Origin: Clostridiaceae bacterium
GTDB lineage: Bacteria > Bacillota > Clostridia > Oscillospirales > Butyricicoccaceae
DNA length: 64,000 bases
Assembly (NCBI GenBank): GCA_018383195.1
Contig: JAGZOP010000001.1
Span: 131,153 to 195,152, forward strand
Direction: 5' to 3'
In this document: positions 1-64,000 of the stretch, piece by piece
Position numbering within the stretch: position 1 is the first letter of the stretch
How the letters are laid out: every line of letters starts with the position of its first letter
Translations under genes and position numbers: made by a program
The notes under the pieces: model-generated
What the model saw: only the letters and a program-made list of their open reading frames with translations
What the model was told of the DNA's origin: nothing
Database searches by the model: none

Positions 1-1804
1 ACGCGAGGAACTTGCCGAACCGCCCGATCTTGATGACCATGTTTCTGCCGCACTTATCGCAGACGATGTCGGTTTCCTCGTCCTTAATCTTGATGCGCTG
101 CCCCTCCATGTCGATTTCCGCCTGCTCGAGCGCGCTTTCAAAGCCGCCATAGAAGCCGCGCAGCAGGTCAACATAATTTTCCTTGCCCGCTTCGACCAGA
201 TCCAGTTCATTTTCCATATTCGCAGTAAACTCATAGTCCGCAACCGACTGGAATTTATCCACGAGCAGACCGGTCACGCCCTCGCCAAGCGGGGTCGGGC
301 GCAGGCTGCGGCTCTCCTTGGTGACATAATTGCGGGTTTCGATGGTTGAAATGGTCGGCGCATAGGTAGACGGACGACCGATGCCGCGCTCCTCCATGGC
401 GCGCACGAGCGACGCCTCGGTATACCGCGCGGGCGGCTGGGTAAAATGCTGGCTCGGCTCTACCGAAAGCGCGGTGAGCGGGTCGCCCTCTGCAAACGGC
501 GGAAGCGGTTTGCCCGCCTCGCCCGGCTTTTCGTCGTCGGTCGATTCCTCATAGACGGCGGTGAAGCCAGAAAACGCAACGGTATGACCGGATGCGCGGA
601 ACACATAGCCTTCGCTTAAAATATCCGCCGAAATGGTGTCCAAAATCGCGTCCGCCATCTGGCATGCCACAAAACGCAGCCAAATCAGACGATACAGCTT
701 GTACTGGTCCGGGCTGAGGCTCTGCCGAATCTGGTCGGGTTCCAGCGTCACATCGGACGGGCGGATGGCTTCGTGTGCGTCCTGTGCACCGCCCTTGGTC
801 TTGAATACGCGCGGCTTGCCCGGATAATAAGCATCCCCATAGCGGCTCTTGATGAACTGCGCCGCCGCCGCGGTCGCCTCGTCGGACAGGCGCAGCGAGT
901 CGGTACGCATGTAGGTGATCAGACCGGTCAGCCCCATGCCCTCAATCTCGATGCCTTCGTACAGTTCCTGCGCTACACTCATGGTGCGGCGCGGGGTCAT
1001 GTTCAGCTTGCGGGACGCCTCCTGCTGGAGGGTCGAGGTCGTAAACGGTGCGGGCGCGGACTTTTTCTTCTTGCCCTTCTTGACCATGCCGACCGTGAAT
1101 GGCTTGCCGGCAACCGCATCCACAACCTTCTGGGCGCTCTCCTCATTCGGCAGCTCGCGGTTTCCCGCTGCGTCGCTGTAATAGCGCGCGCCAAATTTGC
1201 CGCCCAACGCAGTCTGAAGCTGCACGTCGATCTGCCAATATTCCTCAGGCTGAAATGCGCGGATTTCATTTTCACGATCTACTACCAGACGGGTAGCAAC
1301 CGACTGCACGCGTCCTGCGCTCAGACCGCGCTTGACCTTTTTCCACAGAAACGGTGATAATTTATATCCCACAATGCGGTCCAGAATGCGGCGCGCCTGC
1401 TGCGCATCCACAAGGTCTGCATCAATATCGCGCGGATGCTCGATGCCATACCGCACCGCATTTTTTGTAATCTCGTTAAAAGTGACGCGCTTATAGCCGC
1501 CCTCTTTCAGTTTCAGCAGTTCTTTCAAATGCCACGAAATCGCTTCCCCCTCGCGGTCAGGGTCCGTTGCGAGATACACAAAATCGCTTTCCTTCGCAGC
1601 CTTGCGCAGCTCACTGATGATTTTGTCTTTTCCTTCGATCGGAACGTATTCCGGAGCAAAGTTATTGTCAAAATCAATGCTCATTTTCTTTTTTGGCAGG
1701 TCGCGCAGATGTCCCATTGAAGCCTTGACCACATAATCAGGACCGAGATACTTCCCGATTGTCTTGGCCTTCGCCGGGGACTCCACGATTACCAGTTTTG
1801 ACAT
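1..1804 (-). CDS. topA: DNA topoisomerase I (partial; the C-terminal end runs past the window start)
   Basis: The minus-strand reading frame, translated by hand, begins MSKLVIVESPAKAKTIGKYLGPDYVVKASMGHLRDLPKKK, which is the Toprim N-terminus. At the window edge it reads IKDEETDIVCDKCGRNMVIKIGRFGKFLA, a topo I Zn-ribbon. A GGAGGA ribosome-binding site lies upstream of the ATG at 1804. The gene sits immediately downstream of dprA, as in many Firmicutes. It is absent from the ORF track only because it is truncated by the window. Confidence 0.9.
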   Translation of the reverse strand, partial: MSKLVIVESPAKAKTIGKYLGPDYVVKASMGHLRDLPKKKMSIDFDNNFAPEYVPIEGKDKIISELRKAAKESDFVYLATDPDREGEAISWHLKELLKLKEGGYKRVTFNEITKNAVRYGIEHPRDIDADLVDAQQARRILDRIVGYKLSPFLWKKVKRGLSAGRVQSVATRLVVDRENEIRAFQPEEYWQIDVQLQTALGGKFGARYYSDAAGNRELPNEESAQKVVDAVAGKPFTVGMVKKGKKKKSAPAPFTTSTLQQEASRKLNMTPRRTMSVAQELYEGIEIEGMGLTGLITYMRTDSLRLSDEATAAAAQFIKSRYGDAYYPGKPRVFKTKGGAQDAHEAIRPSDVTLEPDQIRQSLSPDQYKLYRLIWLRFVACQMADAILDTISADILSEGYVFRASGHTVAFSGFTAVYEESTDDEKPGEAGKPLPPFAEGDPLTALSVEPSQHFTQPPARYTEASLVRAMEERGIGRPSTYAPTISTIETRNYVTKESRSLRPTPLGEGVTGLLVDKFQSVADYEFTANMENELDLVEAGKENYVDLLRGFYGGFESALEQAEIDMEGQRIKIKDEETDIVCDKCGRNMVIKIGRFGKFLA

Positions 1805-1858
1805 GTTTGTTCCTCCATTTGGCTCTATTCGAAAACCGGCTTCCACCGGTGCTGTGTG

Positions 1859-3070
1859 CTATCGAATGACAATGCGCCCATTTTCCCGCGCCAGCACGCC
1901 GTCCAATTCCAGCATGGTCAGTGCTGTCATCACGCGCGAAGCGGGCAAATCGGTCACTTCCAGAATGCCTTCCGGCGTATCCGCGCCGTCTGCAACCGCC
2001 TGCACAATCTGCTTCTGCTCGTCAGACAGTTCCGCAGGCACCGGATGCGGTGCGGATACCGTCTGCGCCGCAAGCGGTTCTTCCGTCTTTTTCTGCAAAA
2101 TTTTATCCCACAGGTCGGATGGCTTCTCTTCTTCTCCTGCATCCTCGGGTTCATCCCAAACCGGTTCCGCCATCTGCTGCGGAAAAACGCTCAATTCCCC
2201 AATGATATCCCGCGGTTCGGTGACCAGTGCAGCTTCTCCATCCCGAATCAAACGGTTGCATCCTGCCGAGCCCGGCGCATTGATTGCGCCCGGAACCGCA
2301 AAAACTTCACGACCCTGATCGAGCGCCAGACGCGCCGTAATGAGCGCACCCGAGCGCAGCGGCGCCTCCACAACCAACACGCCGCGAGACAGACCGCTGA
2401 TGATGCGGTTGCGAATCGGAAAACGGAATCCGTCATGCGGCGTTCCGGGTGGGTTCTCGCTGATGACTGCGCCCGAAAGCAGAATATCTCCCATCAGGAA
2501 ATTATGCTCGGGCGGATAGCAGATGTTCAGCCCTCCCGCAAGCACAGCAATGGTTTTGCCGCCGGCTTTAAGCGCGCCGCGTGCAGCTGCACCGTCCGCG
2601 CCAAGCGCCATGCCGGAAACAACCGTACATCCGGCTTTCGCCAGCCCATACCCGAAGTGCTCTGCCGCCATCAGCCCATAGGGTGTTGCCTTTCTGGTGC
2701 CGACAATCCCAATTCCCGACGTCTGTTCCAAATCGGGCAGCTTGCCCTTGACATACAGGACAAGCGGCGGGTCTGGAATACGGCGCAAAATGGATGGGTA
2801 TTCCGCATCGGCAAGCGTCACGATGGAAATGCCCAGCGCTTCGCAGTCATAGGCAATCGCCCGCGCCCGCTCCATGCTCTTGTCGCTGAGCGCATCGACC
2901 TGCCGCTTGGTCAGACCGGTCGATGCAGCCAGTTCCGCGCGGCTCATTGCATAAAGGTGTCCCGGCGTGCCAAAACGGTCAAGCAGCTGATTTTTGACAA
3001 GCGCCGTGAGTTCCTCTTTGGCTGCCAGCCACAGCCAGTATGCCCGCCCGCTCATCGGGTCATCTCCCAA
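1859..3070 (-). CDS. dprA: DNA processing protein DprA/Smf
   Basis: 403 aa. It has the Rossmann core motifs GIVGTRKATPYG and ...VVSGMALGADGAAARGAL. The conserved topA-dprA arrangement supports the call. Confidence 0.9.
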   Translation of the reverse strand: MGDDPMSGRAYWLWLAAKEELTALVKNQLLDRFGTPGHLYAMSRAELAASTGLTKRQVDALSDKSMERARAIAYDCEALGISIVTLADAEYPSILRRIPDPPLVLYVKGKLPDLEQTSGIGIVGTRKATPYGLMAAEHFGYGLAKAGCTVVSGMALGADGAAARGALKAGGKTIAVLAGGLNICYPPEHNFLMGDILLSGAVISENPPGTPHDGFRFPIRNRIISGLSRGVLVVEAPLRSGALITARLALDQGREVFAVPGAINAPGSAGCNRLIRDGEAALVTEPRDIIGELSVFPQQMAEPVWDEPEDAGEEEKPSDLWDKILQKKTEEPLAAQTVSAPHPVPAELSDEQKQIVQAVADGADTPEGILEVTDLPASRVMTALTMLELDGVLARENGRIVIR

Positions 3071-3885
3071 ATCAGGATGGATGCGGCGACGCCTGCGTTG
3101 AGCGATTCGGCACGTCCTGCCATCGGAATCACCATTTTCCGGTCGCAGAGTTCGAGCGCCTGACGGGTGACGCCTCGCCCTTCGCTGCCGATAATCACTG
3201 CCGCGCCATGCAAATCGAGCGTCGTGGACCGAACGCTGTCCGGCTCGAGCGCTGCCGCATAAACAGGCAGACCGCGTGTTTTGAGCGCTGCAATCGCTTC
3301 CGCAAGGGGCATATGATAAACCGGTTGGCGAAATGCGGCGCCCATGGTCGCACGCACAACCTTGGGTGCGGTCGGGTCAGTGCAGCCTTCGCATAGGATT
3401 ACGGCATCCAGGGCAAAGGCATCCGCCGTGCGCAAAATGGTTCCCAGATTGCCCGGGTCCTGCACGCCGTCGAGCAGGACCGCGCCCGAAAGTGCCTCCG
3501 GCAGATCGTCCGCAAACCGTTTTGGCATCGCGCACGAAAAAATCACGCCCTGCGGGGTTTCTACATCGCTGGCAAGCGCGAAAACCTGCGGCTCTGCTTC
3601 AAAAAGCCGCGCACCCTGCGCTTCCGCGCGCGCAATCAGCTCCCCGTTTTGTGTATCTCCTGTGCGCAGCAGAATGCTTTTGACCATAACACCTGAGGAC
3701 AGCGCTTCATAGAGCATTTTTTCGCCCTCGCACACCATCTCACCGGCGCCCTGCCGGTATTTTTTTTCACGCGCCAAACGTGCCAGATGGCGCAGGGTGG
3801 TATTGTGCTTACTCTCAATCCGCGTAATCACGAGCCGTCCCTCATTTCTAAAGTAATATGCCGAAAGCCTGAACGCATGAAGCAT
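3052..3885 (-). CDS. TrmH/SpoU-family RNA 2'-O-methyltransferase
   Basis: 277 aa. It has the SpoU methylase motifs (LDGVQDPGNLGTILRTADAF, IIGSEGRGV, ESLNAGVAASI) and an N-terminal substrate-binding-like segment. Confidence 0.8.
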   Translation of the reverse strand: MLHAFRLSAYYFRNEGRLVITRIESKHNTTLRHLARLAREKKYRQGAGEMVCEGEKMLYEALSSGVMVKSILLRTGDTQNGELIARAEAQGARLFEAEPQVFALASDVETPQGVIFSCAMPKRFADDLPEALSGAVLLDGVQDPGNLGTILRTADAFALDAVILCEGCTDPTAPKVVRATMGAAFRQPVYHMPLAEAIAALKTRGLPVYAAALEPDSVRSTTLDLHGAAVIIGSEGRGVTRQALELCDRKMVIPMAGRAESLNAGVAASILIWEMTR

Positions 3886-4039
3886 TCAGGCTTTGTCTTC
3901 GGAATCAGTCGAACGGCTTCATGGCAGGATTTCATTGTAACACCGGAAAAGTCCCCGTCGTTTCATGAACCCCTATCTTCCCCATAAAACCTTGTTCGCC
4001 GCATAAGTCTACACACCTTAAACTTATTTTAAGCCGCTC

Positions 4040-6001
4040 TTAGTACAGCTTTGCACCTGCCGGAATCGCATCGTCGAGCATCAGCAGGTTGAGTCCTTCC
4101 TGTCCGTCATACTCATGAACCGCAGAAATCAGCATACCTTCGGAATCAATGCCCATCATCTTTCTCGGCGGCAGGTTTGTAATTGCCACACAGGTCTTGC
4201 CGACCAGCGCTTCCGGCTCATAATACTCGTGAATGCCGCTCAAAATGGTACGCTTCCGATCGGTTCCGTCATTCAAGGTAAACTTCAAAAGCTTCTTGGA
4301 CTTCGCCACTGCTTCGCAGGCTTCTACCTTGACTACACGGAAGTCCGACTTTGAAAATGTATCAAAATCCACCATATCCGCAAACAACGGCTCTACCTTG
4401 ACCTTGGAAAGATCAAGCTGTGCACGCGCTTCGGATACTGCTGCCGGAGCAGCGGAAACTGCTTCTGCCTTGCCATCGTTCTTCTTTGCGTCGAGCGGCT
4501 TCATCGTAGGGAACAGCAAGACATCGCGGATGGATGCCGAATCGGTCAGGAACATGACCAGACGGTCGATGCCCATGCCCATGCCGCCCGTAGGAGGCAT
4601 GCCGTACTCCAGTGCGCAGATGAAGTCGGTATCCATCATGTTCGCCTCGTCATCGCCTGCATTGCGCAGCTCAACCTGACGCTCGAAACGCTCGCGCTGA
4701 TCGATCGGGTCGTTCAGCTCGGAGAAGGCATTGCACAGCTCGCGGCCGTATACAAAGCACTCAAAGCGCTCGGTCAGGCGCGGGTCAGATGCCTTGCGCT
4801 TTGCAAGCGGCGAAACTTCAACCGGATAATCGGTGATGAAGGTCGGCTGCATCAGGTTCTCTTCTACAAACTCCTCATAGCAGAATGCAAGCAGGTCGCC
4901 CCAGCTTTCCTTTCCGTTTTCCGGAGTCAGACCCTTTGCTTTGACTGCGGCAAGCGCCTCTTCGCCATTCATATTCATAAAGTCCAGACCGGAATACTCC
5001 TTGACCGCGTCTGCCATGGTGATGCGCTTCCAGCCCTTGGAGAAGTCCAGCTCGGTGCCCTGATAGGTCACCTTGGTGGTGCCGAGCACCTTTTCGCAGA
5101 CATGGATGACCATATCCTCGGTGATGTCCATCATGCCGTTGTAATCGGTATACGCCTGATACAGCTCGATGGTCGTGAACTCCGGGTTGTGGCGGGTGTC
5201 CATACCCTCGTTGCGGAAAATACGTCCAATCTCATAGACCTGCTCCATGCCGCCGACAATCAGGCGCTTGAGGTGCAGTTCGGTCGCGATGCGCATGTAC
5301 ATATCAATGTCGAGCGCATTGTGATGGGTGATAAACGGACGCGCCGCCGCGCCGCCCGCGATGGTGTTGAGGCACGGGGTCTCAACCTCCATAAAGCCGC
5401 GGGAATCCATAAAATTACGGATTTCGCGTACGATTGCCGAACGCTTTTCAAAGGTATCGCGCACTTCGGGATTGATAATCAAATCCACATAGCGCTGACG
5501 ATAGCGCATATCGGTGTCCTTGAGGCCGTGCCACTTTTCAGGCAGCGGAATCAGGTTCTTGGACAGCAGGGTCAGCGACTTGACCATAACCGAGATTTCG
5601 CCCTTCTGGGTGCGGAATACCTCGCCCTCGATGCCCACGATATCACCAATATCCAGCTTCTTAAAGCCCTTATACGCCTCGTCCCCGAGGTTGTCGCGCT
5701 TGACATACATCTGAACGCGCCCATAACGGTCGCTCAAATCCGAAAAAGATGCCTTGCCCATGATGCGCTTGGACATCATGCGGCCTGCCAGACGGACGGT
5801 CTTGCCCTCCATCTCGTCAAAATTGTCCTTGACGTCTGTGGTATAGTGCGTGCGCTCAAAGCGCACCTGCTGGAAAGGATCGCTGCCTGCTGCCTGTAAC
5901 TCCGCCAGCTTCTCGCGGCGGATCTGCAGCAGTTCATTCAACTCAGCCTGCGACTCATCGGCCTGCAGAGCCTTCTGCTCGTTTGCCATGCTATCTTTCA
6001 C
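4040..6001 (-). CDS. lysS: Lysine--tRNA ligase (class II) with a C-terminal tRNA-binding domain of about 150 aa
   Basis: 653 aa. Residues 1 to about 505 are a canonical class II LysRS: an anticodon-binding OB fold followed by the catalytic motifs [23 protein letters not shown] and [15 protein letters not shown]. Residues about 515 to 653 ([17 protein letters not shown]...[21 protein letters not shown]) look like a tRNA_bind / Myf / EMAP-II-type OB domain. Confidence 0.93.
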
Positions 6002-6015
6002 CTTTTCTATATATT

Positions 6016-6495
6016 TTACTTCTTCAGATCAATAATCTTATACTTTACGACGCCGACCGGCGCTTCAACCTCAACGATTTCGCCCACCTTGTGACCGAGC
6101 ACCGCCTTGCCGAACGGGGATTCGTCAGAGATCATCCCCTCCATCGGGTTTGCCTCCTGCGAGCCGACAAAATGATATTCTTCCTGATCGCCGAACTCCA
6201 GATCTTCTACCACGAAGCGGCATCCCGGAGAAACCTCATCTGCCGCATAGGTATCGCCGGTAACAACCACTGCATTCTTGATAATCTCTTCCAGCTCTGC
6301 AATGCGGGAGTACAGCTTGCCCTGCTCGTTTTTCGCCTCGTCATACTCAGCGTTCTCCGACAGGTCGCCGAAAGAGCGCGCTTCTTTCAGCTGCTCAGCG
6401 ACTTCGTCGGCGCGGGTAGTTTTCAGAAACTCGAGTTCTTCCTTGTAATTGTCCAGGCTCTGCTGGGACAGTTTGATTTCCTTAGCCATCTGCAA
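6016..6495 (-). CDS. greA: Transcription elongation factor GreA
   Basis: 159 aa. It has an N-terminal coiled coil, the acidic-tip motif [10 protein letters not shown], and a C-terminal FKBP-like domain. Confidence 0.9.
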
Positions 6496-6616
6496 TACCC
6501 TCTTTTATCTTGAAATTATAATTTTAACACCAATGTGATACATTATCTTATTATATGGAGTGCTAAGCGCAATGTCAAGTCGCGTTTTCGGAACTTTTAC
6601 AATTTCGCTGTCCAAA

Positions 6617-7888
6617 TCAGCCGAGTGCGGCAAGCGCAGACTGTAATTGCGTGTCCTCCTGTTCGTCTGCAAAGTACAGATCAAATCCCTCCGGCGCACT
6701 GCTCGGAACATCGGGCTGAATCCCCGTCCCAATCAGGCTTTTCCCGTTTGGCGTAAAATATTCCTGATCGGACAGGTGCAGCGCCGAACCGTCGCTCAGT
6801 TCATAATTCTGCTGAGAATATCCCTTACCGATGGTCTGTTCGCCCACAATAACTGCCTTGCCGTACTCCTGCAAAGCGGCGGCAAAGAATTCTGCCGCGC
6901 TGATCGAATCTGCATTGACGAGCACTGCCATCGGAAGCCCAACCGCATCCTGATCGGACGTATAGACCGTTTCCTTGCCCGCCTTGGTGCGCAGCGTCAT
7001 AATTTTCCCCTCCGGCAGCAGCCGGTCGAGTGCTTTGCACACGCTGTCCACCGAACCGCCCGGATTGTTGCGCACATCGAACACCAAACGCTCCGCGCCC
7101 TGCTCTGTCAGCCGCCGAACCGCCTGCTCAATCTGTGTTTCCGAACCGCGCCGGAAATTATAAATGCGCACAAATCCGGTTTTGCCGTCTGAGAGCATCC
7201 ATCCGCTTGCCATGGTCGCTTCCACCGTTTTGCGCTCCATTTCCACAGTCTCGGTTTCTCCGGTCTGCGCACGCTGAATGGTGATGTGCGCCATAGTTCC
7301 CTCGTCCCCCGAAACCGCTGCAATCGTTTCGCTGTATCCGTCCTTGTCCAAGGTTTTTCCCTCGGCGCCGACGATTAAATCCCCTTTTTTCAGACCGAGC
7401 GTTTCGCCATCTGAACCGGGGAACACCTCCACGATGCGCAGCTTGTTCTCACTTGCATCATATGCGGTATACAAACCAATCCCAAACGACTGTCCGGAAA
7501 AACTCAGCTGATATTCCTCATATTCCTCCGCAGACATATAGCTGCTCCACCGATCGCCAATGCCGACGACAAACCCCGCCGCTGCCAGATCGACCGCGTC
7601 CTGTGCGTCATATTCCCCCACATAATATGCATCCACCGTGCGCCGGATTTCTCCGATCTTCCCATAGATGGCTGCATCGGCTTTATAATCCGGCAGCATT
7701 TTTTCCAAGCGCCGTTCCATTCCAATATAGGAAATGCTGAACGCTGTCACTGCAGTGAGCGCACACAGCGCTGCGGCTGTCCCGCGCGAAACATTGTTTG
7801 ACATAGTTTTCCTCCCTGCATGCGCAAACAATCGGTTTTTTCGTGAAAAAGGCGTGCCGCACGGCACGCCTTTTGAGTTCGGCATCAA
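6617..7888 (-). CDS. Carboxyl-terminal processing (S41) peptidase, membrane-anchored
   Basis: 423 aa. It has an N-terminal TM segment, a PDZ-like region and the S41 core (LVFDVRNNPGGSVDSV ... SAAEFFAAALQEYGKAVIVGEQTIGKG). Confidence 0.85.
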   Translation of the reverse strand: MMPNSKGVPCGTPFSRKNRLFAHAGRKTMSNNVSRGTAAALCALTAVTAFSISYIGMERRLEKMLPDYKADAAIYGKIGEIRRTVDAYYVGEYDAQDAVDLAAAGFVVGIGDRWSSYMSAEEYEEYQLSFSGQSFGIGLYTAYDASENKLRIVEVFPGSDGETLGLKKGDLIVGAEGKTLDKDGYSETIAAVSGDEGTMAHITIQRAQTGETETVEMERKTVEATMASGWMLSDGKTGFVRIYNFRRGSETQIEQAVRRLTEQGAERLVFDVRNNPGGSVDSVCKALDRLLPEGKIMTLRTKAGKETVYTSDQDAVGLPMAVLVNADSISAAEFFAAALQEYGKAVIVGEQTIGKGYSQQNYELSDGSALHLSDQEYFTPNGKSLIGTGIQPDVPSSAPEGFDLYFADEQEDTQLQSALAALG

Positions 7889-9129
7889 TAATAATTCATC
7901 GGGTTCGTGGTCGAGCCGTTCACGTAAACCTCAAAGTGCAGATGGTTGCCGGTCGAAATGCCGGTCGAGCCGACCTTGCCAATCTGCTGCCCTGCGGAAA
8001 CACGCTCGCCCGCAGATACCATGCGGCTGGACATATGTGCATAGCCGGTCATCAAACCGCCGCCATGACTGATGACGATATAGTTGCCATAGGACGACGA
8101 ATAGTAACTCTTGGAAACCGTACCCGAAGCCGCAGCGAGCACAGGGCTGCCGCCCGGTGCGCTGATATCCAGTCCCTTATGGAACTTGCGGGTGCCGTAA
8201 ACCGGATGGGTACGCCAGCCATAGCTGCTGGTATTCGCCGTGCCGGAAGGTGCAGGCCAAACCGACAGGTCACCATTGCCCGTATAGCTTGCACCGCCGC
8301 CCGAGTTTCCGCCGCCGGACTGCTGATTTTTCTTTGCTTCCTCAGCCGCCTTGCGCGCAGCCTCTGCCTCACGGCGGGAAATTTCTTCGATTTCCGCGTT
8401 AATCCGATCTTTTTCCGCGTCAATCGCGTCTTCCTCTTTCTGCTTTGCCGCCTGATCGCTTTCCAGTTTATTGGTCAGTTCCTGAATTTCCTGCTTCTGG
8501 CTGACCAGATCGTCATACTTGGATTCCAATGTGCTCTTATAAGTTTCCTGATCTTCCTTGTCCTGTTCGAGGGCAGCCTTAGCGTCCTCAAGCGTCTGCT
8601 TGGCTTCCTTGTAATCGGAAACGACTTTCTTATCGCCTTCCATGATCTCGCTGACAATTTCCAAACGGGACAGCATCTCGCCGAAGCTGTTGGAGCCTAA
8701 AATGACGTCCAGATAACTGATGTCATTGCCGTTTTCGTACATCACGCGCATACGGGTTTCAAAAATCTCTGTTTTTTCATCCAGTTCTTCCTGCGCGACC
8801 ACGATTTCTTCTTTTTTGGTTTCAATCTCATCGGACAGGCGCACAATGACCGTTTCCGTGGCATTGATATCTTGCTTGGTCAGTTCCATACGGTCTTTGA
8901 GGGCTTCCATCTTTTTCAAATTTCCGCCGATCTGCCCTTCAAGGTCGTCGATTACTTTCTGAATTTCAGCTTTCTGGCTGTCCAGCGAGGAAATCTTTCC
9001 TTTGAGATCTTTTACCGAAGCCGCCTGTGCCGTGCCGATCGCAGAAATCAGGCTGCCGCCTGCAATGGTCACGACCAGAATCACCGCAATCGCCGCAGCA
9101 ATGGCGCGAATTGTCTTTTTACTTAACAT
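7885..9129 (-). CDS. Coiled-coil M23 (LytM/EnvC-like) peptidoglycan endopeptidase
   Basis: 414 aa. It has a signal/TM N-terminus, a long heptad-rich coiled coil, and a C-terminal M23 domain (HKGLDISAPGGSPV...GNHLHFEVYVNG). Its 4-nt overlap with the ctp gene and its position directly after ftsEX match an FtsEX-regulated hydrolase. Confidence 0.85.
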   Translation of the reverse strand: MLSKKTIRAIAAAIAVILVVTIAGGSLISAIGTAQAASVKDLKGKISSLDSQKAEIQKVIDDLEGQIGGNLKKMEALKDRMELTKQDINATETVIVRLSDEIETKKEEIVVAQEELDEKTEIFETRMRVMYENGNDISYLDVILGSNSFGEMLSRLEIVSEIMEGDKKVVSDYKEAKQTLEDAKAALEQDKEDQETYKSTLESKYDDLVSQKQEIQELTNKLESDQAAKQKEEDAIDAEKDRINAEIEEISRREAEAARKAAEEAKKNQQSGGGNSGGGASYTGNGDLSVWPAPSGTANTSSYGWRTHPVYGTRKFHKGLDISAPGGSPVLAAASGTVSKSYYSSSYGNYIVISHGGGLMTGYAHMSSRMVSAGERVSAGQQIGKVGSTGISTGNHLHFEVYVNGSTTNPMNYY

Positions 9130-9145
9130 GCATATCTCCTTTTCC

Positions 9146-10084
9146 TTAGACGTCTAGGAATCGGCGCATGGACAGAACCGAACCGCCCACGCCGATTATG
9201 ACGCCTGCGCCAAGATAAATCGCGACCATAATGACCGCAAAATCCTGAAATTCAGCCATTTGGAACGCGGACAGCGCGCCCGTAACCGTGCTTGCCAGTT
9301 TTTCATAAATGCCCCACTCCGCAAGTGCGGCAAGGATGCCTGCCAGCAGACCGAGCAGCATACCCTCGATGATAAACGGCCAGCGGATGAACCAATTGGT
9401 AGCGCCAACCATTTTTTCAATCGCAATTTCCTCGCGGCGGGCAAACATCGCGAGCTTTACCGTGTTGGAAATGATAAAGATTGAAATTGCGCCCAATGCC
9501 GCAATCAACGCAACAGAAACCACGCGGAATACCTGCCGTGCCTTGACCAGCATTTCCAGTGTATCTTCCCGCACCACGACCTTGGCAATGCCTGCAATCT
9601 TGGCAATCTGCTTTTCGGTCTGCTCTGCCTGCGAGATGTCATTCAGCTTGATGCGGTAACCGTCCCGCATGAAGTTATTGTTCGAATCGTATCCCTCAAG
9701 GATGCCGCCATCCTCACCGAGCTGGTCGCGCAGGTCTTCCAAGGACTCCTCTTTGGACTGGAACTCCGCACTCTTGACGTTGTCGATCTCCTCAAGTTCA
9801 GACTGGAGCGCACGCGCCTCCCCCGAGGTGAACGATTCATCGACAAACAGCATAATCTCGCTGTCTTCCTGCAAATGCCGGATGTTCAAATCAATATTGT
9901 ACGAAATCAGCGTGACACTGCCCGTGATCAGCAGGCATGCCAAAATAATACTGACCGCGGCAAAACTCATAAACCCGTTGAGGAAAATATTATGTACGCC
10001 TTCCGACCAGAAATAACTCAGTCCGGTCTTACTGTTCCGGCGTTTCGGTGTCTTCGTTTGTTTGCTCATGTTCGCCTTCCCCAT
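9146..10084 (-). CDS. ftsX: Cell-division ABC transporter permease-like protein FtsX
   Basis: 312 aa. It has 4 TM segments and a large extracellular loop after TM1, and lies directly downstream of ftsE. The true start may be the MSKQTKTP codon about 15 nt downstream of the ORF-track start. Either start overlaps the ftsE 3' end. Confidence 0.85.
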   Translation of the reverse strand: MGKANMSKQTKTPKRRNSKTGLSYFWSEGVHNIFLNGFMSFAAVSIILACLLITGSVTLISYNIDLNIRHLQEDSEIMLFVDESFTSGEARALQSELEEIDNVKSAEFQSKEESLEDLRDQLGEDGGILEGYDSNNNFMRDGYRIKLNDISQAEQTEKQIAKIAGIAKVVVREDTLEMLVKARQVFRVVSVALIAALGAISIFIISNTVKLAMFARREEIAIEKMVGATNWFIRWPFIIEGMLLGLLAGILAALAEWGIYEKLASTVTGALSAFQMAEFQDFAVIMVAIYLGAGVIIGVGGSVLSMRRFLDV

Positions 10085-11230
10085 CTGCGTTGTTTTCTTC
10101 CTCGTGCGGCGCAGCGACGATCTCCTCTACCGTATGGATGCCCACACGCTTCTGGAAACGGTCCACCAGTTCTGCCAGAGACAAATCGTCCAGCGCATCG
10201 TCTGACGGCGCTTCTGCCGGTTCAGCCGCTTCTTCCGGCGCCGCGTGTTCCTCTGCCGTTACCGGCGGCTGCGCTTGCGGTGTTCCGTCTTCTTCGGGCG
10301 CTGCGGCACTCTCTTCCGCAATCACCTCTTCCGGCAGTTCCTCCGGCTCCTGCACCGCCAAATCCTGCGCTTCTGCATGCGCCTGCTCCGTCTCTGCAAA
10401 TGCATCGGATTTCTCCTCTGCTTCTGCCTCCGGCGCTTCCTGCGGCTCGTTTTTGCGCAGGGAGAAGCGGTCAAACAGCATTGCAAGCGGCGCCGCAGCC
10501 GGTTCCTCCGCCTCTTCCGGCACAGCCTGCTCTGTTTCGTAATATTCGTCCTCGTACTCGTCGTCCGCGAAATAGCGGCCGGTCGCATCGCTGACAATCA
10601 CGCCGTCATCAATCATGATAACGCGCTTTTCAAACTCATCGACCAGTTCTTTTTCGTGTGTAACAATTAAAATCGTGGTACCCAGTTCATTGATTTTCTC
10701 AAACAGCGTCATCAATTCATAGGAACGCACCGGGTCCAAGTTACCCGTCGGCTCGTCGGCAATGATGAGACGCGGATTGTTGACCAGCGCACGCGCAATG
10801 GCAACGCGCTGCTGTTCACCGCCCGACAGCTCCAGCGGGCGGGTGTCCGCTTTTTCGGTCAGCCCGACCAAATCGAGTACATAAGGCACCCGTTTTTTGA
10901 TGGCGCGGTTGTTTGCGCCCACTGCGCGCATCGCGAACGCCACGTTTTCATAAACGGTCTTTTTCTCAATCAGGCGGAAATCCTGAAACACTACACCGAG
11001 TGTACGGCGCAGATATGGAATCTCACGCTTTTTGATGGTGCTCATATTATAGTTGTTGACGATAATGCGGCCGGATGTCGGGCGCACCTCGCCGGTAAGC
11101 AGCTTGATGAGGGTAGATTTACCCGAACCGGACGCACCGACCAGGAATACGAATTCACCTTCATCAATACGCAGCGTCGCTTTTTTGACTGCACGGACTC
11201 CGTTATCGTACTCCATGCTGACGTCGCTCA
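10029..11230 (-). CDS. ftsE: Cell-division ATP-binding protein FtsE with a roughly 170-aa acidic low-complexity C-terminal extension
   Basis: The ABC ATPase core has a Walker A (GASGSGKST), the signature [15 protein letters not shown], and a Walker B (LIIADEPT). I place the start at the ATG encoding [11 protein letters not shown] at 11230, which is preceded by GGAGG; the track ORF instead starts at an upstream in-frame codon at 11363. The C-terminal third ([25 protein letters not shown]...NEDTETPEQ) is E/A/P-rich and looks disordered. Confidence 0.88.
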
Positions 11231-11513
11231 TTCTTATCACAGTTGTGTGAAACCTCCTTGCGATGCAAGTTCTGCCGCGAGCGGCAAAAACCAGGGATAC
11301 TTTCAAAAAATCGGTTTTCCCCATCAAAAAACAGATGTGGCATCGTAACCGCTTTGCGGTCATTATACCACACCTGTTTGCAGATTTCCAGAGTATTTCC
11401 CTACTCTAAAAATTTAATCTTTTCTTAAAGCCTCTGATAATTCGATTTTCAGTGCAGAATCTGCGTTTTTCACACAGATGTTTCCATTCTGTCACCTATT
11501 TGCAGGTCAGATC

Positions 11514-12614
11514 TTATACGCGTCCCTCTTCGCGGCTTTCCAGATACTTGCGTACCATCAATGCAACCTTGAATACGATTGCATGATCGAATTCACGCAG
11601 GTCAAGACCTGTGAGCTTCTTAATCTTTTCCAGACGGTAAACCAGTGTATTGCGGTGTACAAACAACTTTCTGGATGTCTCGGAGACGTTCAGGTTGTTC
11701 TCGAAGAATTTCTGAATGGTATAGAGTGTCTCCTGATCGAGCGAATCAATCGAACCCTTTTTGAATACTTCGTTGAGGAACATCTCACACAGGGTTGTCG
11801 GCAGCTGATAAATCAAACGGCCGATGCCCAGGTTTTCAAAGCTAATGATGCTCTTTTCGGTATCGAAAACACCGCCAACCTCAATGGATACCTGCGCTTC
11901 CTTGAAAGACTTGGCGATATCCTTAAGCTGGGTAGAAATCGAACCGATACCAATGATGCACTTGATGAGCAGTTCGGAATTGAGCGCGTCCTCGATAGAC
12001 TTTGCCACCTTGGTCAGTTCACGCGTATCGCTTGTTGCCTTTACTTCCTTTACAACAACAATATCGGTCTCGCTGATATGCAGCACAAAGTCCTTCTGCT
12101 TGTCCGGGAACAGACCGTTGATGACATCAATCGCTGCAACGTCCACGCGCTCAAGCTGATGCACCAGAAATACAACGCGCGGCACGTCATTGCCAAAATG
12201 CAGTTCGCGGGACTTAATATAAATATCGCCCGGCAGGATGTTATCGAGAATGATATTCTTGACAAAAGTTGCCTTATCATGTTTCTCGTCGTACAGCGTC
12301 TTAATGTTATTGATCGCAACTGCGGCGAGTGAACAAACAGAACGCGCCAGTTCATCCTCTCCCTGAACAAAGATCGCATATTCAAAGCGGGTCGAACGAT
12401 CCGCAACCGACCGATACGTATATCCGCCGAAACGGATCATATCACCGGCATAACCGAGTTCGGTTACCGCATCCTCACGCATCTCGCCGATACGCGGCAG
12501 GTCGGTACATGCAACAACCGCTCCTGTTGCATCAACAATACCGATGGTACGGTCAACCGTATCTTTCATCTGGAGAACAATAGACTGGAACAATCTGGAG
12601 GCCATTCTCGTCAC
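11514..12614 (-). CDS. PucR/CdaR-family transcriptional regulator
   Basis: 366 aa. It has an N-terminal ligand-binding region and a C-terminal PucR-type HTH (SETSRKLFVHRNTLVYRLEKIKKLTGLDL). Confidence 0.7.
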   Translation of the reverse strand: MTRMASRLFQSIVLQMKDTVDRTIGIVDATGAVVACTDLPRIGEMREDAVTELGYAGDMIRFGGYTYRSVADRSTRFEYAIFVQGEDELARSVCSLAAVAINNIKTLYDEKHDKATFVKNIILDNILPGDIYIKSRELHFGNDVPRVVFLVHQLERVDVAAIDVINGLFPDKQKDFVLHISETDIVVVKEVKATSDTRELTKVAKSIEDALNSELLIKCIIGIGSISTQLKDIAKSFKEAQVSIEVGGVFDTEKSIISFENLGIGRLIYQLPTTLCEMFLNEVFKKGSIDSLDQETLYTIQKFFENNLNVSETSRKLFVHRNTLVYRLEKIKKLTGLDLREFDHAIVFKVALMVRKYLESREEGRV

Positions 12615-12730
12615 CTTTCCTTTCGAGTCTCTTCAATCATCAATTTTATGCGATTACTGAATTATAGCACATTTTCGCATTTTGCACAAGTTTTTTCGAA
12701 AAATTTGTTTATTTTTTAGTGAATAATCAA

Positions 12731-13480
12731 TTAAACTGTTTCTTCTGCTGCATTGCCGCGTGCTGCATTGCGCAGCATAGAAACTTCTTCCTCTGTCAGC
12801 TCTCGATATTCCCCGGGGGCAAGCGAAGCGTCAAGCCGCAGCGGACCAATCGACAGACGTTTAAGGTGTTCTACGTGACCGCCAACTGCGGCGATCATCC
12901 GCTTGACCTGATGGTGCTTACCTTCCCGCAGCGTAACCTCTACCCGCGTCAGACCATCCTGTACGCCCTCAATCTTCAGCACCGCCGGTTTGCACAGCGT
13001 ACCGTCTGCAAGCGTAAGCCCTTCCGCAAAGCGCTTCGGCGCACTGAGTTCAAGCCGTCCCTCAACGAGCGCGGCGTAGACCTTGTCCACATGCCGTCTA
13101 GGTGCGGTCAGCGCATGAGCGAAACCGCCGTCATCTGTAATGAGCAGCAGCCCTTCGGTATTTTTGTCCAGCCGACCGACCGGAAACAATCCGCGGCGTT
13201 CGGCTTCGGGGAACACGGACAGTACGGTTTCATGCAAGTTGTCCACGCATGCTGAAACCAAATCCGGTGGCTTATTGAGCATATAATATCGGCCGATCCG
13301 CCAACGCACCGGTGTGCCGCCGAGCGTAAGCTGATCCTCTGCTGGGGTCACTTTATACGCTGGATCACGGATAATTTCTCCATTCACCGCAGCGCGTCCG
13401 GCGCGGATCATTGCCCCAACCTCTTTCCGGCTTCCGCAGCCAAGCGATGACAGCGCTTTATCCAAACGCTCCTTCGCCAT
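12731..13480 (-). CDS. RsuA/RluB-family rRNA pseudouridine synthase
   Basis: It has an S4 domain (RLDKALSSLGCGSRKEV) and the RsuA catalytic motif (GRLDKNTEGLLLITDDG). I chose the MAKERL start at 13480 because it follows GGAGGG; the track ORF extends 20 codons further upstream. Confidence 0.85.
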   Translation of the reverse strand: MAKERLDKALSSLGCGSRKEVGAMIRAGRAAVNGEIIRDPAYKVTPAEDQLTLGGTPVRWRIGRYYMLNKPPDLVSACVDNLHETVLSVFPEAERRGLFPVGRLDKNTEGLLLITDDGGFAHALTAPRRHVDKVYAALVEGRLELSAPKRFAEGLTLADGTLCKPAVLKIEGVQDGLTRVEVTLREGKHHQVKRMIAAVGGHVEHLKRLSIGPLRLDASLAPGEYRELTEEEVSMLRNAARGNAAEETV

Positions 13481-13681
13481 TCGCATCCCTCCGTCTACTC
13501 TGGATAAATATAGAGTACCACTTTTTCGCAAGTTGCACAATAGGTTTGGCGAAAAAAACGAAAAAATTGCGGATAAACTTGTGCGGTTTCGTCATTTTTT
13601 CTTTTTTCAAAATTTCCCAAAACGAAAAAAGACGATTTTCAGAATTCATTTCCGAAAACCGCCTTTTTCTATTTTTCAACA

Positions 13682-14176
13682 TTATTCCTGTTGATTTTGA
13701 TTTGTTTTTTCCGTCACTCCATGAATAAATCCGTCCGCTTGCGCCGAGCAAATATCTGCTGCAATTAGCCGATTCCGATACAGCACAAGACTTGCCGTAA
13801 CCCCTTCTTCCCCACTCGGATCATTGAGCACCGAATAGACATACAGCATGGCTTTCCTGCCTTTATACTTCTCAAGATCCAACCCCTGCTTTCTTTGCAG
13901 TGCATTGTACTCCTCATAGGCTGCATCGAAGGTATCCGGGATACGTACCTCAGTTTCGGTCGTAGGCGTCTCCTCCACTTCCCATCCGTAACTCTGCAAA
14001 AATTCCACGCGCGCTTCATTTGTGGCAAGCTTTTGTGACAGCCCGGCTTCTGCCGCCGCGCTTGCCGCATCTGCACCGTGCGCAGACAGTGCCGAAACAC
14101 CCCAGATCACTGCTGCCAGCGCAAGCAATCCGACCGCAGCCTTTTTCACCGTCAACTTGGTTGCATATACAATCAT
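13682..14176 (-). CDS. Hypothetical membrane-anchored protein (DUF4830-like)
   Basis: 164 aa. It has one N-terminal TM/signal-anchor segment followed by a small soluble domain. I could not assign a function. Confidence 0.5.
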   Translation of the reverse strand: MIVYATKLTVKKAAVGLLALAAVIWGVSALSAHGADAASAAAEAGLSQKLATNEARVEFLQSYGWEVEETPTTETEVRIPDTFDAAYEEYNALQRKQGLDLEKYKGRKAMLYVYSVLNDPSGEEGVTASLVLYRNRLIAADICSAQADGFIHGVTEKTNQNQQE

Positions 14177-14239
14177 TTTGATTCCCTCCCTGTTGTTCCA
14201 TGCCTTGCTTCAACATATGTACAAGCGGCAGGGTTTAGA

Positions 14240-14345
14240 ACCGGGGAGGAAGAGAGTTAAAAGTGCAGGGTTGAGAGTTTGGAGTTTTGGAATCGCCGCG
14301 CAGCAGCGTTCCATAAGTTCTCTCCACTCTCCATTTTCAACTCCT
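14240..14345 (+). pseudogene. Decayed paralogous copy of the hemW 5' UTR and first ~20 codons (non-functional fragment)
   Basis: Plus-strand 14240-14345 (ggggaggaag...aatcgccgcgcagcagcgttcc...tctctccactctccatttt) aligns with the reverse complement of 46325-46440 (ggggagggaag...aatcgcagggcagcgctcc...ctctccaatctccactctcc). In frame it reads IAAQQRSISSLHSPFSTPA, against HemW's AQKSQGSAPLSNLHSPIST. The ATG is lost and a stop follows. Confidence 0.5.
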
Positions 14346-14382
14346 GCCTGAAAAGAGCGGCGCATTGCGCCGCTCTTTTTAT
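14346..14382. terminator. Terminator downstream of the EF-G-like gene (bidirectional)
   Basis: The sequence AAAAGAGCGGCGCATTGCGCCGCTCTTTTTAT forms a stem with flanking A/T tracts. Confidence 0.8.
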
Positions 14383-16475
14383 CAGTCCTTATTAAGCGCT
14401 TCCATGCGCGCCTTGTTCTCCGCAATTACCTTCTCCTGTACCATCGGAGGCGCATCGTCATAGCGCTCGAACGCGGATTCAAACGAACCACGTCCCTGCG
14501 TCATCGAACGCAGCGTAATCGCATAGTCGGTTGTTTCTGCCATCGGCACTTCTGCAAGAATCTCCTGCTGTCCGCCCTCAACCGGATTCATACCCATGAT
14601 GCGTCCGCGGCGCTTGTTCAAATCACCGATGACATCGCCCATGTAGTTATCCGGAACAATAACCTTCATCGAGCAGATTGGCTCGAGCAGTACCGGAGAT
14701 GCCTGCGGAATACCCGCCTTATATGCCAGACGAGCCGCCATCTTAAACGAAAGCTCGTTGGAGTCTACATCGTGATAGGAGCCATCCGTCAAAACAGCCT
14801 TCAAGCCGACCATCGGATAACCTGCCAGTACGCCATGCTCCATTGCCTCACGGATGCCCTTATCGACTGCCGGATGGAAGTTCTTCGGAACAGAACCGCC
14901 GAAGATCTTCTCTTCAAACAGATAGTCGCCCTCTGCATACGGTTCGAAGTCCATCTTGACATGACCGTACTGACCATGACCGCCAGACTGCTTCTTATGC
15001 TTGCCTTCTACCGAGACCTTCTTGCGAATCTTCTCGCGGTACGGTACGATCGGTGCCGACAGCTCCACTTCTACGCCAAACTTATTTTTCAGCTTGGAGC
15101 AAATTACATCCAGATGGATGTCACCTGCGCCGGCAATGGTCATCTGCTTGGTTTCCGGATTGAAATTCACTTCAAAGCTCGGGTCCTCATCGCGCAGCTT
15201 GGCAAGACCAGCGGACATTTTTTCTTCATTGCCCTTGCTCTTCGGTGCAATACCCTGCATGTAGCACGGCTTAGCAATCTCTACGCCCTCGAGCGAAACC
15301 TTACGCACCGACATAGAAAGTGTATCGTCAGTCTTGGTCGTGACAAGTTTTGCAACTGCGCCAATATCGCCGCAGCCGATTTCATCCACTTCGGTCGTCT
15401 TTTTGCCGCATACGGTATAGATGTGACCCATCTTCTCGTTCGCGTCTGCACGCTTATTGACAAGCGTCATATCGCTCTTAACCGAGCCGGACAGCACCTT
15501 GAAGTACGAGAAACGTCCATACTGGTCCGCAACAGTCTTAAATACATACGCGCAGGTCGAGCCGTTCGGCGAGCAAATGATCTCGTCCAGTTCGCCCTTC
15601 TCATCCTCATAAACCTCAGCCGAAGCCTCGTCCGGAGAAGGCATGTAGTCCGCGATGCCCTTGAGCAGCGCATAGGAACCAATACCGGTTGCCGCGGTGC
15701 CACAGAATACCGGTGCAATCACCAGATCACGTACGCCCTGGCGGATGCCCGCAATCAGTTCCTCATCGGAGAACTCTTCGCCTGCAAAGTAGCGCTCCAT
15801 CAGATCCTCGGACAGCTCTGCAATGTTTTCACACAGCGCCGCACGATGCTGGTCGATACGCTCAACCATGTTTTCCGGAATCGGGATTTCCACGCGCTTG
15901 GTGCCATCCATCTTGTATGCCTTGCGGATAACGCAGTCTACAACGCCGACGGTGTCACGGTTGCCCTCGAAGATCGGAACTACAATCGGGCATACCGAAA
16001 CGCCGAACTGCTTTTGCAGCTTATGCAACGCACTGTAATAATCGGAATTCTCTTCATCAATCTTGGAAATGTAGAACATACGCGGCATCTGACGCTCAGA
16101 AACCTTTTTCCATGCCTTTTCGGTGCCGACGCCGGGACCGGACTTACCGGTTGCCACAATCAGCGCAGATTCCGAAACGCGCAGCGCATGCTTTACTTCG
16201 CTTTCAAAATCAAAGAAACCCGGGGTATCGAGCAGATTGATCTTGCAGTCATCCCAAACCACGGGAGCGACCGAAGTCGAAATCGTAAACTGACGCTTAA
16301 TCTCCTCGGGATCATAATCACAAACTGTATTGCCTTCCGGCACCTTGCCCACGCGCTCGGTCGCGCCGGAGGTAAACAGCAGGCTCTCAATCAGGGAGGT
16401 CTTGCCGTCTCCGCCGTGTCCCATGACGCAGACATTTCTTAACTTATTCACCGGGTACGTTGCCATATTATACAC
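14382..16475 (-). CDS. Translational GTPase of the EF-G / ribosomal-protection family (paralog, divergent G1 motif)
   Basis: 697 aa. It has a five-domain EF-G-like architecture with G motifs GHGGDGKTS (canonical is AHIDAGKTT), DTPG, NKID. The ESLLFTSGA segment resembles Tet(M)-like proteins. Confidence 0.8.
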   Translation of the reverse strand: MYNMATYPVNKLRNVCVMGHGGDGKTSLIESLLFTSGATERVGKVPEGNTVCDYDPEEIKRQFTISTSVAPVVWDDCKINLLDTPGFFDFESEVKHALRVSESALIVATGKSGPGVGTEKAWKKVSERQMPRMFYISKIDEENSDYYSALHKLQKQFGVSVCPIVVPIFEGNRDTVGVVDCVIRKAYKMDGTKRVEIPIPENMVERIDQHRAALCENIAELSEDLMERYFAGEEFSDEELIAGIRQGVRDLVIAPVFCGTAATGIGSYALLKGIADYMPSPDEASAEVYEDEKGELDEIICSPNGSTCAYVFKTVADQYGRFSYFKVLSGSVKSDMTLVNKRADANEKMGHIYTVCGKKTTEVDEIGCGDIGAVAKLVTTKTDDTLSMSVRKVSLEGVEIAKPCYMQGIAPKSKGNEEKMSAGLAKLRDEDPSFEVNFNPETKQMTIAGAGDIHLDVICSKLKNKFGVEVELSAPIVPYREKIRKKVSVEGKHKKQSGGHGQYGHVKMDFEPYAEGDYLFEEKIFGGSVPKNFHPAVDKGIREAMEHGVLAGYPMVGLKAVLTDGSYHDVDSNELSFKMAARLAYKAGIPQASPVLLEPICSMKVIVPDNYMGDVIGDLNKRRGRIMGMNPVEGGQQEILAEVPMAETTDYAITLRSMTQGRGSFESAFERYDDAPPMVQEKVIAENKARMEALNKD

Positions 16476-16603
16476 TCTCCTGCTAGTTTTGTGCGAGAGC
16501 GTCCTGTGCAGAATGCCAAATCACGCATCTCTCTGTTCGTAATTATACACTATAGTTCCCCAAAATGCAAACACTATTTTTGTGAATCATGCCAACGAGG
16601 TCA

Positions 16604-16645
16604 AAAAAAGAGGAAATGCCGCGAAATTTCACAGCATTTCCTCCA
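16604..16645 (-). terminator. Terminator downstream of the ATPase-like gene
   Basis: The minus strand reads GGAGGAAATGCTGTGAAATTTCGCGGCATTTCCTCTTTTTTTG, a 9-bp stem followed by a U-tract. Confidence 0.75.
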
Positions 16646-16657
16646 AAGCTTTTCGTA

Positions 16658-18910
16658 TCAATAGTTTCTGCGCCCCGTCAGCGAAATGACAAACACCGGC
16701 ACATACCACAGCAGCAGATACAGCAGCACGTTCTTCGGCTCCACCGCCTCAGCCGCACCCTTAAAGGTCAGGTAGAACATGAGCAGCATGCCGCATACTC
16801 CCGCAATGGTGCCAATCAGCAGGTTCGAGCGCAGTGCGCTGACCAGCTTGCGCGCCGCCTGCTGCACAGTTACATACGGCATCGCGCCGTCCTTGGACAG
16901 GATTGCGCATACCCGATCCTTTGCCGTATAGCGCGGAGCAATAATCTCCGGAATGCGTGCCGGATCGACTGCATCAGTCATGCCGTGCTTCATTTCAAAC
17001 ATACTCTCCACCATCGCCGGAGAAATATTGAAATCCTGCGCGGCAATCACCGGGCGGATCTTAATCCGCTCCAGTGCATGAATTGCGCCGTAGGTCTGCG
17101 CGGTCGGATGATAGGCAAGCGAAATCAAGCCCGCAATCTGGCTGTTGATGACCACGTATACACCGTTTTCAATGTTGCTGGCATCCGACACGGGGAGACC
17201 CATTCTGGAGAGGAAGGATGCCGTGCCGACCAGCACGCTGTCCCCGCCGATATCCGCCGACATACCGCCCGATTCATAATGCACCACATTGGATGCGCGC
17301 ACCGGACGACCGTACTGCTCCCGAAGTGACTCGCTCAGCACGCGACCGATCTCAAGCCCCTGCCCAGCAGTCACTGCGGATGCGTAAGCGAGCAGCTTTT
17401 CCGCCGAATAGCTGCCAAAGTTGCGAATCTCCTCCACCGTAATCGAGCCAGCAGGGAACAAATCCCCATCGCGGAGAACTGCTTCCTTCATCCGGCACAA
17501 CCGGCCTGCCTGACGTGCAGAAGCCAGTGCCGCGCCTTCCGAAAGCAGCTTACGGGATACATTGCGGTACGGTGCGCCAAATGCGCACAGCACACCGAGC
17601 GGTGCAGAAATCGACAAAATTGCAGAAAGCGACCAGAAAAACTGGGTCGGTTTCCCGCATCCAAAGGATGCCACTGCGGCAAACACAATCGATGCCACAA
17701 TCGCCAGCGGCGCATAAATGCGCTCAAAATAATCGATCTGATCCGGACGCTCCATCTCACGCAGGAAATCGGTCGTATCCGCCATGCGGCTCTTTACCAC
17801 GCGGCGGGCATGGTCGCGCCCATCCTGATGGGCGTACACGCCGGTCGGTCGGTCGCCCAGTGTCGCAGCCTTATACGCGCGGTAGCGTCCGGACATGCGC
17901 GCCTTTTCCTCCTGCATCTGCGCAAACAGCAGAATGATGCTGACCGCACAGTACGGCAGCCATCCCGCCCACTTGAATGTAATGATGGTCATGCCATGAA
18001 TCAGAGACGCAATGAGCGACAGCACCACGAGCGAGCTGCGGTCTGCTTTCAGCGTAAACAAATTATAGACGCCGGTCCCCACAATATCGAGCCCGGCAAA
18101 CATGGAGACAAACTGCAAAAGCATGAGCGTCATGATGGCAAGGTACGGATGCTCTGCATATTGCAGCACCTCCGGCATGGGCAGCCCCATGCCGCCGCCC
18201 ACCGTGATGTAAGTTGCAACCGCCCCAAGAATCAGTACAAAGATGCTGCGGCGCGCCAGATTTTTTGCGCGCCGCTTGCACACACGCTGCGCCTGATGCG
18301 GGTCGCGGATTTCGATTTCGTCCTCCTGATCGCGGGCGCGTTCTTCTTCCTTACGGCGCGCCTTTTCCAACTGTCTGCGTTCGCGGCGGCTGAGTTTTTC
18401 TTCTTTTTCGTCCTCTTCGGTCATGGCTGCCAAACGACGCGCCTTCTTTTCCGCCGTTTCGCGCAATGCTTGGTCGATTTCCCGCGGGTCTGTTCCCGGG
18501 ATTCTCGGGATGCGCCCGCTGACCTGCGGCACACGGCCGGTTCCCTGCGGAATGCGTGCGGTCCCCTGCGGCACGCGCATCGTGCCCTGTGAAACCCGCG
18601 GCACTGCGCCGGTTTTCTGCGACGGGCGCTGACCGCTCTGAGGCGGCTGCACACTGCGCTGTGCGACACGCGCGGTTCCCTGTCCCTGCGGGCGGACAGC
18701 CGAACGCCCTTCACGGGTCGTCTGATCGACCACGCCGCTGACCTCAGCAATAATATCATTCAAATTATATCCGCCGGACGCTTTTTCCGGCTGCTGCTGT
18801 GCAGTCTGCTCGTTATTCGCAGCTTTTTTCGGCGGCTCCTCCGGCGGCACATCGCCGATCATCTTGCGAATCTCAGACAGTTCCTGCGTATCCATCAGTT
18901 TATCGTTCAT
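16658..18910 (-). CDS. Polytopic membrane protein related to P1B-type (heavy-metal) P-type ATPases, with degenerate catalytic motifs and a disordered repeat-rich N-terminus
   Basis: 750 aa. The first 140 aa are low-complexity with PQGT-R-[IV] peptide repeats. After that come at least 6 TM helices and a cytoplasmic region whose order and local similarity follow the P/N domains of CopA-like ATPases. The position expected to hold DKTGT reads LRDGDLF, and the GDGxNDxP position reads SKDGAMP. Its start overlaps the rlmB stop by 4 nt, and a rho-independent terminator follows it. Confidence 0.5.
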   Translation of the reverse strand: MNDKLMDTQELSEIRKMIGDVPPEEPPKKAANNEQTAQQQPEKASGGYNLNDIIAEVSGVVDQTTREGRSAVRPQGQGTARVAQRSVQPPQSGQRPSQKTGAVPRVSQGTMRVPQGTARIPQGTGRVPQVSGRIPRIPGTDPREIDQALRETAEKKARRLAAMTEEDEKEEKLSRRERRQLEKARRKEEERARDQEDEIEIRDPHQAQRVCKRRAKNLARRSIFVLILGAVATYITVGGGMGLPMPEVLQYAEHPYLAIMTLMLLQFVSMFAGLDIVGTGVYNLFTLKADRSSLVVLSLIASLIHGMTIITFKWAGWLPYCAVSIILLFAQMQEEKARMSGRYRAYKAATLGDRPTGVYAHQDGRDHARRVVKSRMADTTDFLREMERPDQIDYFERIYAPLAIVASIVFAAVASFGCGKPTQFFWSLSAILSISAPLGVLCAFGAPYRNVSRKLLSEGAALASARQAGRLCRMKEAVLRDGDLFPAGSITVEEIRNFGSYSAEKLLAYASAVTAGQGLEIGRVLSESLREQYGRPVRASNVVHYESGGMSADIGGDSVLVGTASFLSRMGLPVSDASNIENGVYVVINSQIAGLISLAYHPTAQTYGAIHALERIKIRPVIAAQDFNISPAMVESMFEMKHGMTDAVDPARIPEIIAPRYTAKDRVCAILSKDGAMPYVTVQQAARKLVSALRSNLLIGTIAGVCGMLLMFYLTFKGAAEAVEPKNVLLYLLLWYVPVFVISLTGRRNY
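18496..18700 (-). repeat. Degenerate tandem repeats of about 21 nt encoding the PQGT-R-[IV] peptide repeats of the ATPase-like protein's N-terminus
   Basis: Repeating units ccctgcgg[ca]a[ct][ag]cg... recur at least 4 to 5 times between 18516 and 18610 and again at 18680. In protein they read VPRVSQGTMRVPQGTARIPQGTGRVPQVSGRIPRIPG. Confidence 0.6.
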
Positions 18911-19725
18911 GCCTGCTCTCCTCCTGTCCGACGGCGCACCGCTTCATACAGAAGCACCGCCGCTGCATTCGACGCATTCAGGGAATTGACTTTGCCGCGC
19001 ATCGGAATGCTCACAATAAAATCACATTTTTCCCGCACCAGACGGCTGATGCCGCTGCCTTCCGAACCGATGACGAGCGCGGTCGCGCCTGCAAAATCGG
19101 CTTTGTAAAGATCCACCGTGCCATCGGCTTCTGCGCCGTAGACCCATACGCCGCGCGCCTTGAGTTCATCAAGCGCCGCAGCGAGATTGGTCGCCTTGTG
19201 CACCGGGATATGTTCCATCGCGCCCGCAGACGCCCGCGCAACTACCGCAGTCAGACCGACTGCGCGGCGCTTCGGAATAATCACGCCATGCGCGCCCGCC
19301 GCCTCTGCCGAGCGAAGGATTGCACCCAGATTATGCGGGTCCTCAATGCCGTCGCACACGACGAAGAGCGGTGCTTCGCCCTTTGCCTCAGCTGCGGCGA
19401 ACAGCTCGTCCATGCTCGCATATTCATGCGCCGCCGCCTGCGCGATGACGCCCTGATGGTTTCCGGTACGGCTCATACCGTCCAGCTTGCGGCGGTCGCA
19501 CTGGGTCACCGGTACGCCCGCTTCTTTTGCCAGCGCAATCACATCGCCCATGCGCCCGTGCGCGCCTTCCGCAACGAACAGCTTGTCTACCGCCCGTCCG
19601 GAACGCAGCAGTTCAGAAACCGCATTGCGTCCTTCGACCAGCGTGGTTTCGTCGCTTTCCTCTGCCGGCATCCGGCGGCGCGGCTTTTTTTCTCTATCGC
19701 TCATAACTTCAACTCCGTATTCCAA
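18907..19725 (-). CDS. rlmB: 23S rRNA (Gm2251) 2'-O-methyltransferase RlmB-like, TrmH family
   Basis: 272 aa. It has an N-terminal L30e-like domain and a SpoU methylase domain (VCDGIEDPHNLGAILRSAEAAGA ... IGSEGSGIS ... SLNASNAAAV). Confidence 0.85.
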   Translation of the reverse strand: MEYGVEVMSDREKKPRRRMPAEESDETTLVEGRNAVSELLRSGRAVDKLFVAEGAHGRMGDVIALAKEAGVPVTQCDRRKLDGMSRTGNHQGVIAQAAAHEYASMDELFAAAEAKGEAPLFVVCDGIEDPHNLGAILRSAEAAGAHGVIIPKRRAVGLTAVVARASAGAMEHIPVHKATNLAAALDELKARGVWVYGAEADGTVDLYKADFAGATALVIGSEGSGISRLVREKCDFIVSIPMRGKVNSLNASNAAAVLLYEAVRRRTGGEQA

Positions 19726-19884
19726 TCAATATACCGATACAGAATATATTATATCATAACCTTCCCTGCGCATTCAATGCAGCGGAGTAAAAAAATCACA
19801 TCTTGTCGGGAAATATCCGCATATGCAAAGCCGCGTCCGGTGCATTTTGTGCACCGGACGCGGCTCAAAACCGGCAGCGCCGGA

Positions 19885-21093
19885 TCAGTCATTGAAGAAC
19901 TTGTTGTGAATTGCCCGAACTGCCTTGTCGGAATCCTCTTCGTTAATCAGCACCGAAATCTTGATCTCCGAAGTCGAAATCATGCGGATATTGATGCCTG
20001 CGGAAGCGAGCGCCTCAAACATCTTGGCTGCAACGCCCGAGTTTGACGCCATGCCCGCGCCGACGATGGAAACCTTTGCGACCTCTGCATTGACTGAAAT
20101 ATCCTCAAAACCCAGGTTTTTCTGATTGTCATGCAGCACCTTGACCGCTTCGTCCACGCTGTTCTGCGGGATGGTAAAGGTGATCGACTTGCGATGGTCC
20201 TGACCAACCGACTGCAAAATGATATCTACGTTCACCTTGTGCTTAGCAAGCAGCGAGAATACGCGGAACGCAACGCCCGGCTCGTCGGGCAGGTTGATAA
20301 CAGCAATACGGGCACAGTTATTATCACGGGCTACGCCGCTTACATTCATTTTCTCCATAACGGAATCCTCCTTGACTTTGGTACCCGGATTGCGGGTAAA
20401 GCTGGAGATAACCTCCAGATCAACATTGTATTTCTTCGCCATTTCGACCGAGCGATGATGCAGTACATTTGCGCCCAGACTGGCAAGTTCGAGCATTTCA
20501 TCATAGGTAATCGAATCCAGTTTGCGTGCGTCCGGCACAATCCGCGGGTCCGCTGTATAAACGCCGTCTACATCCGTGTAGATCTGGCAGAGGTCCGCAC
20601 CCAGCGACGCCGCAATCGCAACCGCCGTGGTATCCGAGCCGCCGCGGCCAAGGGTGGTGACGTCATCCTGCTTATTGATCCCCTGAAAACCTGCGACGAT
20701 GACAATGCGGTTGCGATCCAGTTCGGAGCGGATGCGCTCGGCGGTAACCTTGCGGATGCGCGCCTCGGAATAGTTGATGTCGGTTTCGATGCCCGCCTGC
20801 CAACCGGTCAGCGAAATAACCGGATAACCGAGTTTCTGAATCGCCATGGCGAGCAGGGACATGGAAATCATCTCACCGGTGGACAGCAGGACATCCATCT
20901 CGCGCTTGGAAGGACGGCTGTTGATCTGTGCGGCTTTTTCGATGAGGTCGTCGGTTGTGTCGCCCTGTGCGGACACGACAACCACCACCTGATTGCCGTT
21001 TTTATAAGCCGAAGTGACGATATCCGCCACATTGAAAATGCGTTCGGTGTTGGCAACCGAGGTGCCGCCGAACTTCTGAACAATAAGACTCAT
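19885..21093 (-). CDS. lysC: Aspartate kinase
   Basis: It starts MSLIVQKFGGTSV and has a kinase domain plus tandem C-terminal ACT domains. The track ORF carries 15 extra upstream codons. Confidence 0.9.
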   Translation of the reverse strand: MSLIVQKFGGTSVANTERIFNVADIVTSAYKNGNQVVVVVSAQGDTTDDLIEKAAQINSRPSKREMDVLLSTGEMISMSLLAMAIQKLGYPVISLTGWQAGIETDINYSEARIRKVTAERIRSELDRNRIVIVAGFQGINKQDDVTTLGRGGSDTTAVAIAASLGADLCQIYTDVDGVYTADPRIVPDARKLDSITYDEMLELASLGANVLHHRSVEMAKKYNVDLEVISSFTRNPGTKVKEDSVMEKMNVSGVARDNNCARIAVINLPDEPGVAFRVFSLLAKHKVNVDIILQSVGQDHRKSITFTIPQNSVDEAVKVLHDNQKNLGFEDISVNAEVAKVSIVGAGMASNSGVAAKMFEALASAGINIRMISTSEIKISVLINEEDSDKAVRAIHNKFFND

Positions 21094-21163
21094 ATGCTTC
21101 GTTTTCCTCCTTGGATTCCCCTCCGGGGAACCGGGCATTCGCCCTTACAATGAATTCACTGAA

Positions 21164-22054
21164 TTATACCTCGCTGACCACAGCGCCAACCTCGTCGCAC
21201 ACCAGACGAATGGGTTTCCAGTGCGGGAAGTGCTGCTCGCAGTACATCTGCGCGCGGGACAGGTAGGTCTTGTCGTGGGAATTCACGACTGCAATGATGG
21301 ATGGACCCGCGCCCGAGATAAACGCGCCGAGCGCACCCATGGCTTTGGCTGCGTGCATGACCTCGCGCCCGTCTGGGATGAGGTCAAAACGATACGGCTG
21401 ATGCAGGCAGTCGCCCACCGCCACGCCGAGGTTTTCCAGCTTGCCGGTTGTGAGGCTTCCCGCGAGCAGCGCCGCGCGCGCCAGATTAAAGACCGCGTCA
21501 TGGTGGTCGATGGTTTTCGGCAGCGCCGCGCGCGCCTTTTCGGTGGACAGCTCAAAGTCCGGTATGAACGTGATGAAATCGACCTGCCCGTTCATCGGCA
21601 CGCGGACGCTCCACACCTTGCCGTACTCAAGCAGCGCCACGCAGAAACCGCCCAGAATCGCCGGGGTCGAGTTGTCCGGATGCCCCTCGATGGACGCCGC
21701 AAGGTCAATGATATTCTCACGATCGAGCGGGTTGCCGAGCAGCGCATTTGCGCCCAGAATGCCCGCCACCGTGCATGCCGACGACGAGCCAAGCCCCCGC
21801 GTCTGCGGGATGGCGCAGTCCTCGATGATTTTCATGCCCGACAGTTTTTTGCCGCAGATGTCGTACACCTTTTTGGCGCACTGGTAAATGAGGTTGCTCT
21901 CATCGCACGGTACCGGCTCCCCGGAAACCTCCCGGATTTCAATGCGGTCGGATTCTTCCATTTGAATGATATTATATAAGTCGAGCGCGATGCCAATGGA
22001 ATCATATCCAGAACCCATATTGGCGCTCGTCGCAGGAACTTTGACTTGAATCAT
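21164..22054 (-). CDS. thrB: Homoserine kinase
   Basis: It has the GHMP kinase motif PATSANMGSGYDSIG. I took the start at MIQVKV, which is preceded by GGGGGA. Confidence 0.85.
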   Translation of the reverse strand: MIQVKVPATSANMGSGYDSIGIALDLYNIIQMEESDRIEIREVSGEPVPCDESNLIYQCAKKVYDICGKKLSGMKIIEDCAIPQTRGLGSSSACTVAGILGANALLGNPLDRENIIDLAASIEGHPDNSTPAILGGFCVALLEYGKVWSVRVPMNGQVDFITFIPDFELSTEKARAALPKTIDHHDAVFNLARAALLAGSLTTGKLENLGVAVGDCLHQPYRFDLIPDGREVMHAAKAMGALGAFISGAGPSIIAVVNSHDKTYLSRAQMYCEQHFPHWKPIRLVCDEVGAVVSEV

Positions 22055-22123
22055 AGCTTCCCCCAGAATCAAAATAAAACGTGCATATCCGAAAACCTGC
22101 ACCTTCCGATTTTTCTTTTGCCC

Positions 22124-23254
22124 TTAGAGCACACGCATTTTGACTGCGCCGGCAAATTTTTCTTCCGCCTCCGCAGTGGTCATCGCATCGGTAAGCACCG
22201 CATCCTTGCCGTCCTCACGGACATACCAGCGGCTTTTCAGCGTGCCGATCGGGCGGAGCAGATCCTTGGAGCCGTCCCCCCACGAAATCGGGCGGCGCTT
22301 TTCCGCATGCTCGATTGCATCCAGCATATCGGCAACGACAGCCGAAGCGGTCGCAAGCTTGCCCGCGCCCTTGCCGTAGAACATGACGTCGCCGGTCGCG
22401 TTTCCGTCGACCATGATGGCATTGAACACATCTTCGACAGCCGCGAGCGGATGTCTCTTTTCAATCAGATGCGGCGCAACATAGGCGTAAGCCGTACCGT
22501 CCTCACAGCGCAGTGCACGACCGATCAGCTTAATCACATAGCCAAGTTTGTCAGCCTCTTCAACATCCTTCAGCGTGATCTTGGAAATTCCCTCGCAGGA
22601 AACCGCATTCGGGTCAAACTTATCGCCAAACGCCAAGTCAGACAGAATGCAGATCTTACGGCATGCGTCGTGTCCTTCGATGTCTGCGGTCGGGTCCTTT
22701 TCTGCATAGCCGTTTGCCTGTGCCTGCTTCAGTGCATCCTCAAAGGAAACGCCCTTCTGAATCATTTCGGTGAGAATATAGTTGGTTGTACCGTTCAGAA
22801 TCCCGCGGATTTCATTGAACTCATTGGCAGCAAGGCACTGAATCATCGGACGGATAACCGGAATACCGCCGCCGACCGAAGCCTCGAACAGATAGTTGAC
22901 ATTCATTTCTTCGGCAATAGCGAGCAATTCTTCGCCCTTTGTTGCAACCAGTTCCTTGTTGGAGGTGCAAACGCTCTTTCCGGCTTTCAGGCAGCGCTTG
23001 GTGAACTCATACGCCGCACCGACGCCGCCCATTACCTCGGCAACCACGGTGACCTCCGGGTCGTTTTCAATGACCGAAAAATCGGAAACAAATTTATCGC
23101 CATACGGCAGATGTGAAAAATCCCGCAGGTCAAGCACATACTTGACTTCAACCGGCTCACCGACTGTTTTTGCAATTTTTGCCGCATTCATTTCAAATAC
23201 TTCATACACCCCGGAACCGACCGTACCGTGTCCCAGAACTGCTACCTTTGCCAT
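22124..23254 (-). CDS. hom: Homoserine dehydrogenase
   Basis: 376 aa. It has an N-terminal NAD(P)-binding motif VAVLGHGTVGSGV and a homoserine dehydrogenase catalytic domain. Confidence 0.9.
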   Translation of the reverse strand: MAKVAVLGHGTVGSGVYEVFEMNAAKIAKTVGEPVEVKYVLDLRDFSHLPYGDKFVSDFSVIENDPEVTVVAEVMGGVGAAYEFTKRCLKAGKSVCTSNKELVATKGEELLAIAEEMNVNYLFEASVGGGIPVIRPMIQCLAANEFNEIRGILNGTTNYILTEMIQKGVSFEDALKQAQANGYAEKDPTADIEGHDACRKICILSDLAFGDKFDPNAVSCEGISKITLKDVEEADKLGYVIKLIGRALRCEDGTAYAYVAPHLIEKRHPLAAVEDVFNAIMVDGNATGDVMFYGKGAGKLATASAVVADMLDAIEHAEKRRPISWGDGSKDLLRPIGTLKSRWYVREDGKDAVLTDAMTTAEAEEKFAGAVKMRVL

Positions 23255-23276
23255 GATATTTCCTCCAAACTGTTAA

Positions 23277-23720
23277 TTATTCACTGGCCAGAATGACCAC
23301 GCGGAGCACGCCATCGAGCGCCTGCGCGCGTTCGATCAGCGATTCCACCGTACATCTCATCTCGGCAGTACGCGCCGCAATGGTGACCGCCGCCTGCCCG
23401 CCAATCGGGATCGACTGATTGATTGTCAGCACGTTCGCACCCACGCGGGCAAACAGGCCAAGAATGTTCGACAGCACGCCCGGCCGGTCGCTCAGCATGA
23501 GGTGAAAATTGATGGTACGGTTATGCGCCGCTTCATAAAACGGGCGAATGCCGTCTTTATATTTATAATATGCGCTGCGGGATAACCCGACGCTCTGCGC
23601 AGCCTCGCTTGCCGTCTTGACCTTCCCGGCATGAAGTGCGGCGTTTGCCTTTACAACCTTCCGGAAAACCTCGGGCAGAAGCGTGCGCTCAACAAGATAA
23701 TATTTGGTATCTGTATCCAT
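23277..23720 (-). CDS. ACT-domain protein (UPF0735 / PheB-like), first gene of the thr operon
   Basis: 147 aa. It has an N-terminal HTH-like segment and a C-terminal ACT fold (LMLSDRPGVLSNILGLFARVGANV). It lies immediately upstream of hom-thrB-lysC on the same strand. Confidence 0.6.
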   Translation of the reverse strand: MDTDTKYYLVERTLLPEVFRKVVKANAALHAGKVKTASEAAQSVGLSRSAYYKYKDGIRPFYEAAHNRTINFHLMLSDRPGVLSNILGLFARVGANVLTINQSIPIGGQAAVTIAARTAEMRCTVESLIERAQALDGVLRVVILASE

Positions 23721-23964
23721 TTCTCCTGTCCTCCTGACAAGTACAGATGTCTTTCAAGCTTTATTATCGTACCATAGCTTTTCAAACAATGCAAGCATCA
23801 TTTTGCTAAATTCAACGATTTTTCCATATATTCTTTATGCACTTTGCATCTCTCCCCACAATTTACTTTGTTTCTGCATCAATCCGCAATGTATCCGTTT
23901 AAATTATTCAAACTCCCTTTATCTATGGAACTTTTCTCATTTTTTGCAGTTTCGCACTTTATTC

Positions 23965-24139
23965 TTGTGCATTGATTAAAGATGTGATATAATGAACTAA
24001 ATTTATGCGGCTGTGCGCGGGATCCTCCCGGGGGTCTCGCGCATTTTCCATGTTTGGTCTCCTCATGCGCCCAATACGCGGCGCACAGGATTCCGTACCG
24101 GAAGTTTCCGCATTTTCCGAGGGAGGAAAGAGAAAACTT
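23965..24139 (+). promoter_or_regulatory. Promoter plus structured 5' leader of the NSS transporter gene
   Basis: It has a -35-like TTGTGC at 23965-70 and an extended -10 TGATATAAT ending at 23993, with 17-bp spacing. The leader of about 145 nt has an 8-bp GC stem at 24015-24042 whose loop carries UCCUCCC. That sequence is complementary to the GGGAGGA Shine-Dalgarno at about 24120-24127. Confidence 0.5.
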
Positions 24140-25459
24140 ATGAAAAACACCCCACAGAACGGAACCTTTTCCAGCAAGCTTGGCTTTATTCTTGCCGCGG
24201 TCGGTTCCGCCGTCGGCATGGGAAACATTTGGATGTTCCCCTATCGCACCGGTCAGTATGGCGGTGCGGCGTTCCTGATTCCCTACTGCCTGTTTGTTTT
24301 GCTGTTTGGCATCATCGGTCTGTCGGGTGAATTTGCCTTCGGCCGTCTGACTGGCACAGGTCCAATCGGGTCATATGACTATGCAATGCGCTCGCGCGGC
24401 AAAAAAGGCGGCAAAATTCTCGGCGCAATTCCGCTGTTTGGTTCGCTCGGCATTGCCATCGGCTATTCGGTAATTGTCGGCTGGGTTCTGCGCACGCTGT
24501 TCGGCTCTATGGTCGGCACACTGATGGACACCGAACCCGAAGCATTCTTTGCCCAGATGACCGGACCGTTCGGCAGCATCCCGTGGCATCTGGCAGTTGT
24601 TCTCATCACGATTGTGATTCTGATTGGCGGCATCTCGACCGGCATTGAAAAGGTCAATAAGTTCATGATGCCGACCTTTTTCGTTCTGTTTGTTATCATC
24701 GCGGTGCGCGTGGCATTTTTGCCCGGCGCAATGGAGGGTTATCAGTATCTGCTCGTCCCCGACTGGAGTTACCTTGCTAACCCCGATACTTGGATTATGG
24801 CGATGGGACAGGCATTCTTCTCGCTTTCTGTCACCGGTTCGGGTATGATTATCTACGGCTCCTACCTGAGCAAGAAGGAAAACATCCTGCATTCGGCGGG
24901 CGTTACCGCTCTGCTCGATACCTGTGCTGCAATGGTCGCAGGTTTTGCAATTATCCCTGCCGTATTTGCCTTTGGTCTTGACCCGGCTGCCGGTCCTCCG
25001 CTGATGTTCCATATCCTGCCGCGCGTATTCCAGCAGATGCCTGCCGGCCGGCTGTTCGCGGTACTGTTCTTTGTATCGGTCCTTTTTGCAGGCATCACTT
25101 CGCTGGCAAATATGTTTGAGGTATGTTCCGAGGCAGCACAGCGCCATCTCAAGCTTGCACGTCCCTATGCGGTATTGCTTGTCGGTGCAGCGGCATTTGC
25201 CGTAGGCTTGTTCATCGAAGAAGAGCCTAAGCTCGGCGCATGGATGGATGCCATCACAATCTATGTCGTACCGATCGGCGCGGTGCTCGGCGCTGCAATG
25301 ATCTTCTGGGTGCTTGGCACAAAAGCAATCAAAAAAGAGCTGCAGCTCGGTCGTAGAAAATCGATCGGCAAGGCATTCGACTTTTTCGCCAAGTATGTCT
25401 ATGTTCCGCTTGCGGCGGCTGTCGTAATTCTCGGCATCATCAAGGGCGGCATCGGCTAA
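24140..25459 (+). CDS. Sodium-dependent transporter of the NSS/SNF family
   Basis: It has the NSS signature GFILAAVGSAVGMGNIWMFPY and about 11 to 12 TM helices. I chose the start at MKNTPQ because it follows GAGGGAGGAAAG; the track ORF begins 45 codons upstream inside the leader. Confidence 0.85.
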   Translation: MKNTPQNGTFSSKLGFILAAVGSAVGMGNIWMFPYRTGQYGGAAFLIPYCLFVLLFGIIGLSGEFAFGRLTGTGPIGSYDYAMRSRGKKGGKILGAIPLFGSLGIAIGYSVIVGWVLRTLFGSMVGTLMDTEPEAFFAQMTGPFGSIPWHLAVVLITIVILIGGISTGIEKVNKFMMPTFFVLFVIIAVRVAFLPGAMEGYQYLLVPDWSYLANPDTWIMAMGQAFFSLSVTGSGMIIYGSYLSKKENILHSAGVTALLDTCAAMVAGFAIIPAVFAFGLDPAAGPPLMFHILPRVFQQMPAGRLFAVLFFVSVLFAGITSLANMFEVCSEAAQRHLKLARPYAVLLVGAAAFAVGLFIEEEPKLGAWMDAITIYVVPIGAVLGAAMIFWVLGTKAIKKELQLGRRKSIGKAFDFFAKYVYVPLAAAVVILGIIKGGIG

Positions 25460-25671
25460 AATCTTTCAGCACATAAAAAGCGATTCAAAACAATATCGCT
25501 CAGATAACCCAAAAGCCAGCCGTTCGGGAATAAAACGCAGTGTTTTGTTCCTGAATGGCTGGCTTTTTGTGTTCTACAATTTAGCCGGTGCTTGCTTCCA
25601 ATCAAATTGTATGTTACCATTGGCGATAGTGGATTTGAACCATTGAAAGCCAAGGGAGGTAATTAAAAAAA

Positions 25672-26202
25672 ATGATTAAAACCAAAATAGAAATAACTCC
25701 AAAAGAAGAATCTGCATTAAGAGAAATTATGATGGCTAGTCCTGTAAATGCAAGGAAAAGGAAACGTGTTCGGATAATTAGCGCGATCATATCCATTATT
25801 ATGGTCATCTATACCATAATTTCTTTTTCAATTCATGCATATGAAAACTTATTGTTGGGATTTACATTTACTATATTTTTTGCGTGGGCAGCAATCGGTG
25901 GTGTTGTTTTTTGGCAAAATTTTATTTATAAAAAAATGCAAAACAAACTAGACAGTAAATTGAAATCAGGATTTCGAGAATATAACTTTGATGTCGATGG
26001 GGTTACCATATCATCAGAATTCGGTTGTGGCTTAAACAAGTGGGAAGCTTTTAAATGTTGGGGCATATTTAAGGAATATATTTATTTGCGGAAAATCGAC
26101 AATCAAATGATACTTGTGAAAAAAAGTAATTTGTCAAAAGAGGATTATGAAACACTACTGTCACTTTTGAACTCTTATCTTACGCAGGAGAAATTATCTT
26201 AA
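25672..26202 (+). CDS. YcxB-like (bPH_4 domain) membrane protein on an AT-rich islet
   Basis: 176 aa. It has two TM helices and a C-terminal YcxB-like domain (NFDVDGVTISSEFGCGLNKWEAFKCWGIFKEYIYL). Local GC is roughly 30% against about 59% in the surrounding sequence. Confidence 0.5.
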   Translation: MIKTKIEITPKEESALREIMMASPVNARKRKRVRIISAIISIIMVIYTIISFSIHAYENLLLGFTFTIFFAWAAIGGVVFWQNFIYKKMQNKLDSKLKSGFREYNFDVDGVTISSEFGCGLNKWEAFKCWGIFKEYIYLRKIDNQMILVKKSNLSKEDYETLLSLLNSYLTQEKLS

Positions 26203-26298
26203 TGTTAATGCTTTGAAAATGCATCTATACCTTAGTTTCTCAAAGAAATCTGCAATATTTTTTCAACTGCTGTGTGAAACCACAGTCTTTTCTTCGAC

Positions 26299-26340
26299 AA
26301 AAAGTACCCACCCTATTTTGAATGGGATGGGTACTTTTTT
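26299..26340. terminator. Bidirectional rho-independent terminator
   Basis: The sequence AAAAGTACCCACCC-tattttgaat-GGGATGGGTACTTTTTT forms a perfect stem with U-tracts on both strands. It lies between the convergent YcxB-like and XRE genes. Confidence 0.85.
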
Positions 26341-26533
26341 ATTCTTCCAAGAGGAAAAGCTCCTCCACCGTGGTTTTTAGCAGCCGCGCCACGCGCATCG
26401 CAAGCACCAACGAAGGGTCATATTTATCATTTTCCATGGCGACCACCGTCTGGCGGCTCACACCGAGCATCTGCGCCAAATCTTCCTGCCGCAGTCCGCG
26501 CGCACGGCGCAGTTCTCTAATTTTATTCTTCAT
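26339..26533 (-). CDS. XRE-family (Cro/C1-type) HTH transcriptional regulator
   Basis: 64 aa when started at MKNKIRELRRARGLRQEDLAQMLGVSRQTVVAMENDKYDPSL (the track ORF extends upstream into the neighbouring gene). It has the typical small XRE HTH. Confidence 0.7.
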   Translation of the reverse strand: MKNKIRELRRARGLRQEDLAQMLGVSRQTVVAMENDKYDPSLVLAMRVARLLKTTVEELFLLEE

Positions 26534-26538
26534 TCGCC

Positions 26539-26991
26539 TTACACCGCAAGTACAGCGGCAGTAATCAGCATGCCGACCGCTGCTGCACCCAAGCCGAACG
26601 CCAAAGCCCACAGCAGCGTTTTCCAAATTGGGTAGGCGTCATATTCTTCATCCCCGCGCGTTTTGCGCCAGCGCAGCACCAGCGTTGCAATCCCCTGGGT
26701 CAGGATGCCCGCAAGCAGCGCAAGGTTGGAGAGCGGCAGAGATTCCTTTCGCACAAAGACCTCGTAAAAATTGATGCCAAGCAGGGTAAACAGCACAACA
26801 TTGTATGCAATCCCGATTGCCTGATATCCAATCTGGCGCTCCATCTCGTCTGCCTGCCGGACAATGCCAAGCCGGTCAGCAAGGCGGGACGCACGCAGCG
26901 AACCGCTTTTTGCCGTCCAAATCGCAAAGGCAAGTGTGCCAATGAGTACGACAAAAGGCAGTGCCATCAAAATCAGCATTTTTACCTTCAT
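26539..26991 (-). CDS. Small 4-TM membrane protein paired with the XRE regulator
   Basis: 150 aa with four hydrophobic helices and no recognisable motifs. It ends 6 nt before the XRE gene and is co-directional with it. Confidence 0.5.
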   Translation of the reverse strand: MKVKMLILMALPFVVLIGTLAFAIWTAKSGSLRASRLADRLGIVRQADEMERQIGYQAIGIAYNVVLFTLLGINFYEVFVRKESLPLSNLALLAGILTQGIATLVLRWRKTRGDEEYDAYPIWKTLLWALAFGLGAAAVGMLITAAVLAV

Positions 26992-27124
26992 TCCGCATCC
27001 TCCTCATCGCTGAAATGTCAAGTTCTTTTTACATTTCCATCATACCGCTGCCCCGCCAAAATGTCAAGAGTGTTTTACATTCCGGGCATAAAAAAACTCC
27101 ATGGCTTTCCATGGAGTTTTTTAT

Positions 27125-29077
27125 TTAGTTAGACGCCTGTTCCTCAGACGTGTCCTTGGAATCACTCTCCGCAGATGGGGTTTCCATCACCGGCGCTTCA
27201 TCGTCCACACCCGCAGGAACCTGCTTCAGTTCTTCTGCAGTTGCCGCGGTTTCGATCTTATCCGGCACAGTCTCGCCGTTAAAGACCTTAACGAAGGTCT
27301 CGCCGTCCATGGTTTCATTGCGCAGCAGATACTCGGCAACGTCGTGCAGCTGCCGATCTTTTTCGGTCAAAATCTGCACACAGCGGTTGTATGCGTCATC
27401 GATGATGCGGTGCACCTCGGCGTCAATCTCCGCTGCCTTATTTTCCGAATAGCTGTGGGTCGCACCGAAGTCGCGGCCGAGGAATACCTCGCCGTCTCCG
27501 CCGTAGTCGATGGTGCCGATCTTATCGCTCATGCCGTAGTTGACAACCATGGCGCGTGCCATCGCAGTCGCCTGACGGATATCGCCCGACGCACCGGTTG
27601 TAATCTCGTCAAAGATCAGCTTTTCGGCGACACGACCACCGAGTGCAGTCACAATGCTGTCCTCAAAGTAGCTCTTGGTCTCCAGACCGCCTTCTTCCTG
27701 CGGACGCCACATAGTAAAGCCGCCTGCGCCGCCGCGCGGGATGATGGTGATATAGTGAATTGGGTCAAGCGTGCCGAGCGCATGATGCGCCACCGCATGT
27801 CCCGCTTCGTGATATGCCACAATGCGCTTTTTCTTTTCGCTGACCACGCGGCTCTTCTTCTCGGGACCCATCTCAACCTTGAGCAGAGCTTCCTCGATTT
27901 CATAGTTGGTAATCAGCTTTTTGTTGCGGCGCGCCGCAAGCAGCGCTGCCTCATTGAGCAGGTTTTCCAGATCTGCGCCAGTCATGCCGACCGTACCCTT
28001 TGCGATGGAATCAAAATCGACATCGGGATCAAACTGCTTGTTGCGTGCATGGACGCGCAGGATCTGCTCACGTCCCTTGACATCCGGCGCACCGACATAG
28101 ACCTGACGGTCAAAGCGACCCGGACGCAGCAGCGCACGGTCGAGAATATCCGGGCGGTTGGTTGCCGCGATGATGATGACACCCTCGTTTGCACCGAAAC
28201 CGTCCATCTCAACGAGCAGCTGGTTGAGCGTCTGCTCGCGTTCGTCGTGACCGCCGCCGAGGCCTGCGCCGCGCTGACGACCAACCGCGTCAATCTCGTC
28301 GATAAAGACAATCGCAGGCGCGTTCTTCTTTGCCTGCTCAAACAGGTCGCGCACGCGCGATGCGCCCACGCCGACGTACAGCTCTACGAAATCCGAACCC
28401 GAAATCGACAGGAACGGAACACCAGCCTCACCCGCGACTGCCTTGGCGATCAGGGTTTTACCGGTACCCGGAGGTCCGACGAGCAGCACGCCCTTGGGGA
28501 TACGCGCACCCAAATCGACAAACTTCTTCGGATTCTTCAAAAACTCGACAATCTCCTGAAGTTCTGCCTTTTCTTCATCCGCACCTGCAACATCGTTAAA
28601 TGTCACTTTGCGCTTATCGTCCTGCGCAAGCTTGGCACGTGCACGGCCGAACTGCATCGGTCCGCGTCCGCCGCCATCCTGCTTGTTCATCATAAAGTAC
28701 CAGAACAGACCCATCAGTACAATAATGATGAGATACGGCACCAGATTGACCCACCACGGAATCTCACGAGTGGTAAAATCATACTCCTTGAGCGTGCCGT
28801 TTTTCTGCTGTTCCTGAATCACCGGACCAAGCTCGGAACGGAACCAGTCCACACTGGACAGCGTATACTGGAACTTTTCTCCGCTTTTGAGTTCGGCGTG
28901 CAGGACGTTGTCGTCCACCGAGAATTTGGTGACCTCACCATCCTCAAAATATTCGACAACATCGGAATACGTAAGTGCTGGGGTCTTTTGATCCTGACTG
29001 AGCGCCGCAGTCGCTGCCGCGAGCAGCACAAGCAAAATCAAAAGATAAAGGCCAAAGCCTTTCATTTTACCTTTCAA
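27125..29077 (-). CDS. ftsH: ATP-dependent zinc metalloprotease FtsH
   Basis: 650 aa. It has two TM helices, an AAA module ([19 protein letters not shown]), the HEAGHA zinc motif, and an acidic C-terminal tail. Confidence 0.95.
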
Positions 29078-29116
29078 TACAGGGACACCTTCCTTTTTCT
29101 CCGCCCCGGTTCCGGC

Positions 29117-29656
29117 TTATCCGCCGTAGACCTCGGGCTTTAAAATGCCGATATACGGCAAATTGCGGTATTTCTCCGCATAATCAAGGCCGTAACCTAC
29201 GACAAACTCGTCGGGGATTTCAAAGCCCAGATAATCAATCGGAACCTCCACCTTATGGCGCTCCGGCTTGGAAAGCAGGGTGCACAGGCGGATGGAGTTT
29301 GCACCGCGCGCATTGAGCACCTTCATCAGGTAGCTAAGCGTCACGCCGCTGTCGAGGATATCCTCAACGATAATGAGATCACGGCCTTCGATCTTCTGAC
29401 CGATGTCCTTGATGATCTGCACCTCGCCGCTGGTCTTGGTGCCCTGCCCATAGCTGGATACCACCATGAAATCCACATTGCACGGCGTGTCGATATGGCG
29501 CGTCAGGTCTGCCATGAACACATAGCTGCCCTTGAGCACGCTGACAACAAGCGGATTCTTGCCCGCGTAATCAGCTGTGATGCGCGCGCCAAGCTCCGCA
29601 ACCTTTTCTGCGAGCTGCTCTTCTGAAAACAGAATTTCTTTAATATCGTTTTTCAT
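29117..29656 (-). CDS. hpt: Hypoxanthine phosphoribosyltransferase
   Basis: 179 aa. It has the PRTase motif LIIVEDILDSGVTL. Confidence 0.9.
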   Translation of the reverse strand: MKNDIKEILFSEEQLAEKVAELGARITADYAGKNPLVVSVLKGSYVFMADLTRHIDTPCNVDFMVVSSYGQGTKTSGEVQIIKDIGQKIEGRDLIIVEDILDSGVTLSYLMKVLNARGANSIRLCTLLSKPERHKVEVPIDYLGFEIPDEFVVGYGLDYAEKYRNLPYIGILKPEVYGG

Positions 29657-29662
29657 CTCACA

Positions 29663-31003
29663 TTACCCCTCGAATCGAATCTCAAAGATGCCGCCCTGTC
29701 CCGGGCAGCGGCTGATGTCCGTTCCAACCGACTGCACTGCAATCACACCGTTTTGATCGGCGAGTACCGCAAGTGTCCCGCGCTGCGGCGCCGGAATTTT
29801 TTTGTCGATCAGAATTTTTTTCAGTGGTCTGCTTCCGCCGTGCCTATTCAGCCGCAGACGGTCTCCCGTGCGGCGGGTGCGCAGAACGAAAGTAGGTATG
29901 TCTATTGTATCACAACCGACGTAAAAAGTATTGAATGAATTGTAAAAAACCTGATTTTTTTGCACGGGACGCACGGTCACACGCGCCGCGCCCGCACCAA
30001 GCCTGCCATCAAACGGAATCCTGACCGGAATCTGCTCGAAATCTGCCGGTTTCTGCTTCTTTTCCACCCGGAGCAGGTCATACTCCCGGCGTGCGGCAAA
30101 CCCGGCAGGCAAATCTATCTGTGCAGACGGATTCGGATTGCGAAGCAGCGCCTCGAGCGCCGCCACATGGCGCGCAGTAAAGTCCCGCGCCGGCATGCCG
30201 CTCTGTTGGCAGGCAATGCGAAGCGCCCGCGTCCGAAGCGCCGGATGCGCATCTGCAAGCAGCTCTGCTCTCCATCCTCCATCCTGCGCCGCCTGTGACA
30301 GCAGCGCCTGCGCCTGTTCCTCGAGATAATCCCGGTCAGTGCGCAGCCGCGCAGTGAGTGCCGATACAGTCTCCGCCGCCTGCGGATTGAGCGCGCGCAG
30401 CACTGGCACTACCTCCTGCCGGATACGGTTGCGCGTATAGGCAGGCTGCAAATTGGTGCTGTCGGTGACAAATTCCTGTCCTCTGGACGCGAGAAAGGCT
30501 TCCACTTCCTCCCGTGTGCACGCAATGAGCGGCCGCACAATCCCCTCCCGCACAGGCGGGATACCGCACAGTCCGTCCAGTCCGGAGCCGCGTGCCAGAT
30601 GAAACAGCACCGTCTCCAGATTGTCGTCCGCGGTATGCGCCGTCGCAGTCTTGCGCCCGTCCGCAATCTCCGCAAAAAAAGCGTACCGCAGATTGCGCGC
30701 CGCAGTTTCAACGCTCTCGTGCACTTTGCGTGCATATGCCGCCGCATCTGCATGCCGCACGGTCAGCGCAATGCCAAGCTTTGCGCACAAGCTGCGGCAA
30801 AACTGCTCGTCCCGATCTGCCTCCGCGCCGCGCAAACCATGATGCAGATGGCACGCGGATACCGGAATCCCCAATTCTGTGAGCGCGAGCAGCAGTGCAA
30901 CCGAATCCGCGCCGCCCGACAGCGCGGCAAGTACCGGTTCATTTGTCTCCAACATGTGGTGGGCTTCCATGGTCTGCCGCACCTTTTGCACAAATTTATC
31001 CAT
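29663..31003 (-). CDS. tilS: tRNA(Ile)-lysidine synthetase
   Basis: It has the PP-loop SGGADSVALL. I took the start at MDKFVQKV; the track ORF runs 91 codons further upstream into dnaB. Its ATG overlaps the dnaB stop (ATGGATAA). Confidence 0.85.
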   Translation of the reverse strand: MDKFVQKVRQTMEAHHMLETNEPVLAALSGGADSVALLLALTELGIPVSACHLHHGLRGAEADRDEQFCRSLCAKLGIALTVRHADAAAYARKVHESVETAARNLRYAFFAEIADGRKTATAHTADDNLETVLFHLARGSGLDGLCGIPPVREGIVRPLIACTREEVEAFLASRGQEFVTDSTNLQPAYTRNRIRQEVVPVLRALNPQAAETVSALTARLRTDRDYLEEQAQALLSQAAQDGGWRAELLADAHPALRTRALRIACQQSGMPARDFTARHVAALEALLRNPNPSAQIDLPAGFAARREYDLLRVEKKQKPADFEQIPVRIPFDGRLGAGAARVTVRPVQKNQVFYNSFNTFYVGCDTIDIPTFVLRTRRTGDRLRLNRHGGSRPLKKILIDKKIPAPQRGTLAVLADQNGVIAVQSVGTDISRCPGQGGIFEIRFEG

Positions 31004-32327
31004 GGACGCGGTCCTGGCTTGAGAAGGTGGTATACTGACCAATCCATTGCAGGTGGACCGAACCGGTTGCGCCGTGACGGTTCTTCGCAATGATGATTTC
31101 CGCGACGTTTTTGTCCTCGCTGTCCTCATTGTAGTAGTCGTCGCGGTAAATGAACATAACAATGTCGGCATCCTGCTCGATTGCGCCCGATTCACGCAGG
31201 TCGGAAAGCATCGGCTTTTTGTCCGCACGCTGCTCTGCCGCACGCGACAGCTGTGACAGGCACACAACCGGCACATTCAGTTCCTTTGCCATAATTTTAA
31301 GCGAACGGGAAATCTCTGCGACTTCCTGCGTGCGGTTGTCGCTCTTGCGGCCGCCCGACTGCATGAGCTGCAAGTAGTCGATGACAATCAGCCCCAGCCC
31401 TTCGCCCAAACGCCGGCACTTCGCCTTGATTTCAGCTACCGTAATTGCCGGATTATCGTCCACGTAAATACGGGTTTTCGCAAGTACATTGGTCGCACGC
31501 GCAATTTTAATCCAGTCATCCTCTGCCAGATTGCCAGTTTTCAGTTTTTGAGACTCAATCAGCGCCTCGCTTGCCAGAAAGCGGGAGGCAAGCTGATCTT
31601 TGCTCATTTCAAGCTGAAACACTACGACATCTTTTTTGCTTGACTTTGCGGCATTGAGCGCAATGTTGAGCGCAAATGCCGTCTTACCCATACCAGGGCG
31701 TGCCGCAACCAGAATCAGGTCGGACTTGTTCAGTCCGGTGAGCGCATGGTCAAGGTCACGGAACCCGGTCGAGATGCCCGGAATATCGCTGTCCGACCGG
31801 CTGCGCTCGTCAAGCTGTGCATACAAATCCATGATGACGCTCTTGATATGGCTGAGCCCCTTGATCTCGCGTCCCTGCCGCACATTATAAATCTTCTGCT
31901 CGGCAAGCTCTGCGATATCCGCGGCAGTGCCGCCGCCTTCAAACGCCAGCTTCTCAATCTCCGCGCCCGCAGCCGCAATCGCACGCAGCATGCTCTTGTC
32001 CCGCACAATGGCGGCGTATTCCTGTACACCCGCCGCAGTCGGCGTGACGTCCATCAGCTGCATCAGATAAGCACGTCCGCCTGCATCATCATACAGCCCC
32101 GCACTTTTCAGTTGATCGAGCACGGTTACCGCATCAATCCGCATGGCGTTGTTGAACATCGAATAAACGGTTTCAAAGATACGCCGGTTTTCTTCGGTAT
32201 AAAAGTCATCCGGCCGGAGCTGCTCGATGACCACCGGGATACACTCCGGGTCGATCAGCATCGAGCCGATGACCGCCTGCTCTGCCTCCGCGCTCTGCGG
32301 AAGCTGACGTGCCAGCAGCTCATCCAT
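30996..32327 (-). CDS. dnaB: Replicative DNA helicase DnaB
   Basis: 443 aa. It has an N-terminal DnaB domain and a RecA-like C-terminal domain (GMGKTAFALN, Walker B IVIDYLQLM). Confidence 0.95.
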   Translation of the reverse strand: MDELLARQLPQSAEAEQAVIGSMLIDPECIPVVIEQLRPDDFYTEENRRIFETVYSMFNNAMRIDAVTVLDQLKSAGLYDDAGGRAYLMQLMDVTPTAAGVQEYAAIVRDKSMLRAIAAAGAEIEKLAFEGGGTAADIAELAEQKIYNVRQGREIKGLSHIKSVIMDLYAQLDERSRSDSDIPGISTGFRDLDHALTGLNKSDLILVAARPGMGKTAFALNIALNAAKSSKKDVVVFQLEMSKDQLASRFLASEALIESQKLKTGNLAEDDWIKIARATNVLAKTRIYVDDNPAITVAEIKAKCRRLGEGLGLIVIDYLQLMQSGGRKSDNRTQEVAEISRSLKIMAKELNVPVVCLSQLSRAAEQRADKKPMLSDLRESGAIEQDADIVMFIYRDDYYNEDSEDKNVAEIIIAKNRHGATGSVHLQWIGQYTTFSSQDRVHG

Positions 32328-32390
32328 ACGCGTCCCTCCTTATTCAAAAGAAGAATGGGCGGAAAACTTTCGCCCATTCGATGGATTCTG

Positions 32391-32837
32391 TTATGCTTCG
32401 ACAACCTGAACGTGGATTTCGCCGGCAATCTCGGTGTACAGCTTCGCCTTAACATTGTAAGTGCCGAACGCCTTGATCTGCTCATCGAGCACAATCTTGT
32501 TCTTTGCAATCTCAATGCCGTGCTGCGCCTTGAGCGCTTCCGAAATTTCCTTTGCAGTGACCGCGCCGAACAGACGGCCGCCTGCGCCGCCCTTTGCCTT
32601 GATCTCCACCTTGAGTTCTTTGAGTTTCGCTGCAATATCACGCGCATTCTGCTGCTCGAGCGCAATGCGGCGTGCATGTGCCTCGTCTGCCTGACGCTTG
32701 AGGTTCAGGTTGTCCGCAGTTGCAAGTTCCGCAAGACCGCGCGGCATCAGGAAATTGCGACCATATCCTTCGCTGACCTCAATGAGATCTCCCTTTTTGC
32801 CCTTGCCCTTTACATCTGCCTTTAAAATTACTTTCAT
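32391..32837 (-). CDS. rplI: 50S ribosomal protein L9
   Basis: It starts [34 protein letters not shown]. The track ORF has 15 extra upstream codons. Confidence 0.9.
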
Positions 32838-32881
32838 CGCTGATTTCCTCCAAAAATAATCACTCGCTGCGCAAACGCGCA

Positions 32882-34885
32882 TTATGTTTTATCCGACCGG
32901 TCGTTTTCCGCCAGATATTCACTAACTGCATCCAAAACACGCGGCTCTGCCTCTTCCACCGCGACGCCGCGCAGCTGCGCGCCCGCCGAGGTGATATTGC
33001 CGCCGCCGCCCAGTTTTTCCATGATGATCTGTACGTTAATCTGCCCCAAAGAGCGGGCGGATACGATGGTATCCTCTCCCTGCCGGAACGCTACGACGCT
33101 CGCACGCACGCCGATGATATTGAGCAGTGCATCTGCCGCCTGCGCTGCAAGCGCACGGTCGGGGATTTCTTCCTCCGAAACTGCCAAAATCACACCGCCG
33201 CCGCAGTCACGCGCCGCCGAAATGATCTTCTGGCACATCATGTATTCCTGGAATGTGGATTGGAAAAGCTTCTTCACTTCGACCATTTCGGCGCCTGCGC
33301 GCTTCAAATATGCCGCAGCCTCAAAGGTGCGCACACCGGTCTTAATTGAAAAGCCCTTGGTATCCAGATAGATACCCGCAAGCAGGCACTCTGCCTCCTC
33401 GCGCTGAATCTCGCTGGTCTGCACCATGTACTGCAAAAGCTCGCTCACCAACTCGGATGCCGAGGACGCATACGGCTCGTGCAGGTTTAGGGCAAAGTTC
33501 TCGATGTAGCTCGCCGCACGGCGATGATGGTCCACGACTGCCACCTTATTGATGGATTCCAGAAGCGGCGGGGATTCGACATAGTCCGGCCGGTTGGTGT
33601 CTACAATAATCAGCAGCGTATTGTAGTCGCACGAAACCATCGCTTCGTCCGGTTCGATGAACAGTCCGCTGTTTCCTTCGACTGCCTCGATCCTGTCGAT
33701 CAGTTCCTTCGCCAGCGTGCGGTCTTTGCGCACAACGATATGCACCGGCTTGCCATGAACCCGCACCGCGCATGCCATACCGACCGCAGCGCCGACCGAA
33801 TCCATATCGCTCGACTGATGCCCCATAATCATGACCTGCGAAGAGTCGCGGATGAGCTGCATCAGCGCATTTGCAACCACGCGGGACTTGACCTTGGTTC
33901 GTTTCTCCAGTTCCTTGGACAGACCGCCAAAGAACTCGAAATTGTACTTGGTCTTGATGACCGCCTGATCGCCGCCGCGCGAAAGCGCCATATCGAGCGC
34001 AACACAGGCGAAGCGGTAGCATTCCGAGAACGTTTCGCCCTCCTTGCCGATGCCGATGGACAGTGTAGCGACCACGCCTGAGCGGCTTTGAATCGAGCGG
34101 ACATCGTCGAGTACGCTGAACTTCTTCGCCGCTAGTTTGCTGAGATCTCCGCTTTCCAGCACAAAAATGTATTTATCACGATCAAACTTGCGCAGCAGCG
34201 AACGGCTGTCCTCTGCCCACTGCGCAATTTTACGGTCAATTTCCGCAAGGATGCTCGACTTTTCCGAGTCGGTTGCGTTTTTGGTCAGCTCCTCATAGTT
34301 GTCAATCGAAATGATGGACACAATCGGGCGGCTGAGCGTATAGCGGTCGCGGCAGTGGATGTACTCGGTGCACGGCACAAAGTACAGCACCAGCAGCACC
34401 TCGTCCACGTCCTTCTCGGTCATCAGGCTGCCGTAAACCCAGAAAAAGCGCTGATCGATTTGGAGCTCTCCCGGATACTGCCCCTTTCCTTCTGCCAGCC
34501 AGTGGGTATCAAAATCCGGCGCAAGTTCACGGAAGCTTGTATTGGGCGCACAGTCCCAATGTCCGGTTGCCTCGCAAAATGCATCGTTTGTCCATAAAAT
34601 ATCATTCGTGGACGCACGCACAATAATCGTAGGCAGCGGGAAGTCAATGATGGACGACCGCGAACTATGTCCGGCATCTAGCGTCACACCCTGTAAATAG
34701 ACCATCATCTCCCGGCGGCGGCGTTTTTCCCGCTCTCGGTAGACGACATACATACATGCGCAGACAGCCACACCAATCGCAGCCATCACGGGGGAAACAT
34801 AGGCACAGGACAGCGCAAACAGCAGAAAAATCGCAAAATAAAAGTGATATCCCGGCTGTATCAATCTTTTGAGCTTCTTGTCCAA
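32882..34885 (-). CDS. gdpP: GdpP/YybT-type c-di-AMP phosphodiesterase (TM, PAS, degenerate GGDEF, DHH-DHHA1)
   Basis: 667 aa. It has 2 N-terminal TM helices, a DHH domain ([22 protein letters not shown]) and a DHHA1 domain ([12 protein letters not shown]). The conserved gdpP-rplI-dnaB synteny supports the call. Confidence 0.85.
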
Positions 34886-35046
34886 AAGGCCCGCACCTCC
34901 TATACAGACAAATTTACATGATACAGTATAACATTTCGCCCCCCTTTACGCAAGCGCATTGTGCGAAAGCACGTCTGATTCTTTGCTTGCGCACATCCTA
35001 GAGTTTGTGGTATGTTAAAAGCATCAATCCCAAGGAGGACGCAAAC

Positions 35047-35418
35047 ATGCAGTTTCGTTTTGCACACAACAATTTCAACGTCCGCGATCTGGATCGCTCT
35101 CTAACCTTTTATGCGGAGTCGCTCGGTCTGACCGAATCCCGCCGCATCGAAGCGCCGGACGGCTCTTTCATCATCGTCTATCTGACCGACGGCGTGACCG
35201 AACATTTGCTTGAACTGACTTGGCTGCGCGACTGGGATCGCGCTTACAACCTCGGCGACAATGAATTCCACCTTGCGCTGCGCGTGGATGATTTTGCCGC
35301 TGCCCATGCAAAGCATCAGGAAATGGGCTGTATCTGCTTTGAAAATGAAGCAATGGGCATCTATTTTATCAGTGATCCGGACAACTACTGGATTGAAATT
35401 ATTCCGGCATCCATGTAA
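35047..35418 (+). CDS. VOC/glyoxalase-family protein
   Basis: 124 aa from MQFRFAHNNFNVRDLDRSLTFY, which resembles the glyoxalase I beta-alpha-beta-beta-beta module. A terminator follows it. Confidence 0.75.
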   Translation: MQFRFAHNNFNVRDLDRSLTFYAESLGLTESRRIEAPDGSFIIVYLTDGVTEHLLELTWLRDWDRAYNLGDNEFHLALRVDDFAAAHAKHQEMGCICFENEAMGIYFISDPDNYWIEIIPASM

Positions 35419-35420
35419 AC

Positions 35421-35456
35421 GCAGACGGCGCCTCCGTGCAGGGGCGCCGTTCTTTT
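35421..35456 (+). terminator. Terminator of the VOC gene
   Basis: The sequence GACGGCGCCtccgtgcaGGGGCGCCGTTCTTTTTG forms a stem followed by a U-tract. Confidence 0.75.
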
Positions 35457-35465
35457 TGCAAAAGT

Positions 35466-35510
35466 GTAACCAAACTTTTGGTTTACAAATCACATCTTCT
35501 GTGATATAAT
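35466..35510 (+). promoter_or_regulatory. Near-consensus sigma-A promoter of the SLH-protein gene with two inverted repeats
   Basis: It has TTTACA (35482-87), a 17-nt spacer, then the extended -10 TGATATAAT ending at 35510. An imperfect palindrome gtaaccaaacttttggtttac (35466-86) overlaps the -35. A perfect inverted repeat ATCACA-n5-TGTGAT (35489-35505) lies in the spacer. Confidence 0.55.
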
Positions 35511-35562
35511 ATGCAAAGCTCTTTTATACCCTTTTCTGAATTATTATCAAGGAGGCTTAATT

Positions 35563-36618
35563 GTGCATAAAAAACGTATTTTTGCGGCTCTTTTAGCCGC
35601 TGTTGCCCTGTGTTCTGCGTTTATCTACGCATCGGCAGCCGATGTCGTCCAAAAGGACGGTCTGGTCTATATTCCTGACCATTCTGTATTTTTTGCCGAC
35701 GTTGACGAGCACTATGCGTGGGCAGTTCAGCCGGTCGATTATCTTGCGAACCACAAGGTAATCAGCGGCACGGCAGATTGTGTGTACAGTCCGGAACGTG
35801 CGCTCAGCCGCGCAGATTTTGTCACCATGCTTACCCGCGCGTATGATATGAACGATTATGTCGGCGGCGGCAGCTTTTCCGATGTGCCGGACGGCGCATA
35901 TTACAGTGATGCGGTCAGCGCAACCAAAAATCTCGGCATTGTTTCGGGGGACGGCAGCGGGAAATTCAATCCCAAAAGCGCCCTGACCCGTCAGGATGCC
36001 ATGGTCATGATGCGCCGCACGCTGGACAAAACCGGCCTGAAGTTTGCCGAAGGCAGCCTGTCTGCGTTTTCCGATGCAAAAACGGTTTCTGCCTATGCGC
36101 AGAACGATGTTGCAGCGCTTGCGAAAGCCGGCATCATCAGCGGCGCAAACGGCAAGGTAAGCCCGAAGAATTCGGTCACCCGTGCGGAAATGGCGGTCAT
36201 GCTGTACCGCGCGATGATGCTCCAGCCGGACGAAACGGGTGCTCCGGTCTACACCCCGCATTCAAATGTGGTCAACCTCTGCATCGGCGAATCCTTCTAT
36301 CCCAATGTCACAGTAGAAAACGCCGAAGCGGGTCAGACTTTCTCCGGGCTTTACACCTGTGAAACCATGCGCGGCGAGGGGGAGGACTTCACAGTTTCTC
36401 TCGGCGCATCCCGCAAGACCGATCAGACCATTGTCTGGAAAGATGGGATTCTTTCGGTCAACGGTGAAACCGTTTCGGTTTCCGAAAACTGCGCTGCGAT
36501 TTCGCTCAGCCCCTACGGACTGATTTCGGGCGGTCTGGTTTCGACCGGCAGCACCTACAAATCCGCAGCCGTTTCTCTTGTGGACGGCGTAGTGACAGCA
36601 GTCTACTATGCAAAGTAA
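35563..36618 (+). CDS. Secreted S-layer-homology (SLH) domain protein
   Basis: 351 aa. It has a GTG start after AGGAGG, a signal peptide (ALLAAVALCSAFIYASA), and three SLH repeats (FADVDEHYAW..., FSDVPDGAYYSDAV..., FSDAKTVSAYAQNDV...). Confidence 0.8.
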   Translation: MHKKRIFAALLAAVALCSAFIYASAADVVQKDGLVYIPDHSVFFADVDEHYAWAVQPVDYLANHKVISGTADCVYSPERALSRADFVTMLTRAYDMNDYVGGGSFSDVPDGAYYSDAVSATKNLGIVSGDGSGKFNPKSALTRQDAMVMMRRTLDKTGLKFAEGSLSAFSDAKTVSAYAQNDVAALAKAGIISGANGKVSPKNSVTRAEMAVMLYRAMMLQPDETGAPVYTPHSNVVNLCIGESFYPNVTVENAEAGQTFSGLYTCETMRGEGEDFTVSLGASRKTDQTIVWKDGILSVNGETVSVSENCAAISLSPYGLISGGLVSTGSTYKSAAVSLVDGVVTAVYYAK

Positions 36619-36650
36619 AAAAAGAGCTGGCGCGATGCCAGCTCTTTTTT

Positions 36651-37421
36651 TCATGTCTTTTTGCGGAAAACCCAGAGGGAGACGCCAAGAATCAGCACCA
36701 CGATGCCGCCTGACGCATACAGGCAGACCGGATGCCCATTTTTCCACCCGCTGTTCCAATCCTGCGGACGCAAGGCATCCTCCATATATTCTGCCGCTGC
36801 GGCATAAAAATCCGCCGCGGAATAAACAGACTGATCCTGCACACCCCAGAACTCCGGAGAAGCGGTATAGGGGAGGATTCCAATTTCCCCATTTTGCAAA
36901 GCTGTGATAAAAATTGAGCCTTCATTTAGAATCCCGTAAATCCGCAGCTCTTCATACGCTGTAAACCCACTTTCTTGCAAAATCTGTTGAACCGTCTGCG
37001 GCTCAAAAACAAAATCGTACTGCGGCGATGCCGTTGTATGGATGCTGTACCCGGACTCTGCCGTCACCGCATCCAGCGGCTCCATCACCATGGCAACGGT
37101 TTTCTCTCCTCCCTCCCGCGCAGCGGGAATCATCCAATTCGCCTGTTCTGCCGGAATTTCTGTCCACTCACCCTGTGCCGCAGCCGTTAAAAAGGTTTTC
37201 CACGCCTCCATTTCGACATATGGAATGCGAACTGCTTTCTCAAAATCCAGTGCAAATTCCTGTGTTCCTCCTGCGCGCAGCATTTCTTCCAGATATCCCT
37301 GGCCCGCCGTCAAATCTCCATCCATCTTTTCTTCCCGAAAATCATAGGCAGATGCCTGCGCACACAGAAAAGAAGCCGCCGCAGCGCAGCAGATCAGCCG
37401 TTTCCTCCAATGCCTTTTCAT
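36651..37421 (-). CDS. Hypothetical exported protein with a C-terminal TM anchor
   Basis: 256 aa. It has a signal-like N-terminus (LICCAAAASFLCAQASA) and a C-terminal hydrophobic helix followed by RKKT. I recognised no domain. Confidence 0.4.
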   Translation of the reverse strand: MKRHWRKRLICCAAAASFLCAQASAYDFREEKMDGDLTAGQGYLEEMLRAGGTQEFALDFEKAVRIPYVEMEAWKTFLTAAAQGEWTEIPAEQANWMIPAAREGGEKTVAMVMEPLDAVTAESGYSIHTTASPQYDFVFEPQTVQQILQESGFTAYEELRIYGILNEGSIFITALQNGEIGILPYTASPEFWGVQDQSVYSAADFYAAAAEYMEDALRPQDWNSGWKNGHPVCLYASGGIVVLILGVSLWVFRKKT

Positions 37422-37567
37422 AGAGAGGCCCTCCTCTAGCGCGAAAATCGTCCGATTGCCTGTTTTTCTTTCTTTTAAGATAGCATTATTTCCTTTTGCT
37501 GCCCACTGGAATTTTCAACAAAATTCCTCCTGTATTTTCTCCCCCTCATCCAAGACATTTGGATATG

Positions 37568-37604
37568 AAAAAATCCCCATCCGACCGGATGGGGATTTTG
37601 TTGT
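37568..37604. terminator. Rho-independent terminator downstream of rpsT (bidirectional)
   Basis: The sequence AAAAAATCCCCATCCG-acc-GGATGGGGATTTTGTTGT forms a stem flanked by A-runs upstream and T-runs downstream. Confidence 0.85.
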
Positions 37605-37613
37605 ATGCTAGAA

Positions 37614-37877
37614 TCAGCCAACTGCGTTGAGCTTCAGAGTCATTGCGCTCTTCTTGTTGGAGGCAGCATTCTTATGCATAAGATGCTTTGCAGCAGCCTT
37701 ATCCACAGCCTTAACGGCAGCCTTGTAAGCAGCCTCAGCCGCGGCCTTGTCACCGCTGACGATCGCCGCGTCAAACTTCTTGAGAACGGTCTTCAGTGCA
37801 GACTTGGCAGCCTGATTGTTCAGAGCCTTTACCTTTGTAACCTTTACACGCTTCTTTGCAGACTTGATATTCGGCAT
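37614..37877 (-). CDS. rpsT: 30S ribosomal protein S20
   Basis: 87 aa, starting MPNIKSAKKRVKVTKVKALNNQAAKSALKT. A strong terminator follows it. Confidence 0.9.
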   Translation of the reverse strand: MPNIKSAKKRVKVTKVKALNNQAAKSALKTVLKKFDAAIVSGDKAAAEAAYKAAVKAVDKAAAKHLMHKNAASNKKSAMTLKLNAVG

Positions 37878-37998
37878 TCCGATCCACCTCCTTGCTCTTA
37901 GCTAGTCATCAGTATTTATAATATTACCATCACTCCGCAAAAAAAGCAAGCATTATTTTTAACTTTTTGTAATAATTCTTGTACTGCGCTCAAACACT

Positions 37999-38931
37999 GT
38001 GAAAAAGGAGCTGATTTTGATGTCTTACCCCAATTCTTCCCTTTTTCGCACCGATCTTGCGCTTGAATCTTTGGAAATGAATCGGCGAGAAGCCCGCATT
38101 GCAGACGCGCTCCCCGGTATTGAAAGCCGCGAAACCCAGATAGAGGGATTTTCGGTCACCACGGTTCAGGTTGTCAATCAAACCGGCGCGCAAACGCTCG
38201 GGAAGCCGGTCGGAGTCTATGAAACACTCTTTCTGGACGGTTTGATGCGCCGCGAAGAGGATGCGTTCCCCCGTGCATGCCGCGCACTCGGCTCTCTGGT
38301 GCGTTCCCTGCTCCCCCAAGCCGCCGATGCTCCCGTGCTCGTTGCGGGGCTCGGCAACCGGCAAATTACGCCGGATGCCGTCGGTCCGCGCGCCGCAGAC
38401 TATGTCATTGCAACCCGTCATCTCACCACACATGAACCTGCCCTATTCGCTTCATGGCGCGCGGTATCGGCTGCCGCCCCCGGCGTACTCGGGCAAACCG
38501 GTGTCGAAACCGGTGAAATGCTTGCAGGATTGGTGGATACCATCCAGCCTGCGGCAGTCATCGCAGTGGACGCACTCGCAGCCGGCAGCCTGTCCCGCCT
38601 GACCCGCACGGTGCAAATTTCAGATGCAGGCATTGTGCCCGGCTCCGGGGTGGAAAATGCCCGCACGGCGCTCAACCAGGAAACCCTTGGCGTACCGGTG
38701 ATCGCAGTCGGCGTTCCAACCGTGGTAGACGGCGCGACACTCGCCCACGAGCTTGCGCGCACCTCCGGTCTGTCGCATGATGCGCTGCACGCACCGGCGC
38801 ATCCCATGATCGTCACCACGCGCGATATCGACCGCGAGGTAAGCGACCTGTCGCGTCTGATCGGATATGCACTCAATCTGGCGCTCCAGCCCGGTCTTTC
38901 TCTGGAAGAAATCGACCTTTATCTGTCATAA
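37999..38931 (+). CDS. gpr: Germination protease (spore endopeptidase) Gpr
   Basis: It has the conserved motifs TDLALE and GLGNRQITPDAVGP. The rpsT-gpr-spoIIP synteny matches Bacillus. The more likely start is the ATG at 38020 (MSYPNSS), which follows AAGGAG; the track begins at an upstream GTG. Confidence 0.85.
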   Translation: MKKELILMSYPNSSLFRTDLALESLEMNRREARIADALPGIESRETQIEGFSVTTVQVVNQTGAQTLGKPVGVYETLFLDGLMRREEDAFPRACRALGSLVRSLLPQAADAPVLVAGLGNRQITPDAVGPRAADYVIATRHLTTHEPALFASWRAVSAAAPGVLGQTGVETGEMLAGLVDTIQPAAVIAVDALAAGSLSRLTRTVQISDAGIVPGSGVENARTALNQETLGVPVIAVGVPTVVDGATLAHELARTSGLSHDALHAPAHPMIVTTRDIDREVSDLSRLIGYALNLALQPGLSLEEIDLYLS

Positions 38932-38983
38932 CTGCATTCCGTCTGCCATACAATAGAAACATTCCAAAACAAGGGGGCGACTT

Positions 38984-40054
38984 ATGAAACGACATCCCGC
39001 ACGCCGCGGCAGACCGCCGCGCAGCGGCGTTGCCGCCCCTGCGTTTGTATGCCTGCTGCTCGCAGCCGTATTTCTATTGGGCAGCAAGGCAGGCGGCGAT
39101 GATTTTGCGCGGCAGGCGCTCAGCGCGCTTGCCCAAAACGAACGGTTTGTATTGGGCGCACTTGCGCTCGAAACCGGTCAGATTCCGACAGAACAGAGCG
39201 TACATAGCCCGCATACCGCAGCCGCAGGGCGCGCGCAGCCACCGACCGACGAAGATCTTGCCGAACAGGAAACCGCCATGGAAAATGCGGTGCCGGAACC
39301 GGCACCGCCCGCAGCGCCTGCCGCACCCGCCGCGGTCACGGTCGGCAATCTATCCGGTCTGGAATTCGACCTAGACGCCATGCTTGCCTCTCCCAAACGG
39401 CTGACCGCCAAGCAAAACGGTCCGCAGGTACTCATCTATCACACCCATGCGACCGAAGCATACACCCCGTCAGGCAGCGACACCTACAAGCCCTCGGGCG
39501 ACATGCGCACAACCGACACCAATCAGAATGTCGTGCGGGTCGGGACCGAACTCTGCAAGGTGCTCGAAGCGCGCGGCATTGAAACCGTACACCTGACTGA
39601 ACTGTATGACTATCCGGCTTACAATGGCTCCTATGGCCGTTCGCTCGCCGCGGTGCAGGCAGCGCTCAAAAAATATCCCACCGTGCAAATGACCATTGAC
39701 GTCCACCGGGACGCAATTTTAGACGAGGACGGCACCAAACACAAGGTATCCGCTGAAATCGGCGGCAAAACTGTCGCGCGGCTCATGCTTGTCATGGGGA
39801 CCAACGCAAGCGGTCTGGCATTCGACGACTGGAAAACCCATCTCAATTACGCGGTGACCCTGCAATCGGCGCTGAACGCCGACCATCCCGGTCTGATGCG
39901 TTCCATCAATCTGCGCAAGCAGCGCTTCAACCTGCACCTGACCCCCGGTTCCATGCTGCTCGAAGTCGGCGCTTCCGGCAATACGCTGGCAGAAGCCATC
40001 GCTGCGGTGCAGCTATTCGGCAGCACGCTGGCAGACGAGCTCGGCGTTCCGTAA
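38984..40054 (+). CDS. spoIIP: Stage II sporulation protein P (SpoIIP)
   Basis: 356 aa. It has an N-terminal TM anchor and a SpoIIP amidase-like domain (QVLIYHTHATEAYTP, MTIDVHRDA, LMLVMGTN). Confidence 0.85.
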   Translation: MKRHPARRGRPPRSGVAAPAFVCLLLAAVFLLGSKAGGDDFARQALSALAQNERFVLGALALETGQIPTEQSVHSPHTAAAGRAQPPTDEDLAEQETAMENAVPEPAPPAAPAAPAAVTVGNLSGLEFDLDAMLASPKRLTAKQNGPQVLIYHTHATEAYTPSGSDTYKPSGDMRTTDTNQNVVRVGTELCKVLEARGIETVHLTELYDYPAYNGSYGRSLAAVQAALKKYPTVQMTIDVHRDAILDEDGTKHKVSAEIGGKTVARLMLVMGTNASGLAFDDWKTHLNYAVTLQSALNADHPGLMRSINLRKQRFNLHLTPGSMLLEVGASGNTLAEAIAAVQLFGSTLADELGVP

Positions 40055-40128
40055 ATTTTCCTCCTTTTACTTCCGCGCATAAGCGGACGCTCCTTTGGAG
40101 AAACTGTTTTCCAAAGGAGCGATTTTTT

Positions 40129-41565
40129 ATGTCTGCACTCAAACTCACGCGTTCGCTTGCGGAAAACCTCGCCGCCATGCGCGCGCTTTTTGAAAACGAC
40201 AACACGTTTGTCTCGCGGGAAACCCGCAGCCCAGCCGGGCTGCACTGCGCCGTGTTCTTTTTTGACGGCATGGTAAACAATCTCGCAATCAACCAGAGCA
40301 TCATCCGCCCGCTTGTCGCATCTGACCGCAAATCCGCAGATGCCGGCCTGCTCGCGCACACCATCATTCAAATCAACGACAGCCGCGTCGAGCCGGACCC
40401 GGACGCCATGCTCTCCTCCCTGCTCTACGGCGACACGGTCATCCTGACTGAGGGCGATGCGCGTCCGGTTGTGGTCAATACCAAGGGTTTTTCCCTGCGC
40501 ACCGCCTCCGAGCCGGAAAACGAGCGCGTGCTGCGCGGTCCGCGCGAGGGATTTACCGAAGCGTTTATGCCCAACCTTGCGCTCATCCGGCGCAGAGTAA
40601 ACGACCCCCGCCTGAAATTCTCTTTTTCCCGCATGGCGGGACGGACGCACACCGTGGTGTGTTTATGCTGGCTTGAAGGCGTAACCGACCCCGCGCTGGT
40701 GCGCGAAGCGCGCCGCCGTCTGGATACCTATGCGCTCGATGGCATTCTGGACGCCAATTACCTCGCAGAATGGATTCGGGACGCGCGCCGCTCCCCTTTT
40801 CCGACGCTCGGCACAACCGAACGCCCCGACGTCGTAGTCGCACGGCTGCTCGAGGGCAGGCTTGCCATCCTCACCGACGGCACGCCGGTCGCATTGACTG
40901 CGCCCTGCGTCCTACAGGAATGCTTACAGTCAAATGATGATTATTACCTTCCAGTCACTCAGGCAGGGCTCGCGCGCGCACTGCGCTCAATCGGCATTCT
41001 TTTGTCCATGATTGTCCCTGCGCTCTATCTCGCCCTGCTTTACCACCATGCCGAACTGCTGCCCACACGCATGCTGCTCGCTATCACCGCCGCGCAAAAA
41101 GGCGTCCCGCTCCCGCCGCTTTGGGAAACCCTTGTGCTGCTGATTGTATTTGAAATCCTCAAGGAAGCAAGCGCACGCACCCCAGGCGTCATCGGTTCCA
41201 CCATGTCAATCGTCGGCGGTCTGGTGCTCGGGCAATCCGCCGTATCCGCGCGCCTGATCTCAGCGCCCGCTGTCATCATTGTCGCAGCAGCAGCCGTCAC
41301 CGGTCTGGCCGCACCCAAACTGCAAGCCGCCGCACTGATGATGCGGTTTGCGCTCCTCTTCTGCGGTGCAGCATTCGGACTGTACGGATTGCTGTTCGGA
41401 CTTGCACTCATGCTGCTGCACCTGTGTGCCCTTCACTCGTTCGGCACCCCTTACCTGCTCAATCTGCTGCCGCGTGTGCACGCCCATACCGAAGACCTCT
41501 GGACGCGCACAAGTTGGGACGCCATGAACAGCCGCCGTTTTTTGGCGCGGAAGGAGCGCCGATGA
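40129..41565 (+). CDS. Spore germination receptor A-subunit (GerA/GerKA family)
   Basis: 478 aa. It has a GerA-type N-terminal soluble domain and a C-terminal membrane domain of about 5 TM helices. Its stop overlaps the start of the next gene. Confidence 0.85.
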   Translation: MSALKLTRSLAENLAAMRALFENDNTFVSRETRSPAGLHCAVFFFDGMVNNLAINQSIIRPLVASDRKSADAGLLAHTIIQINDSRVEPDPDAMLSSLLYGDTVILTEGDARPVVVNTKGFSLRTASEPENERVLRGPREGFTEAFMPNLALIRRRVNDPRLKFSFSRMAGRTHTVVCLCWLEGVTDPALVREARRRLDTYALDGILDANYLAEWIRDARRSPFPTLGTTERPDVVVARLLEGRLAILTDGTPVALTAPCVLQECLQSNDDYYLPVTQAGLARALRSIGILLSMIVPALYLALLYHHAELLPTRMLLAITAAQKGVPLPPLWETLVLLIVFEILKEASARTPGVIGSTMSIVGGLVLGQSAVSARLISAPAVIIVAAAAVTGLAAPKLQAAALMMRFALLFCGAAFGLYGLLFGLALMLLHLCALHSFGTPYLLNLLPRVHAHTEDLWTRTSWDAMNSRRFLARKERR

Positions 41566-42221
41566 AACGGATTTTCTTTGTGCTCCCCCTGCTTTTCCTG
41601 CTGGCAGGCTGCGACCGTCAAAGCGTGCGGATTCAGGATGCCGGTCAGCTTCTTCCCGTGTCCGCGCTTGCCATCGATACCCATGCGTCCGGCTATCAAA
41701 TGACGGTAGAAAGTATCCGGCAGGACAGTTTGGACGGCGATGCCGCGCCCGCATACTTTTCCGTGGAAGGCGCAACCTTTGACGAGCTGTTCCAGCGCGC
41801 AGATGCACTGCTTGCGAGCCGCCTGTACCTCAGCCATGCGCAGGCGATTGTTGTCAGTCCGGCGGTGGTGCAGACCGCCCGATCTGCGCTGACCCAAAGC
41901 CTGCTCGCCCGTCCGGACGCACGGCTTACCCTACGCATCGCGGTTGCACGCGATGCATCGCCGGACGCGGTGCTGCGTGCACCGGCGGTATCCGAAGATA
42001 TTCCCGGAATTGCCCTCGCCGCACTGCTTGATGAACGCGCCAAGGATGGCTCCATGGCAGACTGTCCCCTGTTTCGTCTGCTCGACCGGCAAACCGGCGG
42101 TGAAAGCTTCTCCTTGCCTGTACTCCGGCTGAGCAGGGACGGGCATGCCGCTCCGGACGGCAGCGTGCAGGTTGCGGGCGGTATGCTGACCTTTACGACC
42201 GGAGGTGCCTCCCATGCGTGA
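41562..42221 (+). CDS. Germination lipoprotein, GerC-family N-terminal domain only (short)
   Basis: 219 aa starting at MKRIFFVLPLLFLLAGCD, which has a lipobox. The track ORF starts 46 codons upstream inside gerA. It is shorter than typical GerC proteins, which are about 370 aa. Confidence 0.6.
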   Translation: MKRIFFVLPLLFLLAGCDRQSVRIQDAGQLLPVSALAIDTHASGYQMTVESIRQDSLDGDAAPAYFSVEGATFDELFQRADALLASRLYLSHAQAIVVSPAVVQTARSALTQSLLARPDARLTLRIAVARDASPDAVLRAPAVSEDIPGIALAALLDERAKDGSMADCPLFRLLDRQTGGESFSLPVLRLSRDGHAAPDGSVQVAGGMLTFTTGGASHA

Positions 42222-43083
42222 TACGATCTTCCCCCGCTGGCAAGGCGCGTTTCTCGCACTTTTTCTGCTTGCTGACGGGCTTTATCTGCCTGCATCGCCC
42301 GAAACCGTGCGTACGCTTGCACTCGGATGCGTGCTCAGCACGCTTTTGGCGTTTTTATGGCTGAGCATGCTCAGCGCTCTGCGGGAGCGTGACTTTGAAA
42401 GCTTATGTCTGCACCGTTTTCCAGACTGGCTGACGCGCATGCTGTTTCCCCTCGTCGGCATCGCCTGTATAATCTGCACAGCGCAGTCGCTTGTACGTTT
42501 GACCGCATTCTGGCACGAAACCGCTTTTTCCTCCCTGCCGCGTTGGACCGGTGCTTTGGTTTTGCTCCTCATCGGTTGGCGCACCGGGAAACGCGGCCGC
42601 ACCGCAGTCGCCATGTGGAGTTATCCGCTCTTGCTGTTTGCCGGAGGCGTGACCTTGCTGTCGCTTCTTGTGACACTGGAAGCCTGCGACCCCGCACATC
42701 TCCCTCTGGTATTGCAAACCATGACCATCTCCCCATCTATGCTCGGGAAGTTTGGCTGGTTTGTTCTACCGCTGCTGTTGTGCGCACAGGGAACGCAGAT
42801 TCCCGCAACACGCGCGTGCACGCTCGGCACATTTCTCGGCGGCGTGGGACTGACGCTCATCGCGCTGCGTGCATGGTTGGTACTGGGGGCAGGAGGGACA
42901 CAGCTTCCCTATCCCGCATTTTCCTCTGCGGGCGTATTCTCGGTCGGAGATTTTTTGCAGCGCGGAGAGGTTTTATTCGGATGTGCGCTTGCACTGTGCG
43001 AAGCCGTGCGGGTTGCCCTGCTTGTAACACTGGCACGTACTGCATTTCAGATGATTCGGCGCAAAAAGAAGACCGCTTCGTAA
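42205..43083 (+). CDS. Germination receptor B-subunit-like permease (short GerAB-like)
   Basis: 292 aa polytopic membrane protein with about 8 TM helices. Assignment rests on its position after the A- and C-subunit genes. It is shorter than typical GerAB proteins, which are about 360 aa. Confidence 0.55.
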   Translation: MPPMRDTIFPRWQGAFLALFLLADGLYLPASPETVRTLALGCVLSTLLAFLWLSMLSALRERDFESLCLHRFPDWLTRMLFPLVGIACIICTAQSLVRLTAFWHETAFSSLPRWTGALVLLLIGWRTGKRGRTAVAMWSYPLLLFAGGVTLLSLLVTLEACDPAHLPLVLQTMTISPSMLGKFGWFVLPLLLCAQGTQIPATRACTLGTFLGGVGLTLIALRAWLVLGAGGTQLPYPAFSSAGVFSVGDFLQRGEVLFGCALALCEAVRVALLVTLARTAFQMIRRKKKTAS

Positions 43084-43086
43084 GAA

Positions 43087-43132
43087 GCGGTCTTTCGTAT
43101 GGCTGTTTTGATTGAAAAGCGGGTTTCCTCCG
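43087..43132. terminator. Hairpin/terminator at the gerB-like 3' end, at the start of a GC-rich hairpin series
   Basis: The sequence AAAAGCGGGTTTCCTCCGCTTTTC forms the first stem. Further perfect stems follow at CCGCGCTCtgcgGAGCGCGG, GCAGGCtgcgcGCCTGC and CCGGGGcataCCCCGG, all lying between 43133 and about 43205. Confidence 0.6.
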
Positions 43133-43233
43133 CTTTTCAAAGGGGATTCCGCGCTCTGCGGAGCGCGGGCAGGCTGCGCGCCTGCACTGCGCCGGGGCAT
43201 ACCCCGGACCCATTGTTTCCCCCCACACAACGT

Positions 43234-43567
43234 GATCCTCAGTTCTTCAGACTGTGGATCGGAGCAGGCCAAACAGTCCAGTGGACTGTTTGGCGGCAGC
43301 TCTGCCACAGGCATGCTGCCGGAAAAGGACATCCCTGGACAGCGCCGCTTTTTCCGCGAGCAGCGCCGCACCAGCGCGCGACGATCCTCAGTTCTTCAGG
43401 CTGTGGATCGGAGCAGGGCAAACAGTCCGGTGGACTGTTTGGCGGCAGCTCTGCCACAGGCATGCTGCCGGAAAAGGACATCCCCGGACAGCGCCGCTTT
43501 TTCCGCGGGCAGCGCCGCACCGACACGCGACGATCCTCAGTTCTTCAGGCTGTGGATCGGAGCAGGG
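43234..43567. repeat. Tandem direct repeat, period 149 bp, 2.25 copies, each beginning with the last 10 codons plus stop of the UPF0210 gene
   Basis: Copies sit at 43234-43382, 43383-43531 and 43532 to about 43567. Copies 1 and 2 are about 94% identical. Each unit starts gatcctcagttcttcag[ag]ctgtggatcggagcagg, which on the minus strand encodes PAPIHSLKN plus a stop. The third copy is the genuine 3' end of CDS 43537..44916. Units contain internal hairpins (aaacagtccaccggactgttt, cggcagcatgcctgtggcagagctgccg). Confidence 0.85.
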
Positions 43568-44916
43568 ATTCTTCCCCCGCGATGAATAAACTTCGCCGGA
43601 GACTGGGTCGGCACCGGCATAATCGGCGCGGAGCCGAGCAGACCGCCGAACTCTACACTGTCGCCCACCGTCTTGCCGATGGCAGGAATAACGCGCACTG
43701 CTGTGGTCTTGGTATTGACGACGCCGATGGCGATTTCGTCTGCAATCAAGCCGGAAATGACTTCTGCACTGGTGTCGCCGGGAACGGCAACCATGTCGAT
43801 GCCGACCGAGCAGACCGCGGTCATCGCTTCAAGCTTCTGCATGGTGAGTACGCCTGACTGCACCGCTGCAATCATGCCTTCATCCTCGGAAACCGGAATG
43901 AACGCGCCCGACAAGCCGCCGACATTCGAGGACGCCATGACGCCGCCCTTCTTCACCGCATCATTGAGCATGGCAAGAATCGCTGTGGTGCCGCAGGCGC
44001 CGCAGGTTTCGAGGCCAACTTCCTCCAGAATGCGCGCCACCGAGTCGCCGACCGCCGGAGTCGGCGCAAGCGACAAATCGACAATGCCGAACGGCACACC
44101 GAGACGGTCGGATGCAATCGAGCCGACAAGCTGTCCCATACGGGTAATCTTGAACGCGGTCTTTTTGATGATTTCCGCAACCTCGCCAATCGAGCAGTCG
44201 CCTGCGCGGCGAATCGCGGACTGAACAACACCGGGTCCGGATACGCCGACATTGAGCACGCATTCCGGCTCACCGATGCCGTGGAACGCGCCCGCCATGA
44301 ACGGATTGTCGTCCACTGCATTGGCAAAGACGACCAGCTTGGAGCAGCCCATGGACTGATTATCCTTCGTCAGTTCCGCAGTGGTCTTGATAATATGACC
44401 CATCAAAGAGATTGCATCCAGGTTGATGCCTGCCTTGGTGGATGCAACATTGACCGAGGAACAAACCAGATTGGTCTCTGCCAGCGCCTCCGGAATGGAG
44501 TTGAGCAGCACCTCATCCCCCTTGGCAAATCCTTTTTGCACAAGCGCAGAAAAGCCGCCGATAAAGTTGACACCTGTGGTTTCCGCTGCGCGGTCGAGTG
44601 TCTTTGCAATCGGAACATAGCTGAGCGCATTGGTAGTCGCGCCGACCATTGCAATCGGAGTCACCGAAATGCGCTTGTTGATAATCGGGATACCCAATTC
44701 GCGCTCAATCTGTTCACCGGTTGCGACCAGTCTTTCTGCACGGCGGGTAATCTTATCATAAATCTTATCGCAGAGCACATGGATATCGTCGCTCGCGAGA
44801 TCGCGCAGCGAAATTCCCATTGTAATGGTACGGATATCCAGATGCTCCTCCTCGATCATTTTAATGGTCTCGAGGATGTCGCTGGTATTAATCATTGCCA
44901 CTGTTCTTTCCCCCAC
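43537..44916 (-). CDS. UPF0210 (DUF711) family protein
   Basis: 459 aa. Its length and sequence character match the UPF0210/DUF711 family, which is usually paired with a UPF0237 ACT protein, as it is here. The true start may be [14 protein letters not shown], 7 codons in from the track start. Confidence 0.75.
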
Positions 44917-45186
44917 TCAAATGCGGTGCATCGCGTTGAAAATATCCTCGTGCATGGTGTGAATCTTCATACCAAGTTCTTCACCGTTCTTGTCCAGCAA
45001 ATCAGCCAGCGCCGTAAAGTCCACCGTACACTTGTCGATGTTCACCAGCATAACCATGGCGAACATATCATCCATAACATTCTGGGAGATGTCCACAATG
45101 TTAACGTTATGTGCGGAAAGCGTTTCGGAAATTCTGGCAATAATGCCGGTGCGGTCCTTGCCCACAACAGTAATGACTGCGCGCAT
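44917..45186 (-). CDS. ACT-domain protein of the UPF0237 family (partner of UPF0210)
   Basis: 89 aa, starting MRAVITVVGKDRTGIIARISETLSAHNVNI, which is an ACT fold. It lies immediately upstream of the UPF0210 gene on the same strand with no gap. Confidence 0.7.
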   Translation of the reverse strand: MRAVITVVGKDRTGIIARISETLSAHNVNIVDISQNVMDDMFAMVMLVNIDKCTVDFTALADLLDKNGEELGMKIHTMHEDIFNAMHRI

Positions 45187-45228
45187 ATTCTTTACCTCCT
45201 GAGAGTTCCCTCTAATAAGAATTATATG

Positions 45229-46401
45229 TTATTCAGCCGATAAAACATCGGTCAAAATCGAATTGGAGAGCAGAAATCCCTGCTCGGTCAGCCGCCATCG
45301 GCCATTTTCAAATCGGGTCAGTCCATGCGGCTCAAAAAACCGCAAGCGGCGCGCAAACGGCATAAAGGACACGCCAAACCGCGCCTCAAATGCTTCGGGC
45401 ACAACACCATCTGCCGTGCGCAGCGCAAGCATCAAAAACTCCAAAGCGGGTGAAAAACCGTCCACTTCATCCTCCTGCACCGGGGGCTGTCCGGCAAGAA
45501 AGGCATCCAGACTGCGGTCATATGCAAAGCGCCTGCCGTCAAGCAGCGAATGTGCAGAGGGACCTATGCCGAGATAGGGCGATAAATCCCAGTACTTCGC
45601 GTTGTGCTTTGCACGAAAGCCGGGTTTTGCCCAGTTGGAAATCTCATAATGCTCATATCCGGCGGCAGACAGCATCCCGCACAGCGCCAAATACATGTCC
45701 GCCTGCACATCCTCATCCGGCTGAACAATTCGTTCCCGTGCAAACGGCGTGCCCGGCTCCACCTTGAGCGCGTAGCACGACAGGTGCGCGGGGGCAAGCG
45801 CCAACAGCGCCTGCACCGACTCCAGCAGCCGGGGTTCGTCCTGTCCGGGCAGCGCATACATCAGGTCGAGCGACAGATTTTCAAATCCATAGCGATATGC
45901 CTCCCCGACCGCGCGGCGCGCCTCCTCGAACGTATGCCGCCTGCCGAGCATGCGCAGCTCACCGTCGTGCGCGGACTGCACGCCGACTGACAGCCGGTTG
46001 ACACCCGCGCCGCGCAGCGCGGCAAGCAGCGCCGCGTCCATGCTGTCCGGGTTGCATTCGACTGTGATCTCGGCGTTTTCTTCCACGGAAAACGCACGCG
46101 CCGCCGCGCCGAGCAGGCGGGTCAGTCTGGCGCCGCCGAGCAGAGAGGGCGTGCCGCCGCCGAAATACACAGTATCCACGCGGTATTCGCGGCATCGTTC
46201 TCCCCATGCATCCAGATGGCGGCACATGGCATTTACATAATCGTCCATTCGCTCGGGCGCAGCGAGCGAATAAAAATCGCAGTATTTGCACTTGGACGCG
46301 CAGAAGGGAACGTGAATATAAAGGGAGAGTGGAGATTGGAGAGTGGAGATTGGAGAGTGGAGATTGGAGAGCGGAGCGCTGCCCTGCGATTTTTGTGCCA
46401 T
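45229..46401 (-). CDS. hemW: Radical SAM heme chaperone HemW (HemN-like, oxygen-independent coproporphyrinogen-III oxidase family)
   Basis: It has the radical SAM motif YIHVPFCASKCKYCDFYS and a HemN C-terminal domain. I took the start at MAQKSQG (46401), which follows GGAGGG. The N-terminal 20 aa contain a 14-bp x3 microsatellite (see the separate repeat feature). Confidence 0.85.
   Translation of the reverse strand: MAQKSQGSAPLSNLHSPISTLQSPLSLYIHVPFCASKCKYCDFYSLAAPERMDDYVNAMCRHLDAWGERCREYRVDTVYFGGGTPSLLGGARLTRLLGAAARAFSVEENAEITVECNPDSMDAALLAALRGAGVNRLSVGVQSAHDGELRMLGRRHTFEEARRAVGEAYRYGFENLSLDLMYALPGQDEPRLLESVQALLALAPAHLSCYALKVEPGTPFARERIVQPDEDVQADMYLALCGMLSAAGYEHYEISNWAKPGFRAKHNAKYWDLSPYLGIGPSAHSLLDGRRFAYDRSLDAFLAGQPPVQEDEVDGFSPALEFLMLALRTADGVVPEAFEARFGVSFMPFARRLRFFEPHGLTRFENGRWRLTEQGFLLSNSILTDVLSAE
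46325..46366. repeat. 14-bp tandem microsatellite (gagagtggagattg x3, plus a degenerate 4th copy) inside the hemW 5' coding region
   Basis: The units are at 46325-46338, 46339-46352 and 46353-46366, followed by gagagcggag. On the minus strand they encode SNLHSPISTLQSPLS of HemW. The unit length is not a multiple of 3. Confidence 0.85.
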
Positions 46402-46454
46402 CTTTACGCTTCCCTCCCCATTCTTCACTCTTCCCTCTTAACTCTCAACTCTTT

Positions 46455-48305
<1,851 letters not shown>

Positions 48306-48573
48306 AGTATCATATTTCGCCGCTTTACACAAGAAAATCACATAGAGAACATCTTGCCGTACCACCGCCCTGTTTTGGTGACATTTACAAAAGTCCATGC
48401 CATGCGGACAATGTGGAGGTTTGATGTAGGTTGTGTGAAGTCTGCGCAATCCGGTTGACATCGTCAGACTATCGTGATAGTCTATAGCCATACTATTGCA
48501 ATAGTCCACGGATGCGGACGCTGTTCAAGCGCTGGAACAGCGTCGCGCAGTCCAAACGAAAGGAAGAACTGCT

Positions 48574-48933
48574 ATGGAGCACAAACTCTTCGATTCTGAG
48601 CGGCGTGTGATGGAACTACTGTGGCAGCACGGCGATCTGACTGCCAAAGAGCTGTCTCAGAGACTCGCGGAAACCGCAGGCTGGAACAAAAACACCACCT
48701 ATACCGTCGTAAAAAAATGCGTAGAAAAGGGGTACATCCACCGTCAGGAGCCGGGGTTCCTCTGCCATGCCCTGCTGACCCAGTCGCAGGTGCAGCAGGA
48801 TGAAGCCGGAGAACTGGTCGATAAGGTCTTTTCCGGCTCTCCCTCACAGCTGTTTGCATCCCTGCTCGGCGGCGGACGCATCGACAAAGACGAAATCGAC
48901 AAGCTCCGCCGCATGATCGACGAATATCAGTGA
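48574..48933 (+). CDS. BlaI/MecI/CopY-family winged-helix transcriptional repressor
   Basis: 119 aa. It has the penicillinase-repressor fold signature (RVMELLWQHGDLTAKELSQRL...TTYTVVKKCVEKGYIHRQ). Confidence 0.8.
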   Translation: MEHKLFDSERRVMELLWQHGDLTAKELSQRLAETAGWNKNTTYTVVKKCVEKGYIHRQEPGFLCHALLTQSQVQQDEAGELVDKVFSGSPSQLFASLLGGGRIDKDEIDKLRRMIDEYQ

Positions 48934-50129
48934 GGCAATCCATGTATGATTTTTTGCAAATGAGTCTGGCAGGCAGCGGGATGGTCCTGACCACCGCACT
49001 GCTGCGGCGTATCTTGGGCAACCGGCTTCCCCGTGCGGCATATCTGTTGCTGTGGGGCTGCACCATGATACGGATGCTGGTGCCCAACGCTTTCGCATCA
49101 CCATGGAGCATTTTCGGCAGTCTCCCCGCACCGGAACCGTCCGTAATTTTGATGACAGGAGCGGTTCCTTCGGCATCCCCCTCTGCCGTTTCGGTTTTCC
49201 CTGCGGTCTGGCTGTGCGGCATGCTCCTATGTACGCTCAGGTTCCTGTTTCGGGAAATCCACGCACGGAATGCGCTGCGTCATGCACAGCCTGTGGACAG
49301 TCCCATGGCGCACATGCTTCTCACGCAGTCCGGCATCCGACGGCGTGTGCGCATCCGCACCCATAAAAATGTACGCAGTCCCCTGACCTATGGCGTGCTG
49401 CGCCCGGTCATCGTGCTGCCGGAGGTAGAAATGGCGGATGCCTCCCTGCGCTTTGCGCTGCTGCACGAGCTGTGCCACATCAGGCGGTGCGACTGCCTGT
49501 GGAAGCACCTTGCGGCACTGGCCGCCTGCGTCCACTGGTTCAATCCCTGTGCATGGCTGCTGCTCACGCTGCTCGACCGTGATTTGGAGATTTCCTGCGA
49601 TATGCAGGTGCTGCGCCGGTGTACTGGTGACCACCGCGCAGAATACGCCCATATCCTGCTTGATTTTGCAGCACAGGCACTCTCCTCTGCCCCTTTGGCA
49701 AACCATCTCAGTCAAACTCCTCTGGAAGAAAGGATTCAAATGATGATGACAACCCGTAAAACTTCGATTGCCGGAATCGCGCTGGCAACCGCCCTTGTAC
49801 TGGGCACTACTTCGGCATTTGCCGCCTCCCCCAAGGAAGACGCTGCATCTCTTGCAGCAAAATGCACTTCTTCGGTCGCTTTGGATGGAGATGCCATCCC
49901 GGAAAGTGAAGGTATAGAAGCAACGTATTCCGTAACGACCTCTGAGTCGCTCGACGCTTCCTCGGATGACATCCTCGTAAATATGAAGAGCGAAGACGGG
50001 CAGGAAATCTGCCTGTCGCCCAAAGACGGCGTATTGCAGGACGACGGCTCCTATCTCTACACCCTGCCGGACGGCAGCGAATGCCATGTCTATCTGGCGG
50101 ACGTTACCACTCCTGCCGAAAGTAAATAA
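48930..50129 (+). CDS. BlaR1-family M56 zinc-peptidase signal transducer with an uncharacterised C-terminal extracellular domain
   Basis: 399 aa. It has 4 TM helices and the M56 motif LLHELCHIRRCD. After a further TM helix the C-terminal ~140 aa domain (AASPKEDAASLAAK...DGSECHVYLADVTTPAESK) is not a PBP/transpeptidase sensor. Its start overlaps the blaI-like stop by 4 nt. Confidence 0.8.
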   Translation: MRQSMYDFLQMSLAGSGMVLTTALLRRILGNRLPRAAYLLLWGCTMIRMLVPNAFASPWSIFGSLPAPEPSVILMTGAVPSASPSAVSVFPAVWLCGMLLCTLRFLFREIHARNALRHAQPVDSPMAHMLLTQSGIRRRVRIRTHKNVRSPLTYGVLRPVIVLPEVEMADASLRFALLHELCHIRRCDCLWKHLAALAACVHWFNPCAWLLLTLLDRDLEISCDMQVLRRCTGDHRAEYAHILLDFAAQALSSAPLANHLSQTPLEERIQMMMTTRKTSIAGIALATALVLGTTSAFAASPKEDAASLAAKCTSSVALDGDAIPESEGIEATYSVTTSESLDASSDDILVNMKSEDGQEICLSPKDGVLQDDGSYLYTLPDGSECHVYLADVTTPAESK

Positions 50130-50130
50130 C

Positions 50131-50166
50131 CTCCCTCCCCCGCTTCGGCGGGGGATTTTTTTATAA
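50131..50166. terminator. Bidirectional terminator between the blaR1-like gene and spo0A
   Basis: The sequence CCCCCGCTTCGGCGGGGGATTTTTTTAT forms a stem followed by a U-tract. Confidence 0.8.
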
Positions 50167-50208
50167 AAAAATTCCCCCGGCGCTGCCGCACCGGAGGAAC
50201 CGTTCCAA

Positions 50209-50991
50209 TTAGCCGAACTTCATTTCAAGACGCAGGCGATCCGCGATCATAGAGATAAACTCCGAGTTCGTCGGCTTGCCTTTGAGTCCGGATACCGTGT
50301 ATCCGAAATATGCCTGCAAGGTTTCGAGATCCCCACGATCCCATGCGACCTCAATCGCATGACGGATGGCGCGCTCGACGCGGGACGATGTGGTCTTGAA
50401 GTGCTTTGCAATCGCCGGATACAGGATTTTGGTGATCGCGCCCACCGCCTCCATATCCTTCACCGCCATCATAATCGCCTCGCGCAGATACTGGTATCCC
50501 TTAATATGCGCCGGAACACCAACCTGATGAATCACATCCGTCACACGCATTTCGAGCGAAACATCATCATGGACCGCCGCCGCATTGCCGCGGTTCAGTG
50601 ACCCGCGTGTCAGCCTCCACTGCATCATGCGCGTAATCAGCGCACTGATATCCAGCGGCTTGCGCATAAAATAACTGACGCCGAGTTTGGTGCAGTCTGT
50701 TGCCGCTTCCGCGCCGCCAAATGCCGATAATACGAACACGCCGATTCGTTTCCCGCGCTCACTGAGCTGCTGAATCACGCTCAACCCGTCAATTTCCGGC
50801 AGCAGCAGGTCAATTAACAGCAGGTCCACCGGAACTTCCTCTACGGTCTGCAAGGTTTCCTTACCGGTCGAAGTGACGCCGACAACCTCAATGTTCTCAT
50901 TCTGTGCCAGCGTTTCTCCCAATAGGCTGCAAAATTCCTTATCGCTGTCTGCGAGCAGTACTCGAATTTTCTGATCCATGATGTCAAACAC
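50209..50991 (-). CDS. spo0A: Stage 0 sporulation protein A (Spo0A), sporulation master response regulator
   Basis: It has a receiver domain (LLADSD...[10 protein letters not shown]) and the Spo0A-specific C-terminal domain with [15 protein letters not shown] and [15 protein letters not shown]...KPTNSEFI. Confidence 0.95.
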
Positions 50992-51097
50992 CTTCCATTA
51001 ACTCTTGATTTCGTTTCGCAACTTACCTAATTTTACCATATAATCGCGGAAATAACAAGGCTCTTGGAAAAATTTCTCAATCTTTCCTGAGACATAA

Positions 51098-51104
51098 TTC
51101 GACA
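51098..51104 (-). promoter_or_regulatory. Candidate 0A box (TGTCGAA on the minus strand) in the spo0A promoter region
   Basis: The plus strand reads TTCGACA at 51098-51104, about 110 nt upstream of the spo0A start and in the orientation of the gene. This matches the Spo0A-binding consensus TGTCGAA. Confidence 0.45.
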
Positions 51105-51159
51105 CCCTCCCGCACATCATACCACGAAATCAAACGTTCGGCAATAGAATGATTGAAAT

Positions 51160-52191
51160 TTATTGGTTTTTCTGCATTTCTGTGATCATTTTCCCAATCT
51201 GTACAGCATACCCGCGCGACGGGTCGTTTATTAGGACATGGGTTACTGCGCCTACAATTTTTCCATTCTGCAATACCGGCGAACCGCTCATGCCCTGCAC
51301 AATGCCGCCGGTAAGCCGGAGCAGTTCCGGGTCTGTAATCCGGATGGTCATGCAGCGGTCGTACTCTCCGCCTTCGCCGTAAATTTTGGTGATCTCACAA
51401 CGGTATTCCCGGACTGTTTCCCCGTCCACGTTGGACAAAATCACCGCTTCACCGGTTTTGATTTCCCCTGCCTGCGCGACAGGCACGCACGCCTTGCCCG
51501 CATAGTAGCTGTTATCAGTCAGCACGCCAAAGATTCCGGTCAGGGTATTATCCTCAATCGACCCCATATCCTGCTGCAAATTGAAATCCCCTTGCAGCGA
51601 GCCCGGCGTGCCGGACACGCCCTTGACTACGCCGCTGACCGAGGATTCCATAAGATTGCCGTCTTTCAGCGGCACAAGCACACCGGTTTCCCCGTCGCAA
51701 ATTCCGTGCCCCAATGAACCATACTGTCCGGTTTCGGGATCGACATAGGTGATTGTGCCGATGCCTGCCACGCTGTCGCGCACGGTGACGCCCAAACGAT
51801 ACACACCCGTCCGATCCTGCACCGCGGCGCAGGTCAGCGTCAGCGTCTTTCCATCCCGCTTGACGCCAAGCTCTATCGGCTGTCCGGCAGACAGCGCGAC
51901 CTTTTTTTGCAATGCCTGCCCGCTGTCAATTTTGTCTCCGGATACTGTCAGCAGGATGTCGCCTTGCCGCAGCCCCGCCTGTTTTGCCGGAGAAACCTCT
52001 CCCACTGCGGTCATGACCGGTTCGACGGATTCTACTACCAGCCCGTCTGTCTGCATCCGAATGCCCGCCGTACGCCCAATCGGGATGACTTCGGTCAGCG
52101 CAGCCGCTGCACCGCCCGTGAGCGACAATGCAACCGCAGCTGCTGCCAGCCATGCTGTCCATTTTGTCCTAAATTTTTGCAATGCATTCAC
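51160..52191 (-). CDS. spoIVB: Stage IV sporulation protein B (SpoIVB, S55 signalling serine peptidase)
   Basis: 343 aa. It has a signal anchor, a PDZ domain, and the S55 domain with catalytic-Ser motif GGIVQGMSGSPV. The spoIVB-spo0A adjacency is conserved in Bacilli and Clostridia. Confidence 0.9.
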   Translation of the reverse strand: MNALQKFRTKWTAWLAAAAVALSLTGGAAAALTEVIPIGRTAGIRMQTDGLVVESVEPVMTAVGEVSPAKQAGLRQGDILLTVSGDKIDSGQALQKKVALSAGQPIELGVKRDGKTLTLTCAAVQDRTGVYRLGVTVRDSVAGIGTITYVDPETGQYGSLGHGICDGETGVLVPLKDGNLMESSVSGVVKGVSGTPGSLQGDFNLQQDMGSIEDNTLTGIFGVLTDNSYYAGKACVPVAQAGEIKTGEAVILSNVDGETVREYRCEITKIYGEGGEYDRCMTIRITDPELLRLTGGIVQGMSGSPVLQNGKIVGAVTHVLINDPSRGYAVQIGKMITEMQKNQ

Positions 52192-52383
52192 CTCCCACGT
52201 TTACTATGCCACAGCGGGTGCGAAAAAACATCTGTGATTGTTTGCCCGCTCGTTTAACATTTGGCGGGATATCTCGAAATGCGTCTGTGCAGACACAATT
52301 TGTATTTCGTCTCTGTACTTTTATTTTCATACGGACTATGGTATACTGAGTGCAGAAACTTACAGATTTTTCAGGAGGCTGCC

Positions 52384-52728
52384 ATGAAAGTTGCCGTTGT
52401 TGGGTCGCGCAGTGTGAGCGATATCCATTACGATACCCTGTGCAGAACGCTGCCAATCGGCGTGAGCACGATTATCTCGGGCGGTGCAAAGGGCGCGGAC
52501 GCGCTCGCCAAACGGTACGCGATGGAAAACGGTCTGTTTTATGAAGAATATCTCCCAGACTATGAACAGTATGGCCGTGGCGCCCCTATGCAGAGGAATC
52601 GGGAAATTGTGGACCGTGCCGATTATGTCATCGTCATGTGGGATGGTCAGTCGCGCGGCGCGTCCTATGTCATGAAATATTGCATCGACAGCGGCACGCC
52701 GGTACGTGTTTTGATTTGTCACGATTAA
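52384..52728 (+). CDS. DprA-like Rossmann (SLOG-family, DUF2493-type) mini-protein
   Basis: 114 aa from MKVAVVGSRSV...IISGGAKGADALAKRYA, which is the DprA/Smf-type nucleotide-binding core without flanking domains. The start follows AGGAGG, and a terminator follows the gene. Confidence 0.6.
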   Translation: MKVAVVGSRSVSDIHYDTLCRTLPIGVSTIISGGAKGADALAKRYAMENGLFYEEYLPDYEQYGRGAPMQRNREIVDRADYVIVMWDGQSRGASYVMKYCIDSGTPVRVLICHD

Positions 52729-52771
52729 ACGCATTTTAGTTTTGCAGTCTTGTCCTGCTTTTATGCAACAG

Positions 52772-52805
52772 AAAATGTCCGGCTTGCAAGCCGGACATTT
52801 TTTGT
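52772..52805. terminator. Bidirectional terminator between the DprA-like gene and glgP
   Basis: The sequence AAAATGTCCGGCTTGCAAGCCGGACATTTTTTG forms a stem with flanking A/T tracts. Confidence 0.85.
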
Positions 52806-55166
<2,361 letters not shown>

Positions 55167-55676
55167 GATACGTCTTCCTCTCTATCCTTGATCGATCCCC
55201 GTCGCCGGGGAGCAGGGTTCTCTGATTTTCTCCGCCGGGCGGAACGTTGTTTGAAAAAAGCAGCAAATCCAATTTGTCGCTTTCCATCCAAGTGTCTGTA
55301 CATAGAATAGCATATTGCATGCAATTTTGCAAGTCTTTCCGAAATTTTTTCGACACATTGTACAAATCTAAGTTTTGCAATGTACAAAATCACCGAATCG
55401 AATCCACCAAAAACGCATATCCTGTACAATTCCCTATCTTTTTTGTATCCACCAAACGCTGTAATAAACCCACTTTTCACCCTCCATTTTACGCCATTTT
55501 TCCGCAGGAATTTAAAATGATATTCAGCCCGCCCGAAAGCCTCCTGCCCACTATCCTACGCCGCATCCCACGCTGATATACGCTTTCTCTGCGTCCTGCA
55601 TGAATTTTGAAAATTTCAAAAAAAGCGCAAAAAATCCCGGTATGACCGAAGCCACATCGGGATTTTTTCTATCAAC

Positions 55677-57035
55677 TTAACCGAATACCTTTGCAGCACA
55701 TTCGCGGCACAGGTCGGTCCATCTGCGGAAGTCCTGCGGGTCCTGAATCGTGTGAGTATCTTTGAGGATGATCTCGAACGCAGTCCCCTTGCCCGCCTGC
55801 ATCAGGCGCATGGTGTCCTTTCGCATCAGGTCCTCATCCCAGCCGCCAGTGATATAGGACGGATTGGGCTTGCAGGAGAAGATTGCCTTCATGCCGATCT
55901 GATCGCGCATGGATTCAACATCTGCCCACGGAGAAACCGAAATACGGCGAATATTGTCGATCTTCAGAATATCCGGTACCTTCTTCTCGAGGTTGTCGCA
56001 GCAGCCGTATGCGGACAGTCCAAACTTCTCGAGCAGGCGCTTTTCATAGTCAATCGCAAATTCCTTGGTCATTTCCGGAGAAACCGAAATGAACTCCTGC
56101 GATTCTGCATATGCCCACAGATTCTTAAAGGTCAGCTTTTCGCCGGGTGCGGGCGCCTTGATGTCGTTCGTATAACCGAAACCGCCGGTGCCATTGTACT
56201 GGCAGCCATTATTCATGGACAGCAGACCCATGTCAAGCTGCTGCTGGTACAGGTCCAGATATCCCTTTTCCAAAACAGCGAGAATCTTGTGCATCTGCTC
56301 CGGATAGTCATACAGATCATACAGTGCGTTTTCATAACCGCGAATCTTGGTATAAGTCTCCATCCAGGAGAATGCAATATAGGTATTGCCGGTCCACTGC
56401 ACATCCAGAATGTCGCCGAGCAGCTCCTGATGGATATCGAACATGCGCTTCGAAGCCTCTTCATCATAGATGACCTTGGGCGCAATCAGGCGGCTTGCGA
56501 TATCCTCATCTTCCATATCATCATCGCTGATAAGCGGCTCAAACTCCGCAGCGGTTTCGTCGAAATTGTAACCCGGACGCCAGAACGGGTTGATAGTCGA
56601 AATGGTCGGCACATGGACCGATTCGTTGGTGAATGCATTGTGTGCCTTCTGGCCCTCTACGCTCCAACCGGTATCGGAAATAATCTTACGGCAGTCCCAG
56701 CGCATCTCAGCCGGAACATCGTCGTTAATCACCTCTGCACGGAAAATGCGGGCGCGCAGCGTCCATTCAATCTCACGCAGGAGCGGGTCTTCGCAGATCA
56801 GCGTATCCGCGGGTACATTGTGGCGCCATGCGCCCTCGGGCGAACAATCGATGACCGGCTGATCGGTCTTGAGGTCGTTGTGCGCATACCAGAGCTTGCG
56901 GCGCTCCTCCATAATCGGCTGATTTGCGAGATCTGCCAGCTTCTTTGCCAAATCGCGGATGACCTGCCGTTCATTCTCTTTCATCATTTGAAATTCCTCC
57001 TGTTTCCCGTCCGTTGCGGTACGTTCTTTCTCCAT
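55677..57035 (-). CDS. Hypothetical cytoplasmic protein (452 aa), function unassigned
   Basis: It is a large soluble protein with no motif I can name. It is divergently transcribed from the AraC regulator and followed by a bidirectional terminator. Confidence 0.4.
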   Translation of the reverse strand: MEKERTATDGKQEEFQMMKENERQVIRDLAKKLADLANQPIMEERRKLWYAHNDLKTDQPVIDCSPEGAWRHNVPADTLICEDPLLREIEWTLRARIFRAEVINDDVPAEMRWDCRKIISDTGWSVEGQKAHNAFTNESVHVPTISTINPFWRPGYNFDETAAEFEPLISDDDMEDEDIASRLIAPKVIYDEEASKRMFDIHQELLGDILDVQWTGNTYIAFSWMETYTKIRGYENALYDLYDYPEQMHKILAVLEKGYLDLYQQQLDMGLLSMNNGCQYNGTGGFGYTNDIKAPAPGEKLTFKNLWAYAESQEFISVSPEMTKEFAIDYEKRLLEKFGLSAYGCCDNLEKKVPDILKIDNIRRISVSPWADVESMRDQIGMKAIFSCKPNPSYITGGWDEDLMRKDTMRLMQAGKGTAFEIILKDTHTIQDPQDFRRWTDLCRECAAKVFG

Positions 57036-57381
57036 CGGATCTTAACTTTCATCGGGAAGCGGCGCTGTCTCCTTGCCGCTTGCTGTTCTGTTTGTGTCTA
57101 TACTGTAACACCGTTCTCTGGTTGGGCGCTAGAAGAAAAACACTCAAAACTAGCACAAAACGAACCTATGCATCCCTTTTCAAGAAAAGCGCACAAAATT
57201 CCTACAACATTTCTGTGCATCCTGTATAAGTCCATCATTTCCAAGCCATTGAAATCGAAAAAAAGCATAAAACATGCCATAACAAATTTTATTTCCCCTT
57301 CTTGTCAGCCGCAATGTGATTTGCTATGATAGAAATATACAAATTCGCACAAAACACATCGTCCCATTGGGAGGGAGCGCC

Positions 57382-58359
57382 ATGCCGTCTGACAAACCGC
57401 TTTATCTGGATATGGAAACCGAGAAATTCGACGCATCCGGCATTGCAATCGACCTGTACGGTTCGCTCGATGAAGTCCCAAACCGCACCAGCCGGTACAC
57501 CGAACCCACCCATCAGCACAACTATTATGAGTTGTTTCTGATTCTCAAGGGCGCCTGTCAGCACATCTACCGCGGCAGCGAAAGCACGATGATTCGCGGC
57601 GATATTGTCCTCATTCCGCCGGGCACCCCGCACGCCTACCGGTTTCAGGACACCATCTCACTCGCCACCCTGCAATTTCATAATGAACTGATGGATTCCG
57701 AATGGGAAACCCTGCTGCAAAACATGGACTACCGGACCTTACAAAGCCGGATGCGCACCGGTTCGCGTGTGGAATCCATCGACATGCTCAAAAACGACGA
57801 ACCAGAGCCAATTCCGACCACGCACGCCTCTGACCTCAACAGCCAGGGAATTATCCGCCTGCGGCAAAACGAGTGCAGTCTAGTCGAGGACTATATGCGC
57901 CAGATGCTCACCGAGCAGATCGAGCGTCGGTATGGTTATACCCGCATGAAGCGCACCCTGCTCGAACAAATCATGGTGGTCATCGGGCGTGTGCAGATGC
58001 GGCAATTCGACAATGCCGGCAAAACCGCTTCGTGGAAAGAAGAAATGATGGAGCAGGTTCTCTCCCGCATTGACGATAATCCGGCAGAACCCTTTGATTT
58101 TGAGCAGATTGCAGCCGATTGGCACATCACGCACACCTATTTTCGCCGGGTATTCAAAAACGCAACCGGACTTGCGCCGGTGGAGTATCTAGGCCGCACG
58201 CGCGTACTGCGCGCGCTCGAACTGATTCAAGTGACCGATATTCCAGTCGCAGAGGCAGCTGCACAGGTCGGTATCTATGACGCAAACTATTTTTCGCGGC
58301 TTTTTAAGAAATACCTCGGCTATGCTCCCCGGTATTTTAAGCACATCGCTGCGCAGTGA
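57382..58359 (+). CDS. AraC-family transcriptional regulator (cupin sensor plus AraC HTH)
   Basis: It has an N-terminal cupin-like domain (HNYYELFLILKGACQHIY...LIPPGTPHAY) and a C-terminal AraC HTH (HITHTYFRRVFKNATGLAPVEYLGRTRVLRALEL...ANYFSRLFKKYLGYAP). The start follows GGGAGGGAG. Confidence 0.8.
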   Translation: MPSDKPLYLDMETEKFDASGIAIDLYGSLDEVPNRTSRYTEPTHQHNYYELFLILKGACQHIYRGSESTMIRGDIVLIPPGTPHAYRFQDTISLATLQFHNELMDSEWETLLQNMDYRTLQSRMRTGSRVESIDMLKNDEPEPIPTTHASDLNSQGIIRLRQNECSLVEDYMRQMLTEQIERRYGYTRMKRTLLEQIMVVIGRVQMRQFDNAGKTASWKEEMMEQVLSRIDDNPAEPFDFEQIAADWHITHTYFRRVFKNATGLAPVEYLGRTRVLRALELIQVTDIPVAEAAAQVGIYDANYFSRLFKKYLGYAPRYFKHIAAQ

Positions 58360-58373
58360 CCGGAGGCTTTTGA

Positions 58374-60125
58374 ATGGAAGAAAAAAACACCCTTTCTTTC
58401 CGCGCACGGCTTCTGCTCGGAATTCTGGCGGTTGCCTTTGTGAGCCTTGCGATTTTTTTCGCCGGAAGTGCGGTCTTTGCCGTACGTATGGCAGAAAAAA
58501 ACTATGCACGCACCGTGACCGACCCAATGACCTCGCAGGCTGCCCGCTTTGACGATGCCATGCGGGATGCGTACCGCATGGCGGTGCGCGCTGCGAACGA
58601 CCCCGTACTGCTGCGGCAGACCGCCGCCTATCTCGCACTGGATACCCCCGATGCACTCGATGCACTCCAAATTTATGACCGACTGCTTGCTTTACGCAGC
58701 ATGACGCAGTCAGCAGACGGTTTGGCGCTCTATCTGCCTGCAAAGCAGCAGATGGTGACCTCCAGCGAATACCGTATGGTCACCGATCTGTCCCCAGATG
58801 CCGCGCCCTCTTGGGTATCCGCTCCGCAGCCGAACGACCTCGCGCCCCATGTATATTGGGATGATGCCGGCAGCGTTCCCCGCTGCCAATTTGGTTATTT
58901 TCAGGATATCACCGATGAAACCGGCGCGGTACTCGCACGCGTATGTGTTCATGTAGATGAACGCGCACTGTATTACGGCCTGTTCGAACAATCTGCTTCC
59001 GGAACGGACACCGCTGTCTATCTGCTTGCGGCAGACGGCACTGTGGTTTCCTCGGATTCTTCGGATGAGCATGGACACTCTTTCCGCGAACTAACCGGTC
59101 TTGCGCTTCCGAAAGACACGCGCACCGCATTCGGCTCAACCGGACGGCGTCTGTTCGCGCTGGTTCAAAGCAACTTCAGCGGTTTCTCCGTCCTTCAGCT
59201 CACCGGACGCGCTTCACTCGCCAGTGAACTCGGCAGCATGGCGCTGCTGCTTGTACTGCTGCTCACCGGTGTCTGTATGGCAGCCGCATTGTTTGCGCGC
59301 ACGCTGTCCGATTGGCTTTACCGTCCGCTCGGCGCACTGGTCGATGCGATGGCACGTGCCGGACAGGGCGATATGCGCGCACGCGCACCCGGCGGCGATG
59401 ACGAATTCGGCGCACTCGGTGACCGCTTCAACCAGATGATGGAGGAAATTGACGGATTGCTCGATGATTTGGTCGATGCGCGTGTAGAAAAGCGGCAGGC
59501 AGAAATTGAAGCGCTGCAGCAGCAAATCAAGCCGCATTTTATGTATAACACGCTCAATACCATCAAATTTGCAGCGCTCTTGCAAGGCAATGAGGAAATC
59601 GGCAGCCTGCTCGGTTCTTTCATTGAACTGCTCGAAGCCAGCATCAGTAAAAAAGGCGCGTTTATTCCCCTTGCGGACGAAATCCGTTTGGTTGAAGATT
59701 ACGCTGCCCTGCAAAAGTATCGCTATATGGATAGTTTCACACTCACCTGCGCGATTTCCCCTGAAACGGCAGACTGTCAGGTTCCGCGCCTGCTTTTGCA
59801 GCCGTTTGTCGAAAATGCAATCCTGCACGGCATCATCCCGCGCCGCACAGACAACCAAATTACGGTGGAAGGACATGTAGAGCATGATATGCTGCATCTG
59901 CTTGTTGCCGATAACGGCAAGGGCATGAACGAAGAAGAATGCCGCATCCTGCTTGAAAGCGACCCCGATGACAACCGCCGTTTCACCGGCATCGGCATGC
60001 GCAACGTGCGCGAACGCCTGCGGCTGTACTATGGCGATGGCGCATCGTTCTCTATCCATACAGCGCCCGGTGAGGGCACCTGCATCTCACTGGTTCTGCC
60101 GATGAAACCCGAGGAAACGCTATGA
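58374..60125 (+). CDS. Sensor histidine kinase, YesM/LytS-like (TM, extracellular sensor, HAMP, His_kinase, HATPase)
   Basis: 583 aa. It has 2 TM helices flanking a periplasmic domain, and the motifs KPHFMYNTLNTI and GIGMRNVRERL. Confidence 0.85.
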   Translation: MEEKNTLSFRARLLLGILAVAFVSLAIFFAGSAVFAVRMAEKNYARTVTDPMTSQAARFDDAMRDAYRMAVRAANDPVLLRQTAAYLALDTPDALDALQIYDRLLALRSMTQSADGLALYLPAKQQMVTSSEYRMVTDLSPDAAPSWVSAPQPNDLAPHVYWDDAGSVPRCQFGYFQDITDETGAVLARVCVHVDERALYYGLFEQSASGTDTAVYLLAADGTVVSSDSSDEHGHSFRELTGLALPKDTRTAFGSTGRRLFALVQSNFSGFSVLQLTGRASLASELGSMALLLVLLLTGVCMAAALFARTLSDWLYRPLGALVDAMARAGQGDMRARAPGGDDEFGALGDRFNQMMEEIDGLLDDLVDARVEKRQAEIEALQQQIKPHFMYNTLNTIKFAALLQGNEEIGSLLGSFIELLEASISKKGAFIPLADEIRLVEDYAALQKYRYMDSFTLTCAISPETADCQVPRLLLQPFVENAILHGIIPRRTDNQITVEGHVEHDMLHLLVADNGKGMNEEECRILLESDPDDNRRFTGIGMRNVRERLRLYYGDGASFSIHTAPGEGTCISLVLPMKPEETL

Positions 60126-61087
60126 AACACTTTCAAACCCGCGCAGCTGCCGCTGCGCTCTCACTTACAATGCTGTGTACCGGCTGCGCAGGTACCAGCT
60201 ACGAAACCGGAAACCCTGATTATACGGTCGGGGTGGTGCTCAAAACTCAAAGCAGCGAACATTGGCTGCGCATCCGCTCCGGCATGGAATATGCCGCCGC
60301 GCAGGAAAACATCGAACTGCTGCTCTCTTGGCCAACCGATGAGCTTGCCACCGAGGAGCAGCGGGATATGATTGCAGACATGCTGCGCTGCGACATCGAC
60401 GCGCTCGTGGTCGCGCCCTGCGATTCGTGGGACTGCGACTGGTTCCGCGCGGAGGCAGAACAAAAAGGGATTCTCGTATTCACTGCGGATACCGCAGCAC
60501 TCGACTGCGAGCTGCCCTATATTGGCTCGAATCCCGAAAAAATCGGCGATACTGCGGCAGACTATATGCAGCAAACGCTGCCTGCGGGCAGCAAGGTCGG
60601 CGTTGTCACCGGGTTCCGGCGGCAGCAATCCCTTGCAGCGCGCACCAATGCGTTCCGCACCGCCTTGCAGGAAGGAAATCAGCTCCAGCTCATCGGGGTC
60701 ACTGACGACTGTCTGACTTTCGCCTCCGCGCTTGAAGCTGCGCGTAGCATGCTCGCAGAGGGCGCAGATGCACTGTTCTGCACCAGCGCTGTGCTCGGTC
60801 TTGGCGCAGCAGCCGCTGCGCGGGAAATCCAGTCCGATGTGTGCATTGTCGCAGTCGATACGCAGGATGATGCGCTCAAAGCAGTGGAAACCGGTGCGTT
60901 TGATGCGCTCATCACCCAGTCCGGTGAGGAAATCGGTCAAAAAACCATTGAGACCGTTGCCGCTGCCCTGTGCGGTCAAACCCCTCCCGCGCAAACTTAC
61001 ATTTCGGGCGAACTCCTGACCGGAGACACCATTTCTGAATTTTTAGCCAGACAGAGAGAGGAAGATACATCTTGGCCGGTATCCTGA
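60122..61087 (+). CDS. Periplasmic-binding-protein type I (sugar-binding-like) lipoprotein, accessory to the two-component system
   Basis: 321 aa. It has a lipobox (LTMLCTGCAG) and a PBP1 fold (VGVVLKTQSSEHW...). Its start overlaps the histidine kinase stop by 4 nt and its 3' end overlaps the response regulator start. Confidence 0.7.
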   Translation: MKHFQTRAAAAALSLTMLCTGCAGTSYETGNPDYTVGVVLKTQSSEHWLRIRSGMEYAAAQENIELLLSWPTDELATEEQRDMIADMLRCDIDALVVAPCDSWDCDWFRAEAEQKGILVFTADTAALDCELPYIGSNPEKIGDTAADYMQQTLPAGSKVGVVTGFRRQQSLAARTNAFRTALQEGNQLQLIGVTDDCLTFASALEAARSMLAEGADALFCTSAVLGLGAAAAAREIQSDVCIVAVDTQDDALKAVETGAFDALITQSGEEIGQKTIETVAAALCGQTPPAQTYISGELLTGDTISEFLARQREEDTSWPVS

Positions 61088-62619
61088 TTGTCGATGACGA
61101 CGCACTTGTGCGCATGTTTTTGAAGCAAATTGTCCCTTGGGAGGATCGCGGGTATACCATTGTCGGGGATGCGCGCGACGGAGAAGAGGCGCTTGAAAAA
61201 ATTGAAGAGCTGCATCCCGATATCCTGCTGACCGACATGAGCATGTCGGGAATGGACGGCGTAGAGCTGATTCAGCGCGCCAAAGCAGATGGGTTCGACG
61301 GCGGGGTGGTGGTTCTGAGCTGCCATGAGGATTTTTCCTATGTCAAAACTGCGATGCAGCTTGGCGCGGATGAATATCTGCTGAAAAATCACCTGAACGG
61401 CCCAGATCTGCTGCGCGTGATGGATACCGTTCGGGACAAACTGGAAAGCCGCCGTGCCGAGCGCGGTCAGCTTCGTGCCTATGCCAGAAAAGGGCTGCGC
61501 GCCATGCAGCACGAGCTGCTTGAAACGCTGCTCGCACAGGAAAATCTGCCGTTCGACCGACAGCTTTCCATGACCAGAGATGCCGGACTGCACGGAAACT
61601 ATTACCGCTGTGCCGTCTTGCTTGCCCGGCTTCCGGGCGCCGCAGCCGAGCAAACCGCACGTTTTTTGGAGCTGTGCGGACAGTTTGCCGCCAAGCATCA
61701 CGCCGAAGCGGTACGCTGCCGCAAAGAGGACTGCGCACTGCTTATCGACCTCAGTGATCTCCCCGCTGTAAGTGTGCAGCGCGAAACCATCAGCCAGCTT
61801 GCTTCGGTCGTAGCAAGCTATGCGTGGCGTTATCTTGGATTACCGGTCTCCGTGGGCATCAGCAGCATCCACGAGGGAAGCGGCGCTCTCAGCGCCGCAC
61901 TGCGGCAGGCAAGCGAAGCGGTTATCACTGCTTTCTATAAAGACGGCACCTACTGGTACGGTGAGGATTCCGCTTCTCTCACAGACAAACTCCCCCCCGC
62001 TGCGCAAATCTTTGAGCAGCAGGTCGGCGAATGGGTCGCGTGCGGCGATGCTGCACAAACCGAAGCCGCTTACCGCGCAGCGCTCGAAGCCATCGGGCGC
62101 GCACGGGTGCAGCCCGGTTTGGTGCTGTATTGGCTGCGCCGCTGTGACCTCAGCGCAGGAACGCAGCGCGAAGAAAAGGATTACGCTGTCCTGCACAGTT
62201 TTTCCGATTATCTGCCGCTTGGTGCGGCTTATACGGCACGCGCCCGTCTTTGCGGACGGGACGGGCTCCCCGATGAAATCTCCCCGGCAATCGCTGCGGC
62301 GGTGCGCTTCATCCGTTCTCACTTTTCCGAGCAGCTCACACTCGCACAAACCGCAGAACAGGCAGGTCTCACGCAGAATTATTTTTCCTCTCTGTTCAAA
62401 CAGGAAATCGGGATGGGCTTTTCCTCTTATCTCACCGATTGCCGTCTCAAGTATGTCTGCCGACGCCTGACCCAAAGTTCAGATATCATCAAGCAAATTG
62501 CAGCCGACGCCGGATTTCTGGACTACCAACACTTCTGCCGCACTTTCAAAAAGCATCTCGGCGTCAGTCCCGCCGAATTTCGAAAATCAGAAAATCCGTC
62601 AACCGAAATCGTAAAATAA
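61072..62619 (+). CDS. Response regulator with AraC-type HTH output (YesN-like)
   Basis: 515 aa. It has a receiver domain (ILIVDDDALVRMFL...LLTDMSMSGMDG) and a C-terminal AraC HTH (QNYFSSLFKQEIGMGF...). Confidence 0.85.
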   Translation: MAGILIVDDDALVRMFLKQIVPWEDRGYTIVGDARDGEEALEKIEELHPDILLTDMSMSGMDGVELIQRAKADGFDGGVVVLSCHEDFSYVKTAMQLGADEYLLKNHLNGPDLLRVMDTVRDKLESRRAERGQLRAYARKGLRAMQHELLETLLAQENLPFDRQLSMTRDAGLHGNYYRCAVLLARLPGAAAEQTARFLELCGQFAAKHHAEAVRCRKEDCALLIDLSDLPAVSVQRETISQLASVVASYAWRYLGLPVSVGISSIHEGSGALSAALRQASEAVITAFYKDGTYWYGEDSASLTDKLPPAAQIFEQQVGEWVACGDAAQTEAAYRAALEAIGRARVQPGLVLYWLRRCDLSAGTQREEKDYAVLHSFSDYLPLGAAYTARARLCGRDGLPDEISPAIAAAVRFIRSHFSEQLTLAQTAEQAGLTQNYFSSLFKQEIGMGFSSYLTDCRLKYVCRRLTQSSDIIKQIAADAGFLDYQHFCRTFKKHLGVSPAEFRKSENPSTEIVK

Positions 62620-62809
62620 ATCAACTCCGCACGCACTCCGCGCCGTTTGTCCGATACAACCGGCTGCGGGGTGCATTTTTTTCGCATATCTTCTGTGCGT
62701 AATCTGAGAAAACGTCAATTTTTCGTTAAAATGTCCCGCTCGAAAAACGACATCAGGTGCGCTATACTGACATCAGTTCAAAACAAGAAAAAAGAAAAGG
62801 GGTAAAAAC

Positions 62810-64000
62810 ATGCTTTGGACAATCGCAACCTTCATCGGCTTTACGATTCTCGTTGCGGTCATCTCTTATGTCAAGACCAAGGGCGATGACCAATCGACTG
62901 CCGATGGCTACTTCCTCGCAGGACGCGGCCTTCCGGGCTTCGTTATTGCAGGCTCTCTGCTGCTGACCAACCTGTCGGCAGAACAGCTTGTCGGCACCAA
63001 CGGTCAGACCTGGGCAGTAGGTATGAGCCCGATGGCGTTCGAGATCGTTGCAGCACCCTGCTGTATCGCACTTGCGCTGTTTGCTGCGCCGCGCTACTTA
63101 AAGAGCGGCATCACCACCATCCCGGAGCTGATCGGTCTGCGCTATGACCGCAGCACCAAACTCTGGTTCTCGATTGCGTACATTGTGCTGTATATCGTCG
63201 TACAGATTCCGGTTATCCTGTATTCCGGCTCTCTGGTGTTTGAAAACATCTTCGGCGTATCGCAGATGCTCGGCGTAACCAAGTTCCAGGCAGTCATCAT
63301 TCTTTGCATTATCATCAGCATTATCGGTTCGATCTACGCGATCTTTGGCGGCTTGAAGGCTGTTGCAGTGTCGGATACTGTCAACGGCGTTGGCCTGCTG
63401 ATCGGCGGCTTTATGATTCCGTTCTTTGCTCTGCACGTACTGGGCGACGCAGCCGGCGGCGCAGGCATCATCGACGGCATGAAGTACCTGATTGAAAACC
63501 ACTCCGACATGCTCAACTCCATTGCACCTGCGGATGCGCTGCCGCCGTCCGTTCCGTGGCCGACCGTATTCACCGGTTTGCTCTTCCTCGGCTTGCAGTC
63601 CTGGTGCACCCACCAGTCGTTTATCCAGCGCGTTCTTGCTGCAAAGAACCTCAAGGAAGCGCAGAAGGGTGCTCTGTACTGTGCATTCCTGAAAATTATC
63701 GGCTTTATGTATCTGGCTCTGCCGGGTGTTATCGCGTTCGCACTGTTCCAGATTCAGGGCGATCAGGTTTCCATGATGGACGAAGCATATCCGCAGCTCG
63801 TCGCACAGGTTGTTCCGGCTCCGCTCATGGGCTTCTTCGCAGCCGTCATGCTGGGCGCAATCCTGTCCTCCTTCAACTCGGTGCTGAACTCGGTAGACAC
63901 CATGTTCACCATGGACATCTACAAGGAGTTCATTGACAAGAACGCTTCGGAAGAAAAGCTCGTCAGCGTGGGCAAGAAGATCGGCATCGTATTTGCCATC
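62810..64000 (+). CDS. Sodium:solute symporter (SSS family), 5' portion; continues past the window end
   Basis: It starts MLWTIATFIGFTILVAVISYVKTKGDDQSTADGYFLAGRGL, which is an SSS N-terminus, and runs at least 397 codons open to the window edge. It is not in the ORF track because no stop falls inside the window. Confidence 0.8.
   Translation, partial: MLWTIATFIGFTILVAVISYVKTKGDDQSTADGYFLAGRGLPGFVIAGSLLLTNLSAEQLVGTNGQTWAVGMSPMAFEIVAAPCCIALALFAAPRYLKSGITTIPELIGLRYDRSTKLWFSIAYIVLYIVVQIPVILYSGSLVFENIFGVSQMLGVTKFQAVIILCIIISIIGSIYAIFGGLKAVAVSDTVNGVGLLIGGFMIPFFALHVLGDAAGGAGIIDGMKYLIENHSDMLNSIAPADALPPSVPWPTVFTGLLFLGLQSWCTHQSFIQRVLAAKNLKEAQKGALYCAFLKIIGFMYLALPGVIAFALFQIQGDQVSMMDEAYPQLVAQVVPAPLMGFFAAVMLGAILSSFNSVLNSVDTMFTMDIYKEFIDKNASEEKLVSVGKKIGIVFAI

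Follow-up and report, generated by a model that had tools for sequence, protein, structure and literature searches.

Within the window, by which we mean the whole 64-kb stretch of DNA that was analysed, a UPF0210 (DUF711) gene and the last gene of a spore-germination operon converge on a spacer occupied by repeats and hairpins (Table 1). The stop codon of the UPF0210 gene lies at 43537-43539 on the minus strand, and the last ten codons of the gene, through this stop, fall within the first of the repeat copies, A1. The convergent permease-like gene scored 22.5 bits against Pfam Spore_permease, slightly below the cut-off of 23.4, and the two genes upstream of it match the Pfam families GerA and Spore_GerAC_N. 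A scan of positions 42500-44200 revealed no promoter-like site.

Table 1. Genes, repeat copies and hairpin modules at the 3' end of the UPF0210 gene, in window coordinates
Feature	Position	Strand	Basis or details
ACT-domain gene, 89 aa	44917-45186		followed by UPF0210
UPF0210 (DUF711) CDS	43537..44895	-	Pfam DUF711, E 3.3e-192; ORF list
A1, gene-proximal copy of the 36-nt direct repeat	43532..43567	-	
B1, 113-nt gene-less element	43419..43531	-	H3 43443-43470, H4 43419-43441; covariance model R1, 147 bits
A2, middle 36-nt copy	43383..43418	-	identical to A1
B2, second copy of the element	43270..43382	-	H3 43294-43321, H4 43270-43292; R1, 140 bits
A3, distal 36-nt copy	43234..43269	-	differs from A1 at 2/36 bases
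C, three-hairpin module	43138..43224	-	closing GGGG/CCCC stem, CCGCAG loop in the third hairpin, GAATCCCC tail
Terminator-like hairpin, 11-bp stem TTGAAAAGCGG...CCGCTTTTCAA	43112..43140		inverted repeat and fold
11-bp hairpin overlapping the stop codon of the ger permease gene	43069..43094		on the minus strand followed by CTTTTTGCG; terminator scan and inverted repeat
Spore-germination permease-like gene, convergent with UPF0210	42205..43083	+	last in a GerA / GerAC / permease operon

Tandem Repeats Finder detected one array, at 43234-43567, with a period of 149, 2.2 copies, 95% matches and no indels. The initial annotation had described a 149-bp tandem array behind UPF0210 that includes the last ten codons of the gene, and this description was borne out, as was its statement that each unit carries two hairpins, which are H3 and H4 in both units. 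A repeat search returned two full 149-nt copies (43234-43382 and 43383-43531, 95%) and a piece of 35-36 nt in three copies, at 43234, 43383 and 43532, and a 51-nt core of the unit occurred twice in the window versus 0.00 times expected from shuffles. Read in the direction of the gene, on the minus strand, the layout is A1-B1-A2-B2-A3-C. The 36 nt of A comprise a C, the codons CCT GCT CCG ATC CAC AGC CTG AAG AAC TGA, and GGATC, so that A encodes PAPIHSLKN-stop, that is, the last ten UPF0210 codons through the stop, and then continues for 5 nt. Both bases at which A3 departs from A1 are also present in the distal A copy of the sister species (contig L001), and A3 is probably the displaced original end of the gene. 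B2 is 94.5% identical to B1, the two differing at seven sites (T/C, T/C, C/T, C/T, G/A, C/T and C/G). No terminal inverted repeats were found on B: its sole inverted repeats are the internal hairpins, and its ends are unrelated to each other. When read directly, B bore no resemblance to the coding sequence upstream of A.

Several familiar kinds of repeat were considered for this array and rejected. It is not a CRISPR array, because either way of reading it gives identical 'spacers' of 36 nt or 113 nt, and it is not a coding repeat, as 149 is no multiple of three; on both points the initial annotation was right. It is not the product of a diversity-generating retroelement either, as the differences between B1 and B2 do not follow a template-adenine pattern and only 30 nt of the unit are coding. 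A minus-strand ORF at 43239..43526 does end in the same nine residues, PAPIHSLKN, as had been pointed out, and a change of the UPF0210 C-terminus or alternative C-terminal exons had been considered conceivable on that account. However, the next A copy in the window is out of frame, and PAPIHSLKN-stop is encoded in 7/7 of the element-bearing sequences (the window, L181-L184, L123 and L001). The period in L001 is divisible by three, and there the frame is open to a second PAPIHSLKN-stop, whereas in the window it is closed, and a role for the reading frame was dropped for this reason.

The array could also have been a gene terminus duplicated together with its terminator, or an array of intrinsic terminators. 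This did not hold, as the scan found no terminator-like site (a hairpin followed by a T-run) within 43234-43567, and hence none in any unit; the sole gene-strand site found lies at 43094-43069. The hairpin at this site is likely to be the terminator of the UPF0210 transcript, judging from the CTTTTTGCG that follows it. On its C side, the array gives way to 130 nt of unique, hairpin-bearing sequence, and this leads into two terminator-like hairpins. Hairpins are thus present, as claimed, in the stretch from the array to the ger permease-like gene, but they number five rather than four: three in C, plus those at 43112-43140 and 43069-43094. Module C had a fold z-score of -5.3, and 10/17 of its pairs showed compensatory changes across seven loci. 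With the covariance model R2, C was found after UPF0210 in at least nine species, and also behind glyQS and other genes in other organisms. C is an older module.

The copy number of the unit behind UPF0210 turned out to differ between lineages, as the initial annotation had suggested it might. By its UPF0210 protein, the window belongs to the Butyricicoccus/Agathobaculum group. An exact search with the 89-aa ACT protein encoded next to UPF0210 recovered L181-L183, three polished long-read contigs that are independent of one another and share 96-98.6% identity with the window; UPF0210 itself, tried with two alternative start codons, gave no exact match. All three contigs contain the same two-copy array, each with point differences of its own, which indicates that the array is not an assembly artefact. 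In contrast, the human-gut contig L123, 94% identical to the window in nucleotide sequence, contains one unit in the arrangement A-B-A-C. The underlying state of another human-gut contig, L184, is likewise the one-unit A-B-A-C. L184 has a seemingly different duplication junction and a longer protein; both were taken as assembly artefacts, because L184 is a strain-chimeric metagenome contig whose additional repeats, 126 and 141 nt long, are perfect copies. The sister species, in which UPF0210 is 97% identical at the amino-acid and ~85% at the nucleotide level, has A-B-A'-C; its repeat extends over ~56 nt, and its two copies are ~80% alike. The distal A copies of the window and of L001 have derived bases in common (GCC..., AGTCTG), suggesting that there was one old insertion, which was later doubled in the lineage of the window. 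B was absent behind UPF0210 in about 78 other relatives or species sampled (L002-L080). Several public short-read contigs stop exactly at the UPF0210 stop codon, as is expected if the repeat breaks assemblies.

The two copies of B exchange sequence. Towards the 5' end, B1 and B2 each carry position-specific marks that are constant across strains; at the 3' end, the H4 loop and the base next to it have changed places between B1 and B2 when the window is compared with L181, and the pattern is a mosaic. Variants have thus passed from copy to copy, so that the A repeats recombine, and recombination at the repeat, which had been put forward on first inspection, finds support here. Simple iterative duplication of the gene end, put forward at the same time, does not. 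The one-copy relatives have A-B-A-C, an arrangement that cannot be obtained by plain tandem duplication, and B is unlike the coding sequence upstream of A, which together argue that B arrived as an insertion. A simple minisatellite, in turn, would fit the head-to-tail copies and the differences in copy number, but fails because B is not native to the locus.

A degenerate H4 pattern, searched for in metagenome contigs, led to another contig, L094. In L094 and in the related L193, two B-like elements flank uvrC, one in the HPr-uvrC spacer and one at the uvrC/rsmD junction, with R1 scores of 104-117 bits. UvrC of L094 shares 76-77% identity with its B. pullicaecorum counterpart, which identifies L094 as another member of Butyricicoccaceae. 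Both sites are empty in L194 (UvrC 91% identical) and in L191, L192 and L195 (86-87%), so that both insertions in the L094 lineage are recent. The two elements lie 2 kb apart, differ strongly and have different H3 hairpins, and hence stem from different source copies. The element in the HPr-uvrC spacer is flanked by imperfect target copies of ~20-25 nt. The imperfect target copy of the uvrC/rsmD element is at least 30 nt long and includes the first ten rsmD codons, its right-hand copy being cut by contig ends; uvrC and rsmD overlap in the empty site, and in the filled site the duplication leaves both frames whole. UvrC of L193 is 99% identical to that of L094, yet a further small module is nested inside B in L193, and this module also occurs behind UPF0210 in B. 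pullicaecorum. Such a difference at 99% UvrC identity means that small hairpin modules are currently mobile in Butyricicoccaceae. Around uvrC, the L094 lineage is represented by short contigs throughout, none of the 58 member sequences exceeding 3.3 kb. The 15 nt beside H4 in the uvrC copy had been taken for a carried-over UPF0210 end, but the empty site of L194 shows them to be native rsmD coding sequence, and the idea that B carries part of A was therefore dropped. With B-like elements at both flanks of uvrC, and these sites empty in close relatives, B is not specific to UPF0210, and the gene-specific structure that had been supposed fails by the refuting condition that the initial annotation itself had set.

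To characterise the hairpins of B, we counted pairs and ran RNAalifold on 13 distinct B copies. H3 and H4 were 98-99% paired, and both-side changes were found in ten H3/H4 pairs, compared with 3.7 in shuffles and no more than 3 in slid controls. The number of G-U pairs in H3 and H4 was zero, so that neither a strand nor an RNA over a DNA folded form is singled out. Comparison of the window with L001 gave 81% identity for the B core (95 nt) and 80% for the C core (81 nt), both figures coming from local alignments and being biased upwards, versus 56% at the fourfold-degenerate sites of UPF0210 (n=249); the unpaired spacers do not align. Taken together, identity of the B and C cores above that of fourfold sites and the covariation of the pairs indicate that selection acts on the hairpins. 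Fold z-scores across the hairpin modules ranged from -2.2 to -5.3.

The H4 hairpin (CAAACAGNCC-NNN-GGNCTGTTTG), following a variable hairpin, was also seen in environmental metagenome contigs that have genes for tRNA-Gln, Glu, Thr, Arg, Lys and Ser 70-130 nt upstream of it. Copies of the tRNA 3' end, 15-24 nt long and stopping at CCA, flank these tRNA-adjacent elements, which measure ~170-230 nt; one of the elements forms a tandem array of 283 nt. Behind glyQS of another organism, an H4 element sits between two copies of the 31-nt terminator hairpin of that gene. A comparison of the tRNA-linked H4 element with plasmids gave chance-level matches only.

Further searches showed how rarely B is met. 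The covariance models R1 (for B) and R2 (for C) each matched one locus only within the window and none in 22 kb of L191, and in 660 kb of relatives' loci R1 found B in L001 only; a claim that B is a dispersed family would rest on one other lineage. An exact 44-mer of B had no match when one genome per species was searched, nor did the H4 pattern in viral contigs or, by BLAST, the whole spacer in phage and plasmid records. To catch further copies of B that had been called as spurious ORFs, all reading frames of B, concatenated, were compared with a set of 5.8 billion proteins, and 0/8000 candidates passed E 0.01. Among 100 ORFs downstream of UPF0210 in ~70 relatives, with a few kb per genome and singletons left aside, no integrase or recombinase family was seen two or more times. 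Rfam, which had been recommended as a check of the unit, yielded no family match: at permissive thresholds the best scores in the window were 14-21 bits against thresholds of 37-137, and at gathering thresholds ten loci with related elements gave tRNAs only. Literature searches brought up no repeat family in Clostridia that has been named and is of this type.

The array is best interpreted as the trace left by a small mobile hairpin element and by its recombinational doubling, rather than as a device acting on the UPF0210 C-terminus or a terminator array. More specifically, we propose that a gene-less hairpin element was inserted with a long target duplication, was doubled by unequal crossing-over and now lies in a structured 3' UTR, and we give this full sequence of events about an even chance of being right. 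The 149-nt unit would then be a composite of the B element (113 nt) and the A target copy that brackets the insertion. B would have inserted directly behind UPF0210 in the ancestor shared by the window's species and its sister species, with a target copy of originally ~56 nt, of which 36 nt would now be left as A, and the ancestral state would have been A-B-A-C. Because the last ten codons and the stop are contained in A, any of the A copies can end the gene and leave it intact. The ancestral A-B-A-C would have been converted to A-B-A-B-A-C in the lineage of the window, where the copies still exchange sequence, by unequal crossing-over of A copies or else by a second accretion. B itself may be a member of a small mobile family of Butyricicoccaceae that makes long imperfect target duplications of 20-56 nt and is devoid of terminal inverted repeats. 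For its origin, a Campbell-type, att-like integration would fit best, as for the microCIMEs described below, and we rank att-type integration as the most likely source of the target copy. Placed upstream of the real terminators, the array would be transcribed as part of the UPF0210 3' UTR, and H3 and H4, which are kept by selection, would most plausibly serve as RNA-stabilising or insulating 3'-end structures in the manner of REP-like elements. Speaking against this explanation, no partner enzyme was found in our search, B is rare in the sequence examined, and a single site-specific integrase would hardly account for three different targets.

Other origins of the array have to be weighed against this one. 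Replication slippage might have duplicated the gene end and its native downstream sequence locally, with neither a mobile element nor a function being involved. The step from one to two copies is exactly such an event, but the one-copy state is A-B-A-C and not A-B-C, B is unlike the coding sequence upstream of A and is conserved above fourfold sites, and B-like insertions stand at other loci that are empty in relatives. As an account of where B came from, slippage is already contradicted by these comparisons, and we regard it as very improbable for the array as a whole. A different kind of alternative is that the host selects a structured RNA, either an sRNA derived from the 3' UTR or a regulator of the ACT-UPF0210 operon, whose dosage is set by the copy number, the copied gene end being incidental. 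The compensatory changes in H3, H4 and the three C hairpins, the conservation of ~80% in B and C compared with 56% at fourfold sites, the presence of C behind UPF0210 in at least nine species and the fold z-scores of -2.2 to -5.3 would all be expected of such an RNA. Nevertheless, there is no Rfam family match and no promoter-like site in 42500-44200, H3 and H4 are devoid of G-U pairs, the UPF0210 genes of most relatives are without B, and the same modules stand behind unrelated genes (glyQS and uvrC). On this evidence, we find it improbable that RNA dosage explains the array.

Two further alternatives invoke mobility, as does the insertion and doubling that we prefer. In one, an ICE, an IME or a prophage with the UPF0210 3' end in its attP was integrated by a tyrosine or serine recombinase and decayed to its two ends, the second unit being a tandem accretion. 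The direct repeat does contain the gene end and restore the ORF, its two copies are imperfect, as attL and attR copies usually are, and elements with the same H4 adjoin tRNA genes between copies of the tRNA 3' ends, which are classic integrase targets. The 149-nt unit is within the published range of 130-220 bp, and tandem microCIMEs have been described (PMC7563491). However, no integrase-bearing element behind UPF0210 was seen in ~70 relatives, there was no phage or plasmid match, and the recent insertions at uvrC, which are dissimilar, 2 kb apart and absent at 91% UvrC identity, would require two fast and complete decays, so that we hold such a complete course of integration and decay to be fairly unlikely. 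In the other, B would be an extragenic repeat of the REP/BIME or MITE kind that is dispersed by a transposase, and the flanking repeats would be target-site duplications. In support of that, B is extragenic, palindromic and modular, other modules (C and the module nested in B of L193) occur at several loci and nest in one another, and the short contigs of the L094 lineage around uvrC would be expected if the flanking repeats were multi-copy. The lack of terminal inverted repeats, the long, variable (20-56 nt) and imperfect target copies and the very low copy number seen do not agree with this, and a transposase-moved repeat of this kind appears unlikely to us. A MITE in the narrow sense was ruled out, as there are no terminal inverted repeats and the flanks, of ~20-25, at least 30 and 36-56 nt, are imperfect.

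With respect to the tRNA-adjacent elements, it is conceivable, though we put it forward tentatively and think it rather doubtful, that B forms, together with the tRNA-adjacent H3-H4 elements, one undescribed and widely distributed class of miniature (~110-230 nt) gene-less elements. Members of such a class would insert at the 3' ends of tRNA and protein genes, regenerate these ends via target copies of 15-56 nt and be capable of forming tandems, and the near-invariant H4 with its 10-bp stem would serve as the recognition site of a recombinase or a host factor. The link between B and the tRNA-adjacent elements rests on a 25-nt hairpin and a similar architecture, and is suggestive. If it holds, a widespread and not yet described class of miniature integrative elements would be at hand; if it fails, the locus would represent an ordinary decayed insertion and a duplication. 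For annotation, the array is a reminder that where a gene end recurs downstream, neither alternative C-termini nor a regulatory device has to be invoked, as a small insertion that copies its target can leave such a footprint. Moreover, such arrays break short-read assemblies. The locus also provides a clean series of filled versus empty sites for the tiny hairpin elements of gut Butyricicoccaceae, whose long imperfect target copies misfit the standard transposase models.

Among known systems, the REP/BIME elements of enterobacteria and the pneumococcal BOX elements are short intergenic stem-loop modules, often located between convergent genes. They are mosaic, with variable tandem sub-units, are present in tens to hundreds of copies per genome, and are thought to stabilise mRNA 3' ends and to act as recombination join-points for duplications. 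The spacer studied here resembles them in that H3, H4, the three C hairpins and the two terminator-like hairpins fill a convergent intergenic region in a mosaic fashion, and the hairpin modules recur in other combinations in L021, L043, L089 and L112. REP/BIME and BOX families are not known to make long target duplications, nor are RAYT-moved REP elements known to make any, whereas the insertions described here are flanked by 20-56 nt of duplicated target, and one locus was seen per 64 kb. MITEs make short target duplications of fixed length, and the IS1634 group generates long, variable direct repeats, so that long target duplications of variable length are enzymatically possible. Like such elements, B is small, non-coding and present or absent between close relatives; unlike them, it is without terminal inverted repeats and an identified transposase, and the copies that flank it are imperfect.

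Genomic islands at tRNA 3' ends have att sites that are copies of the tRNA 3' end. The tRNA 3'-end copies around the H4 elements stop at CCA, as such att sites do, but these elements are gene-less and measure only ~170-230 nt, and their tie to B is the H3-H4 pair only. The microCIMEs of Streptococcus salivarius are gene-less, att-flanked remnants of integrative elements of 130-220 bp; rpsI, rpmG, fda and rplL carry them at their 3' ends, in some cases as a tandem pair (PMC7563491). The array differs from them in that no related ICE, IME or integrase was found in the few kb examined per genome, in that homologues of B stand at three different targets, and in that B has two hairpins kept by compensatory changes, of which H4 recurs in unrelated bacteria. 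It is like them in its size, in the absence of a gene, in its position at the 3' end of a protein gene between direct repeats of the gene end, in its tandem arrangement and in leaving the target gene intact. The microCIME is the closest published counterpart of the array behind UPF0210.

The next gene after UPF0210 varied among relatives; in many of their loci (L002-L080) gene order was disrupted directly 3' of UPF0210, which was followed by the ger operon, sensor kinases or others, including genes that were spoIIGA-sigE-like or rumA-type methyltransferase-like as judged from N-terminal sequence only. At one such locus (L043), the start of a putative IS3-type transposase lies about 300 nt downstream of UPF0210. 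The 3' side of the UPF0210 operon is a rearrangement boundary. Within the convergent ger operon of the window, the 'gerB-like' gene matched Pfam Spore_permease with 22.5 bits, slightly below the 23.4 cut-off, and no Pfam match is recorded for it in public contigs; its assignment as a GerA-type receptor permease is putative and based mainly on its location behind the genes for GerA and GerAC.

Three Logan short-read contigs (L186, L188 and L189) terminate no more than a few bases away from the stop codon of UPF0210, consistent with the breaking of short-read assemblies by the tandem array, which would hide array copy number in most public data. The related metagenome contig L184 contains two exact tandem duplications, one of 126 nt within the DUF711 gene and the other of 141 nt at the gene end, and its identity to the window switches between 98.6% and 91% along the contig. 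These duplications are most likely k-mer-length assembly artefacts of a strain mixture. In the sister species (L001), the period of the repeat is divisible by three, and the frame is open from the TAA stop across the hairpin-bearing element B up to the second PAPIHSLKN-stop, so that a read-through product would be longer by about 50 residues. The window does not share this open frame, which is probably a coincidence.

In unrelated metagenomes, the 10-bp-stem hairpin H4 of element B was also encountered as the centre of elements of about 170-230 nt, which lie immediately 3' of genes for tRNA-Glu, Ser, Arg, Lys, Gln and Thr, between copies of the tRNA 3' end that measure 15-24 nt and terminate at CCA. 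In a separate dispersed family on high-GC human-gut contigs, which accounted for about 60 of the 100 H4 pattern matches (within L083-L178), H4 caps a long hairpin (…GAGTTCCGCACGA-H4-TGCGAGCAGGACTG…), for example in the aroB-aroQ intergenic space. The outer stems of this family vary in sequence from copy to copy with pairing retained, and direct repeats were not detected on either side of these long hairpins.

Near uvrC in another Butyricicoccaceae lineage, the B-like element of L193 holds a nested module (…AGCCCGTAGGCC…CGCGCTGGGCGCGGAT…) of 55 nt or more that is missing from L094, despite 99% identity of UvrC between the two contigs. A homologue of this nested module was observed 3' of UPF0210 in B. 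pullicaecorum DSM 23266 (L021).

Coordinates of the repeat-associated features
Feature	Contig	Position	Remark
Module C	window	43138-43224	minus strand
Module C	L021	5426-5515, 5681-5772	
Module C	L043	5378-5467	
Module C	L005	5365-5455	
Module C	L112	6313-6407	
Module C	L089	1436-1526	
H4 + C-type composite	L112	6230-6570	
Nested module	L193	3190-3264	versus L094 2380-2400
Nested-module homologue	L021	5370-5420	
Exact duplications	L184	2400-2560, 3037-3213	
Repeat at gene end	L001	1622-1810	
'gerB-like' gene	window	42205-43083	
H4-capped long hairpin	L084	1380-1550	example
tRNA-adjacent H4 element	L106	3849-4060	
tRNA-adjacent H4 element	L166	700-1060	
tRNA-adjacent H4 element	L161	1690-2000	
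tRNA-adjacent H4 element	L085	7450-7800	
tRNA-adjacent H4 element	L164	11800-12100	
tRNA-adjacent H4 elements	L180	350-1070	283-nt tandem array
tRNA-adjacent H4 element	L148		flanking repeat of 64 nt
tRNA-adjacent H4 elements	L118, L081		

The three-hairpin module C, with a CCGCAG loop in its third hairpin and a GAAATCCCC tail, follows UPF0210 in nine or more species of Butyricicoccaceae; elsewhere it follows other genes, glyQS among them. Behind glyQS in L112, H4 and a C-type module form a composite of about 270 nt, bracketed by two copies of the 31-nt glyQS terminator hairpin, of which only the distal one retains the T-run; in the related L121, the second hairpin copy is absent. Compensatory changes were found in 10 of the 17 pairs of module C. 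It corresponds to no Rfam family, and may represent a structured 3'-UTR motif or a REP-like one that is so far undescribed.
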